A stretch of 64,000 nt of DNA from Diplonema japonicum (Eukaryota; Protista; Euglenozoa: Diplonemea). Under the pieces are notes generated by a model, which did not search any database, was not told the DNA's origin, and saw only the letters and a list, made by a program, of their open reading frames with translations. Below are positions 1 to 64,000 of this stretch, in pieces. Position 1 is the first letter of the stretch; every line of letters begins with the position of its first letter. Location: contig OZ025691.1 of assembly GCA_964019335.1 (NCBI GenBank), positions 484,998 through 548,997 on the forward strand, given 5' to 3'. A program made the position numbers and the translations under genes.

Positions 1-307
1 AAGCCTTCATAGTCTGCCAAGGACACTCTCTCCCCAAGGGTTATAACCCCATCGATGTGCTCATCAACCCCATGCACAACGCTGCCTACGACTCTCTCTC
101 GTCCGAGGCCGCCGGTGACACAAGAAAGGTGATCCCCTTCATTGCATGTGGAGATCTGTCAGCGTATGTTACGTTCTCTTTTTTGCACCTTCTCGCAGGT
201 ACGACTCGGAGCAGGCTCACGCAGTCTCAACAGCAACATTACCCCCGGTGGCCCCCCCCGTGGACCCTCCGTACAAAGAGGCGCTTGATATTCAGAGAGG
301 CGCGTAG
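1..307 (+). CDS. TRM7: 3' end of tRNA (C32/G34 2'-O)-methyltransferase Trm7/FTSJ1; 5'-partial; intron 164-198
   Basis: Spliced translation AFIVCQG...KVIPFIACGDLSA|YDSE...LPPVAPPVDPPYKEAL matches the Trm7/FTSJ1 C-terminal motifs (PFxACGDLSxYDSD, PVxPPxxPPY). Removing a 35-nt GTATG..CAG intron restores the motif. Stop TAG at 305-307. Confidence 0.85.
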
Positions 308-395
308 GGACATATGGAGGTGGTAGCTTGTCAGTTACGTCACAAAGATTTTAAAATGCGCAGAGTGTAAAAAGATATCACAGTGACAATGTAAA

Positions 396-1096
396 ATGAG
401 CGGGAAGGTTAAAATAGATGGCAAACGTACTGTGGTGGTGTTGGGGTTGATGGAAACGGCACGCTGGGAGGACCTTGCGTGGCAAATGGAGTACCATGGT
501 GTGGTGGAGTACCATGATGAGTACATGGACCCACGGTCGCCGGGGGATAAGATCTTTGTTGTGATGTTCGCTACGCGAGAGGGGGCTGAGAATGCCCTCC
601 TCATGTCGGACACTGATCACGAAGGCCGCACGATGATTGTCTCCTCCGTCAAGGTGGGCGTCGCGCCTGTAACAGTCAACGACGTGAAGCAAGGTGTTAA
701 TGTCCAGCTGCAGCCTTTGCTACAGCTGAACTACGAGCCTCAGCAAACTGGCGCGTCAGATAAAGACAGCGGTATGCCAATCATGTTGCACTGTACGACC
801 AATATAGAAACCTCGGTGAGATTAACAAAGAAAAAGAAGAAAAAGAAGAAAGACAAAAGCAACGACCTCTTGGAGAAAGGTCTGACTGAGTTCATGACGT
901 GGAAGCCTCAGAGGCAGCTGCAGACAGCTGGGGCATGCATGTTGGCCGCGGCAGGTATGTTTATCATATTCTGAAGGAAAAAAAAAACTTCTGCGCAGCA
1001 TTCACGGCAGTGACGTCGAAGAATGTGAAAAACAGGAAGAGTGAGACGGAGCAGGGGTTCAAAATGCTTTCACGGGAATTGAACAAGTTAGTATAG
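396..1096 (+). CDS. RRM-like protein (Vip1/BPA1-like), ~206 aa; introns 772-807 and 955-998
   Basis: N-terminal RTVVVLGL...VVMFATREGAENALLMSD pattern resembles an RRM. The intron at 955-998 joins ORF 396 to the frame of ORF 899..1096. The 772-807 intron is in-frame and less certain. Confidence 0.6.
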
Positions 1097-1148
1097 AGGA
1101 TCTTTTTAAACACGTACCTCTTTTCGATTGCTATTCAAGGAATACACT

Positions 1149-2044
1149 ATGGGTTTTGAGCCTGACCAGCCTGTGGCGCCTCCTGCGCCCATCGTACCGG
1201 AGCCCGTTGCGGTGGCTGGTGAACCGGAGCCTGAGACTGCTCCTGTGTCTGAGGCACCTGTGGTGGCGGCTGCGCCACAGCCTGTGGTGGCACCGAGTGC
1301 CGTTGGTCGAAGCGTGGCTGTGACGGGCCTGTCGCAGAATGTGACGCCTGCCATGGTTGAAGAATTCATGCTCTTCTGTGGTGAGGTTGAGAAAGTAGAG
1401 ATCAAGCCTGACTCCAGCGCACAGCACTGCTTCTTAGCCATTGTCATTTTCGCCGACGCTACTTCTGTCGAGGATGGTATGCATACCGCCATTTCACCAC
1501 TTCTCACACAGCCCTCATTCTGACCGGTGCCGTAGTGGGTGACAGCACCGTCACCATCTCCAACCTCGACATTGTGAATAGTGACCCCGATGCCTATGAT
1601 GTGGTTGCTGAAAAGTATATGCACACAAACATAACACGAACCATCAACCCAGAGCCACCAAGGCCTCCGACATGGTGCAGAAGGTGATCAAGGCGGGGTA
1701 CATTAATGGCACAGCACTTGCCGGCGAAATCAAAGCCAAGGCAGTGGCGCTCGATGAAAAGCACAAAATTGTTGACAAGACAAAAGGTATGCTGTCTTTC
1801 ATCAAAACGTGCCATATAAGCCAAACCACAGAAGCCGACATTCCTGGAAAGGCCAAAGCCGTTGCAGGCGCTGTTGGTTCGTATGGTGTTGCAGTGAAGG
1901 ATAAGATTACCGGGAAGCCAAGAGACTATACTGAAGAGGAGAAGCAAGAGTTTATTAACGCTGGCAGCCGTCAGTGGTATGTCCATTTGCCTCGCTCATG
2001 TTCACAGGACGCAAAACACGGCTTCGACGCAGCCCCAGTGGTGA
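1149..2044 (+). CDS. Vip1/BPA1-like RRM protein, ~248 aa; introns 1477-1511, 1615-1652, 1787-1831, 1977-2007
   Basis: Pro/Ala-rich N-terminus, then an RRM (RSVAVTGLS...FMLFCGEVEKVEI...AIVIF...DALILTGAVV), then KVIKAGYING...KAVALDEKHKI, which resembles the Vip1/BPA1 helix motif. Four GTAT..AG introns give a continuous frame. Confidence 0.7.
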
Positions 2045-2187
2045 AGAGCATTCGTGACTAGCCTATTTTTTGTCCGTTCATTCTCGAACGATGACCTAGC
2101 CAGTGTGTGTAAGGGCTTTGATGTATTCGAACCCGCAGGCTTTAGTACCTTTGCAGAAGCGATCACTACAGGTAAGATCTATCAAAG

Positions 2188-5100
2188 ATGTTGGTGTTGC
2201 GCGGAAATGCCCATGCGAGCGAAGCTCAAGTGAAAAAGGTACTTAGTCTGTTGAACAGCAGGCTGTCCGAGCCTGTTAAACAGCTCTGCCTTGTGACCAT
2301 GCACTACATTGAGCTGAAGGAAGGGTCCGAGCTCTCTGACGAAGCCAGAGCGATGGTCGACAAATGCCTTGAGTACGGGTACCACCTCGATGAGAAGTTG
2401 GCTGGGGCGAGCCCGTACTCATTGACGGTGCTTCCCAGGTCCGGCACAACCACGCCATGGAGCAGCAAGGCAACAGAAATCCTTGCTCTGTGCCTGCACC
2501 CATCGCCCGTCTCGCGCATTGAGCACGGTGTAGCTTGGAAGTTTGACAGGAAGCTCACTGACGAGGAAGTGGCACTCATCAAGGACATCATTCATGACCG
2601 CATGACGCAGACCATCCTTCCTGACGGGAGTGAAGCCACTCACGAGATGCTCTTCAGCCACTCGTCACCGAAGGAGCTCCGCACCGTCCCCCTGAACCTC
2701 GAGAGCCTTAATGAGGCCAACAGAAACTTCGGTCTCGCCTTGCAGGCCGATGAGATCGAGTACATCATCAAGTCGTGGCCCCGTGACCCTACCGATGCCG
2801 AGCTTATGATGTTCGCACAGGTCAACAGCGAGCACTGCAGGCACAAGATCTTCAACGCCAGCTGGACGCTCGACGGTGAGGAGATGCCCCGTTCCCTGTT
2901 CCAGATGATCAAGAACACTCACGCCAACGCACCTGAGGGCGTTCTGTCCGCCTACAAGGACAACGCCGCAGTGCTGAAGGGACACACTGCCCAGCGTTTC
3001 TTCAGCGATGCTAACACGCACGAGTACAAGGCAGTGGAGGAACCCGTTCACATTGTGTGCAAGGTGGAAACCCACAACCACCCTACTGCTATCTCACCCT
3101 TTGCCGGTGCAGCCACAGGGTCTGGTGGTGAAATCCGTGACGAAGGTGCTACAGGTATTGGTGGCAAGCCCAAGGCGGGGATGTGTGGTTTCAGTGTGTC
3201 GCACCTGTTGATTCCTGAAGCCGAGCAGCCATGGGAAGACAAGGAGATCGGCAAGCCCAAGAAGATCGCGTCTGCCCTGCAGATCATGCTTGATGCACCC
3301 ATCGGTGCATCGAGGTTCAACAACGAGTTCGGGAGACCTGCAGTCAACGGGTACTTCAGGAGTTTCCTGCAGACTGTGAAGAACGGTGACGTGAAGGGGT
3401 ACCACAAGCCCATTATGCTTGCTGGTGGTCTGGGTAACATCCGTGACAATCACATTGAAAAGAAGCCTGTGGGCCCTGGGTGCCACGTTGTGGTCCTTGG
3501 TGGTCCCGCCATGCTCATTGGTCTTGGTGGTGGCGCCGCAAGTTCCATGGCTCAAGGCAGTGCTGCTGAGGACGTTGACTTCGCGTCAGTGCAGCGTGAC
3601 AACGCAGAACTCGAGAGGCGTTGCCAGGAGGTCATCGACGCATGCTGGGCCCTCGGTGACGAGAACCCCATTCTCTGCATTCACGACGTTGGTGCGGGAG
3701 GGCTTAGCAATGCCATCCCCGAGGTCCTTCACGACTCTGGGAACGGTGGTGTCATCCACCTAAGGAAGGTGCCCAGCACTGAGATGGGCATGAGCCCCAT
3801 GGAGATTTGGTGCAACGAAGCACAGGTATTCTTTCAAGGTGTAGTATTAACTTCTACAGGAGCGTTACGTTATTGCTTGTAACTCGGAAGGCTTGGCCCG
3901 TATTGAAGCCATCTGCAAGAGGTATGCGCCACCTACTCATCATCATCCTCCATTCACAGGGAGCGTTGCATCTACGGTGTCGTTGGGCAGACCACCGAGG
4001 AGCAGAGGCTCGTTGTTGTGGATGAGCTTTTAAAGAACAACACTGTCGACCTTCCGATGTCCACTCTGTATGTTTATACGTTCGTCTTCATTCCATCTTA
4101 GGTTCGGCAAGCCTCCCAAGATGAGCAAGTCGGTGACTACCAACAAGTCTGACACTGGTGCTCTCGACTTCTCCGCTAAACCCGATGAAGCACTTGTCAG
4201 GGTGCTGTCCAACCCTACCGTCGCTAGCAAGAACTTCCTGATCACCATTGGTGATCGCAGCGTGACGGGTTTGGTCTCGAGAGACCAGATGGTCGGCAAG
4301 TGGCAAGTACCTCTGGCAGATGTCGCTGTGACTTGCTCTTCTTACGACTCGTATGTTTGATTTCATTCTTAAAATGCCCGCAGATACCACGGTGAGGCCA
4401 TGGCCAACGGTGAGCGGACGCCTGTTGCCGTGATCGACGGCCCCAGCAGCGCTGGCCTTGCCGTCGGTGAGGCCCTGACTAACATCCTTGCTGCTGATGT
4501 TGAGGCATTGAAGGATGTGAGGTTCTCGGCAAACTGGATGGTCAACTCCGGCAGCAATGAGGAGGACTACAGCCTGTACCGCACCGTGGAGAAGATCGGA
4601 ATGGACCTTTCCCCCAAGCTGGGAATTGCCATCCCCGTGGGCAAGGACTCCATGTCCATGAAGTCCATCTGGAAGTATGTCATATTTTGTTATCTCACTC
4701 ACGCAGGGACGAAAAGGGTGACAAAAAGGTGGCCGCACCACTCTCTGTGGTGATCACTGCTTTCGCCCCCGTCAGGGATGTCAGGAACACCATCACACCG
4801 GACTTGAAGGCCGTGTCGTGCGACACCGTCATCGTCATGGTGGACCTTGCATTGGGTGCCAGGAGGCTGGGAGGCAGCATCCTTGCGCAATGCTTCAAGA
4901 CAATGGGCACAGACGCACCCGATATGGTGTCAACAGATGCCATCGTTGCCTTCTCGAAGGCCATGACAAAGCTGCGAGAGGGGAAACACGTGCTCGCCTA
5001 CCACGACAGGTCAGACGGTGGTTTGGCATCGGCTCTGACAGAGATGTGCATTGCAGGGCACATGGGTATCGACGTCAACCTCGGTGAAGCCGCCAACAAC

Positions 5101-6399
5101 GGCGATGTGCTGAGTCTGCTCTTCAACGAGGAGCTCGGTGTGGCGCTGCAAGTGCGCGCCTCCGACATCGACACCGTGAAGGAAATCTTTGTGAGCAGTG
5201 GTCTGGACGCGAAGCACGTTGCTGTGCTCGGTAAGGTCACCAAGGAGCAGCGCGTCATCCTGAGGACCAGCCAGGGTGTTGCCGTGGACAGAAAGCGTGT
5301 GGAGCTCCACCGCATTTGGGCCGAGACTTCCTACCGCATGCAGGCCATGCGTGATAACGCTGAGTGCGCCAAGCAGGAGTTTGACGTCATCCTCGATGAA
5401 GAAGACCCTGGTTTGAGCTCAAAGCTCACCTTCGACATCCCCAAGCCCATGCCAATTGTTGACAACGCACCTTCTGTGGCCATTCTCAGGGAGCAGGGTG
5501 TGAACGGGCACGTCGAGATGGCGTGGGCCTTCAGGAGTGCAGGCTTCAGGGTGCATGACGTGCACATGTCGGATGTCCTGACTGGTGCCACGGTATGTTT
5601 TTGGGTCTGGTACTTTACACACCTGACAGACTCTTGATAAATTCCGCGGTGTTGTGTCCTGCGGTGGCTTCTCGTATGGCGACACCCTGGGCGCGGGCAG
5701 AGGGTGGGCGAGCACCATCAAGGGGAACCCGCAGGCCCTCACCCAGTTCAAGACGTTTTTCCACCGACCGGACACATTCGCTTTGGGGGTATGTTTCACT
5801 TCACAGCAAAACAAATTGAACTTTAACAGATCTGCAACGGGTGCCAGATGCTTGGCTCGCTGTGGGACCTCGTCCCCGGGGCGGCTGAGTGGCCTACTTT
5901 CACGTACAACGAGTCCACGCAGGTATGATGATGGTTGTCTATTTCATTCAACTTTTCACAGTTCGAGGCGCGTGTGTCAATGGTGAAGGTGCAGGGCAGC
6001 AAGTCTGTCTTCTTCAACGAGATGGAGGGGTCTGTGATACCTGTTGCTGTGTCGCATGGTGAAGGGCGTGCTGAGTTCAGGTCGGAGGCAGACCAAAAGG
6101 CATGCGCCGTGCCGCTCAGATACGTAGACACCAGGGGGCAGACTGCCAAGACCTTCCCCTACAACCCCAACGGCTCCCCGGAGGGTATCGCAGGTGTGTG
6201 CAGCGCAGACGGTCGTGTGACTGCACTGATGCCTCACCCTGAGAGAGTGCTTCGTACATTCTGCAACAGCTGGACCCCTGACCATGAGGCCGAGTCTGAG
6301 AACAAATGGGGTGACTACAGCCCTTGGCTTCAGGTATTCCCACCACAACACACCAACTCACAACAGATGTTCGTGAACGCGAGGAAATGGTGCAACTGA
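2188..6399 (+). CDS. PFAS: Phosphoribosylformylglycinamidine synthase (large-type PurL/Ade6), 1,296 aa; 9 introns: 3826-3859, 3922-3959, 4068-4101, 4351-4383, 4675-4706, 5593-5629, 5789-5829, 5923-5961, 6334-6366
   Basis: Motifs [79 protein letters not shown] and MPHPER. Removing the 9 introns gives one frame of the length expected for a large PurL. Confidence 0.97.
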
Positions 6400-6765
6400 G
6401 CACAGCCAAGGATCTAGGAAGGGCTCAGTCTCAAGCGCAATGTTAACATGTGCTGGCTTGGCTGTGTTCTCCCTGCAAGCCTATTTTTTTCCGCCGTCAT
6501 TTCCGTCTATCATCAGTGTAGCGAGATCGCCCCGTAAGGGCCGTTGTTTGTTTTACTTTGCTTCCTTTTTTCCTATATATTTTTTCTCCTTTTTACGATT
6601 AGTAAGGCACGACTGTGGGTAGCAGGATGCGCCCAAAAGGGAGTATCAAGACGCTCTGCGGTGGGCTTGCTAGTTTCCATCATAGTGAATTGCCGTTTGT
6701 CATTTTCATCGTGAGTGACACCTAATCTTCTTGCTTTTTTACCTGGCATCTACTTATTTCAGGTG

Positions 6766-8072
6766 ATGAGATGGCGATTTGCATGTTTAGCCATCTTCGT
6801 GATGAGCGCCGCTCTGGTGCAGCTGCATGAAGTGCTGCTGCCACGGATCGACACATCCACACGACACATAGCAAGGCAGCGATGTAACAGCACTATGTGC
6901 AGCAAGACGGCTTACGTGCAGGGAGGCAATGCTGTGAAGATATTGATCAACAGCGGCAGGTGGTCCGAGACGCGCGAAGAGCAAGATGCGACATTGATAT
7001 GGCTGAGGAATGCTGGCAACTACCGCATACAGAACACGCAGATCTACAACAAGCTCCCCACCTCTCTCCCTATCGCGGACAAGTCTTACCTGTATAAGTA
7101 CATACATGGGTATGAGACTGCGAAGAACATCACGACCACTCCCCTGCCTTTCACGATTCCCTTGTTCAGCGTCGACGAGATGAACGCTTTAGGGAAGGCC
7201 GCGTCCTCAATGCCTGGGTTGTGGATCGTGAAGCAGACAAGCGAGAGTATGGGCAAGGGAATCATCATTGTCGACGACATGCCACTGTGGGTGCGGACGC
7301 CAGCCTTCTCGAACATAGCGATCAAGGTACAAAAAGGGCAGCGTTACGTTTGCCAGAAGTACATCACAAACCCACTACTGCTGGAGGGGAGGAAGAGTGA
7401 AGTGAGGCTGTACTGGGCGGTGTTGTCACTGGACCCGCTCATAGCGGTGGTGTTCAACGAGGGACAGGTTCGGCTGAACAGCATGCAGTACAGAAACGAC
7501 TCGTTCAACGACCCGAGGATTCATTTGACAAATGCGCACCAGCAGGAAAAGCACCCGGAATACAAAAAGATGATGAGGAGTGGGAAACTCAAGTGGACAC
7601 TGCGACAGTGGAAGAATTATCTTAGCAGTGAGTATAATCTGAATGAAGAAGGCGCACAGAAATTGGTAGACCGCATGAAGTGGTCGCTGGTTCGAGCTGT
7701 GAACGCAACAAGCACGAAGCTGATGCAGAAAGAGGGCACCAGCGAAGAAGAGTCAAGGGGGAGGTTTGAAGTCTTTGGTGCCGACTTCATCGTCACATCG
7801 AACTTCACTGTGATGCTAACGGAAGTCCAGCAGGGCCCCGGCCTGTCGCACGCGGACCCTGTCAAGGCAAAGATCATCCATGAGGCCGTCACCGGCGCTG
7901 TCGAAATGGCCTACGACTTGATGCATCTGCGTTACACCAACCAGCCTCTGACAAACCTCTCACTCCAACCGGACTACGAGGTATCATCACAAAACATAAC
8001 ACAACAACAACACCACAGTACTTGGTAAATGAAGCAGTAGACCCTCCTTTTTACTTCGACAGTTTTCATTAG
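6766..8072 (+). CDS. Tubulin-tyrosine-ligase (TTL/TTLL) family ATP-grasp protein with N-terminal signal anchor, ~422 aa; intron 7981-8018
   Basis: WIVKQ..SMGKGIII, QKYITNPLLLEGRKSEVRLY, HLTN and FEVFGADF...LTEVQQGP are TTL-family motifs. The N-terminus is hydrophobic. The start codon is uncertain; a possible upstream exon begins at 6627. Confidence 0.82.
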
Positions 8073-8125
8073 CCTGCTGAACAGCATTGCGCACTAGCAA
8101 AAGCAAAGCCACCTTAGCATGGAAA

Positions 8126-8598
8126 ATGGGAGTTTATGAATGTTACACGGGCGACAAGGAGTGCAGCAAGTATGACAGCTTTGTTTATTTTTTTCACCTT
8201 TTTTTTTAGAACAAAGTTGCGGGTGCTTCAGAAACAGGAGCCTGACATCGAATGTGTGGTGGACCCGGAGTGGGATGCGTACGACCCGAGGGTGGTAGGC
8301 GCAGCACTGCGACAGGGAGGGTGTAGGTTTTTGGTACTTCGGCCAGCGGGAAATGCTGAGGATCAGCTTGCGATAGAGAAGACGAAGGCTGCCATCCAAG
8401 CACGCCAGCCACCTGAAAACCCGCAGACGGTATGACTTGTACCCCTTTGAACCAATTCTACAGAAAGCGGATGTAACTGCTTCCGTAGCGGAAACAGGAC
8501 TGCGGTTTATTCAACAGTACCTTGTCGCACCATTGTCTTGCAGGCAGGTTTTGAACGCGCAGTTTAAGCCACCTGAACGGCCGATGGGGAGACGTTAG
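8126..8598 (+). CDS. Hypothetical protein, 132 aa, 3 exons; introns 8170-8209 and 8430-8463
   Basis: ATG at 8126 and two GTATG..YAG introns (40 and 34 nt) give a stop-free frame MGVYECYTGDKECSK|TKLRVLQ...PENPQT|KADVTAS...PMGRR*. Confidence 0.6.
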
Positions 8599-8646
8599 TG
8601 AGTATCATAGCCTGCACCTGCCAGCCACCACAGGATCATAGTTAAG

Positions 8647-10983
8647 ATGATACGGCATCGATTGAAGGTGGTAGTGGGACGCCAGGTGAGGCTTTTTGGA
8701 GAGAATGTAAGGGAGGCAAAAGGAGGAATGGGTTGGGTTGAGGAGCCGGGTGACACCGCCATCGGATCGAAGGCGAGGAATTTCAGAGGGCAGGCGAACC
8801 TGCCAACTGCGACGGAAGGGCGAGTAATTGAGCTGCAGGACTCGGAAGTAAGGAAGAAGGTTGTAGTATCGCAGGATCACCCTGACATGGTGCTGACCAG
8901 GATGGACTTGGACCAAGGATATTTCTTTCAAGAAGAGGATGAGATAGGGCACCCGCCTATTCCTAACGAGCTGGTGGAAAGCTCTCTCAGCGGTACAGAC
9001 ATGCGACACGCTGCTGCAGGTGAGTACCTCGTCCCGCAGGAATGGGAAGAGCTGGGAGTGTCATCCGAGATGCAGCAGATTGCCAAGGATTGGATCGGGA
9101 CAAAACCCTCGACCATCCAGAAGGACATCATCCCAGCAATGCTGAAGCTCAAAGACCGCGACATCATCTACTCCTCTGTGACAGGGTCTGGGAAGACCAT
9201 GGCATACATCCTTGCGCTGCTGCAGCTCGTCTCGGAAGAAGAGAGGGGTATTAGTCTAGTACTGGTGCCATCAAGGGAACTTGCGCTTCAGGTTTATTCG
9301 CACTGCCTGCGGTGGAGCGAAAAAGGCGCAAAATTCAACAGAAACGACAAAGAATGGCTGCAAATCCACTTGCAGGACCCTAATGAGGACATGCAGCGGC
9401 TTCATGATGATTACAAACGGCTGCAGAGCACTTGGTACGGCGGTGCACGGGTTGTGATTGCCCAGCCTGAAAGGTGGGCGGACTACTTGCTGCACTGGAG
9501 GCTGACCGTCCCCATCAGGCGCGTCGTCATCGACGAGGCTTTCACATGCTTCGACCCCATCGATGCCACGAAGGCCCCGCTTTCAAAGCGACAACACAGG
9601 GACATCAACCCCAACCCTACTGATATTATAATGTCATACTACTTAGCTTTCCCTGCCTTCAAGACACTCATGCGTGCACAAGTGATTTTGCTGACCGCTA
9701 CATTCACTGAGGCACTTCAAAAGCATGTTGTAAGGTACCTGAAGGCGAACCAGTGGACACATCTCACAACACGTCAGCTCATTCCCCCTCACATCGAGTA
9801 CTCCTTCTTGCCCGTGCCTGAGGATAGGCTGGTCTCTACCTTCCTCAGTACAGCCTTTGAGATGAACCCTTCTCGTGCTGTGGTGTTCGTTGACGACGAC
9901 GAATCCATCGAACGTGTCTACGAGAACATGGTGGAGGCTGGAATGAATGTCAGAATGTTCGATCTGGGGGATGGGAAGCTGCCGCCCTTCCAGGACTACT
10001 CGTGGCAGTATCTGCTGCTAAGAGAGCAGGTGGCCTACGGTCTGGACATCAAAAACGTGAGCCATGTGTTCATCACGCACTGCCCTTCCTCGATGGAGGC
10101 GTTCTGCCACATGGCAGGGCGGACAGGCAGGTTTGGCAACATGGGGAAGGTAGTGAGCTTCATAGAAAACACGGACAAGCTACAGTGGCACGCACAGATG
10201 CACTTGCTTGATATCAAGATTGGGTCTGAAAACGGTGCTGACATCGAAGAGGAGGTGACGAACGAGATAGCATTGATGGCAGAAGAGGAGCAGAGGTCTG
10301 CACTTGTCGAGAACGAGATACGGATCAGTAACCGTGTCATGAAGAAGAAGAAACTGTTGTACACACTTGCGAGGCAGAAAGGAGAGCTATGGAAAGCGGA
10401 GGCCCCTGTGGGGTCCATAGCACGTGTGCTGGAGGAGAATGTGCAGGCCACTCCGGTGGGGTCGATGGCACCTGATGAGATCGATGCATGGAGGGAGGAG
10501 CAAAGGAGGGAGTTTCAAAGAGTCGCAGGGCAACACGAAATAGTGGTGCACAGCGAACGTCGTCTTCAATATAAGGAAATGAACATCGACCCCTTGGAAC
10601 GCTACGGGCTCGCAAAGGGATTCAAGCACGTCAATAATTTCAAAGGACTGAAGAAGCGGTACGAGAAGAGCGTCAAGTTGACTCGAAGCAAATTTTCCAT
10701 AGTGAGGGAATGGTCGAACAAGAGGCTTATGGCCAACTTCAACACAGTCCAGCTGGCGCCTGATGGCTCCGACCCCAGCCCTACAATGCCCCCCGTCTCC
10801 CGCAAGATTAGCAACGATGGGAGCTACAAAAAATGGGCAAACTTCCGTGACCTCCCGCCTTACCCTGGGTACCAGGTACTGAAGCACGAGGGGAGGTTTG
10901 ACCACGATGCCTTCGAAGAAGATGCGAAGAAATACGATGCGAGCACAGAGGACGTCCAGCACATGAGGTCTATTAAGGAGTGA
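8647..10983 (+). CDS. Divergent DEAD-box-type RNA helicase, probably mitochondrial, 778 aa, intronless
   Basis: Q motif (PSTIQ), SVTGSGKT, LVPSRELALQ, DEAF, LTAT, YGLDIKNV and HMAGRTGRFG. The Arg-rich, acid-free N-terminus resembles a transit peptide. Confidence 0.85.
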   Translation: MIRHRLKVVVGRQVRLFGENVREAKGGMGWVEEPGDTAIGSKARNFRGQANLPTATEGRVIELQDSEVRKKVVVSQDHPDMVLTRMDLDQGYFFQEEDEIGHPPIPNELVESSLSGTDMRHAAAGEYLVPQEWEELGVSSEMQQIAKDWIGTKPSTIQKDIIPAMLKLKDRDIIYSSVTGSGKTMAYILALLQLVSEEERGISLVLVPSRELALQVYSHCLRWSEKGAKFNRNDKEWLQIHLQDPNEDMQRLHDDYKRLQSTWYGGARVVIAQPERWADYLLHWRLTVPIRRVVIDEAFTCFDPIDATKAPLSKRQHRDINPNPTDIIMSYYLAFPAFKTLMRAQVILLTATFTEALQKHVVRYLKANQWTHLTTRQLIPPHIEYSFLPVPEDRLVSTFLSTAFEMNPSRAVVFVDDDESIERVYENMVEAGMNVRMFDLGDGKLPPFQDYSWQYLLLREQVAYGLDIKNVSHVFITHCPSSMEAFCHMAGRTGRFGNMGKVVSFIENTDKLQWHAQMHLLDIKIGSENGADIEEEVTNEIALMAEEEQRSALVENEIRISNRVMKKKKLLYTLARQKGELWKAEAPVGSIARVLEENVQATPVGSMAPDEIDAWREEQRREFQRVAGQHEIVVHSERRLQYKEMNIDPLERYGLAKGFKHVNNFKGLKKRYEKSVKLTRSKFSIVREWSNKRLMANFNTVQLAPDGSDPSPTMPPVSRKISNDGSYKKWANFRDLPPYPGYQVLKHEGRFDHDAFEEDAKKYDASTEDVQHMRSIKE

Positions 10984-11052
10984 TCAGACTGACTTTATTG
11001 TTTTCTTCTTCTTTTAGTTCTTCTTATGTTTAATCTGCCTCCAGTAGCCAAC

Positions 11053-12051
11053 ATGGAGCCTCTGCATGTGAAGACGCCGTATCAGAAATCTGATGTGTTG
11101 AGTAAGTGCGGTCCGGAGGTGTACATGAAGCTCGATCTTCTGCAGGCATCTGGGTCGTTCAAGGACAGGGGCATGTTGAGACTCTGCCAGGAGCACAAGA
11201 AGAATGGTGTCACAAAGCTGGTGTCATCAAGCGGTGGGAATGCCGGTCTCGCAGTGGCCTACAGTGGGAAGCGTCTTGGTCTGAAGGCGCACGTTGTGGT
11301 GCCCACCACCACGAAGCGAATCATGGTGGAAAAGATCATTGCGATGGGCGCCACGGCACAGATACACGGCGAGAACTGGAATGCGGCGGATGAGCTTGCG
11401 AGGAAGCTGGCGACAGAGCCAGGAACGGCCTACTGCCATCCCTTCGACCACCCAATGGTGTGGACAGGACACTCTTCCATCATAGATGAGATAAAGGAGC
11501 AGGGCCCAAAGCCTGACGCTATTATCTGCGCAGTGGGTGGTGGTGGGCTTATGGCCGGGCTGCTGGAAGGGCTAAAAAGGAACGGGTGGGATGACGTGGA
11601 AGTACTCGCCGTTGAGGCGAAGGGCGCGGAGTCTCTCCATAAGGCGATGGAGGCTGGTAAGCTTGTGGCCCTGCCTGCCATCACATCTATTTGCACCTCG
11701 ATGGGGGCTCTGAAGGTCGCCGAAGGGTGTTTCGAACGTGCGAAGGAAGGAAAGGTGTCCTCTGTTGTGGTGGAAGACAAGCAAGCGGTGGCGGCACTGC
11801 TTAGCTTTGCAGACGATCATAGGTATGTCCTGCTTTGGGGCGCGCAATGCAAACAGGATGCTGGTGGAGCCGTCCTGTGCGGCATCACTGTCGTTGTGCT
11901 ACGATGCTGATCTGCGGGAGCATGTCAAAAAGTACAACACCATTGCTGTGGTATGATTTGTTGTTTAAGTGACATACGACAGATTGTGTGTGGCGGCAGT
12001 GCGTGCACAATGGAGCTCATCCAGAAATGGAAAACCGACTTCGATCTCTAA
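11053..12051 (+). CDS. SDS: L-serine/L-threonine dehydratase (PLP fold II, SDS/Cha1-like), ~310 aa; introns 11823-11856 and 11951-11982
   Basis: Motifs SGSFKDRG (PLP lysine), SSGGNAG, HPFD and VGGGGL; R|MLVEPSCAA and V|IVCGG appear after splicing. Alternative ATG at 11026. Confidence 0.9.
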
Positions 12052-12532
12052 GCCGGGTAAGTAGTGCCGAGTGCCGCTATTGTGTCTTACTAAAAGAGAC
12101 GGCGAGGAGGAGGGGAGGAAAGAATGAAGATCCTGGAAACGAACCGCCATGCACGTGGCCGCTTCATGCCTTTGCGTTGTTCGCTCGAACGGACCATGCC
12201 AAGTGGCCCTCTGGCTGCTTTCGTCATCCACATACTTTGTTTCATTTGTTCGCCCCCCCATTTTTATTTCCCCCTGAACACTCCTGATTGTAAGCTGAGG
12301 TCCGTTGCTGTCTTTTTTTTTTTTTGTGTGTGGTACAATTAAAAACAGTGCGAAATACAAAATTTGGGCATTTCTTTTTAGATTAGGTCCCCTGCCGTAG
12401 CATGATTTTCTTTTTTGTTTTTTTTCGAAAAGCCACCAGGTTCTGAGTAGCTTCCGTACCCTCGGTCAAAACGGCGTCCTGTTGAATTCTGTTTTTCAAA
12501 GGGAAAAAAAAAAAAAGAACTTATGTTTCGCG

Positions 12533-14359
12533 ATGAGTAATGCAACCAGCAACGCTTATGATCAGCTCCATCTACATTGGTTCGACTATGCGAGTGCAGT
12601 GGTATGGTTCTCCTTTTTTTTAAGATCTTTTTTCCAGGTTGTGTTTATCTTAGCAGTGGGGATTACCGTGAAGTCGTGGAGGGGGCAAGAAAACAATGTG
12701 TACTCGTACTTCTTGGGGGGGCGGACGGCGCCATGGTGGGTTGTGGGGTTCTCCCTGTTCAGCTACGGAACGGGTGTAGAGTACGCGATGGGGATGACAA
12801 AAGCAGGGTACACAGACGGCATTGCTGCCGGCATCTTCATGTGGGGCTCGATACCACCTCTCCTTGGGCTGGCGTACTTCTTCCTTAAGGAGTACCGCGA
12901 GCTGGACATCATTACACTCCCCACGTTCCTCTTCAAACCTTTCGACGGCACAACGCGACTCATCTTCTCCATCTTCACGCTCCTCTTGTCTGTGATGCGG
13001 ATTGCCATCGCCCTGCACTCCTACAGCATCCTTCTCGAGGGCCTTCTGGGCTACAACACGACAGCCACAAAGCTTGTCATGATCATCGTGATCGAGGTCT
13101 ACGTGGTGACAGGTGGCCTCAAGGCTGTCATGCAAACAGAAGTCATGCAGTCTGTCCTTCTCATCGTCTTTTCCCTCGTCCTCTCCATCAAGATCATCCA
13201 CGATGTTGGCGGCATCGAGACATTGAAGAGCAACCTCAGCAGGAATCAGACAAGGCTCTTCCAATCCGCCAGCGACGACACCTATCCCTGGCCTGGTGTG
13301 GTATTCGGTTTCCCCATCGAGGCCATGGTGCTCTGGAGCTGCAACCAGGTCATCACGCAGAAGGCCCTCGCCGCAGAAGACGACTACCATGCCAAGATGG
13401 GGTGTATTTTCTGTTGCTTCCTCAACCTCCTACCACCCTTCCTGTTCGTCATCCCGGGCATGGCCCTCCAGGTCGATAGACCACACGTCAACCCAAGCGA
13501 TGCCTATGAGGTTCTCATCGAAGAGTACATGCCTTCAGGCACACGCGGTTTCCTTCTGGCTGCTCTCACGTGCTCGCTAGCTACGAGCATAGCATCCGTG
13601 CTCAGTGCGTGCACTGCCATACTCACTATCGATGTACTTGAGCACCTGAATCTTTTCCGCCATGCGAGGACAGCACTGCTGCAAGAGAATAAGAACCTTG
13701 CGGGACGGTTGGGGACCTTACTTGTGGCCCTTGCGGGGTTCTCGTGGTCTTACGCAGTGCCGTCCGTCGCCTCCAATCAGTGGGACTACATCCTCTCGAG
13801 TTCAATTTTTTCGGCAGCTGTGTTTGCGGCGTTCCTGTCCGCATATTTGTTCGGGGGGTGGTGGTCCATGAAGTCGGCAGCGGTGACAGGGATGCTTGCG
13901 CTTGGGCTGGTGATGGGGCTGTTAAGAATGGTGCTGGATGAGATGAAAATAAGTGGGCGCAGCCTTCCAGGTGGGGTCTCCTGGTACGTGGACGTGAACT
14001 TTTTCCTGCTGACGGCAGGGTTGTTCGTAGTCTACATGAGTGGGATGCTGCTGGCTACAAGGCTGATAGAGCACTTAGAGTGGAGCAGCAACATGGTGCA
14101 GCTGGAACCTGACGCAATGACTGAGATTGGGGACACGTTACCTGAGTCCGAGGCGGGAGAGCCCACAGAAGTGTGTAGCATCCTCACCGAGACCCACAGG
14201 AAGGGGGCCTACGACGACATCGAGGATGATTTCGAAGGCACCGTCGTAGCCTCTGAGATTTACGACGCGCAACGTGATAAATACCGGTTGTTCGCTACCA
14301 ATGCCATGGCTTGTCTTGCGCTCATCGCCTTTCTTATCATCCTCGCAGTCTGGTTTTAA
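12533..14359 (+). CDS. Sodium:solute symporter (SSF/SLC5 family), ~596 aa; in-frame intron 12602-12637
   Basis: YFLGGR..PWWVVGFSLF, VVTGGLKAVMQTEVMQ, PWPGV, NQVITQKALAA and P.GTRG motifs, with many TM helices. Confidence 0.9.
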   Translation: MSNATSNAYDQLHLHWFDYASAVVWFSFFLRSFFQVVFILAVGITVKSWRGQENNVYSYFLGGRTAPWWVVGFSLFSYGTGVEYAMGMTKAGYTDGIAAGIFMWGSIPPLLGLAYFFLKEYRELDIITLPTFLFKPFDGTTRLIFSIFTLLLSVMRIAIALHSYSILLEGLLGYNTTATKLVMIIVIEVYVVTGGLKAVMQTEVMQSVLLIVFSLVLSIKIIHDVGGIETLKSNLSRNQTRLFQSASDDTYPWPGVVFGFPIEAMVLWSCNQVITQKALAAEDDYHAKMGCIFCCFLNLLPPFLFVIPGMALQVDRPHVNPSDAYEVLIEEYMPSGTRGFLLAALTCSLATSIASVLSACTAILTIDVLEHLNLFRHARTALLQENKNLAGRLGTLLVALAGFSWSYAVPSVASNQWDYILSSSIFSAAVFAAFLSAYLFGGWWSMKSAAVTGMLALGLVMGLLRMVLDEMKISGRSLPGGVSWYVDVNFFLLTAGLFVVYMSGMLLATRLIEHLEWSSNMVQLEPDAMTEIGDTLPESEAGEPTEVCSILTETHRKGAYDDIEDDFEGTVVASEIYDAQRDKYRLFATNAMACLALIAFLIILAVWF

Positions 14360-15099
14360 TCCAGTCTTTTGCCTTTTTTTCCCTTCAAGTGTTTACCCTC
14401 ATATCTCTAAGTGTACTATAAACCTCACGTGATGAATGCATAAGACGTGCCCTTTTTGATCCTTGCAATGTGATTGATGGGTCGTAGCTAACCACTTTGT
14501 TTCCTTTCATAGTGGAATTTCTTTATAATATTGAAATACGAAAGCACAATAATTGTAAATGAATTGTTATTAGCGAATAAGGTCTCGAGGCTTAAGTCGA
14601 ACCTGAAAGAGCTTTTTGTTTTTTTTTGAGCGGGGTTGACACACCTTAGAGATATGAGGGGATGTTTTCTTTTTTGTTCTTTCGCTCTTTGTATAGTGCC
14701 TTTCCTTTAGGGGAATGAAAAAACGCCTCGCTGTGGAATATCGAAGGGGGTCAGTTCCCCCTTCTCCCTTTTTTTTCTTTCCGTTCTGTGGGCAAGACGA
14801 TCTCAACAAATGAGCAAGGCCACCAGGACACATGATGTCCCGAACTGAAATAGATGAAGGAAACAAGAGGGGTGGGAAAGGGTATTCTTTGTGGGCTGAA
14901 CTATGTCTTTTTTTGTTTTGTTTGTCTTCGTACGCTTTGTCAACGCCCCGCACCATTCCCCCCGATTTGTCTAGCTGGCGCTAGGCCACATATCTCTTGT
15001 TCAAATATGTTACTCAATCTACTCCTTTCCCTTTTGTGTTTGTTGCTTTGTTGTACTTGTTTCCGCCATTTCTATACCTTTCTACAAAGCCCTGCAAAG

Positions 15100-16506
15100 A
15101 TGGGGGTTCTGGAGGAGCATGGCGCCTATGAGGTGCAGTCGGAGGCGGTAGAAGAGTGCAGCCGAAGTGTTCATGTGATTGTGATAAGCAGGTACAGCAC
15201 GAAGAAGCAGCGGAAGCGTGGTGAGCGGAGACACCCTTACATCAGTGGCCTGCCAGAGCCCCTGCAGAAACACTTCAACCCCCGGAAGATGGACAGAGAT
15301 AGATTCGAAGAGCCTTACGATGAGCGTGCCGAAGGGTGGTTTGTGCAGCCAGAAGGGGAGTCTGTCAAGCGCGACCTGGATGCCGTATCTCTCCCTGTAG
15401 GCTATGGCAAATGCTATGTGCTGCCCCTCACCACATCCCCCAGCCGTAAGGACTACGAAGGCCTCACCACCCTCAGCAAGAAGTTCTACCGCAGAGTGTG
15501 TTCTTTCCTGCTCGACTTGAACGAGCGCACAATCTACCTCTCCTTCCTCGGTATTGGCATCGGCGGCTTGGTGTGCAAGGGCGCCTTGGGGATGCTCCGC
15601 AGGGAAACATCAGCAATGCGACTATCATTAATTGACCTGCGGCTGCAGTCCTTCGTGACTCTCAACACCCCGCACATGGGAATACGGAGGCCTCCAGAGC
15701 TCGGGAATCTTTGGAAATGGATCCGTCATTGGTGGGTGATGAGCAAGTATGGAATGGTGGGGAGGGAGCTACTATTGGAGGACCCCGACTTCGTGCTGAT
15801 GGAGATGGCGATGCACGACTTGGAGGTGGGGGAAGCCATGGAGTGCTTCAAGACAGTCGCATTTGCAACAACGAAGCACGACAGGTTCTGCCCAGTGGCG
15901 TCGGGGGCCTTGATGGCAGATCCCAAGATGACACCCCTTGGGCAGTATGTGCACCTTTGTGGGAGGACAGAGCACAGCACCGAAGGGATTGCACCGAGGC
16001 TACCTGACCTACGTGACGAGGTGCCAAAGGCAGGTGCACTTCCATGGATGGTGCAAGAAGAGGTACAGGGGGTTGTGTGTGAGTCTTTGTTTGGGCTTCC
16101 TGTTATATGTTGTTGCGCTTATCTTTTTGTAGCTTTTCAAAGCAGCTACTTTCGAGAGGTGCTGGGGTCTGACACGTTCATGTACGTTCAGCTGGTTATG
16201 TCGTTGGTGCTGCTTGCTGTCCTGTCTGCAATTGGGTATGCTTACGCATCAGGCATGGAAGCCCCCGAGGATAAATACGCGCATCTGGGCGATCCTCACG
16301 GCAAGAGCACTTACTTTAAAGTCGCAACAAGAATGCACAGAACGGCGCCGAATGACAGGCATGCTGAGTTGTGCGTCAACATTGTTAAAGAGGTTCTGAA
16401 CGCAAGATACTTTAGCGAAGCCATCCGTGTGCTTCTGGGACCGTCCCTCAGCGAGGAGCGGGCTGTGCTTCGGGCTGCTCGCTTGCTAGATCTTAAGACT
16501 GAATAA
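15100..16506 (+). CDS. DUF676/serine-esterase-like alpha/beta-hydrolase-fold protein lacking the nucleophile Ser, with two TM segments
   Basis: LSFLGIGIGGLVCKGAL...FVTLNTPHMGIR aligns by eye with the DUF676 pattern ISFVGHSLGGL...FITLATPHLG. The ATG at 15100 follows a pyrimidine tract, so the ORF extension to 14854 is probably UTR. Confidence 0.6.
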   Translation: MGVLEEHGAYEVQSEAVEECSRSVHVIVISRYSTKKQRKRGERRHPYISGLPEPLQKHFNPRKMDRDRFEEPYDERAEGWFVQPEGESVKRDLDAVSLPVGYGKCYVLPLTTSPSRKDYEGLTTLSKKFYRRVCSFLLDLNERTIYLSFLGIGIGGLVCKGALGMLRRETSAMRLSLIDLRLQSFVTLNTPHMGIRRPPELGNLWKWIRHWWVMSKYGMVGRELLLEDPDFVLMEMAMHDLEVGEAMECFKTVAFATTKHDRFCPVASGALMADPKMTPLGQYVHLCGRTEHSTEGIAPRLPDLRDEVPKAGALPWMVQEEVQGVVCESLFGLPVICCCAYLFVAFQSSYFREVLGSDTFMYVQLVMSLVLLAVLSAIGYAYASGMEAPEDKYAHLGDPHGKSTYFKVATRMHRTAPNDRHAELCVNIVKEVLNARYFSEAIRVLLGPSLSEERAVLRAARLLDLKTE

Positions 16507-16569
16507 GTCACTTTACACGTACCACTTTCTTCATTGCTGTCTTCCTATGTACTTAGGGCGTTACACAAG

Positions 16570-16865
16570 ATGGGCGTGCAACAGTCTCACACACAAGAAC
16601 CGCCCCACCTGACACTGAAGTCCTTCATGGTACGCAATTCGCACCCCTCACACACCTCAGGAGTTGCGGCACGTGATCAAGCATCACGGTGGATATTGCA
16701 AATCGGGCAACACGAACGACGAAATCCTTAATCAGTCTTGTCTCATGCACAAAGGACATAAGTATGACCCACCTCGTACAGCACACGGACGTGACACGTA
16801 GGTCTTCGTGCATCGCTGACGACGCTTGCTATTGGTGGAAGGCTCCACACCCTGAGCAGATTTAG
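16570..16865 (+). CDS. 74-aa Cys/His-rich microprotein, 3 exons; introns 16630-16660 and 16762-16801
   Basis: Spliced product MGVQQSHTQEPPHLTLKSFM|ELRHVIKHHGGYCKSGNTNDEILNQSCLMHKGHK|SSCIADDACYWWKAPHPEQI*. The introns are 31 and 40 nt (GTACG and GTATG donors) and the gene fills the gap between neighbours. Confidence 0.5.
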
Positions 16866-16957
16866 ATTAGGAGATTACACTGTGTGTGATGTGTTATTGT
16901 GTGATCTTGTCTGTGCTGACAAGATTCATCCACAGGAATGAGGCATAAAAAGAAAAC

Positions 16958-17953
16958 ATGAAAGTCTATGACTATGAGCAGCTGTACAAGGAAGAGAGGG
17001 AATCACATATGGTGACCGAGAACCTGTACGCTCGTGCTTTGCGGGAGCTGGAGGAGCTGAAACGGCAGACAGAGACGTCCTTTTACCAACACGACAACAA
17101 TGATGGCAAGTATGAGGGACTGCTGGCAGAGCTGGAGACTGTCCACAAGGCACGTGACGAGCTGGAGGACAAGGTAGTTGATACACAAAGAGCACTGAAG
17201 GAATGTGAAAATGACGTGAGTGAAATGCATGCAAAGTTTGCAGAAGCAGTAGTAACAGCAACACAACAAGCGTCACGGTGCGATGTTGCAGAGCGAGCGG
17301 TCAACAGGATGGAAGCTGTCGTCAGCCAGCTGGAAGCAGATAATAGCAAGCTACGGAACAGCAAAAATGAAGAATTAGATCAATACAAAGAAGACCTTCG
17401 GGAGGTGCAGGCAGAGGTCGTGCTGCTGACGAGCAGGCTGCGTGAGTCGGAGACATCAAGGGTGCAACAAAGTGCGTGTATTTCGGAGCTTACGAAGAAC
17501 GAGCTCCTCATAGATGCTGCGAAACGGAAGTGTGAGCAAGACTTGGCTGCCGCTTCAAAGGAAGTAGAAAAGCTGAGGACCGCAAGCCCGCAGCGTGTGT
17601 TGGCCAATACCGATTTACAGCTCTACGAGGCAATAGACCATAGCTATTCGCAGATGAAGACGGCAGTGCGAATGTGCTTAGACATGGTGACGTCTCTGGA
17701 ACAACAGTCTGCACTCACAAGCAGCAAGCTCGAGGCTCTAACAGTGTGTGTGTTCGACATGAGTAGACAAGACAGGCAGCTAGCACAGGTTGTACAAAAC
17801 ATGTCTGCTACGAGCTATGCTGCCAACCGTAGCACAGCTGAGGTCAAAGAGCTCCAACTCGAAAACGACAGACTAAGCAAGCTCATTGAGCAAGCAGCGT
17901 CACAGATGCTCAGCTTCAACGAGGCTGTGTCACTAGCGGAAGCAAGGTTATGA
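16958..17953 (+). CDS. Coiled-coil protein, 331 aa
   Basis: Uninterrupted ORF rich in E/K/L/Q heptads; no recognisable domain. Confidence 0.75.
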   Translation: MKVYDYEQLYKEERESHMVTENLYARALRELEELKRQTETSFYQHDNNDGKYEGLLAELETVHKARDELEDKVVDTQRALKECENDVSEMHAKFAEAVVTATQQASRCDVAERAVNRMEAVVSQLEADNSKLRNSKNEELDQYKEDLREVQAEVVLLTSRLRESETSRVQQSACISELTKNELLIDAAKRKCEQDLAAASKEVEKLRTASPQRVLANTDLQLYEAIDHSYSQMKTAVRMCLDMVTSLEQQSALTSSKLEALTVCVFDMSRQDRQLAQVVQNMSATSYAANRSTAEVKELQLENDRLSKLIEQAASQMLSFNEAVSLAEARL

Positions 17954-18022
17954 TAGATTATTAGATTTATATTTCACTGTCTTCCGTGTACATTTTCATT
18001 TTTTCATAACAGCAGGAGCGGG

Positions 18023-20419
18023 ATGTTAGGTGATGGTCCTCACATCAGGACACCGCTGCTGACAGCAAGGCAGGGGTATGGAGGAGGGATATATGACAAG
18101 CGCGATAAAGAGCAGTCATCAGCAGTCAGCACGCCGCCCAGCGTAGCTCTGAGCACGTTAACACCTATGATGTGGGTGCCACCAGGGTTTGACAGGAGCG
18201 TGCAGCACTTTACCCTGGAACCGACACCTTCGCCAGCGAAGAACGTGAATATTGCACTCATTTTATCCTCAATTCTAACAGGACTTGTGACAGTGCTGGA
18301 CAACACTCCCTACGGTCTTGTTCTTTTCCCGCTCGTCTGCCGTGACGCGTATAGTTCAGTGGGCGTCAGTATGGTTCTTGGTGCTGCTGCTATCTCACAA
18401 CTGACAATGACATTCACAAGTAAGTTCCCCTGCGCAGTAGGGTGTATGGTTGTCGAGAACCTGCCATTTCTGACGATGATGGGAAGAGAGGTAACTGCTA
18501 TCTTGCAAGCGCGAAGCGAAGAGTCAAAAATAGTTCCCACGCTCATCGTGTTGTGGGCCTTAAGTACTTTGCTGTCTGGAATGGCTATGGGACTCCTCGG
18601 TGCAACTCATGCTGGGCGGTTCACAGCATACTTCCCCAAGCACGTGTTGTTGGGGTACGTAGGTGGCATGGGTGTCTTCATCTTCCTTTCCGGAATCGAA
18701 ATCACTACAAACAGGACATGGACGTGGACCTCTGCCGCCCTCAGCTCACAAGTCGAAGGTCAGTGCGGCTACAGACTTATGCTCACTTTTTTGATGAGCT
18801 TTTTAGTGCCTGTCGTCAAGATGTTCTCCTCTGGGTCGCCAGTTGCTCTTCCTTGCTACTTCCTTTCAATTCCTTTCGTCTTCTGGTTCTGTATCTACCT
18901 CTTTGGCTTTACAGCTGATGAAGCGCGTGCCAACGAATGGGTTATTTCTGTTGGAGCGAATTCCGGTATTCCTGGCTTGCTCCCGTGGACCCTCGTTGAG
19001 CCTTCACTTATTGCTTGGGATGTGCTTCCCACGCAGATGCTCACTGTCGCGGGTCTCGTGCTTTTCACAGCCCTGCACGTGCCTGTAAATGCCCCCGCCC
19101 TAGGACTCACATTGGGAGTGAGCACTGATATTGACGTTGAGTTCAGGTCGCATGGCATAGCAAACATGTTGACAGGTGCCTTTGGTGGGCTGCAGTCGTA
19201 CATGGTGTACTCCACGTCGGCTTTGTACCACAAGTGCGGTGGCGGCGGTATCATTGGCGGTTTCATTATTGCTGGCATAACGGTGTTTTTCGCAGCTGGT
19301 GGGAACTCGGTGCTGAGTCTCCTCCCGCGCCCCCTTGCCGGTGTGGTACTGATCCACCTTGGCTTCGACCTCATCTACGAAGTCTTCATCGACAGCCTGA
19401 GCTCCATCACCGTCATGGAGTACCTCCAGGTCGTCACTGTCGTCGTCTCAATGGAAGTCTTTGGTTTCATGCAGGGCCTCGGCATCGGGCTCCTCATGGC
19501 GTGCTCCGCCTTCATTATTGCCTTCGCATCTGAAGACCCTATTGACGTGTCGTCCGCAGGCGGCGGCATGCGCAGCAAGATGATGCGCCCGTTGAAGATT
19601 AGAAAGAAGCTGGACAAGCTGCTGGAACGTCACGCGTGGATCCTCAGAGTGCGGGGTGGGTCGCTCTTTTTCGGGAACTCTGTCCGGTTGCTGGAGCACA
19701 CTGAGACACTTCTGGAGATAAGGACAGACTTGAAGTTCCTTGTGGTGCACTTTACTTCTCTGCACGGGGCGGACTGCACTGCTGTGTCTGCGTTAGCAGA
19801 GATCGTGACGTGCTGCAAGCGGAAGAACGTGATTGCTGTGTTTGCGGAGCTGCCGGACGACATCATTGCGCGTGTCCAGCATGCATTGGAATCGGGACAG
19901 GGCAACATATACACATGCAAGTGCATCAACGACGCCTTTGCGTGGGTGGAGGACAAGCTACTGACAAGCATTAAGCCACCGCCTCCTCTTGTGGCAAATA
20001 GGCTCTTTTCGATCCTTAGGCCGCTGGTGCCAGACGCGGGTGACGATGAAATTTCGCTGCTGTGCAAGTATTTCACCCGAGAGACGCATGAAGCGCATAC
20101 TGTGCTGTGGAAGAAGGGCGACGATCCTTCGAGAGCACTGGTCGTGGAGACCGGGCTCTTGGGGGTGAACTGTGATGAGGCATTCGGTTTGTACTCCGAG
20201 TTTTGCAAACCGGGCACTATTTGCGGGGAGCTGGGCCTTGTGACCGGAGAGTCGCGACAGCACGATCTTGTTGCAATTGAAGACTCTGTCGTGTGGAGCT
20301 TCGGGAAGGTCGGTCTCAAGGACCCAATGGTCCGTAGCCTGTTCCAGCAAGTGGCTCTCACAATGGCCTCGCATAGATTGCATCACCTCACGTTGCTGGG
20401 GCATATCCACTCAGTGTAG
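18023..20419 (+). CDS. SulP/SLC26-family transporter with STAS and cyclic-nucleotide-binding domains (yeast Vsb1-like architecture), 798 aa
   Basis: ENLPF, FPKHVLLG..GGMGVF, HVPVNAPAL and EFRSHGIAN motifs; STAS-like GSLFFGNS; C-terminal LWKKGD...GTICGELGL cNMP-binding domain. Confidence 0.88.
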   Translation: MLGDGPHIRTPLLTARQGYGGGIYDKRDKEQSSAVSTPPSVALSTLTPMMWVPPGFDRSVQHFTLEPTPSPAKNVNIALILSSILTGLVTVLDNTPYGLVLFPLVCRDAYSSVGVSMVLGAAAISQLTMTFTSKFPCAVGCMVVENLPFLTMMGREVTAILQARSEESKIVPTLIVLWALSTLLSGMAMGLLGATHAGRFTAYFPKHVLLGYVGGMGVFIFLSGIEITTNRTWTWTSAALSSQVEGQCGYRLMLTFLMSFLVPVVKMFSSGSPVALPCYFLSIPFVFWFCIYLFGFTADEARANEWVISVGANSGIPGLLPWTLVEPSLIAWDVLPTQMLTVAGLVLFTALHVPVNAPALGLTLGVSTDIDVEFRSHGIANMLTGAFGGLQSYMVYSTSALYHKCGGGGIIGGFIIAGITVFFAAGGNSVLSLLPRPLAGVVLIHLGFDLIYEVFIDSLSSITVMEYLQVVTVVVSMEVFGFMQGLGIGLLMACSAFIIAFASEDPIDVSSAGGGMRSKMMRPLKIRKKLDKLLERHAWILRVRGGSLFFGNSVRLLEHTETLLEIRTDLKFLVVHFTSLHGADCTAVSALAEIVTCCKRKNVIAVFAELPDDIIARVQHALESGQGNIYTCKCINDAFAWVEDKLLTSIKPPPPLVANRLFSILRPLVPDAGDDEISLLCKYFTRETHEAHTVLWKKGDDPSRALVVETGLLGVNCDEAFGLYSEFCKPGTICGELGLVTGESRQHDLVAIEDSVVWSFGKVGLKDPMVRSLFQQVALTMASHRLHHLTLLGHIHSV

Positions 20420-21009
20420 ACCTTCAAAAGATTCGCTCCGCCACCCATCTATCATACACTACGAGGACTCTGCATCCAAAGTGTAATTGTGCTGTGTTGA
20501 TATTCCTTATTTTCTTTTTTTGTCCCTCCCCCACCTCCCATTCTTCAGCGGAACGCTAGGACAGTAGTGTACTCATTGCTCCACAGGCGAAACAGTACCC
20601 ACGCGCCACGACCGGTCACAGATCAAGAGAAGGAGGGGGGGGGGGGACTATAAAATGCAACGAAACCGATTTTTGGGACACAAATAAGATTTGCTTTCCA
20701 CCTTCCGTCAGAGTTAAGTGACTTATTTGTCATATACCAAAACGTGCCCTTTTTGTTGCATTTGAACTTTTTTAGACATCAAATATTATAACCGCTTTTC
20801 TGTTCTCATATTTCCCTTCCTCCCCTGCCATGCTCCGTAATGGAAACGACAAATGCTCCCACTATTCTTTAGAAAGAAAGCGAACTGACAATAAAAGAAG
20901 CTGCCTGTATGACCGGTCCTTGAAAGAGTACCCCCTTTTTCTCCCCTGTTTATCTTTTTTTCATTCTTTTACCCTTTTTATTGCCACATGCAACTCAGTG
21001 TTCCTACAA

Positions 21010-21940
21010 ATGATAACGGTGGTAGGCACTTCTTGTGTAGATTACATATCTACCTTCGGAGAATACCCGCAGCCTGACACGAAGAATATAGCACGCAGCA
21101 CTGCTGTGAGCGTAGGAGGGAATGCAGCGAACGTTGCGAGGGGGCTCTCCATCATGGGGAACGCTGTGAACCTTGTGACACCGCTGTACAGTGATCCTCA
21201 TGCTGAGATGGTGAAGAGTGGCCTTGAGGAGAAGGGAGTCAATTTGCAGTACTCCTGTCAGCTGCACGGGAACACTGCCATGTCTTACATAGTGCTCGAC
21301 GCAAGCGATGCCACACGCACAATGTATGTTTTGTTTTCATTTGTCATGAAACCTACACAGATTTCACACACCCGCCACGGTATCCTTTACACATTGTACC
21401 TTGCCGCCGCTAACGCCTGTTCTCGTGCTCGACGGTAGGCATGCTGTGGTCGCCAATGCAATAGCACGCAACTTCTGCACCCAAGCACCCTCAACTGTCA
21501 TTTTGCTGGACTGCGAACGGCACGACCGAGAGGGTGTGGAGAACCTGCTGTGTCTCGCTACGCACGTGATCTGCACAGCATCCTTCCTCAAAGGAAAGTA
21601 TCCTAAAGAGGAGTGTGGCCTGTCTTCCTTCACTTCCTCCGTGCAGGACAACGTGCATGTCGTGATCCTAACACAGGGCTCGGAAGGCTGCGTCCTGTGC
21701 ATCAGAAACGGGTCCACATGGAGTACAGAACACTTCCCTGCGGCGCCTCTCAAGGAAGGCCAAAGAATAGAAGACACGACAGGTGCTGGGGACGCCTTCC
21801 TAGCGGGTTTAGCACACGCTCTTCTTAGGGGCCACAGTATTACGAAAGCAATATCCGTCGCCAGCAAGACAGCGCTGATAGCTTGCCTTGCGATTGGCAC
21901 AGCAAACTACCCCACTCCTCAGGAGCTAGAAACGTTTTGA
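21010..21940 (+). CDS. PfkB/ribokinase-family carbohydrate kinase, ~297 aa; intron 21324-21360
   Basis: GGNAANVARGL, LDGRH, LTQGSEG and DTTGAGDAF motifs. A 37-nt intron joins the two ORF-track pieces. Confidence 0.9.
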
Positions 21941-21989
21941 AATTATTTATTCTTGGTCCTTCGAACTCTCCACTTAGACACATCAGGAA

Positions 21990-24170
21990 ATGGTTGGGCG
22001 ATCGCGTAATAGAGACAGAGATGTTGCCTCAAACAGGGAGGGCATGGCAGAATGGACACGCGAGCAGGATAACAGATTTCGGCATCTTTCAACGAAAAAG
22101 GAGGAGGGCACACTAAGTGTAGAAGAGCAAGATGAGTACGACAAGCTGAAGGTGGGGAATGACAGGTTCATCGAGACGGGGATCGACTTCCAACGTGGCG
22201 AGGGTGTGAAGACACAGGAGACTATTATCGTTCTTATGGGTTATGCCATAGGTCTCGGCAACTTGTGGCGCTTCCCGTACTTGGTAGGGAAGTTTGGTGG
22301 GTTCTCGTTCCTTATTGCCTACTTCATCTGCTTGGGACTGATAGCGCATCCAGTGTACTTGCTTGAGCTGGGGTGGGGGCAAATCATGAGAAAGAGTACC
22401 GTTTTTGCATACAGCGAAATCGGGAAGAGATGGGTAGGTGTAGGATATGCATGCGTTCTTGCAGTAGTGCTGGTGCAGAGCTACTACACTGTTTTGTTGT
22501 CTTACTGTCTCATGTACCTTCTCGAGTCTCTGAAGGACCCCCTCCCATGGACTGTGGACAACGTGACTGCGGAATCTTTTTGGAACACCGAAATCTTGGG
22601 TCTTGACCCTCTAGAGGAGGCAGCGGGGCTGGGCAGCGTGCAGTGGCACCTTGTAGTTGGTCTCTTCATCTCTTATGTGATTGTGTACATAGCTGTATTT
22701 AGGGGTATTAGTGTGGGTGTGAAGATTACCTACTTCACTGTAGGCATCCCTTGTTTATTGATAGTAGTGCTCTGCTTCAGGTCCCTTGCTCTGAAGGGGG
22801 CAGGGGACGGGATCTCCTTCTACATGGGGCGGTTCGACTGGAAGTCATTTGTGAATCCCGTGATGTGGGCCGAGGCGTGTGCTCAGACACTATTCACTCT
22901 GCTGTTCTTGCCTGGGACATCGATAACGCTGGCGAGTTACATGAAGCAGAAAGAGGACATTTACCGTATCAACATCATTGTGGTGGGCATCAATACCCTC
23001 TTCAGCATGATCTCTGGGCTCACCGTGTTTGCTATTTTGGGGCACGCGTCGCACGTCAGTTGTGAAGGCGACGACAACTCAACTTGCGTCCAGGTCGAGG
23101 ACATGGCAAAGAACTCGGGAGCGGGCCTTGCCTTCGTCGCCATTGCGCAGGGCATCGGCACCTTCGGAAAAGGGTCCAATGCCTTCAGTTTCTTGTTTTT
23201 TTTAATGTGTTTTGCTTTAGGGTTGGACACCACCTTTGCTGGAGTGGAGACTCTGGTGACTTATGTCGAAGACTTCTTGATCTACATGAACTACTCGTAT
23301 GCATGACTTTTGTTTTTAACTCACTTACAGGAAGTTGAAGCGTGAGTATCTAACCGCCTTGTGCATTTTAGGCTTATTCTTACTTGGCCTTGTTTTCTGC
23401 ACCAGCAACGGGTTCCTTCTCTTGGACATCGTGGATCACTACGTGACCACGTATATGATGCTTATCGTGTGCACCCTAGAGTGTCTTATGCTCATGTTCG
23501 ATGTAAGCTGGGATGTCTTTGCCACCCAGGTGCAGTGTGCCACAACAGGCCTCTTGCACATCAACAACGGTAGGGGAAGAGAGCTTCCAGGCAACATCAG
23601 ATTTAGTCTAAAGTACACTTCTCCCATTGTATGTGCACGTTTTTGTATTTTGTACTCCAACGCAGGCATGTTGTTGCTTGGCACTCACGCTGTTCGTTTC
23701 TGACTGCGTGAAGCCTTACGAGAAGCCCAGCGGAGAAGAATACTCCGCTGGATTCCAAGCCACTGGGTGGACGTTGATGTTCATTTACTTGCTTTTTATT
23801 CCCTTAGGTGGGTGGATAGCGGTCAAGGGGATTTTCTCACAGAAAGCTGCACCAGCATCTGTTGAGATGCAGAAACCCCAAAGCCAGCAGGGGAGTCAGG
23901 AAGGCGTCATGGAGGAGCCGTTCCTCATGGACACGATGGAGAAGGAGAGGCAGGAGAATATGGTATGCTTGGGGATGGGCTCAACTAAAGCAAATTCAGC
24001 TTGGAGAGACTGCAACGGAACAAGAGAGAGTCAGCAATAATGAGGAATACGTGCCCCCAGGGACGGGGAAGACTGCAGAGCTGCGGAGGCAGCTCGAGAA
24101 GGTTGGCGAGGAGGTCCTTTCTTGTGGTGAAATGAGCCATTCCACCACCGGCGATAGTATCATGGACTAG
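21990..24170 (+). CDS. Sodium:neurotransmitter symporter (NSS/SLC6 family), ~690 aa; introns 23297-23330, 23629-23665, 23963-23999
   Basis: GYAIGLGNLWRFPYL..KFGG..FLIAY, LPW, SGAGLAFVA and LGLDTTFAGVE motifs. Splicing completes the C-terminal TM helices. Alternative ATG near 22044. Confidence 0.92.
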
Positions 24171-24498
24171 CCGAGATGATATGAAAGATGTAAAATCCGC
24201 TTGACTCACCCATCGCAACAGAACGCACAAGGCTAATTCCTGCTCTGTTCCTGTGCTGTTCCGGGTGAAGTTCTGAACAAGTCTGGAACATTGCCTTCTT
24301 TTTTCGTCGGTCACATGAATGAATTCAACCGTCAGTCGTGGCAAGTTGGCTGTGAACTTTAAAGAAAGAAAAAGAAAAGGTTAGTTGATTTATGTATTTC
24401 TATTCTAAATGTTGTTTGCTTTTTGTCACCTGACTTGAAGCACCCACACAGATACAAAAACAATAAAAATAAAACCCATAAACAATTTATAATTCATA

Positions 24499-27087
24499 AT
24501 GAAGCAGCGTCACTATAAAACGGTGGTTGTAGGTGGCGGGGTTATCGGCTGCAGCATTGCCACCCACCTAGCTGGGAAGCTGCCGAAAGCCCGTGGCATT
24601 GCAAGCACGTTGCTAATGGAAAGCGAGACACTCACAAGCGGAACAACGTGGCACGCTGCTGGCATGGTGACCCAAATAAAAGGTGCCCCGATTATGAGTG
24701 AGCTTTCCCTTTATAGCAAGGAAAGGTATAAAGAGTGGAAGGACATCGGCTGGCATTCTACTGGGAGCCTCGCCATGGCGAGGAGCGAAGAGAGGTGGCA
24801 GCAGTTATTGCTGAACTCAGCGCATTTGAAGCATCTTGACATCCCTTTTGAGGTCTTCACGAAGCAGAACATTGACGCAGTGAAGGCCCTCCACCCGCTC
24901 ATAGACACGCAGCACTACCATGGAGCCATTTACCTCCCAACCGATGGCATCGTTAACCCTGCAGACGTAACGATGAGAATTGCACAGGAAGCCAGGGAGA
25001 GGGGTGCGGAGATCGTGCAGAACTGCCCGTTGCTCGACGTCACTGTGGAGAAGACCCACAGCAACCAGCGTGTTACTGTGCTGCACACAGCAAAGGCTGA
25101 CATAACATGTGACAATGTAGTGATTGCCGGCGGGCAGTGGACGAGGCAGCTCTGCAAGCTGATCCCTGGTGCTATGGGTATTCCCGTGGCGCCTGCCTCG
25201 CACCAGTACGTCATGTTTGACAAGGTTGAAGGTGTGACCAACAGCGTTCCTGTCGTTCGTGACTACGACAGCCGCATCTACATTAAGCCTGAGGTCGGTG
25301 GGCTTGCCGTTGGTGTCTTCGAGCAGGCTCCCCCGCAGCGCCCTATCAGCCGCGAACTGTACGAAGAGGACATGGACAAGTCGGAAGAGGGGCTCATGGG
25401 CGCAATGGAATGCATGCCTGTTCTAGAGGAGACAGGGATCAAGTCCTTTGTGCACGGTGCAGACACCCACAGCGCAGACCACCTCCCTGTGCTTGGCAGA
25501 ATCCCGTCCACGGAAAACGTCTATGTGGCCAGCGGCTTCAACTCGCAAGGCATCCAGTTGGGCTACGGGATCGGAAAGATGATGGCGGAGCTTGTGATGG
25601 AGGAGGTCCCCACCTTCAAGTACGATTCCTCCTCGCTCGACATTACGAGGTTCTCGCCGCAGCTCGCCAGCGACGACAGCTTTTGCCAAGACCGTGCTCT
25701 GGAGGGCTACGGGCAGATGTATTCCATTCCGTTCCCTGGTCTGGACTGGCAGACGCACCGTGACCTCAGAAAGTCACCTTTGCATGATACCTTACAACAG
25801 AGAGGGGCTGTTTTCGGATCAGTCCCTTCTCAGGGCTGGGAGCGCCCTCTTTGGTTTGGAAACGGCGAGTACAGCAAGGAGCCCGACTCATTGATGACCT
25901 ATGACCTCAAGGACACAGCGTGGTACAAGGCTACGGGTTACGAGCACCACGCGTGTAGGAACCAAGTCGCACTATTCGACATGACGACGTTTGGGAAGTT
26001 CATCGTAACTGGGAAGGATGCCTACCAGACCCTGGAGAGCCTCACGTCTGCTCATCTGGAGCCGTGCATGACAGGTAACAAGATTATGTACACACAACTT
26101 TTGAACAAAAACGGTGGTATTGAGAGTGACCTCACCATCGTGCCTCTCCCTGGTAAGGAGCCTGCCTTCTACTGCATCACCGGTGCCAGCATTGTGGGTA
26201 GGGACATGTCATACATCGCTCACCAGGGCCAGGACGTGCGCTTGAAGGACGTTACAAGCGAGTACGCAGTGCTGGCCCTCATGGGTCCCAGGTCAAAGGC
26301 CCTTTTGGAAGGCATCACCAGCGAGCCTCTGGATGACGAAGGATTCCCCTTCGCCACGTGGAAGGACCTAGGCTTTGGGTATGCGTTGCGCATGTCGTAC
26401 GTAGGAGAGCTAGGTTGGGAGCTGCACGTGCCTTTCCAAAACGCGGAGGTGGTGCTCAGGGCGCTAGAGGAAGTGTCGATGGGGCTGTTCCAGATGCCCC
26501 TCACGCTGGGAGGGTACAACGCCATCCTGAGGTCTCTGCGTATCGAGAAGAGGTTTGTGCACTTCGGGCATGACGTGTCGCAGATGGACACACCGCTAGA
26601 GGCGGGGTTTCTGTTCGTGAACAAGAAGCTGAAGGCGGGTGTTGACTTCGTGGGTAGGGAGGCATTGCTGCGCCAGAAGGAGGGGAAGCTTACTAAAAAG
26701 ATCGTCTCTGTGATGGTGGAGGATGACACACCGTTGTGGGGACACGAAAACTTGTACAGGAACGGGGAGCTGGTGGGGTACTTAACGTCGGCAGGGATCG
26801 GGTACACTGTGAACAATGGGAAGTGCATCGGGATGGGGTTCATCAGGAACAAGGATGGTATCGACAAAGAGTACCTCAAGGAGGGGCAGTACACGGTCGA
26901 AGCCAGGGGCAGGCATGTGCCTGTGACCCTGCACGCTAGGCCGCTCTATGACCCTAAGAACGAGAGGCTTAAGTCATCCTCGTCCGTTTTGGCACCAAGC
27001 AAGCACACAGTCCAGATGCCAGGTGTCACACCAGATGCCTACCTCTTCAAGCACCGCATCGCTAACGGCGTGGATGCTTGGCAGTAG
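24499..27087 (+). CDS. Sarcosine/dimethylglycine dehydrogenase-like FAD oxidoreductase fused to a GcvT (aminomethyltransferase) domain, 862 aa, intronless
   Basis: VVVGGGVIG (FAD binding), SGTTWHAAG (covalent-FAD His), GWERP, SYVGELGWELH, SLRIEK and YDPKNER. Confidence 0.9.
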   Translation: MKQRHYKTVVVGGGVIGCSIATHLAGKLPKARGIASTLLMESETLTSGTTWHAAGMVTQIKGAPIMSELSLYSKERYKEWKDIGWHSTGSLAMARSEERWQQLLLNSAHLKHLDIPFEVFTKQNIDAVKALHPLIDTQHYHGAIYLPTDGIVNPADVTMRIAQEARERGAEIVQNCPLLDVTVEKTHSNQRVTVLHTAKADITCDNVVIAGGQWTRQLCKLIPGAMGIPVAPASHQYVMFDKVEGVTNSVPVVRDYDSRIYIKPEVGGLAVGVFEQAPPQRPISRELYEEDMDKSEEGLMGAMECMPVLEETGIKSFVHGADTHSADHLPVLGRIPSTENVYVASGFNSQGIQLGYGIGKMMAELVMEEVPTFKYDSSSLDITRFSPQLASDDSFCQDRALEGYGQMYSIPFPGLDWQTHRDLRKSPLHDTLQQRGAVFGSVPSQGWERPLWFGNGEYSKEPDSLMTYDLKDTAWYKATGYEHHACRNQVALFDMTTFGKFIVTGKDAYQTLESLTSAHLEPCMTGNKIMYTQLLNKNGGIESDLTIVPLPGKEPAFYCITGASIVGRDMSYIAHQGQDVRLKDVTSEYAVLALMGPRSKALLEGITSEPLDDEGFPFATWKDLGFGYALRMSYVGELGWELHVPFQNAEVVLRALEEVSMGLFQMPLTLGGYNAILRSLRIEKRFVHFGHDVSQMDTPLEAGFLFVNKKLKAGVDFVGREALLRQKEGKLTKKIVSVMVEDDTPLWGHENLYRNGELVGYLTSAGIGYTVNNGKCIGMGFIRNKDGIDKEYLKEGQYTVEARGRHVPVTLHARPLYDPKNERLKSSSSVLAPSKHTVQMPGVTPDAYLFKHRIANGVDAWQ

Positions 27088-27703
27088 TCCGATGGATGGA
27101 ATGAAAGAAAAGAAATAAATATTTTGTTTACGGAGATAAAAAAAGAAAACGAGAAGGAAAAACGAAAAAAAAAAAAAAAAAAAGAGAATTTACATGACAC
27201 TAAAAATACACACGCGTCGGTGACTGACTTGAACGGCAACAGCATTCACCTTAATGCCACTCAACGATGTCTGGCGCCTTCCTGCAGAGTGCTGTCGTGC
27301 TCCTTCAAGGACCTGCGATCTCTGCCCCCTCTTCCCAATCCCCCCTTGATATTGTCATTATCTATTACCTAGTTATTTTACCCTCATTTTTCCTCTCTCG
27401 TTAAAAAAGACTTGCTTTCCCCCCCCCCCTTTTTTTTTCTTCTTCTTTCTTTTTGAAAAGAAATGGCATGTTCTCTGCGATCCACACAGGGCCGCCGCCT
27501 CTTCCTGGCTGGCAACTGTCATTTGTGACATGGCCGTATCCTCTTTCCCCACCCTTGCTGCCCTTTGGGTGCTTGTTTTATATTAACTTCCAGGTTTAGC
27601 TATTTAGCTGTGTAAAAAGACATGCACTGTTCGAGAGTTTTTTTTTTTTAAGTAATTAAGAAAAAAAAAAAGGAAAAAGAAATACAAATAAATACATAAA
27701 ACG

Positions 27704-27739
<36 letters not shown>

Positions 27740-28636
27740 AGGAAAAAAAAGAACTCAACAGTTTGGGTTTGGAAAAAAAAAAAGAAATGAAAAAAAAAGA
27801 AAGGGGGAAAAGAAAAAATAGCTTTCTTTTTCTCTTGTTACCCTTCTTCCTGAAGACAATCTCCTTTTTGGGCAGGTAGCCTCCAACTACGAAGCTTCAC
27901 TTCAATTCTAAAAGTGAAGGTTTTCTTTTTCTGTTACACTCCCCCTTTCCCCCTGCCCCTTCAGGAAGAAGAGGAGAAGACGAAAGACTGGATTGGTTTT
28001 AAAGCTTGTGTATGATTGTGCCTTTGATATTTGATATTAAGGTCACAGCCAAGTTCACAAAACAAAAAAAGAACCAAGAAAGAAGAAAGAAAAAAAGAAA
28101 AGAAAGTAGGTAGAGTTGCTGTGCGGTTGCTGCACGGGGTGGACTCTGCTATGCCATTTTTTTTCGTTTCATTCTTTTTTTTTTAACCCTCCTCTCTCGC
28201 TTAATTGTAGTTTTTTCTTTTTTATATATATAAGCTCGTCCGATAAAAGAGAAGAGAAAAAGAAGGAGAATGCATTGGGCTTTGAATTTGGCGACCATCT
28301 AGCCGTTCTTTCGATTTCTCGGAAGCGCTTTGCAATAGTTTGCCTCCTTAAAATATAAAATACAGTAGGTGCATTAAAAGAAATGCTGTGCAAGCGAAGA
28401 ATGTCCCATTTCTCAGGTATTTCTTTCGTGTTTTCTTCTGAAAAACACGGTTTCTGGCAGATGTACGTGAAAGAAAACTGATACAACTCACATCATGGGG
28501 GGAAATAACACTATCCCGGCATTTTTATTTCGGGTCTTTCTAACCAAGGGCATTTCAGCCTGACGAGTTCATATTTGAAAAGCCCTTTCCCTCTTTTAAG
28601 AGGAGCAGAATAAGAAAAGGTACACACAACGCGAAG
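27088..28636. other. Long AT-rich non-coding spacer with poly(A) and poly(T) tracts
   Basis: About 1.5 kb without a credible ORF and with many homopolymer runs, including an A run of >30 nt near 27704-27737. Confidence 0.7.
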
Positions 28637-29404
28637 ATGCCGAAGCAGGGCAAAAGGGAAATGCTGAAACAAGCAAAGATAGAAGCGTGGGAGGAGTCCA
28701 AGCGGCGGGACAGAGTGAACTTGGAAGAAGATGAGTTCCAATCGAGAACGAAGGTGGGGTATGAAGAAGAGTTTCTGTGGCAGGGTCTCATGTTGCAGAG
28801 GTTACAAGAGTACACATCATCTGAAATGGGGTTGTGCGTGCCGATGCTGGTGCACCGTGAGTTTGTGAACAGAACGAAGCAGCAGGACGCCGAAAGGGAA
28901 GCGGAGCTCGGAGGGATGAAAAGCCTTTTGCAGCACACGGTGAAAGCAAAGGAGGTTCTTGAGGATCAGATGCGCGACGTACGAACCGACCAACGGCAGC
29001 AGCGCAACCACATCAACAAGAAGATGGACGACCTGCGTAGGAAGCTAATCGACGTTCTCGTCGAGACTGCAGGCACCGCACAGACAAAAACAGAAGACGA
29101 CCGCAACAAGGCTGCTGGTAAGTGCGCAGCAGATATCGAGAAAGCACGTGAGTCGTACCTGCGGCTCATTGCCGACCTTCAAGGCAGATCAGAAAGTTTC
29201 ACTCGGGTGCTGCAAGAGGCAAAGGCATCTCACTCCAACCTCCCTACACGTATCCGACAGCGCCTACACGAGATGACCAAAGATGAGCTCCTCCTTATCA
29301 TCGACACCCTTTCTTTCGAAGGGGAAGTACTCCAATACTTCATGTTCAAATTCCCCCCCTCTCACGACCACCCTTATGGGTTGAAGGCAGATGCTAGTTC
29401 TTAG
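28637..29404 (+). CDS. Coiled-coil hypothetical protein, 255 aa
   Basis: Uninterrupted ORF with charged helical composition and coding-like GC content. Confidence 0.75.
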   Translation: MPKQGKREMLKQAKIEAWEESKRRDRVNLEEDEFQSRTKVGYEEEFLWQGLMLQRLQEYTSSEMGLCVPMLVHREFVNRTKQQDAEREAELGGMKSLLQHTVKAKEVLEDQMRDVRTDQRQQRNHINKKMDDLRRKLIDVLVETAGTAQTKTEDDRNKAAGKCAADIEKARESYLRLIADLQGRSESFTRVLQEAKASHSNLPTRIRQRLHEMTKDELLLIIDTLSFEGEVLQYFMFKFPPSHDHPYGLKADASS

Positions 29405-29446
29405 CATTTTTTTTTTCTTTCCTTTGTGCAAAGCAACATCCGACAG

Positions 29447-31523
29447 ATGGTAAGCGACATGCAATGGTCTGACGGTGCTGGTGACGACACGCTTAGGAGG
29501 AGGCGGAGTGCCGGCGACCTATCCGTCGAGATAGCCCGAGAGATCAAAGGAACAAAGCCACCTGAGGTGCTACTTGGGAACGAAGTGTATGGACAACACA
29601 TCATTGACATCATTACACGCAACAGGTGGTCCGACTTCTCGTTGAACGAGTCGAACATATCAATAGACAAACCCACCTCGCAGCTGCTAGCAAACCTTCT
29701 TCACGAAAAGCAGGAGAGTTGCGACGTCACCAGCCAGAACACTATCAAGGAAGAGGCAGGTGGAAGGGAGGCTGGCGGGAGGTATGAGCTGTTCTATTGG
29801 ATTCCATAACTCAATGACAGGCCACAGAAGAAGGTATCTAATGTACCTGCGGGAAGTAGGAGCTCAAGGTATTTTATTTATTTGTTCAAGTTGACCACGT
29901 CACCTCTCAGCATGAGTCCATTAAGCGTCAGTGACAGCGACAGCGACGGAAGCACGGACAAGGATAAGCCCAATGCTGTGTTGCAGTCTAGATACGCGGA
30001 GCTTTTAAAACGCGAGCGTGAAGCCCAGCAGCGTGAGGAACAACAACAAGAGTTCCTAAGAAGATTGGAAGAGAGGGAACGTGCCCTATCGGAGAAGGAG
30101 CAACAGCTGCAGATGTACGTGCCTACAGGAGGTATGTGTACGCCAGCTGCCTATGTACACCCCCGATACAGAAATCTCGCCGATTACAAAACAAACCTCT
30201 CCCGAGGCAGCATCTGACTTGTCAATTGCGTGGCCTGACAACGAAGAGTGCGAAGGCGAAGCGGACTACGAGCTGGACTTGCGGCTTGAGAGTGATGCCG
30301 CTACTGAGCACAATGTGACACTGCCACCTGAGCCTGCTCCCGCCGCGAAGGTATGTTGTTGATTTTACAGTCTTTTCACCCACTTCGCAGTCGCCTCTAA
30401 TAGACACGGAGCTGCCGCAGTCACAACCCCGGCAGCCACAATCGCAGCCACAGCAGGCGCAGCTCCTACACCTAGAACAGCAGATAATACAACAGGTTGT
30501 ACAGCAACCACAGCCGCAGTTAAATCTGGAGCTGCAGTCACAACCGCAGCAAGAGCAGCCACAAAAGCAAAGACAGCAAGAGAAGCCACAAGAGCAACCT
30601 GAACGACGTCAGCCAAAGCAAAGTCAATTTCTAGAACAGCCTTCTGCAATACAGAAACCTGTCGCAAACCGTAACTTAGGGAGGGCGCGGCGAATCAAAG
30701 AGCGATTGGCAGACTTGGAGGGAAAGTTAGCCGCAAAAACTGTTCGAAATACTGAGCACGCCGACAGGCTGCAGTCCGCACGCGTTACGAAAAGCCCCAC
30801 AAGGCTTTCGTATAAGCCGTCTGCTTCCCGCCACCCGTGCACCGCTGCCATGGGCAGCGAGCGACCTGCTAGACGCCATTCACCTTCTCCTGTGCGCGAA
30901 GCCAAGGCTCCCGCTGAAGCAGACCTCTACCCAATGTATGTTTGCCTGTACACTGTCAACATAACAGGTTTCTCGAGTTCATGAACTCGCTGGAAGGGAA
31001 GAACCAGGGTGCGCCTGCTCCACAACGAATGAGGGCAGGTCACGGGAAGAATGATGTCCAGTGCTGGCCCCCTTCGCAGCTTTACGAGGAACCTCGTTCG
31101 AGGGACAGCTCACCCGTGTCACAGAACAGCAGGCACAGTGCGAGGTGGCGTGTGTCCAATCGCCACCAGCCAGCATCGTCTGGCGGTGTGCGGCCTGTCA
31201 GGGTTAAATCGGTAGGAGAGGAGAGACGAGCATCACAAGTAGTGACAATCTCAAAACAACGAGGGCGCCCTGCAGCACCTGTCAGCACCCCTCGGTCCGC
31301 TTCCACTCGATCTCAACGCAGCCGTTCAAATTCACAGCCCTCGCGTGTACCTTTACCCTTGACAGGGAGTAAGCCTGCATGGAGGCCTAGTGGCAGCTCA
31401 CCTTCACCAAGCACTAGGTACTCCCGACCCACCATCTCTTCTAGCACGGCAGCTCCGCATTCAAGAAGCCCAGTCCCTATTCGCATCGGGAAGGCCAAAC
31501 CCCGAGGAAAGCCCTTTACATAG
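29447..31523 (+). CDS. Low-complexity (Q/P/S/R-rich) protein with short coiled coils, ~627 aa; introns 29782-29820, 29869-29910, 30132-30171, 30351-30390, 30936-30967
   Basis: Five GTAT..CAG introns (32-42 nt) join ORF-track fragments 29426, 29882, 30081, 30706 and 30942 into one frame. Confidence 0.7.
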
Positions 31524-31681
31524 ACAGACAGATCCCTCCGAGCGCCGGTCCGTATTGAGTAAATAATTTTTCCATCTTATTTCCCCATAAAAGAAGAGAC
31601 ACTTGTACCTTCACGATTGCCGTATTTAACCTACTCAGATAGTTAATGTAGTATTCTGACCGTTAGGACAGCTTGCACAGC

Positions 31682-32920
31682 ATGCACCACAGGCACATGG
31701 TTGAGCTCCCTGGAGCTGTTGTGTCGGATGACCCAGCCCGTTCAAGGGAATACAGCGTGTCACCACCGTCGGCCTCTTTAAGACCTTCCTTCGTACCATC
31801 GCGAAGCGAGTTTGATGACTTACCTCCACTGCCACCCACTCCTATATGCGTGGAAGAGCATGGGCTGGGGACTCTGCAATTGTATGTATGTCATCGAGTT
31901 CTAAATTATTACAGAGAAACGCAGGCTGCTCTCGTTAGAGCCCATCAGTTCGAAACCATGCGAAGTGACATCAAGGAGGAGCTGCAGGCACTCCAGAAGC
32001 AACAATCAAGTGTCTTGCGTGCTCTGCAGCAGCGCTCTGTCCCGCTTTCACCTGATACACGTGATAAGTCCCTGCGCCAGAGCATACATGACATCAGCAT
32101 GCACCACAACCAGCTGGAAGAATCATTGAGTAAGAGAATAGAAGATGCACAAGCTGCACAGCAGCAGTCACTGAAAACTGTGACAGAAGCTCTCAAAAAG
32201 GAAATGCGAGACTCGATGAATGAGAGGGCGCAGCCCCTCGAAGACACGGTGAGAGAAATGCAAGCAGCGATCAAAGGGCTCAGCGCGCAGTATGCTTCTT
32301 TTACCAACTCATATTCCTCAGAGTGATGGCCTTGCAGCGTGAGAATACTGCCCTTAGAGAACATATCTCAGACATTGAGGCAAGACCACCAGCACCCACA
32401 ACTCCTACTCCACAGCTGCTGATATCAGAGGCTACGCCGGGTGAGAACGTACTCTCTAGCGTTCTGGCTGTCTCGGAGCAAACAGCAAGCACACGGAGTC
32501 GCAGCAGGTCGCCTCTGCGAACAGAGCACGGGTCTGACGATGAATTCCACTGGGAAGAGGTACGGAACGGGACGAATACATTTTATTACAACAAAGTATG
32601 GTATTATTGCAGCACCACGTATCTGATAAACACAGAGAACTAAATGCAAACAATGGGAAAAGCCTGAAGCGGCCCACCCCACATACTGGGAAGAGATGAA
32701 GGCCAGCGACGGCTCTCTCTTTTTCTACTGCAGAGCTACGCACACTAAGCGGTGGAGCCTCCCCCTTAATGGCATCGTAGCCGACGGGAAGGACGGCATC
32801 CACAGCAACCCCACCACGTGGGAACAGTTCAAGAGCGACTCTGGTAAAACATTCTATCGCAACAAACTATCCCACAAAAAGCAGTGGGACCCACCCATTT
32901 GCTTGAGCCCGTCCGTATGA
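31682..32920 (+). CDS. Coiled-coil protein with three C-terminal WW domains, ~377 aa; introns 31882-31914, 32290-32321, 32596-32635
   Basis: After splicing: WEEVRNGTNTFYYNK|RTKCKQWEKP, YWEEMKASDGSLFFYCRATHTKRWSLP and WEQFKSDSGKTFYRNKLSHKKQWDPP are WW signatures. Confidence 0.8.
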
Positions 32921-33075
32921 TATAGTTGATTAGGAGCGAGAAATGCCCAAGTGCCCTAGCACGTCACTGGGTCACGCTCTCAGATTTCTATCTCAACAGC
33001 CAAACAAACGAATATAGATAAGTTTTGTAGTTATTTGTTTTCCAGCTCACTAACCGCCCACAGAACGCTGATGGA

Positions 33076-36000
33076 ATGATATTTGTATTAGTGGTGATCG
33101 CTTTCACCTTCATCGACTGCCCTGCCGACTTACCCGTGAAATGTATCTCCGGACGGTCCTACTCGTGCTATGCTGCTAGTGTTAGTTGTGAATGCACTGA
33201 GGTATCGCTGACAGATGCGTGTGTACGGCGGAGCACAGCTGGTGTGTTTAGAGGGCGCTGCAATTACAAAACTGCGCAATGTGAAGAATCATGTAAGGTC
33301 ACAGAGTGCGAGGGGGTGAATGCTGAAGGTGAGTGTCTCGTGTCGTGCAAAGCTGACGAAATTTTTGTAAGCTCCAACGGCTTTGGAACGTGCTTTCCTT
33401 CGTACTGGGGTGGCGAGAGGCTAGCTCCGGAGTGTCTGGGAATTCTAGCACTTCGTGCCTCCGATCCCTTAACCGAGATAGGGGGCAGTATCGTGTGTCC
33501 CGATGGCGGTACTGCTTCTTCCTACCTAGACTGTCCCTGTCCTGGGTCTTTTCCTTTAAAATGCCCCACGCCAGAGGGCTACGACTGCCTCGCTGGGTCT
33601 TCTCCCTCCGAGTGCCCCATCTACATCTGCACACATCCTGTCACAGGCATATCAGGACAATGCGATTTGGAGGCCGGTGTTTGCGTTGTGAGTAACAGCA
33701 CTGCCCCAGCTTTCAGCTCCGTATTGCAATGCACAGGTGACTACAGCAGAACATGTACATCGTCAGTTGGTGACTTCTGCGTGCACGGCGACTGCATGTG
33801 CCAGTCTGATTTGCACAGCAGAAAGGATACAGTTTGCAGACAATTTAGGTGTTCTACCACTGACACCTTTGTCTCTAGCCCTGCAGCTTGCCCATGCCCA
33901 GCAGACATGCCAGTGCGATGTGTTGAGAGGTCGGGTATCTATTGCCTTGAAGCAGGCCAACAATGCGATGTGACAGATGCTTGCGGTGATAGGGGTGAAC
34001 GAGTTTGTGACTTTAAAACAGGCGAGTGTATATGTCCGGAAGGATGGGAAGGCTCAAACTGTACTGAGGTACGACACATTGAAGTCTATGAGCCCGTGCC
34101 AGAGGAAGAGGAAGTTGTGCGGCATACCCCGCAACGTTCAAGCGCAGTTTCTAACGTTGAAGAAGACGACTTGCTTATATGTATGGGAAATGATGCACTC
34201 GTCACGAGGCCAGAAGACTGCCCATGCCCTAGTGAGACGCCTACACGGTGCGTTGCGAAAGGTGTTGTTGATTGCTTCAGCCCTGACGTGCGGTGTGAGT
34301 GTGCCTTGCTTCTCACCTTAGATGTCGTGTCCTTGGACTGCCCTTACGAGAACGTGACATGCCCTGATGGCACTGATGTCTTCCACCCGCTTGATTGCAG
34401 CTGCAACTCAGCCTATCCCAAAAGGTGCCTCAACCCTACAGGGTTCACGTGCATTGAGGAGTCGGAGGATTGCCCGTTTCAAGTCCCATGCCTTGACGGG
34501 AGAGGTGTCTGTGATTTGGCAACAGGTGCATGCGAGTGCAACGAAGGTTTAGCAGGAGTTGAGTGCGGTCCACTGGGTACATGTGCGAGATACTCATGTG
34601 TTGATAACAGTACTGCCCCTATCTCGGGAACAGCTTCGGACAGTACGAAGTGCGCAACGACTTGCGCAGATGGAACAACAGCTTGCCTTCGTGACTCGCA
34701 AGTAACGTGCCTCCCAGATGGATATATCTGTGGGTGTTCTGGGCTCCTTGTTGACCTCCCAATTGAGGCCTTTATTGCGTCCAACTACACCTCCCCAGAT
34801 GTCATGTTATTTGATTGTTCTGTGTTCACGGGCGTGGCAGGTTTTGTGACTCATCCCTTGCTGTGCACGTGTCCCCCTTTCCGACCGAAGATGTGCCTGT
34901 CAGACAGAGGACCTTCGTGCGTGACGGCGATCGAGCGGTGCGATGGGCATAACTCTCTTGTCCACAATTGTACTTCGGGTTGTGACTTATTTCATGGTAC
35001 GTGCAGTACATGTGATGTATTGGCCACATGCAACGGGCACGGGTCGTGCACACAGCAGGCAACTACCTGGCCCTGCGAGTGCTTTGCTGATGACATTAGA
35101 GGTTACTGGGATGATGCTACGAACTGCAGTTCATGTTCCCGCGACTGGTACGGAAAGGACTGCACCCACAGCTGTTCTGATGTGTACTGCGGTGAGCGTG
35201 GGGAGTGCCTTGATGCTGCATGTGCATGTAAAAGGGAATGGGATGGCAGGGGGTTCGCGGGAAGTACGTGTGATAAGTGTGTCCCCGGCTGGAAGGGTGC
35301 CAACTGTACCATTGAAGACACATACATCGCTGTGCGCATGACTGCGCCCGACGACCTGTTGAACGGTTTTGATTTTGATGTGTTCATCGAAGTTTTCAAT
35401 GTGGCACCTGAGGGGGTAGACCTCAGCAGCATCGAGTTCGTCTTGCATGTCACTCTGCCCAGGCTTGACAATGATGTGCAGTGGAGGGTCCCTAGCACGT
35501 GTGTGTATCACGCGCTGTCTGGTGTCAATGTCACCACAGATGCTTACTGCTTGGTAGGGCTTCTTGAGGAGCCATGGACAGGAACTTTCTCTGTCTATGT
35601 TCCGATTGAGTGGCGTGGCGTGCTCAAAATGCAATCCGAGCTGTACTATGGAGGGAATGACACGGCAGCCTCGGGTGATACTTTCTATAGTGACAACATC
35701 TTGATGCTAGGGAGCTACAACCTGTATCCTCATTGGCCTGAGTCAGATCAGCCACGGTCGGTTCTGATGTCCAGCAGTCCCATGCGACCACAAATTACAT
35801 TCTATTTCAATACTACTATGCATCCGCAGGTAGATCGGAACTACACACTAAGGCCTGTCCTGTACAATGAAGGACCTAGCTTTGCAACAGTGTATTTGAA
35901 AATCGAAATTCCATCGGGACGCCTTGCTGTGGACTCCATCTGGAAGATCCCAAAAGCATGCGAGTTGAATACTACTCTAAGCTCTTCCTCCCTCGCAGTT

Positions 36001-39000
36001 GTGTACTGCAAGGTCACACTTGCTCCAGGTGAGACATGGGCTGACAACGAAATCGGGCTGCTGGTCGATCGCATTGCACCTGACAGGCCAAGTGGTTGGT
36101 ACTTGCCGGGAGACCTCAACATTGAAGCCACCTGGTGGCACCACTTGGACCCCAGCATCCATCACAGTGCAAATGTGACGCACATTGTGGACGAAACGTA
36201 CGTGACGGTCAATAGCCTTGTGGCGCAGGACATTCCACGTATTGGGTTCACACACAGAATCCTTGTGAATATGACCTATCCAAAGCAGAGCGATTTCTCA
36301 GCCCGTTTGGAACGTGTGACCATCTTGGTGCAGGTCTCTGTTAACTCTAGCTCCACCGTTACACTACCTTCCGACATCTTTGGCTACAGTGAGGAGGGGA
36401 AAAACACATGGTCTTGCAGATCAGCTCAGTACCCACTGCCCTTCAAGCAAGAAGCCACTTGGAACGTTTCAGTACCCAACAAATGGGAAGACCCCTCCAG
36501 CTATCAATGGTTGTGCACTTGGTATCCCCATCCCCCTATGATGCTCCCAGGAAGCAGCTTCGATGTAGAACTCGAGCTGTCTTTCACTCCGCAGCACCCA
36601 TCTGGTCTGATCACAACAACTGTGACCACTGTGTACCCTGAGGTTACTTTCACGAGATTTAAAAACGAGACAGTTTTGAGCTTAACGGAGGTGGTGCCCA
36701 ATCCTGTAGGTGAGCTATTCCTCGCTCCGGACATTCTAAGGCCTGGCTTCCATTCAAGGCTTTTTGTCAACTATACGCAACTTGCTTCTTGGGCGGGCAA
36801 CGTGTGGCTGCAGCTTAAAATGTGGGAAGTAAAGCCCGACACAACGTTTCTGAGTGATCACAACTGCAGCTTCTCAGCTTGGTACTTCTCCAACAGGGAC
36901 AAGGGCGGCACAGTGAACTGCTTCTTGGGTCTGACCATGCAGCCATTTGAGGAACGTGCGTTGTGGTTAACACTGAGCCCATCAGCATCTAGCGTCAACA
37001 GGGTGAATCTCTTAGCACAGGTTTATGTGTCTAACTTTGACCCTGCCCCGTTTGCTGAGATGTTCGACAGCTTAGCCATCGACCCTGTCGTGCCGATAGT
37101 GGAATTGCTTTTAACAAATGTGACACGCCTGTACCCGGGGTTCTATAGCACGTTGCAGTTGAATGTGAGTGTCCCCGACACTGCAATCGCGGCGGGGGTA
37201 GCCATCAACTGCACCTTCGATGGGCAGTCACGCATTTACCGTGTGACTAACGCTGATGAGACTATGTCTTCTTACTCAGGGATGCCGGCTGAGCCCCACC
37301 TTTACCCCGACATCGTGACATACACATTAGTGAGCAACGTCACGCCTACTGAAGTGATCTACAACAGCAGCACTACAGTCACAGCTGGTAAGGCATGGGA
37401 CAATGCGGCTATCACGATAGATACTCTGCAGTGGGATGAGACATACACATTCTACATTGACGTGTACCTGACCGACGCCATACAGTACCTTGCCACAACG
37501 TGCCTGGTGACATCTGACCATGACACGACTGGCGTCTCGCACTACCTGACCCTGCCTCTAACAGCTGCACCAACACTTTCCTTGTACCTCTCATTTCCTG
37601 ACGGCGAGGCATGGGTGATGACACCTGTTACAGTCTATTGGAATGTTACGCAACACGTGGAACAAGACGCTTACTTCGGAAACCTGGTCGTCGACTTCGA
37701 CATCAAGTCAGGCGGCTACGTTGACTCTGTGAGTTCCATCACGACAACCTCTTCCGATGGGACATGCACTACAAGCCCCTTGCAATGCAAGTTTGAGCCC
37801 ATCACTGGCGACTGGGAGCGCAGTGGTTCCATCACCTTTCTGATTGGCCCTTCCGCGCAAGGCGACTTTTTTTTCCGAGCCAACGTGACAGCTGTGCCTA
37901 GCCCTTGGACTTCCAATGGTGTCTTTATCGCAGATTACCTTGTTATACCACTGAACCTTCCCAATGCAGTATTGAACCTGTGGCCCAACACCCCCCATAT
38001 CCCTGGATACGAGGTGATGTTCCAGCTGAATATTACAATCGAGGGTAAAGGTTACTACTACGGCACGGTGATAAGGTTTGATCTTAGGAATTGTGAAGGC
38101 TTCGGTCTGTCGACGATAGGACTAAGCTCGTTCACGCAGGCAACCGACTGCACTGTCGATGTAAACAGCACCAGAGCCAATTGTTCGTACCCTGTGATCG
38201 AACTCCCTGCCTCGTGGGTACACACGGTGGTGACCACTTCACCAATTGACAACGAGCTGCCCATCATCATGGAGGCGCAGCTGGACAGCACTGGCGTCGA
38301 TCTGGACAACGTCGACAACGAGGACGACAACGTGGCCGTCGAGTTGTGGCCGCACCTTCCTGACGTCAGTGTTGACGTGCACAACACATCAGCACATATC
38401 CGTGATGCCGTTACGGATGTCATTATTCAGGTCCACAACGTAGGACACCTGCTGTCCATCGCCCACTCTTTGACAGCCACCGTTAGCATCCAGGCTACGG
38501 GACACAATCATACTGACAGTCGTTTTTATTACGGTTCAATGCAGCCCACGGCTCACTCGAATGTCCGTCATCTGCTCGCCTTCGGTGACCCTTTCTGCAG
38601 CTATATCAACAGCCAGCTGCTGACGAACTGTACTTTCGGGTCTGTCTCTGGGAAAAGCCACGCGAATATCACCATCCCGATCAAGCACGGTATCACCACT
38701 GGGTTCTTCTGCATGAATGTAACTGTCGAAGGAGGCAATTGGGCTAAGCGTACCAGCTCCAACCTACCGTCAGGGCTTTCGGTGACCTACTGCAGCACAC
38801 TGGAAGATGTCGCTTACGAGTCGTACTCCCCAGTAACCTCAGTTGGGGTAAGGCCTTCCGTCATGGCTGATGCGCAATTCCAGGTGGATACATCGTGGAC
38901 GACTACAGAAGTGGCTGCCGGCAGTGCGTATGATGTTGCTGTCTTCATCACGGGCCTCCCACTCTCCACGTACACCTCATGGGGTATCTTTGGATATGAT

Positions 39001-42000
39001 TACGTAATGGTGAATGTGACGTTTGGGCCTGACACAGTACTGAACGACCAGGGGTTGGTACGCCACATTGAGATGAACCAGATAACGAAGCTCCCGTCAG
39101 AGTGCAGCCCTCCGCCCACTGACACAAGCAGTCCTAACCACGTCTTGTGTGAGTACAGTAACAATTACAACAACCTTACACTGGGCTTCAAGGTGAGCAT
39201 CTACACAGGACACAGAGAAGACTTTACAGTGACCGTCACCTCACAAGGGATTGGGCACAATCACTTGCTGCAGACTCTAGACCCTTTGGATAGCGCACAC
39301 ACCTCAAGGTATCCCACAATACCGCCGGATACCTTCATTGGCATCGACTACGACGACACGAAGATACTACCTGGCAGACGGGCATCGATGTACATGAACA
39401 TCTCGAACAACGGTCCTTCTACAGTGCAGTTGTTTGTGGTGGCTGATCTTGACTATCACATGAGATTTGCTGATGACTTCAACTTGACCGGTGCCTTTAT
39501 GATGCCTGCTACCATCAACAGCTCCTTCTTCATACCCACTGAAATAACGGAAACTGGAACTTTCAGTGGATCGATTACGAGACCCACCCACAGCAAAACG
39601 CTAATAGCGACAGATACCCTGTCCCTCACTGCGACTGCAACGTTGTCGCAAACCATGACGGACACAGTCACTGCTTCATCGTCCCACACGGGGACGCTGA
39701 CACTTCCGTCCGCAACGCTATCTGCTACCTTGACCGGCTCTGCCTCGGTGACACACACGCTGAGTACCTCGTTGTCACCATCCGTGTCATACACAGTGAG
39801 TACTTTGTCCCCCAGCGCAACCATTGCTACTTTCACTGCGTACACACTGACGACGACCATTAGCCAACCTTCCAAAACACCCTCCCTGACAGCGAGTGCC
39901 ACCTGTACGCCTACAGCCAGCGAGTCCATACAGTATTCCTACACCACAACCGCCTCGTACCACTACGCCAAACCAAAGCCCTACGACGATGGTCTCTATC
40001 ACTTTGTTGAGCCTATCGATCCTGAAGACTATGGTCTGCGACGTACCACGTGGCCTTTGTGGCCCGGTACCTTTTTGTCACAAGTGAACACCACAGGGCT
40101 CTTCCCATTCACGGAGCCACCGAGGTCCGAAGGCGTTGATGGGTCACGGAGGCATACTGTCGCACAGTTTTACCTTGTTCCGCATGCACATGTGGTTCTG
40201 AAGTACTTGTTCGACATCATTGGTCCCTACAACATACGGCCGTCAGCCAACATTACTACGTACATTGAGAACTTGGACAAGAGCTATCTTATGACGCAGC
40301 ATTTCCAGACTACAGAACATGCGTCGGATGTGATGGTTGTTATCAACACAACGTGGGACTTGCCTACACCTGGCTACAACAACCTGACAGTTATACTGCA
40401 AAATATTGGGCCCGGGTGGGCGGGGAAAACGACGGTTGTAATGGAGGTTAACACGGAAGGAGTGAGCTTTGCCCCTTTCTCCACTGAGTGGATATCGCCA
40501 TACCACACTTGCAACTTTACCACAACCCGCATCGTGTGCGAAATAGTAGGCATGCAGTCGAAGTACGACGACGATGTGGATAACGTGCAGCCCGACCCTG
40601 CCGATCCGAAATCTGTCGAACACCACCACAGTCTAATCTTGCCATGGAAGTACGAGCTGCCCATAACACTAGTGGTGGACCACTACTTCAATGGAACGCT
40701 GAATTTCACTGTTGACGTGTTTGTGGATAATGACAAGGACATCTCAAACAACAGGGTGCTCTTTGACCCGATTGTGTTACTGCCTGACTTGCGTCCCCTT
40801 CTTGTTTTCCCCACATGGCCCGAGACAGCATATGAGCTTCGGATCTTCAACTCCGGCCCTGTTACAGCTCATGATGTGAGGGCTGTGATGTCGATTAGTG
40901 GCGGAATCGTTTCAGGTATCTACCCTGCAAAGACGGTCCACCCCCAGTCACATGAGGGTCCAGACCCTGGGCTGCTGTCACTGCCGTATGGGCAGCGCGA
41001 AGGTGCTATCCACATGCCGAACGACAGTTACTGGTACACACAGGACTGCTTCACTTCAGACGAGCGTGACTTCCTTAAATGCGTGATCGATGAGCTTCCT
41101 TACGACCCGTTGCTGCCGCCTGAGAGGAATTACCTGTCACGGTGGTTTCGCATCGACGTCTTTGCCCGTGCGCAGCTCAGCTTCAAAGGGGCTATTACGA
41201 ATGAGGACAGGAACATGGCAGATAACGGCATTGTTGCACAGTGTCCTGTGCACTCGGAGTGTTGGACTGATATAGAGATTGTGAAGGTCACTGGCTGCAT
41301 GGACATATGGCCCTCCACTGTCAACTGTCCGCCAGATGGCTCCACCAAGTTAACTGTGTGGGGTAAGGGTTTCGGTCACGAAGCAGATCCCAGGATCCAG
41401 GTCTTCGTTGGAGGTGCAAGGTGTGGCACCGTCACATGGCACAACGCTTCGGACTACACGCTTAACGACCCGTTGTGGGCGAACTTCCAAGTTCTTACCT
41501 GCGAGGACTACCTTGGGTATACGTATGGCGACGAGTCACCGGAGGCTGCGTGGGCGTATGGCAGTCGAGGTGGCTTTGGGAAGAAACTGACCGAGAAGCA
41601 AGGTGTGAACCTTCCCATCACTGTCGTGAACTCAGCCGAAAGGAACAAAACCGAGGAATGGGTATCTGTCAGCTTTGCATATTACCCAATCATACGGAGC
41701 ATTAACAACTGCAGTGCTGTGAATGACACGTGGAATGGTGCATGCCCTACATCAGGCTCAACGCGAATAGAGATCACAGGTGAGCACTTCATCGGGTACG
41801 GCGGCTTTGGAGCGGTTACTGTCATGTTCGGTCACTTTGAGTGCGAGCAGGTGCAGATTATTAACGATAATCTCATTTGGTGTACGAAGTATAGCGGTTA
41901 CGGCACCTTGAACCAGGTGCGAGTTAAGGCGAACGGGCTGTGGGATAAGTCTCCCTGGACAACGTATCTCCACTTCAGACCGGTACCAGTCATTGAGCAT

Positions 42001-45000
42001 ATAATGGGCTGCTACGACGAAGGACAGTACACGCACCATTGCAACCAAGATGGGCGGCAGGTCATTACTATTCTTGGTTATCATCTGTGGGAGGACAACA
42101 ACGGTGTGCAGGACATTGGAGATGTCAGAATCGGCGACTTCAGCTGCCTAACAGTCGTGGCGAGCAACAATGAAACGTGGAACAGCCCGTATACTGTCCC
42201 ATACCCATCAGCCCACGGCGGAAGCGGAAAGCTGCATGCAAAGGTGGGTACAATGTTAACTTGTGTTGGTTATGAGTGGCAGCCTGCTACAATGGGGCAC
42301 CTAGGCGCAAACATTTCATTAACTGTGTCATTCCACGGAGAAGTCAGCAAGGAGTCGATAAGTATCAGCTTCTCAGAGCTGAGAGTGGATAGAGTGACCG
42401 GCTGTTTCGATTTCCCTCCCTCGACAGCAAACTGCCATTCCAATGGGCTACACACTATCACCTTACATGGGAAGGGCTTCGGAAATAGTGGGGCAAAGAT
42501 CTGGGTAGGTGAGCATGAGTGCCAAACAGTGAGGCATGGAAGGTACATCGACAGTGTGTATCAAGGCTTCGGTGATGAAGTGATTGAGTGCAGCAACTAC
42601 ATGACTCCAACCACGCTGCCCTCGTACCACCCCAGTTACCAGCCTGTCATACCTGTGAACGCCAGCAACGATTTCAACGCAACAACACCTCCCTTCCCGC
42701 CGCAGTCCGTGCACCCTACTATCCGCACTGTCTATGGAGTAATTTTGAAGGTCAAAGAAGTGTCCATATCTTTCACAAAACGACCAGAGGTGTACTCCGT
42801 GACTGGCTGTACGGAATCTTTTTACAAGAATCACACGCGAGGCTGCTACACAAACGGTACCATGCCTCTTGTGATCAGGGGAAAATATTTTATTGGTGGC
42901 CTTGGATTCGGCATGCCTTCGATATGGATAGGCCCGTATAAATGTAGGAAGCCTCTTATAATTTCTGATACGCATGTCGAGTGCCACGAGTACCCTGGGT
43001 TGGGGCCAGCGAATAGAGTCGAGGTGCGGAGGGGCATCGTGGGCACGGAGTGGGACACCGTGTACAGGGAAATCTCAGGTGTTTCAGGTGTCGCACAGTT
43101 CTACACAACACATTTATCAAGTACTAACCCAGAAGCTGCAGCAGCTGCTGCGTGGCTCAAGCAGAACATAGTCGAGGAGGATGTGTTTGTAACATACCGT
43201 GTCATGCCCGTAGTAAGCTCCATCTCGGGCTGCGGGTGTTCTGCTGACCTTGTGGCACTAGGCATACCTGATTGCGCTTTGGAAACCTCGAACCACACTG
43301 TGCTGTGCTCTCCGCAGGGCGGGGGTGCTATTACATTGAAGGGCTACAACTTTGGTGACGACCCTGTTGATATTTACATTGGGTCACGTCTCACGGCAAG
43401 CAAGAAGTGCGACATTGTCACCCATGATGCGACATATCCTGACAGCATTCTGTACTGCACTGGATACAAGTACTCCGGGTCGTGGCTGAGAGTAACAGTA
43501 GTCCGCAGCGAAGAGGAGAGCGAAGACCCGATATACCTGTCCTTCTCAAGTTCGTGCCCTTTTTACAATCACGTGCTCAGAATAGAGACAATAGGCGCCT
43601 CTAGTAACGGAACGCTCTGCAACAGTCGCGGGACCTGTGACGCCACATGTCCGAATGCACCCGCATCGTGCAACTGCTACAAAACCGCCGCAGCAGGGTA
43701 CTGGGACGGCTATGCATGTCAGGACTGCTTGTATGGCTACTTCGGTGCCGAATGCAAATCTGGGTGCAACGGAGGTGCAGCCGCCCCCTGTAACAATAAT
43801 GGTGTTTGCTTGAGCGGCATCGACGGTGACGGCACATGTGACTGCCACCCGGGTTATGCAGGAGTGTCCTGTGAGAAGGCATGCCCAACCGACGGAAGTA
43901 ACAGGATCTGCGGTGGGTTCCTGTCCGCTTGCTCCAATGGCACAACTGGGACAGGTCTGTGTAATTGCCCAAGCAACCCTGTTACCGGATACTGGGCAGG
44001 TTTTGCTTGTGACACCTGTCAGAAGGGTTGGGCACAAGAATGCACAGTTGAATGCCCCAATGGTGCTGCTAACCCTTGCGGTGAGTACGGCACGTGTGAC
44101 GAAGGCCCTGCAGGTGCTGGGAATTGCACATGCAGCTCTGGGTACGCCGGTGTGAAGTGCGACATACCTTGTGATGGAGGTCCCACTAATCCCTGCAGCA
44201 GGAACGGGGAGTGCAACGCTCTAGACGGAACGTGCAAATGCTATCAATCGATAACACAGGGTTATTGGGGTGGGACAACTTGCTCGGCGTGTTTATATGG
44301 GTACTCAAGCCCTGACACCACTCCAGGATGCATCACCCCATGTCCGCGCAACAGCACCGGGGCTGTGTGCTCTGATTTGGGAAACTGCATTCTCGGCGAG
44401 TGTTTCTGTCCAGACACTCTAGCCAGTGGGGAGAAGGTGTGCGGCGCATCGTGCAACATTACTGGAACAGATTGCGACGTCTTTGCCTGCCCCGAGGGCT
44501 ACTATGGCTCTGCGTGCAACTTAGAGTGTCCCGGGTTCACGACCAATCAAGTCGGGACAGTTACAGTGTGCAGTGGGCACGGTGACTGCAGTACGGGAAA
44601 GCTTGGGAACGGTCTGTGCTCGTGCAATAGTGGGTATGGAGGACCTGTGTGTACGGTGTGTCCGGGCGGTGCTTCGTCTCCTTGCAATGGGCGTGGCACG
44701 TGTTCAAGTTCTGCAGGTACGTGTACGTGTTTCTCAGGGTATGCTACATCCGACTGCTCAGTAGCGTGCCACGGAGGTGCCATTGCACCATGCTATAATC
44801 ACGGAACGTGCAAAGACGGTGTAAACGGCGATGGGAGTTGCACTTGCAACTACGGATATCTTGGGATCGACTGCAACAGCGAGTGTCCAGGCGGTGCAAA
44901 CTCCATATGTAATAATCATGGGAATTGTACTTCCCTTGGGACATGCGTCTGCGAAGATGACTCCGAATACGGCCATTGGACTGGCACTGCATGCGCGCAA

Positions 45001-48000
45001 TGTCTCCCAGACTGGTTCGGGGCATCATGCCTGCAGACTTGTCCCAAGTCTCCCGATGGACAGAACTGCAGTGGTCACGGTGCGTGCCCAACAGATGCCG
45101 AGGTGTGCAACTGCGATGCGAACATTGACTCTGGGTATTGGAACGGAACTATTTGCTCGGACTGCCAGTCAGGTTACTGGGGAAGTACTTGTGTAGATGC
45201 CTGTCCTGGTGGTGCATGCTTTCCTTGCAACGGGCACGGTGTCTGTTCCGAGGGGATTCTTGGTAATGGACAATGCGCGTGCACCTCAAACAATACGCAT
45301 GGATGGTGGGCATTGGCGGATTGTTCTGATTGTAAGTCTGGCTGGTATGGGTTGAAGTGCTTGGATGAGTGTCCCGGAGGCTATAATGGGCCATGTTCGG
45401 GGCATGGCTCGTGTTTGGATGGACGTTTTGGCTCAGGGCAATGCAGTTGCAGTCAGAACACCGCAACTGGGCATTGGTCGGGGACTTTGTGTGATGTATG
45501 CACAGCAGACTGGTACGGAATAAATTGCACGAGCGAATGCCCAAAAACAAGCGGTTTAACTTGTGGAGGCAAAGGTGTATGCAGCGATGGAACTGCAGGC
45601 ACAGGACTATGCGACTGCTTCACGGGGGTTGCTGGGGTGAACTGTGATTTGTTCTGTCCAAGAGATACCTTAAACAGGATTTGTGGCAGCTTTACCGCCT
45701 CGTGTAGCGACGGCAGAGCAGGGACAGGACTGTGTGTGTGCCCCAGATCGCCCACCCTGGGATACTGGCAAGAGCCAGTTTGTGATATTTGCAGATCCGG
45801 TTATGGTGGTTCTTCCTGTACTGTAGAGTGCCCTGGTGGAGCTACAAGTCCTTGCTCAGGCAACGGTGTTTGCAATGATGGAATTCTTGGAACCGGTTTA
45901 TGTGTTTGCAATACTGGTTTTGCAGGTGTCGCTTGTGAATTCGAGTGCCCTGGTGGTGCAGGAAATCACTGTAATCTGCGTGGCACTTGTGAAGCAGGTG
46001 GTGTATGCAGGTGTTATTCTTCATCCATACTCGGGTACTGGGCAGGTCTCAAGTGTGATACATGTGCCGCAGGGTGGTCAGGCACCACTTGCACTTCGAG
46101 CTGTCCGACGCACAACTCGCTCACCTGCTCGGACAGAGGGAGGTGCATAGAGGGTAAGTGCTACGAGTGCGGGACGTCCTACTGCGGTGATGCATGTGAG
46201 TTGGGTGGTCCGGACGACCCTAGTGTGTGCAGTGCGTACTTGTGCCCCCCTGCACGATTTGGGCCTACATGCAGTGGTGAGTGTCTCGGTACAATAACCA
46301 CTGTGACTCCAAACTTGCCGTGCAGCAGTCACGGGACTTGTTCTGAGGGAAGGACAGGTAATGGAAAATGCATCTGTGACAACGGCTATGCAGGAGAGTC
46401 GTGTAACCTCGAATGTGATGGAGGCGCTTTGAACCCGTGTTCAGGCCATGGCACTTGCAACTCCACACACACAGGGAAGTGCAAATGCGATCCCTTCTAC
46501 GCCACTTCGTCATGTGGGACAGCCTGCAGCGGCTACGGGACACCGGGTGGCGTGTGTACAGGAAGAGGTCAATGCAACATGGACTCAGAAGGTGACGGAA
46601 AATGCCACTGTAATGTAGGTTTTGCGGGGGAGTCCTGTGACAAAGAGTGTCCTGGCGGGTACAAGAATCCTTGCAGCGGCCACGGTTCATGCGACACACT
46701 AACAGCGCTTTGCTCCTGCCAAGACTCGGAACAGACCGGGCGCTTTGGAGGGAACGATTGCTCGAGTTGCAGAAGCGGGTTCTGGGGGGAGAATTGCTTG
46801 CAAATATGCCCGCCGAGTGGAGCAACGCAGGGCCAGGAATGTGCCTGCCTCGAAGGTTGGGCGTCGCCTGATTGCACTGTTGAATGCGCTGGTGGGAATG
46901 CTAACCCATGTAACAGAAACGGTGTCTGTAATGCAACCAACGTAGGTGACGGAACGTGTGATTGTAACGACGGCTTCCGTGGAGTTGCATGCAGCTTGCG
47001 CTGTGCTGGACATGCTGTGTCTGGTAAAGAATGTAGTGGGCATGGGACATGTCTCAATGACGGTTCGTGCAGATGCTATTCTGCCGATATCCGTGGGTAC
47101 TGGAGTCCCCCCGCTTGTGACAAGTGCCACGGTGACTACTTTGGTCTGCACTGTGACCAGTTGTGTCCCAAGGGGGCTAATGGACTTGCTTGTTCGGGGA
47201 ACGGTATCTGCCCGGCAACAAGGGGAGTCTGTGAATGTTGGTCAGACGTAACTGGCGGTTACTGGACAGGGACTGCGTGTGAAGACTGTTCGTCTGGTTA
47301 CTGGGGTTCTGGCTGCAAGTTTCCGTGTCCTGGTGGTGCATGCGATCCTTGTAGCGGGCACGGGATATGTGATTCAGGTGTGACTGGCAGCGGTGTGTGC
47401 GCTTGTCACACTGATATAGTCAATGGTTTCTGGCGGGGCGAGCAATGTGACACATGTGCCGTGGGATACTGGGGCACTTCGTGTGTCAGCGAGTGCCCCG
47501 GCGGTTTGACACCTTCAACCTGGTGCTCTGGCCACGGTGACTGCTCACAAGGACCCACAGGAAGCGGTGAGTGTCTCTGCAACTCCGGCTCACTGACAGG
47601 ATGGTGGGCCGGAGGTGTGTGTCAAGATTGCGCAATAGGCTACTTTGGCCCAGGGTGTGTTTCAAAGTGCCCAGGGGAAAACTTACCCTGTTCAGGTAAC
47701 GGAAAATGTGACGATCTGCTGGCCGGCACCGGGCTGTGTACTTGCAACCGCGGCTCCGCTGGGGTAAGTTGTAACGTTACTTGCCCGAAAGGTCCAAATG
47801 GTGACTACTGCACAAGCGCTTATGTAGAAACACAGGTGGAGGCTTGCAGTTGGGGTGCACCTTCTCAGTTCACTCCCCTGGGTGGCACAGGAAAGTGCAC
47901 GTGCCCTGGGTCGACTGTTGTTTCAGGCGCAGAATTCGGGTACTTGACTGGTTCAGCATGCGAGAAGTGTCTACCTGGTTATGCGGGAAGCGACTGCAAG

Positions 48001-51000
48001 ACTGTGTGTCCTGGGGTTGGGGGCTTAGGGATCTGTTCGGGACACGGTGCATGTGAAGATGGCAGATCAGGAACGGGCCGTTGTGTGTGCGAATGGGGTT
48101 ATGCTGGTTCTGCATGTGATGTAGTTTGCACAGGAGGGTACGTGCTCCCATGTAATGGTAGGGGCAAGTGCCAGCAAGGCGACCCAGGTCCGCCCCTTAT
48201 CATCGCAGGGTCATGCATTTGCTCTGAGAACGATGTCGAGGGCTATTGGGCTACACCGGATTGCGCGTCTTGTCTGATTGGGTGGTCAGGAACGAAGTGT
48301 AACATCAGGTGCCCAGTGAAAAATGGTCTTGCGTGCTCTGGCCATGGTCAATGCCAAGACGGGATCTGCTTCTGCGATACGGCACCCACACCTTTTTGCA
48401 CAGAGAACTGTGAAATAAGTGGATTCTCAGCTTGCACTGCTTATTTGTGCCCTAGCGGCTACTGGAGTCCTGATTGCTCGTCTGAGTGTGTCGGGGGTGC
48501 TTCAAATCCGTGTTCTGGACACGGCAACTGCCGCGATGGCAAAGCAGGCGACGGGAAATGCACTTGCTTCAGCGGGTACGCGACGGAAGACTGCAGCAAG
48601 GTTTGTGATGGGGGTGCCCTGTATCCTTGCGGCAACGGGTTTTGTGATGCTAACACCGGTAAGTGCACTTGTAAAAGTGGCTTTGCAGGGTTTGACTGCA
48701 GCATTGCATGCCAGGGAGGTGCAGGAACTCCTTGTAGCGGGCATGGCGTCTGCGACGCAGGTGCGTATCTCAGAGGAAGCCCACCGTCACCTGGTACTGG
48801 TGAATGCATGTGCGAAAAAGGATATGCTGGGTCAGCCTGTGACATAGTGTGCCAAGGTGGAGCCGCTACTCCGTGCAACTCACACGGTATCTGCAACCCT
48901 TCAGACGGCAGTTGCCAATGCTATCGAGACACAACGAATGGGTTTTGGGAAGGAGTACAATGCGACAGATGCGTGCAGCGTTATTCAGGAGAGAAGTGTC
49001 TGACACCTTGTCTTTATGGCGACTCGCAGAATGGCGTGTGTGTGTGCAACCCTGGGTATGCCAACGCCAACTGCTCTGCAGAATGTTCTGGGTACCTTTC
49101 TGAGGGGTACAACCAAGTATGTGCTGGCCACGGTGTTTGTGACGAAGGTAATCAGGGCGATGGTAGTTGTACATGCGACATGGGATATGTTGGTTCGTTT
49201 TGTAACTTAGAGTGTCCGGGTAGGACGAGCACTTCCCCCTGCTCTGGCCACGGCACTTGTGACCTTGTAACTGCCGTTTGTTCCTGCTATAGTTCTTCGA
49301 TATTGGGCCACTGGGCTAGTAAAGACTGCTCCACATGCGACACAGGGTGGTTCTCTGGAAACTGTGACCAAACGTGTCCTTCTTCGGAACCCCACCCTGT
49401 GCTGTGCTCTGGGCATGGTGAGTGCGACCCTGTCAAAATCAACTGCATATGTTTCTTGAATAACACCGCTGGCTACTGGGATGGTTATGATTGTCGAGAA
49501 TGTGCTTCTGGTTATTGGGGTGAATACTGCCAAAACGAGTGTGCAGGTGGTGCTTGCAAACCGTGCAGTGGGCACGGTTCGTGCTTTGACGGTGTGTGTC
49601 CAGGTGGGGTGTGTGAAAACTTGCGCGGCACATGCAACTGCACCCAAAACGATGTCAACGGCTACTGGACTGGGACCCAGTGTGATTCTTGCGTGACAGG
49701 CTATTATTCGAGCTCCTGTGCTTCTGTCTGTCCTGGGGGTGTGTTGAACGTGTGCAGCAAACGAGGCACCTGCGCAGAAGGGCAGTACGGTGACGGGAAG
49801 TGCCTGTGTGAGTATGCTTCAGACACAGGCTACTGGGGCCGTGATGGCTGTCAGGACTGCTGGGTCGGGTTTTATGGCATTGGCTGCAAATCAGCTTGCC
49901 CAGGAAATATAAAGAATCTCCCCATCACATGTAGCGGACAAGGGAAATGCGATGATGGCGAAACAGGAACAGGAGTCTGCACGTGTGACCCTGGTTATGC
50001 TGGTATCGATTGTGGTATTGCGTGTCCCCGCCATAAACTGCCAAAGATGGAATCGCCTATCGTGTGTACCGGGCATGGTACATGTTCTGATGGGACCGAT
50101 GGTGATGGTCTTTGCTCGTGCACCACTGATGCAGCCTTGGGTAAATGGGAGGGACTAGCTTGTAGTGTGTGTCAGAGTGGCTATTGGGGCGATTTCTGCC
50201 TTAATGAGTGCCCTGGTGGCCATCTGACATCCTGCAGTGGCCACGGCACATGTAATGATGGAACAGGTGGTGATGGTACATGCACGTGTTTCTTCGGCTG
50301 GTCTCTGTCGGACTGCTCCCGCGAATGCGATGGTGGTAATGCGCGTCCCTGCTTTGGGAGGGGCATCTGCCGACCTGCTGATGGTAGCTGCGAATGTTAT
50401 GCATCCCCCGCGAAGGGCTACTGGAGCGGTGCCAAATGCAATGCTTGTGCTTACGGGTGGTCTGGTGCACAGTGCGATCTGCAATGTCCGCACAACGGGA
50501 CAAACACGGAACCTGGTGTACCGTGCTCTGGTGTTGGCATCTGTCGCGAGGGTGCATGTTACTCATGCGAAGCCGGGCACTGCAATTCGCAAACTACAAA
50601 AGCGTGTCAGTTGTCAGGTGCCGAATGTTTAGTCCACCAGTGCGGCACTGTAGGACAATGGGGCTCAAGTTGTGAGAATGAATGCCCTGGTGGGATAGGT
50701 GTGGCTACGTGCAGTGGGAGGGGTGTGTGCTCTGACGGTAAATTGGGCAATGGTTTGTGTGCTTGTAATCCAGGGTACATGTTCGCTGACTGCAGCAAGG
50801 AGTGCCCAGGAGGCGCTTCTACGCCATGCACCAACCAGGGTTTATGTGATACTATTTTGGGTGTTTGCAAATGTTTCCAGGGTTATGCCAAGAAGGCTTG
50901 TGAAGTGGAGTGTCCCGGCGGTTATTATAATCCTTGCAATGGGCACGGGAAGTGTGACGATGGCTCCTCACGTAACGGCACATGTACATGCGACTTCGGG

Positions 51001-54000
51001 TGGGCTGGCGAGGCTTGCAACATTGAATGCACAGGGGGAGCGCTCCAGCCATGTTCAGGTCATGGAGAATGCTCGAAGGTAAGTGGGAACTGCACGTGCT
51101 TCGCAAACAACAAGGCCGGGTATTGGGAAGGCGCAAATTGCGAATTATGCCAACAAGGTTATTATGAGGCTAACTGCACGTCACCTTGTTACCATGGAAA
51201 GACGGTGGCAACAACTGACGGGTCACCTGGAGGGATATGTCAGTGTGACCAGTTCTGGGCACGATTGGCTTGTGACTACCCCTGCCCAACAAGCAATGAC
51301 ACTGCTGCATTGCCGTGCTCTGGCAATGGTTACTGTCTTGATGGGCATCAGACCATTGGGGAGTGTGTGTGTGACCAGAACTACTATAGCACTAACTGTG
51401 AAACATATTGCCACCCTGAGACGTTTTGTACGGAGCTTGCCCACGCCCAATGCAATCCTATTACTGGTGCATGCGAGTGTCTGGACAGTGCTGACGGACA
51501 CTGGGCAGGTACTAAATGTGACGAGTGCAAGCGGTTTTTCTGGGGCGACTTGTGTACAAAATCATGTTTATGCTTCAATCACGGTACTTGTGACAGAGGT
51601 ACAGGTACGTGCAACTGTTTCCAGAACCCGACAGACGGTTACTGGTCAGGCGTGAGTTGCAGCGTGTGTGCTGATGGCTACGTTGGGTTCGAGTGCTTGT
51701 CGAGGAATGTGAGAATCACGAGGACAGCTGACATTGCAACTCCTGTGAGGTTTAAAATGAAAGTGACAGGAGAGGGAAAACATCTGACAGACACGCTGTA
51801 CCGTCTGTCGTATGTAGGTGGCCGCCCAGTGCTGCTATTTGATGCCGCAGAGAATATGATTGACAGTATGGATCTGAACGCTGCGGTGGTCGACGGGTGG
51901 GTAGGCACGGAAATGATATTCCTGCTCACAAGCGACGATCTCATATATACCTTTTGGAGGGGGAAGACTTCCCTTGCCACGGCACTAACTGGCAGCCCTG
52001 TCGTTTCGGGGAACCTTGTCTCATCGTCAACTGTAGTGGTAGGTGCTGGGAGACATGCTAAGCTCTTGCAGCGCCCATTTAACATGTCAAGGCCATGGGA
52101 AGCAGACAAGCGCTTCGAGTTGCCTCCTGAAGAAGCAAAACGGATCTTGAGCCGCGTGCCCTATGGGGAGGAACTCAACATTCCGCTGCCGAAAGCAACT
52201 AAGAGTAGAGAGTACTACACCCAAGCCAACTTGGGACTTAAGTTAGTAAGAAGCATCACAGATGCAAGCCAAGATCTTGTGTACTTGGTGTGGACAGGAA
52301 GCAACGGAAGACAGATTCACTACCAAAGGTCTTCTACACTTAGCTTGGTGCGCATTGTTGACATTTCTGGTCACATAGATTCTATCTCCGATGTTGTTTT
52401 CTATAGCAGTAGAGGGCAGCTGTGTCTTGCAGGGTCTAGAGCTGGGTCGTGGGAAGTTATTCTATTTCAAACCGCAACGCTTGTCCCGACCGGGCTGTCT
52501 TTGAGGTTTGTAATACCCCAGTGCGAGTCGTGCACAGATGCTGTAGCAGTCCAGCAGTCAGGCGCAGAGCTGTTTGTATCGCTGAAAATCCTGAACGGCC
52601 TTAAGCTTGCCAAGATCGGGTTACTGACAGGACAGGTGGTGCAGTACGATACACTACGTAATCAGAAGACAAATGCCATCACAGTGACAGCAATGGCGCT
52701 TGATTCCTTGAGCGGGGCGGGTTTCCTCTTTGCTCACATGGACTCCGAACCAACAACCGTCTACAAGTTCTTGATGAACACCTTGTTCATCTACGGGACT
52801 ATTAAATTCTTCAGTACCGGAACTGCCGTTGAGCGTGTCATTTCTGTTACCCTAGATGAGTATGTAAATTGGGTTTATTCAACTAAAACAGCCTGGCACG
52901 GAGCATCTTGTGCTTAGCATCAGTTGGAGCAAATATTAAAATTATAAAATTGAACACATTTGCACTTCACGAATTCGTTCCCTACATAGCTGACACACGG
53001 GGCGGCACGCTCATCACTATCACCGGAGAAGGCTTCGTCCAGCTGGGGACAACGTGCTGCAAGTTTGGAAGCGGCTCCTCGGTATGTTCTTTTAAGGTTT
53101 CATCTCACACGCAGACGTACGTGAGCAAGGCAGTTTCGAATACGGGAACAGTCATCATCTGCGCTGCACCGGAGGACGCTGGCAGTGGAGGCAGCTGCGG
53201 TGGGCAGTTGCTGGAGGTTAGTTTGCATGGATCTGCCGGTGTATGCACCGTGAACACTCCTGGGTGGTCCATGAACCTGTTGACTGTGCTGCGTGTGCCA
53301 ACAGCTACAGTGGTGTCAGTGTCTCCGCAGTTCCACACGTTTCAAGGTGAGACCATAGTCACCCTGACGGGCATAGGTTTTGTTGACAGTGACTACTTGG
53401 GTTGCAAGTGGTTCTCTGCCAGCTCACCTAAAGACCCTCCGTACGGCGATGCTGTCTATGCCCGCAAGGATCCGAGGTACTTGAGTGATGCGACAAATCC
53501 AATGCATAATGTTACATACATCAACAGTTTCAAGATCCTGTGCAAACAGCCACCCTCTGTCAACCAACAGGCCAGCCAGATTCCAGCGTATTTGGAAGTA
53601 TCAATTGACAACCAGAAGTACTCAGAGAGCAATGTGCGATATGCTATCTATGGGCGCCCTGCCGGCCTCAAAGCAAGCAAGTCTGCTGTTCAGGTGCTAG
53701 CAGATATCGAATCTGTGATCGAACCCATGCGCATCCTCACTGTCGACAACGTGGGACACGACTTGCTCATTTATGACCGTGACGACAAGAAGGTGCCGTA
53801 TGAGCGCATCATCAACATGCGCTTGACAAACTTGCTGGTGGACGAGAACTCAAACAACGCTAGCACTATTTCAGTCACGGGTCTCGAATCGCATCGAATG
53901 GTTAACGGTGAAACAGAATTCACGAACGTCACGCTCCCTAAGCCCCCCACAGGGACGGTTGAGGCGGAGTTCACACATGTGGTTCGTGGGTATTACTTCA

Positions 54001-57000
54001 ACACGACGACAGCTGTGTTGGAGACGCACATCATTGACGTGTGGAAGACAAATATCATCATAACCATCACGTCTGGCAGGGCAGTAGCACTCAACATCGC
54101 CAAACAGCCCTCAAATGTGTCAAACCATGCAACCGATCTACCTCTGACAGTTCAACCAGAACTCGAATTTTTGGACCCTGCAGAAAATATCGTAACAAAG
54201 CCTCTAGTTGCTACGATTGGTGTGGTAGCGGAGTGGATGGCTTTCATATGGAAGGATGAAACGCAGAATGCAACGGAAGCCAAACTGTGCCAACGACCAG
54301 GCTTGTGCCCCTGCGTACCTGACGATTTGAAAAGTTTGAATTACTCCTATGCACCCGTGGATGCAGAAGCATGTTGGAGCTCCCTTAAATCCTCAGGTAC
54401 GACGCCTACCTTCATGGACAAGTATGGAAAAGTCACGTTCAGGGATGTAAAGCTTGTGGGATTCCATGGGGTGATCTACAAGCTGCGGTTCAGAGTAACA
54501 GTCCCGGCTGATGTTGGCGAGACCATCGCTCCTGTGACGTCGCACTTTATCCACGTGGGCACTTGCTCACCTGCATCGAGTAGCTATGGTCTTGAGTTCT
54601 CGGAAACATGCAATGCATGCCCCGCCAACGCTATCTGCAATGGCACAGTGCACATTAAGGGCATTAGTGATTACTGGCGTGCTACAAACCTCACAACTAC
54701 ATTCTATTCCTGTAATGCAGGGGTCTGCAATTCGGACACTGTGTGCAACGTAACAGGGTGTACCGACCCCTGTGCACCAGGACATGTAGGCGTACAGTGC
54801 TCTGTTTGCATGCAAGGGTACGGGAATTCTAACGGGTTATGCCAAGAATGCCCCGACAAGGATCAGGTATGAAATGGCATCATTGTAACAACTTCGCAGA
54901 CGAACCTCACTATTGTGTTGTTTGTGATCATAGTATGTGTGGTTCTGTCGATGGTCGTAAGGAGCAACTTGAAGATTAAAGGCCGAAAGGAGAAGAACCT
55001 CCCTATCCTTATTAAGATGTTGATCACGCATTTACAGATCTCGTCTCGCATTGGCGAATTCGGAACACAGTTCCCAGGCCTCATGCAGCAGATTTACTCA
55101 ACACAAAGTTCCGCATCATCTGCTTCGATGAACACCGTCTTCCTTGACTGCGCTAGTATGTTCTTTTTTGCATCAAACAACGAACACCAGGTGGTGGCGG
55201 CATGTCGCAGTACCCGAAGTTCCTCGGCTACATGTTTGTCCCCTTGGGCATCATTGGTTTCAGTTTCATAGTTGCGCTGGCCATCGTGAATATTAGAAAG
55301 ATGGAGGATGCCCTGGAAGTGAGGAAGAAAGAGGCCGAGAGCGAGCGAAAGAGAAAGCTCAAGCTCGCAAACAAGGGACTGAGTAGAAACTACTATGGGA
55401 TAGCTCATGAGTTAGCAGATGACACCGACTCTTCTGTTTCGAGCGACGGAGACATGCAACCACGGGCACTGGCCCATATGGGCGATGACAATGAAGATGC
55501 CGAAGAGGAAGAAGAAGAAGAAGAGACAGAGGCACTTGAAGAAGAGCCGAAGCAGAAGATTGCTCTCAAAAGGCCCAAGGTGCGCAACCCTGACTTCGGT
55601 AACAAGCTTACCCACTGGGATGCTGAGCCTCAGAAACTAAAAAGAAAAAGCATCCATGAAACATTTGAGTATGTCGCAAGAACAATTGTGTTATGTTGCA
55701 CAGCGCGCTAGTACCGCAGAACGAAGAAACTCTTGACGAGATTGCTGGCAGGCGGGGAACGCTAACAGAGATACAGCGCAAGCGGCTAGAGCGGGGCAGA
55801 GGCATGCTGCAGACGTGGCTGCTCGCATTCATCATTGTGCTGTACTTCGTGTATCCCAATCTCATTCAGGTGTGTACTTCGTTTTCTCGCACCTTTAACA
55901 GGAGTCGTCGCAGATGCTTCGCTGCGTGCCTATCCACTACGAGAATGACGTGCCTTACAGGTGGCCTGACTCACGCCGCCCTGAGGTAGCAACCAGGCAG
56001 GCTGACGTTGGGAGAACAGAAACATATTTAGCCATCGACAAAGGAATCAACTGCAACACGCAGGAGTATCAGTACTACAGGATGCTTGCCGTCATCTTCG
56101 CGATGGGTTACGGGGTAGGCATCCCATTGTTGGCTGCTGCAATTGTCCGCGTTGCAATTGTGAAGAAGAACTTTGCTAGCGCGACTCGGGCATTTGGATT
56201 CCTGCTAATGGGGTACAGGGAGGACCGCTGGTACTGGGAGGCTGTTGTCATGATACGCAAGCTTGCTGTCGTGTTCATCGTTGTTTTTATTCAAGATGTA
56301 AGACTGCAGACATATGTTGGCATGTGGGTCATGTCACTGGCTCTTATTGTGCACTTGTGGTGCAGACCTTACGATTCCAGCCTTCTGATTAACTTGGAGG
56401 CCTTCTCTTTGTCTGTCATTATCGCTACCCTTAACTTCTCACTCTTGTACCACTGGGACCTGGAGCCCATCTACAACATTGGCTTGACCATCGCGCTTGC
56501 GACAGCCACTGCTGCTGTCATGTTCTTATTCGCTTACTTTCTTGCAATCGAAGGGTTGAAGAAACTAGGTGAAGTCTTAAACAAGCTGAAAGCGCAGATC
56601 TCAAATAGTGCTACGCGTGCTAAGGATCGTGTCATGTCCGTCGTACGAAGGAAGACGACAACGGTGCAGGAGGATGAGGACGCTCTTGACGAGGAAGCAA
56701 GGAAGCTAGCAGGAACACGAATGGTGACGCACGCCAGCACATTACCTGACTTCGATAGGCTGACATTGCTGTCGAAGCTATTTGTGCTGCGGGGTGGTCT
56801 TCAAAGGCAGGATGGAGACTACGAAGATGAAGAAGAAGAAGAGTTTGAGGAAGAGGAAGAAGAGGAGGAGCATGAAAGTGAGCGGAAGGCCGTCCACAAC
56901 GCTAACCCTTGGAAAGGCATCGTGGCGGGTAACGTGCTTCCAGGTGTTCAGAAGGCAGATATGTATCCGAGTGCACCAGTCCCAACAGCTCCAGACACTT

Positions 57001-57386
57001 CAGAAGCAGCCAACGAGAGGTTGCGCGTGAAACTTAAGAAGTACAAAGATGACGAAGACGTTTCCCTAGACCCCGTCATCACTGATTTGATTCTCGACCG
57101 CATCAAGTGCGACATGAATGCCTCGGACAACACACGCTACACGCGCAAGGAAGCCAAGACAGAAGCCATCGAGGGAAACCCTATCCATGCTGCATACATG
57201 TTCTGCCACCTTAAAAAAGAAGGAATCACTTCATTAGCCGGCATCTCCGATGCCGATTCCCAAATGAACTTGGACAACATGGAATGGGGTAAATCACACA
57301 CCAAGGAGTTCTGCACTAGGGGAAGGGACATCTCCGCCCTTGAGTTCCGTAACCTTTGGTCACAAGCTCTGATGGAGTACTACTGA
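33076..57386 (+). CDS. Giant (~8,036 aa) cell-surface protein: signal peptide, Cys-rich/EGF repeats, Ig-like beta region, S/T mucin-like segment, IPT/TIG-like domains, ~2,700 aa of EGF/laminin-EGF repeats, multi-pass TM region, acidic tail; introns 52860-52891, 53082-53114, 54867-54899, 55156-55190, 55669-55703, 55870-55901
   Basis: The 6,613-aa ORF joins in frame to ORFs 52908, 54915, 55202, 55693 and 55914 through six 32-35-nt introns (24,111 nt CDS). It carries CPGG..PCSGHG.C..G..G.G.C.C..GY.G..C repeats, GG...ITITGEGF IPT-like motifs, and the TM motif GFLLMGYREDRWYWEAVVMIRK...RPY. Confidence 0.88.
43555..51700 (+). repeat. Protein-level tandem EGF/laminin-EGF-like repeat block within the giant gene
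   Basis: Dozens of ~40-50-aa Cys/Gly-rich units (CSGHG.C, GYW.G..C..C..G..G..C), diverged at the DNA level. Boundaries are approximate. Confidence 0.85.
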
Positions 57387-57501
57387 CAATGTTTACACAT
57401 CGTCCTCATCGTCCTTTAAGCCTTTTATTGCTGATTTAATTAAGGTTCGTGTTGAGATTTCAGTCATTCCATTCTATTTCATTATTCAACAGACAGCCAA
57501 C

Positions 57502-58095
57502 ATGGGGAGGAAAGAAATATGGCTGGTGCGACACGCGGAAGGGGAACACAACGTGAAGGATAGGAAGGTAAAGTTTAGCTTCGACCCACCACTGACAAAC
57601 GAAGGGTGGAGGCAGGCGTGGGAAATGCATGAGAGATTGAAGGGTGATGGTGGAGTGGACTTGATATGTGTCAGTCCCTTGCGACGCACGCTGCAGACTG
57701 CGGATGCCTTGTTTAGAAACGAGAGGTGCGAGAAGGTGGCTATTGAAGACCTCCGTGAACGGACCATGAGCAGCTGCAACTGGCGCCGTAGTGTGGACGA
57801 ACAAGAGCAGGACTTCCCCGATGTTGACTACAGCGCCATTGAAAGGGGCCAGGACCCACGGCTCCACAGGCGAGACGAGACACCCGAGTCGGTGTATCGT
57901 AGAAGCCTGAGGTTCCTTCAGTGGCTGAGCCGCCAGCCAGAGTCACGAGTTGCCATAGTTACTCATTGGCAGGTGCTGTATCACGGTCTCATGCCCCTTA
58001 TGTGTCCGTCTTCCGGTGACAAGCAGCGACGCTTCAAGAACTGCGAAGTACGATGCTTTGTCTGGGAGTACGAAGTAGACCGTGCCCACCGCTAA
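57502..58095 (+). CDS. Histidine phosphatase / phosphoglycerate-mutase-like protein, 197 aa
   Basis: LVRHAEGEHN, DPPLT..G, SPLRRTLQTA, LRE and AIVTH motifs. Confidence 0.9.
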   Translation: MGRKEIWLVRHAEGEHNVKDRKVKFSFDPPLTNEGWRQAWEMHERLKGDGGVDLICVSPLRRTLQTADALFRNERCEKVAIEDLRERTMSSCNWRRSVDEQEQDFPDVDYSAIERGQDPRLHRRDETPESVYRRSLRFLQWLSRQPESRVAIVTHWQVLYHGLMPLMCPSSGDKQRRFKNCEVRCFVWEYEVDRAHR

Positions 58096-58324
58096 CCCGG
58101 GCGTCGCCGAGCATAAGGAAGGCGATTTTACTTTACTTCTCATCCTTTTTAATTATTGATCTCTTTCGCAATATTTGATAAACTTATAAGCCCGGTCCTG
58201 TGGCACCTATTCTCCCAGAAACCTCTCAGAAGCTTGCTTCACAGGCTCATTTAGTAGTAGTATTCTTTTATTTATTTTGTTGTGTCTTGTCTTGCCTTAG
58301 CCCCTGGCCAGCCACTCAGGCACC

Positions 58325-61300
58325 ATGACAACGACGGCCAAGGCGTTGGGCGAGAGGACGGCAGCTGAACTTGGGATCGATCTGCCCAGGCGGGTGTTGC
58401 TTAAGTTCACAGCAGATCAGCCTTCGCTGACTATGTCGTTGAAAGTGCGGCCACGGTTCTTAGTCGTCGAGGACAACAAAATACAAGCATACGCTAGTAA
58501 GGAGGTGTTCGAAAGACGTGGGGCAGAGGTGACTTTGTGCTTTAACGGGAGAGACGCCTTGAATCGACTGGAAGAAGATGTATACGATGCTGTGTTTATG
58601 GACATTGAGATGCCTGTTATGAGTGGTGTTGAAGCAGCTGCGCGGATACGGTCTGCGGAGATTCGCACGTCAAGAAACTGCAATCAAGCACGGCAAATGC
58701 TGATCTTTGGTGTACTCCCCGCACCCCTGCACACACCCGACTGTCTTGGCATCTGCCGAGACGCTGGGATGGACAGGTACGTAATGAAGCCCCTCGTCTT
58801 ACACGCAAATATGTTTTGTAATATGTTCCGAGGTGACACGGGTGACCTGGTCGAGTTCCGTACTGCAGTCCTACAACAGCACTGGGTGTCTCGGTATAAT
58901 GACATTAAGAAGATGTTCGCTTCCCCTTCTGTGGGGACTGCGGAGTACGCGGCCTTCGCGGGGGAGGTCGAGAGGCGTCAGCTGGATTTGATATCATCCT
59001 ACAATGAAGAGGCGGCTGAGCGTTCTGAGCACCTGAAATACTTCTCCAGACAGAAAGCAGAAGAGATCACTAGTCTGATGTATAGGAACGAGGTTCTGGA
59101 ACGTAAGCTGTTCGAGGCACAGCAGCGCGGGAGGGAACTTGAGGAGTCGAACCTGAATTCTGCAGTAGGGAAGACAAAGGAGAAGCTGCTCGCAGTATAC
59201 AAGTCTGCTACAATGGAAATGCCCAAAGAGAAGGATCAAAAGCCTAAGATTGAGATGCTGAACAGCCAGATCAAGGTATTAGACTTGCGATTGATTAAAT
59301 GCAAGCACGATTTGAAAAACACGATCAAGACTGGAAGACAGAAGATGAAAAAGAGAGAAGATGAAGCACTGAAGCGCATCCGGTACCTGGAAGGCAAGAA
59401 TCGGATAATTGAGTCGTATCTAATGCAACATGAAGATTGCCGCAGCTTGCTACTGCCTCAGAACTTCTACACCAATAAAGCATCTTCTGACAGTACAGTC
59501 GATTTGAAACAGTCCTACTTTGTGACTGAATTGGAGGAACTGCTGAAGATGCAACGTTATGACAATGACGCAGGATCCAAAGACGAAGAGGAAGAAGAAG
59601 CGGGAACACTCGTCGAACGCATTCTAAAGAAGGAACTTGACTTGTGGCGCCTAGTAACCAGTAGAGCTTCGGACGATACCAAGGCAGGATCTGTAAAGGA
59701 AAAGGTGCAGGAATGCGAAAAGGTGAGTGAAGACGAGCTTCGCGAAGAGCAAGAGGAAGTGGGTGAGGCGTTTTTTCTGACACAGCAGCAAGTGCCAGAT
59801 GGGACAGATGTGCCAGATGTTGAAGAGCACGTGGCTAAGACTGTTGCATTTCTGAAAGAGAAAAACATACCCACAGACAATTATGATGGTACTAGTGCTG
59901 TGTCCAAACTGGCCATGTGTACCAGCAACCTACGGTTTGCCATAAACAGCCTATCAGAAGAGGCGGCCCTTAGGGAAGCGGCGCTGAAGGCAAAGCTTGC
60001 TCAAGCAGAGGAGACAATTGACGATCTTCGCAAGTTGTTCCGTACGCAGCGCACGGTGTCTGAAGTCGCACGGTCATCTAAAAGCCAAGACTTGCCGAAG
60101 GACCTGTCATTCATATCTACGAAAGCTTCTATTTTCGAGCGACCAAAAAGCAGAAATGCATCTCGTACAGGCACACCTGCAGGAAGCCCTACTGCCGTTA
60201 AGTCTCCCAAGTCTCCGTTCAGTTCACTAAGTTGTACATTAGAATCAGCGCAGTTGGGGTTTTCTGGAAGGAATTCTAACATTGGCTCGCCTCGTGGTTC
60301 ACACAGTTCTCGAGGAAGTGCCTTGTCAGATGTCTCGTCGACTGACATGCAAAACGACGCAAGCAGGTTGGCTATGCAAGAGAGGTTTGAGATATCTCTG
60401 CACGAACAGATGAGTGAGAAACTTCAGAAGTATGAACAAGACCTTCGGGCGCAAATAGACCAACAGCGCAAGAACGCGACCGCTGTGCAAAACGAAGTGC
60501 GTGTGTCAGCCGAGCGAGAGTTGGAGCGTGTTAACACTGAGATACAATCAAAGCAGCTGGAATTAGATGGGTTGAAACAGCAGTGCCAGCAGCACCAGCA
60601 ACAATACGAGAAGCTGAAGCACGAAGTGGCCACTGAAGAAGCGAAGAGGGCAGATGTCATGCAAACACCAGCAGCACCTGCACTGCCGCCACCGACTCGA
60701 GCAAAGACACCCCAAGAAAAGAAGCGCTGGGCACCAAAGCCGCCTGCAAGGCATCAAGCTGATACTACCTTGAACCTCACGGGCAGCATGCCCAGAACGG
60801 TTTCACCAACTGTGGGAAAGCCGGTAATCAGAAATAAGATTAATCAACAGCATGACAAGCCCATCCAGCCTGATCTTCAACGTGCCCAACGAGAACCTAC
60901 TACCCAAGACGAAGGCATGGACAAGTTCCATGAAGCATGGCAAGGATCTTCGGGTGTGATGTCGGGTAGAGGTGCAGAATCACGGGATCAATCACATCTA
61001 AGTGGGAGCAGCGGGATTGATGCACCTAGTCTCGAGCATCTGCCAGACATAGCTTCTGCACAGGCATCTAAAGTACCGCCCCTTTATAGGCAGGAGGTCA
61101 CCTCGAAGAGTTTGTCACGTGAACAGTCACGTTCCTCGAATGAAGCGGACTTCACATCAGATATGGAAACACACTTCAAAGAGCTTTCGGAGCAGGTGCA
61201 GAATCGCAAGGCAAGCATACGGAAACCGAAGCAGGACAAAAGTGCAGCGTTTGCTCCTAGTGCTCCTGACAAGAACAGAAAGCAGGACATAAAGAAATAC

Positions 61301-61588
61301 TTCCGCCGTGTGAAAACTGAGAAGCAAGGCCACCTGCAGGAACAGAAAGCAGACGTACAGCTCTCAATTGAAAGCACAGTGGGACAAAAGAGGGCTAGCA
61401 GGCCTGTTAAAGGGCAGCTCATAAAATCAACAAAGAAGAAGAACGTGTCGCTGATCAACGACGTGGTGCCAAACATGAAGAAGCCACACTCGCCAAGGGG
61501 CATGCTGTCTCCAAGTAAGATGAAAAAGCCAGTCGCCAAGAATAATGCCACTCCCGTGGTAGGTCCCGGTTTTATTTCCTTGTACTGA
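58325..61588 (+). CDS. Response-regulator receiver (CheY-like) domain protein with long coiled-coil and disordered C-terminus, 1,087 aa
   Basis: FLVVEDN, VFMDIEMPVMSGVEAAARIR and AGMDRYVMKP motifs; no histidine-kinase domain is visible. Confidence 0.82.
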   Translation: MTTTAKALGERTAAELGIDLPRRVLLKFTADQPSLTMSLKVRPRFLVVEDNKIQAYASKEVFERRGAEVTLCFNGRDALNRLEEDVYDAVFMDIEMPVMSGVEAAARIRSAEIRTSRNCNQARQMLIFGVLPAPLHTPDCLGICRDAGMDRYVMKPLVLHANMFCNMFRGDTGDLVEFRTAVLQQHWVSRYNDIKKMFASPSVGTAEYAAFAGEVERRQLDLISSYNEEAAERSEHLKYFSRQKAEEITSLMYRNEVLERKLFEAQQRGRELEESNLNSAVGKTKEKLLAVYKSATMEMPKEKDQKPKIEMLNSQIKVLDLRLIKCKHDLKNTIKTGRQKMKKREDEALKRIRYLEGKNRIIESYLMQHEDCRSLLLPQNFYTNKASSDSTVDLKQSYFVTELEELLKMQRYDNDAGSKDEEEEEAGTLVERILKKELDLWRLVTSRASDDTKAGSVKEKVQECEKVSEDELREEQEEVGEAFFLTQQQVPDGTDVPDVEEHVAKTVAFLKEKNIPTDNYDGTSAVSKLAMCTSNLRFAINSLSEEAALREAALKAKLAQAEETIDDLRKLFRTQRTVSEVARSSKSQDLPKDLSFISTKASIFERPKSRNASRTGTPAGSPTAVKSPKSPFSSLSCTLESAQLGFSGRNSNIGSPRGSHSSRGSALSDVSSTDMQNDASRLAMQERFEISLHEQMSEKLQKYEQDLRAQIDQQRKNATAVQNEVRVSAERELERVNTEIQSKQLELDGLKQQCQQHQQQYEKLKHEVATEEAKRADVMQTPAAPALPPPTRAKTPQEKKRWAPKPPARHQADTTLNLTGSMPRTVSPTVGKPVIRNKINQQHDKPIQPDLQRAQREPTTQDEGMDKFHEAWQGSSGVMSGRGAESRDQSHLSGSSGIDAPSLEHLPDIASAQASKVPPLYRQEVTSKSLSREQSRSSNEADFTSDMETHFKELSEQVQNRKASIRKPKQDKSAAFAPSAPDKNRKQDIKKYFRRVKTEKQGHLQEQKADVQLSIESTVGQKRASRPVKGQLIKSTKKKNVSLINDVVPNMKKPHSPRGMLSPSKMKKPVAKNNATPVVGPGFISLY

Positions 61589-61859
61589 GCCATTCTTTCG
61601 AAGGCAGTCAGTAATTTTATTACTAAAAGAATGACATGAGAACGGTTCCTGAAGAAGAAGAAGGAGGGGGGAAAAAAAGCCACAATGAGCGATTACCCAT
61701 GTGATGGTGCACCTTTTTTATGCGCTGCCGTGTACGGGAATGAGGAACATTATTCTGTTCAAGGGCCTTGACGCAGATCAACATTTATTTGACATTTATC
61801 GTTGGCAGTAGCAATATGGCAGGAAATGATGTCAACGGAGCGAGCAGGGGGACGAAGGT

Positions 61860-62320
61860 GTGGAGCACCATATCATTCAGGAATGCTTCACTATGGCGGA
61901 TGTGAGGGACGAACCCGCGCTGCATGATCTGCTGCAGCGTTTCGCGCAGTTTACCAAGCGCTGCACCCTCCCTGTCTTCCAACGCATAATGCAAATTCGA
62001 CAGGCACAGGACGAAGGTGCAGTCCCACCCCCGACCGCCACCTACGTAATCATCGCTGCTCTCGAATATTAAAGCTAAAAACTACGAGCAAGCACTGCCT
62101 GATGCAGCTGCTTGCTTATTCATCTGTCCCGACATACAAGTCGAGGCAGCAGCGATATGAAACTGTGCTAAATGAGCTCACAAATCACTTGGCCGGCGCA
62201 ATCAAGCGGGTGGGTATGAGAAGGCCTGGTTTGGTAGGGAAGTTAGGCCCCAACAATCCCTTAATTAGAAGGGTGCATGAAAACACCGAGGGAGGAAGTC
62301 ACACGCTCGGGTGTTTGGGG
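61860..62320 (+). pseudogene. Possible frameshifted gene remnant (TPR-like fragment)
   Basis: Coding-like composition but only short ORFs in different frames. A +1 shift near 62062 gives ATYVIIAAL/NIKAKNYEQALPDAAACLFICP, resembling a TPR helix pair. Confidence 0.25.
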
Positions 62321-62321
62321 G

Positions 62322-62512
62322 ACCAACGATTCTAAAGCTACAGTTTCTGTACTTTATTGCTGGTGCCTGCCGCCTCTGCCTGGGTTTGCCGCTGCGTCCG
62401 TCGTCCGTCGTCGCCGTCGTCCGGGGGGGTTGTTTTGCCTGTCGGCCTGCCCGCCGCTTACCGAAAGGATTCCCTCCCCACAAACCCGCACGAGAAAAAA
62501 AAAAAAAAAAAA
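62322..62512 (+). mobile_element. SL-capped, poly(A)-tailed short non-coding retrocopy (SINE-like), unit 1
   Basis: ACCAACGATTCTAAAGCTACAGTTTCTGTACTTTATTG (62322-62359) is a euglenozoan/diplonemid-type SL exon. It has no GT donor after it, then a 135-nt GC-rich body and A18 (62495-62512). Confidence 0.7.
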
Positions 62513-62513
62513 T

Positions 62514-62688
62514 ACCAACAATTCTAAAGCTACAGTTTCTGTACTTTATTGGTCGTCTGTGTTTTTGTTGGTGCCTGCTGCGTCCGCTCGGTGTCCGTTC
62601 GTCGTCGTCTGGGGGGGTTGTTTCGGCCCGGCCCGCCTGCCGTTTAGCAAAGGATCCCCTCCCCCCTCAACACAAAAAAAAAAAAAAA
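62514..62688 (+). mobile_element. SL-capped, poly(A)-tailed short non-coding retrocopy (SINE-like), unit 2
   Basis: SL exon at 62514-62551 (1 mismatch to unit 1), a 122-nt body homologous to unit 1, and A15 (62674-62688). Confidence 0.7.
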
Positions 62689-62882
62689 TAAAAATGGACC
62701 CTAGACGAAACGTCGTCGGAGACCGCCGCCCGCAGGAGGAACGCCTACGAGAGACGCCGACCAAGCCGACCACCCGACCAGACCGAAATCTGGCCGGGCA
62801 GTATGACCCCTCCCCTCCCCTTAGATCCCCTCTAGATGTCGTCAAAAATAATAAAAAACATAAAAAAATAGAACCACCCGCA

Positions 62883-64000
62883 GCAAACCCGCAAACCCGC
62901 AAACCCGCAAACCCGCAAACCCGCAAACCCGCAAACCCGCAAACCCGCAAACCCGCAAACCCGCAAACCCGCAAACCCGCAAACCCGCAAACCCGCAAAC
63001 CCGCAAACCCGCAAACCCGCAAACCCGCAAACCCGCAAACCCGCAAACCCGCAAACCCGCAAACCCGCAAACCCGCAAACCCGCAAACCCGCAAACCCGC
63101 AAACCCGCAAACCCGCAAACCCGCAAACCCGCAAACCCGCAAACCCGCAAACCCGCAAACCCGCAAACCCGCAAACCCGCAAACCCGCAAACCCGCAAAC
63201 CCGCAAACCCGCAAACCCGCAAACCCGCAAACCCGCAAACCCGCAAACCCGCAAACCCGCAAACCCGCAAACCCGCAAACCCGCAAACCCGCAAACCCGC
63301 AAACCCGCAAACCCGCAAACCCGCAAACCGCAAACCCGCAAACCCGCAAACCCGCAAACCCCGCAAACCCCGCAAACCCCGCAAACCCCGCAAACCCGCA
63401 AACCCGCAAACCCGCAAACCCGCAAACCCGCAAACCCGCAAACCCGCAAACCCGCAAACCCGCAAACCCGCAAACCCGCAAACCGCAAACCCGCAAACCC
63501 GCAAACCCGCAAACCCGCAAACCCGCAAACCCGCAAACCCGCAAACCCGCAAACCCGCAAACCCGCAAACCCGCAAACCCGCAAACCCGCAAACCCGCAA
63601 ACCCGTAAACCCGCAAACCCGCAAACCCGCAAACCCGCAAACCCGCAAACCCGCAAACCCGCAAACCCGCAAACCCGCAAACCCGCAAACCCGCAAACCC
63701 GCAAACCCGCAAACCCGCAAACCCGCAAACCCGCAAACCCGCAAACCCGCAAACCCGCAAACCCGCAAACCCGCAAACCCGCAAACCCGCAAACCCGCAA
63801 ACCCGCAAACCCGCAAACCCGCAAACCCGCAAACCCGCAAACCCGCAAACCCGCAAACCCGCAAACCCGCAAACCCGCAAACCCGCAAACCCGCAAACCC
63901 GCAAACCCGCAAACCCGCAAACCCGCAAACCCGCAAACCCGCAAACCCGCAAACCCGCAAACCCGCAAACCCGCAAACCCGCAAACCCGCAAACCCGCAA
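62883..64000. repeat. Telomere-like octamer tandem array (AAACCCGC)n / (GCGGGTTT)n, ~139 units, running off the window end
   Basis: Near-perfect 8-mer array. Variants: 7-mers near 63325 and 63481, four 9-mers at about 63356-63391, and one C>T at 63606. Confidence 0.97.

Follow-up and report, generated by a model that had tools for sequence, protein, structure and literature searches.

Telomere-associated non-LTR retrotransposons are known from several eukaryotes, namely HeT-A, TART and TAHRE from Drosophila, SART1 and TRAS1 from Bombyx, GilM and GilT from Giardia and Zepp from Chlorella. Those of the Drosophila type are oriented with the poly(A) toward the centromere and are shortened at the 5′ end by erosion. 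A link to the spliced leader (SL) is known from trypanosomatids, in which SLACS, CZAR and CRE1-2 use SL nt 11/12 of the SL RNA genes as their insertion site and are confined to the SL arrays.

The nearest described parallel for SL sequences in genomic DNA is found in dinoflagellates, whose retrogenes carry relics of DinoSL (PMC6050394, PMC5585692, PMC12014239). As for diplonemids, the genome paper of D. papillatum gives 39 nt for the SL exon and 75 nt for its intron and notes SLACS-like RT models, while telomere structure is not reported there (PMC10161547). The HiFi/Hi-C assembly of Diplonema japonicum YPF1604 comprises 62.30 Mb with a longest scaffold of 1.19 Mb, and its main text mentions neither telomeres, retrotransposons nor the spliced leader (PMC13598402). 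In the literature that we searched on diplonemids, neither SL-headed retrotransposons nor telomere repeats were found.

Here we examined a stretch of 64,000 nt from Diplonema japonicum, referred to as the window, together with the 62.5 Mb genome (longest piece 1,191,308 nt). An earlier note, made from the window sequence alone, had proposed that two adjacent units near its right end are a SINE-like family of SL-capped, retroposed small RNAs. We consider it highly probable that they are instead two 3′-truncated stubs, from two subfamilies of a telomere-associated LINE-like retrotransposon, lying in a chromosome-end stack.

Composition of the two units

The layout that the earlier note gave was confirmed, coordinates included. 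Window 62322-62688 holds two head-to-tail units, each made of a 38-nt SL, a body and an A-run, and the two SLs differ at 1 of 38 positions. Unit 1 consists of the SL at 62322-62359, a 135-nt body (62360-62494), A18 (62495-62512) and a lone T (62513), and unit 2 of the SL at 62514-62551 with a single mismatch (G7A), a 122-nt body (62552-62673) and A15 (62674-62688). The 23-nt core of the SL occurs exactly twice in the window, with 0 occurrences expected from 100 shuffles. When the whole units are aligned, SL counted in, their mean column identity is 84%, and the shared motifs listed before are present in both.

It was also right that the bodies have no credible ORF, as none was found within either of them; yet the A15 of unit 2 is followed by TAAAA and then by the A of a start codon, and this ATG (62694) opens a long element ORF. 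This ATG, the terminal array from 62883 and the end repeat with CGAG in unit 1 (62481-62494) had all been missing from the earlier description. The region forms the final 560 nt of the transition from unique to repeated sequence at the right end of contig C44, which is 548,997 nt long; the window covers its positions 484998-548997, so that the contig ends exactly at window base 64000. The two units lie ~190 nt from the terminal array of ~139 GCAAACCC copies that closes the contig. The features identified, all on the plus strand, are as follows.

62322-62359, plus: SL copy 1, 38 nt, identical to the authentic SL RNA gene over its exon except that the A presumed to open the 39-nt SL is lacking
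62360-62480, plus: 5′UTR of the A-type telomere-associated retrotransposon, ~nt 54-176, from the alignment to the element on C84; 98–99% identical to more than 40 copies
62481-62490, plus: CAAACCCGCA, which is 1.25 units of the chromosome-end repeat, inside the 15-mer AACCCGCACGAGAAA
62491-62494, plus: CGAG, opening bases of the recurrent unit CGAGAAATAAAGCAATCACTTGG..., found after ...CCCGCA in every instance read
62495-62513, plus: A18 and T, with three candidate origins
62514-62551, plus: SL copy 2 (G7A)
62552-62693, plus: B-type 5′UTR including the conserved A-rich leader (62674-62693), within the 99.2% match to element nt 1-370
62694-62882, plus: initial 63 codons (MDPRRNVVGDRR...) of the predicted polyprotein ORF, which in the full copy has 2,990 codons (AlkB-like/OTU/RVT_1)
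62883-64000, plus: terminal (GCAAACCC)~139.5 array up to the contig end, meeting the element at a 2-nt GC overlap

The description of the bodies as structured was not supported, as their folding z-scores against dinucleotide shuffles were only -0.77 and -1.21, and the structured-RNA reading was dropped. Although the overall folding of both 5′UTRs is no better than that of shuffles, the motifs common to both subfamilies, G7TTGTTT and GGATCCCCTCCCC, pair together in both predicted folds (window 62416-62479 and 62609-62665).

SL-headed retrotransposons and their truncated copies

Judging by sequence, the bodies are the 5′UTRs of a LINE-like retrotransposon of 8-11 kb, one from each of its subfamilies A and B, since the heads continue into the ORF of full RT-encoding copies. 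A motif common to both bodies, CGTCGTCYGGGGGGGTTGTTT, has 83 occurrences in the genome, which correspond to 83 element heads. With few exceptions, copies on the minus strand are found close to the start of a contig and those on the plus strand close to a contig end; thus, nearly all heads are subtelomeric and directed toward the ends rather than dispersed. For the body of unit 1, at least 41 near-identical copies (93–100% identity) were found, almost all within ~10 kb of a contig end and pointing toward it. Of the ~45 heads that we read, nearly all have the A-rich tract in an internal position, continuing with ATGGATCCAAGACGG in the A-type or ATGGACCCTAGACG in the B-type (the heads resembling unit 2, at which the tract runs on as ATGGACCCTAGACGAAAC...) and leading to an ATG and an ORF.

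The full elements start with the host SL, then GT, then a 5′UTR of ~140-170 nt that closes in the A-rich leader. The full B-type copy on C24 is 10,659 nt long, and the ATG at its nt 180 starts an ORF of 2,990 codons in which OTU (E 1e-10) and RVT_1 (E 1e-18) domains were detected. The A-type copy at the end of C84 (8.2 kb) has a 2OG-FeII_Oxy_2 domain (AlkB-like, E 5e-12) in the ORF directly after the A-rich tract, followed by OTU and RVT_1, and its 3′ end reads ...CAAGTCCCCCTTTTT-A7-CCCGCAAA...; the A-type 3′ ends run ...CCCCCTTTTT, then A7 to A14, then the end repeat. Full elements are thus predicted to encode an AlkB-like/OTU/reverse-transcriptase polyprotein. They lack LTRs and carry a 3′ poly(A), as non-LTR retrotransposons do. 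No APE- or REL-type endonuclease domain was matched in the polyprotein by Pfam at E<=5. The distant RT homologues, from marine metagenomes, dinoflagellates and animals, are unnamed proteins annotated with RVT_1 alone at ~33% identity, and were uninformative for assigning the RT to a clade.

On C24 (7.2-39.1 kb), four full-length B-type elements were found in tandem, spaced 10,659 nt apart wherever the distance was measured, and the copies read there end ...GGGTGCGG-A9-CT immediately before the next SL. Such even spacing suggests that the copies multiplied by recombination and were not inserted one by one.

Unit 2 is collinear with this RT-encoding full-length element, as expected for a non-LTR fragment. 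Window 62514-62884 aligns with the C24 element over nt 1-370 at 99.2% identity, with 2 mismatches and 1 gap, and 63 codons of the element ORF are left in it. A perfect end repeat begins at 62883, overlapping the element by GC, right after an element-internal CCCGCA, one of five in the element. Unit 2 is therefore a young B-type copy which misses the 3′ 10.3 kb and is capped directly by the end repeat, and what had been taken for its poly(A) is the conserved A-rich leader before the start codon.

Unit 1 corresponds, as far as the alignment tells, to nt 1-~176 of a 3′-truncated A-type copy. Its SL is fused straight to UTR nt 54, and the 15 nt GTCGTTCGTGTTCTG, present between SL and UTR in all other A-type heads read, are missing; read contigs show the canonical form too. 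The joint follows ...GTTCTG and a canonical AG acceptor, which was sought there, is absent, therefore canonical trans-splicing fails to explain this variant. At other heads (C3:993804, C37:578662, C77:83975 and C37:576523), the SL is joined to other internal points of the 5′UTR, or the SL/UTR junction carries a deletion. Since the joints differ among heads, the 5′ junction of the family is variable.

The 3′ side of unit 1 is different as well. After ...CCCTCCCCA, it reads CAAACCCGCA CGAG A18, as opposed to CAACACACACTTT, A-rich tract and ATG in the family; the stub is thus followed by 10 nt of end repeat, by the opening 4-7 nt of a further recurrent subtelomeric unit and finally by the A-run. 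The 15-mer AACCCGCACGAGAAA occurs 19 times in the genome, always in subtelomeric positions, compared to 0 in a reversed control and ~0.1 expected by chance. The tail of unit 1 is thus composite. The A18 is no simple tail of an SL-bearing RNA, because the signature of end repeat and CGAG precedes it; three sources are conceivable for it and the T, namely the A-run that belongs to the CGAG unit, a genuine tail from retroposition, or the A-type leader followed by the AT of the ATG.

The A-rich leader is itself poly(A)-like, and heads stop there both in the window and at the end of C11, so one might suppose that unit 1, and unit 1 only, is a genuine head-only retrocopy, made by an RT primed on this internal leader rather than on the 3′ poly(A). 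We find this improbable, as the 17 nt that lead up to the A-run (CAAACCCGCACGAGAAA) are an exact match to the recurrent unit of end repeat and CGAG and differ from the A-type leader context CAACACACACTTT.

We give even less credence to the original proposal, in which the units belong to a SINE-like family copied from non-coding RNAs of ~170 nt that were trans-spliced and polyadenylated. The units do resemble SL, body and A-run, and two stubs (unit 1 of the window and the one at the C11 end) stop in or beside the A-rich tract. On the other hand, nearly all of the ~45 heads read go on to the ATG and the polyprotein ORF, and among them no short unit with its own terminal poly(A), at which many copies stop, was found. 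Unit 2 reaches the ORF inside the window, while end repeat and CGAG stand between the body of unit 1 and its A-run, so neither A-run serves as the poly(A) of such an RNA. Dispersed copies were not seen, and no target-site duplication flanks the window units. What survives of the proposal is that the copies derive from an SL-bearing RNA, its source being the 8-11 kb retrotransposons rather than small RNAs. The claimed new class of SL-capped SINE-like small RNAs is absent here, and the idea can be dropped.

Equally hard to credit is an assembly artefact or cDNA contamination, with an arrangement absent from the genome, for although short-read unitigs leave the A18 junction unbridged, breaking at the SL and A-run repeats, the published assembly is based on 102x PacBio HiFi with QV 59 (PMC13598402), dozens of contig ends show this architecture with differing flanks, and the contig is continuous from single-copy genes through the units to the end repeat. 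The junction between unique sequence and SL upstream of the units is covered by a 225-nt short-read contig that reaches merely 10 nt into the SL.

The SL heads and the ends of the chromosomes

The authentic SL RNA gene consists of the SL, GTACCCAATC... and a T-run, and adjoins 5S rRNA. Its intron reads GTACCCAATCTGATCCATGATC... and closes in the T-run, and reads continue likewise. The SL copies beside 5S rRNA continue GTACCCAATCTGATCCATGATCAATAAACC...CCTCCTTCCAAGGAGAGGAACTCGAGACAC and end in a T-run. The 5′ boundary of the gene falls between ...GGTTA and ACCAACG..., and in read contigs the SL is preceded by ...GGGAGGTTA. The 5S rRNA genes at C15:778588 and C59:511924 adjoin SL copies, the authentic SL RNA genes being arranged there in pairs ~350 nt apart (C15:778588-779463 and C59:511924-512792). 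A body that is simply the SL RNA intron, the possibility against which the earlier note had guarded, was thus rejected: the intron of the gene is unrelated to the window bodies, and the read contigs agree.

In the whole genome, 215 SL copies are dispersed, and they head several unrelated element families. Within a set of 20 internal SL copies, GT comes directly after the SL in 14 of the 18 read that are outside SL genes, which resembles a retained 5′ splice-site dinucleotide. One B-type copy at C12:~811.9 kb (C12:811393-812124, minus strand), which points inward and lies ~9 kb from the contig end, carries a full SL, a relic SL (TTTCTGTACTTTATTG) and the B-type UTR. The relic is cut after the SL's own CAG. 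A relic SL of the dinoflagellate type thus occurs in the family through this copy, neither window unit having one, and the pair of full and relic SL suggests that an element transcript was trans-spliced again.

It had been suggested that the SL is either added anew in each cycle or carried by the family as its own head. Both parts find support here, since the family carries the SL as its head and, judging from the C12 copy, it is re-added at least sometimes. The near-identical SLs on diverged bodies, from which this had been argued, reflect two subfamilies, and each unit is ~98–99% identical to its own relatives. The G directly before the first SL had been thought a possible copied cap, which we discarded as a general feature because G precedes the SL in just 4 of 35 full heads.

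Genome-wide, the end repeat is on the minus strand at contig starts and on the plus strand at contig ends; therefore, its C-rich strand always runs 5′ to 3′ toward the end. The 8-nt GCAAACCC repeat forms the physical contig ends, with a strand polarity opposite to that of canonical telomeres. A TERT-like gene was detected at C41:533974-534300 (Telomerase_RBD, 28.4 bits, in a 1,086-codon open frame). As is characteristic of telomere-associated elements, the copies lie at chromosome ends beside the end repeats in oriented head-to-tail stacks; their sense strand points toward the end.

In 7 cases, the SL heads are preceded by end repeats, and otherwise by cut same-sense elements without intervening repeat. 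These upstream elements are cut at nt 684, 1398, 1949, 3362, 4432, 4566, 5000, 5648, 6772 and 7947. Ahead of full heads there are chains of SL stubs 18-45 nt long, at least 12 in total. If elements of 8-10 kb eroded uniformly, far fewer stubs this short would be expected, although the set of loci is biased, as they were chosen for carrying heads and the junction statistics share this ascertainment bias.

We propose that the element is transcribed and that its RNA would bear the SL, sometimes newly trans-spliced on. Reverse transcription would occur at an end-repeat array, the likely primer being the G-rich strand, ...GGGTTT-3′, paired with the poly(A). This primer is suggested because the poly(A) is followed by CCCGCAAA at all three poly(A)-to-repeat junctions read, and such priming would yield the observed orientation, with sense toward the end. 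Distal 3′ parts would be lost afterwards. The stubs may have originated by terminal erosion and new addition or by abortive stuttering while the 5′ junction was made; we rate the two about equal, and the excess of very short stubs favours some stuttering.

The junction found in unit 1 recurs elsewhere: an end repeat always ending ...CCCGCA, then CGAGAAATAAAGCAATCACTTGGTTTTTT..., was observed 19 times (e.g. window 62481-62497 and C46:495.5-496.1 kb). In the CGAG junctions read, differing truncated upstream sequence is followed by 8, 10, 10, 10, 12, 13, 14, 18 or more nt of end repeat, and the antisense strand of the junction reads ...CUCGUGCGGGUUUG.... Where the CGAG unit is long, it leads via a TG-rich stretch to the final ~100 nt of the A-type element and a poly(A). 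As the long form runs into the A-type 3′ tail, the CGAG unit may be a non-autonomous partner of the A-type element. It would be either such a partner with a repeat-like 5′ end, or the result of read-through past the boundary of an RNA template. On C46, a run of N at ~495.2-495.4 kb lies between two apparent chromosome-end stacks, so this scaffold may join two chromosome ends.

A more speculative and rather unlikely reading is that diplonemid ends are built outward onto the C-rich 3′ strand by start-anchored copying of templates. The pieces, i.e. SL-headed copies and the units of CAAACCCGCA joined to CGAG..., would then start at a defined template start and have a variable 3′ cut. An RNA template of 10 nt (5′-UGCGGGUUUG-3′) would have its boundary at the constant ...CCCGCA/CGAG junction, in front of which exactly 10 nt of repeat are often found, and would sometimes be read through; the tail of unit 1 would be one such read-through event. 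If true, this would be a telomere of inverted polarity shared by a telomerase-like enzyme and retrotransposon cDNAs.

A body acting as telomerase RNA was also considered, because GGGTTTGC, one exact G-strand unit of the end repeat, is present in the A-type 5′UTR (window 62382-62389) and CAAACCCGCA stands before A18. It was rejected, as in every copy read the UTR leads without a break into a coding element, and the 10-mer is part of a different, recurrent junction. GGGTTTGC is kept in the A-type heads read and absent from the B-type; with ~0.03 occurrences expected, its presence could be due to chance.

Comparison with known systems

Relative to the literature searched, what is new is a set of euglenozoan retrotransposons with the host SL as their first 38 bases, stacked at chromosome ends with the 5′ ends preserved, and the fact that such stacks adjoin an end repeat of 8 nt whose strand polarity appears to be inverted. 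The findings are relevant to how mobile elements are expressed in trans-splicing genomes and to whether an acquired SL is inherited or renewed, as well as to the maintenance of chromosome ends in diplonemids, an abundant marine group.

The likeness to SINEs and to small-RNA retrocopies mobilised by LINEs, such as U6-L1 chimeras, is superficial and lies in a small-RNA-like head followed by an A-run. Unlike these, the units have no defined short 3′ end and no dispersed copies, and the head is contiguous with a coding element.

With SLACS, CZAR and CRE1-2, the diplonemid elements have in common that they are euglenozoan LINEs with SL sequence linked at the 5′ side. However, they are telomeric and not inserted inside the SL RNA gene at SL nt 11/12; the heads carry SL nt 1-38, so that the whole 38-nt exon forms the first bases of the element, without the SL intron.

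As in dinoflagellate retrogenes, a genomic SL is found at the 5′ end of retroposed copies, and in one B-type copy a relic SL is cut at an internal AG. The difference is that here the SL heads autonomous retrotransposons and not retrocopies of host genes, relics are rare, and the SL is usually followed by GT.

The telomeric elements of Drosophila, Bombyx, Giardia and Chlorella are alike in being LINE-like, confined to chromosome ends and stacked head-to-tail in one orientation, with truncated copies capped by or interspersed with telomeric repeats. A junction of poly(A) and repeat at a fixed phase is shared with SART1 and TRAS1 in particular. On the other hand, the diplonemid elements start with the host SL, their predicted polyprotein has AlkB-like and OTU domains, and the end repeat is an 8-mer with its C-rich strand running 5′ to 3′ toward the end. 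Compared to the elements of Drosophila, with their centromere-facing poly(A) and 5′ truncation, and to those of Giardia, the arrangement is a mirror image, as the copies retain their 5′ ends but lack the 3′ ends, and the sense strand points toward the end of the chromosome.
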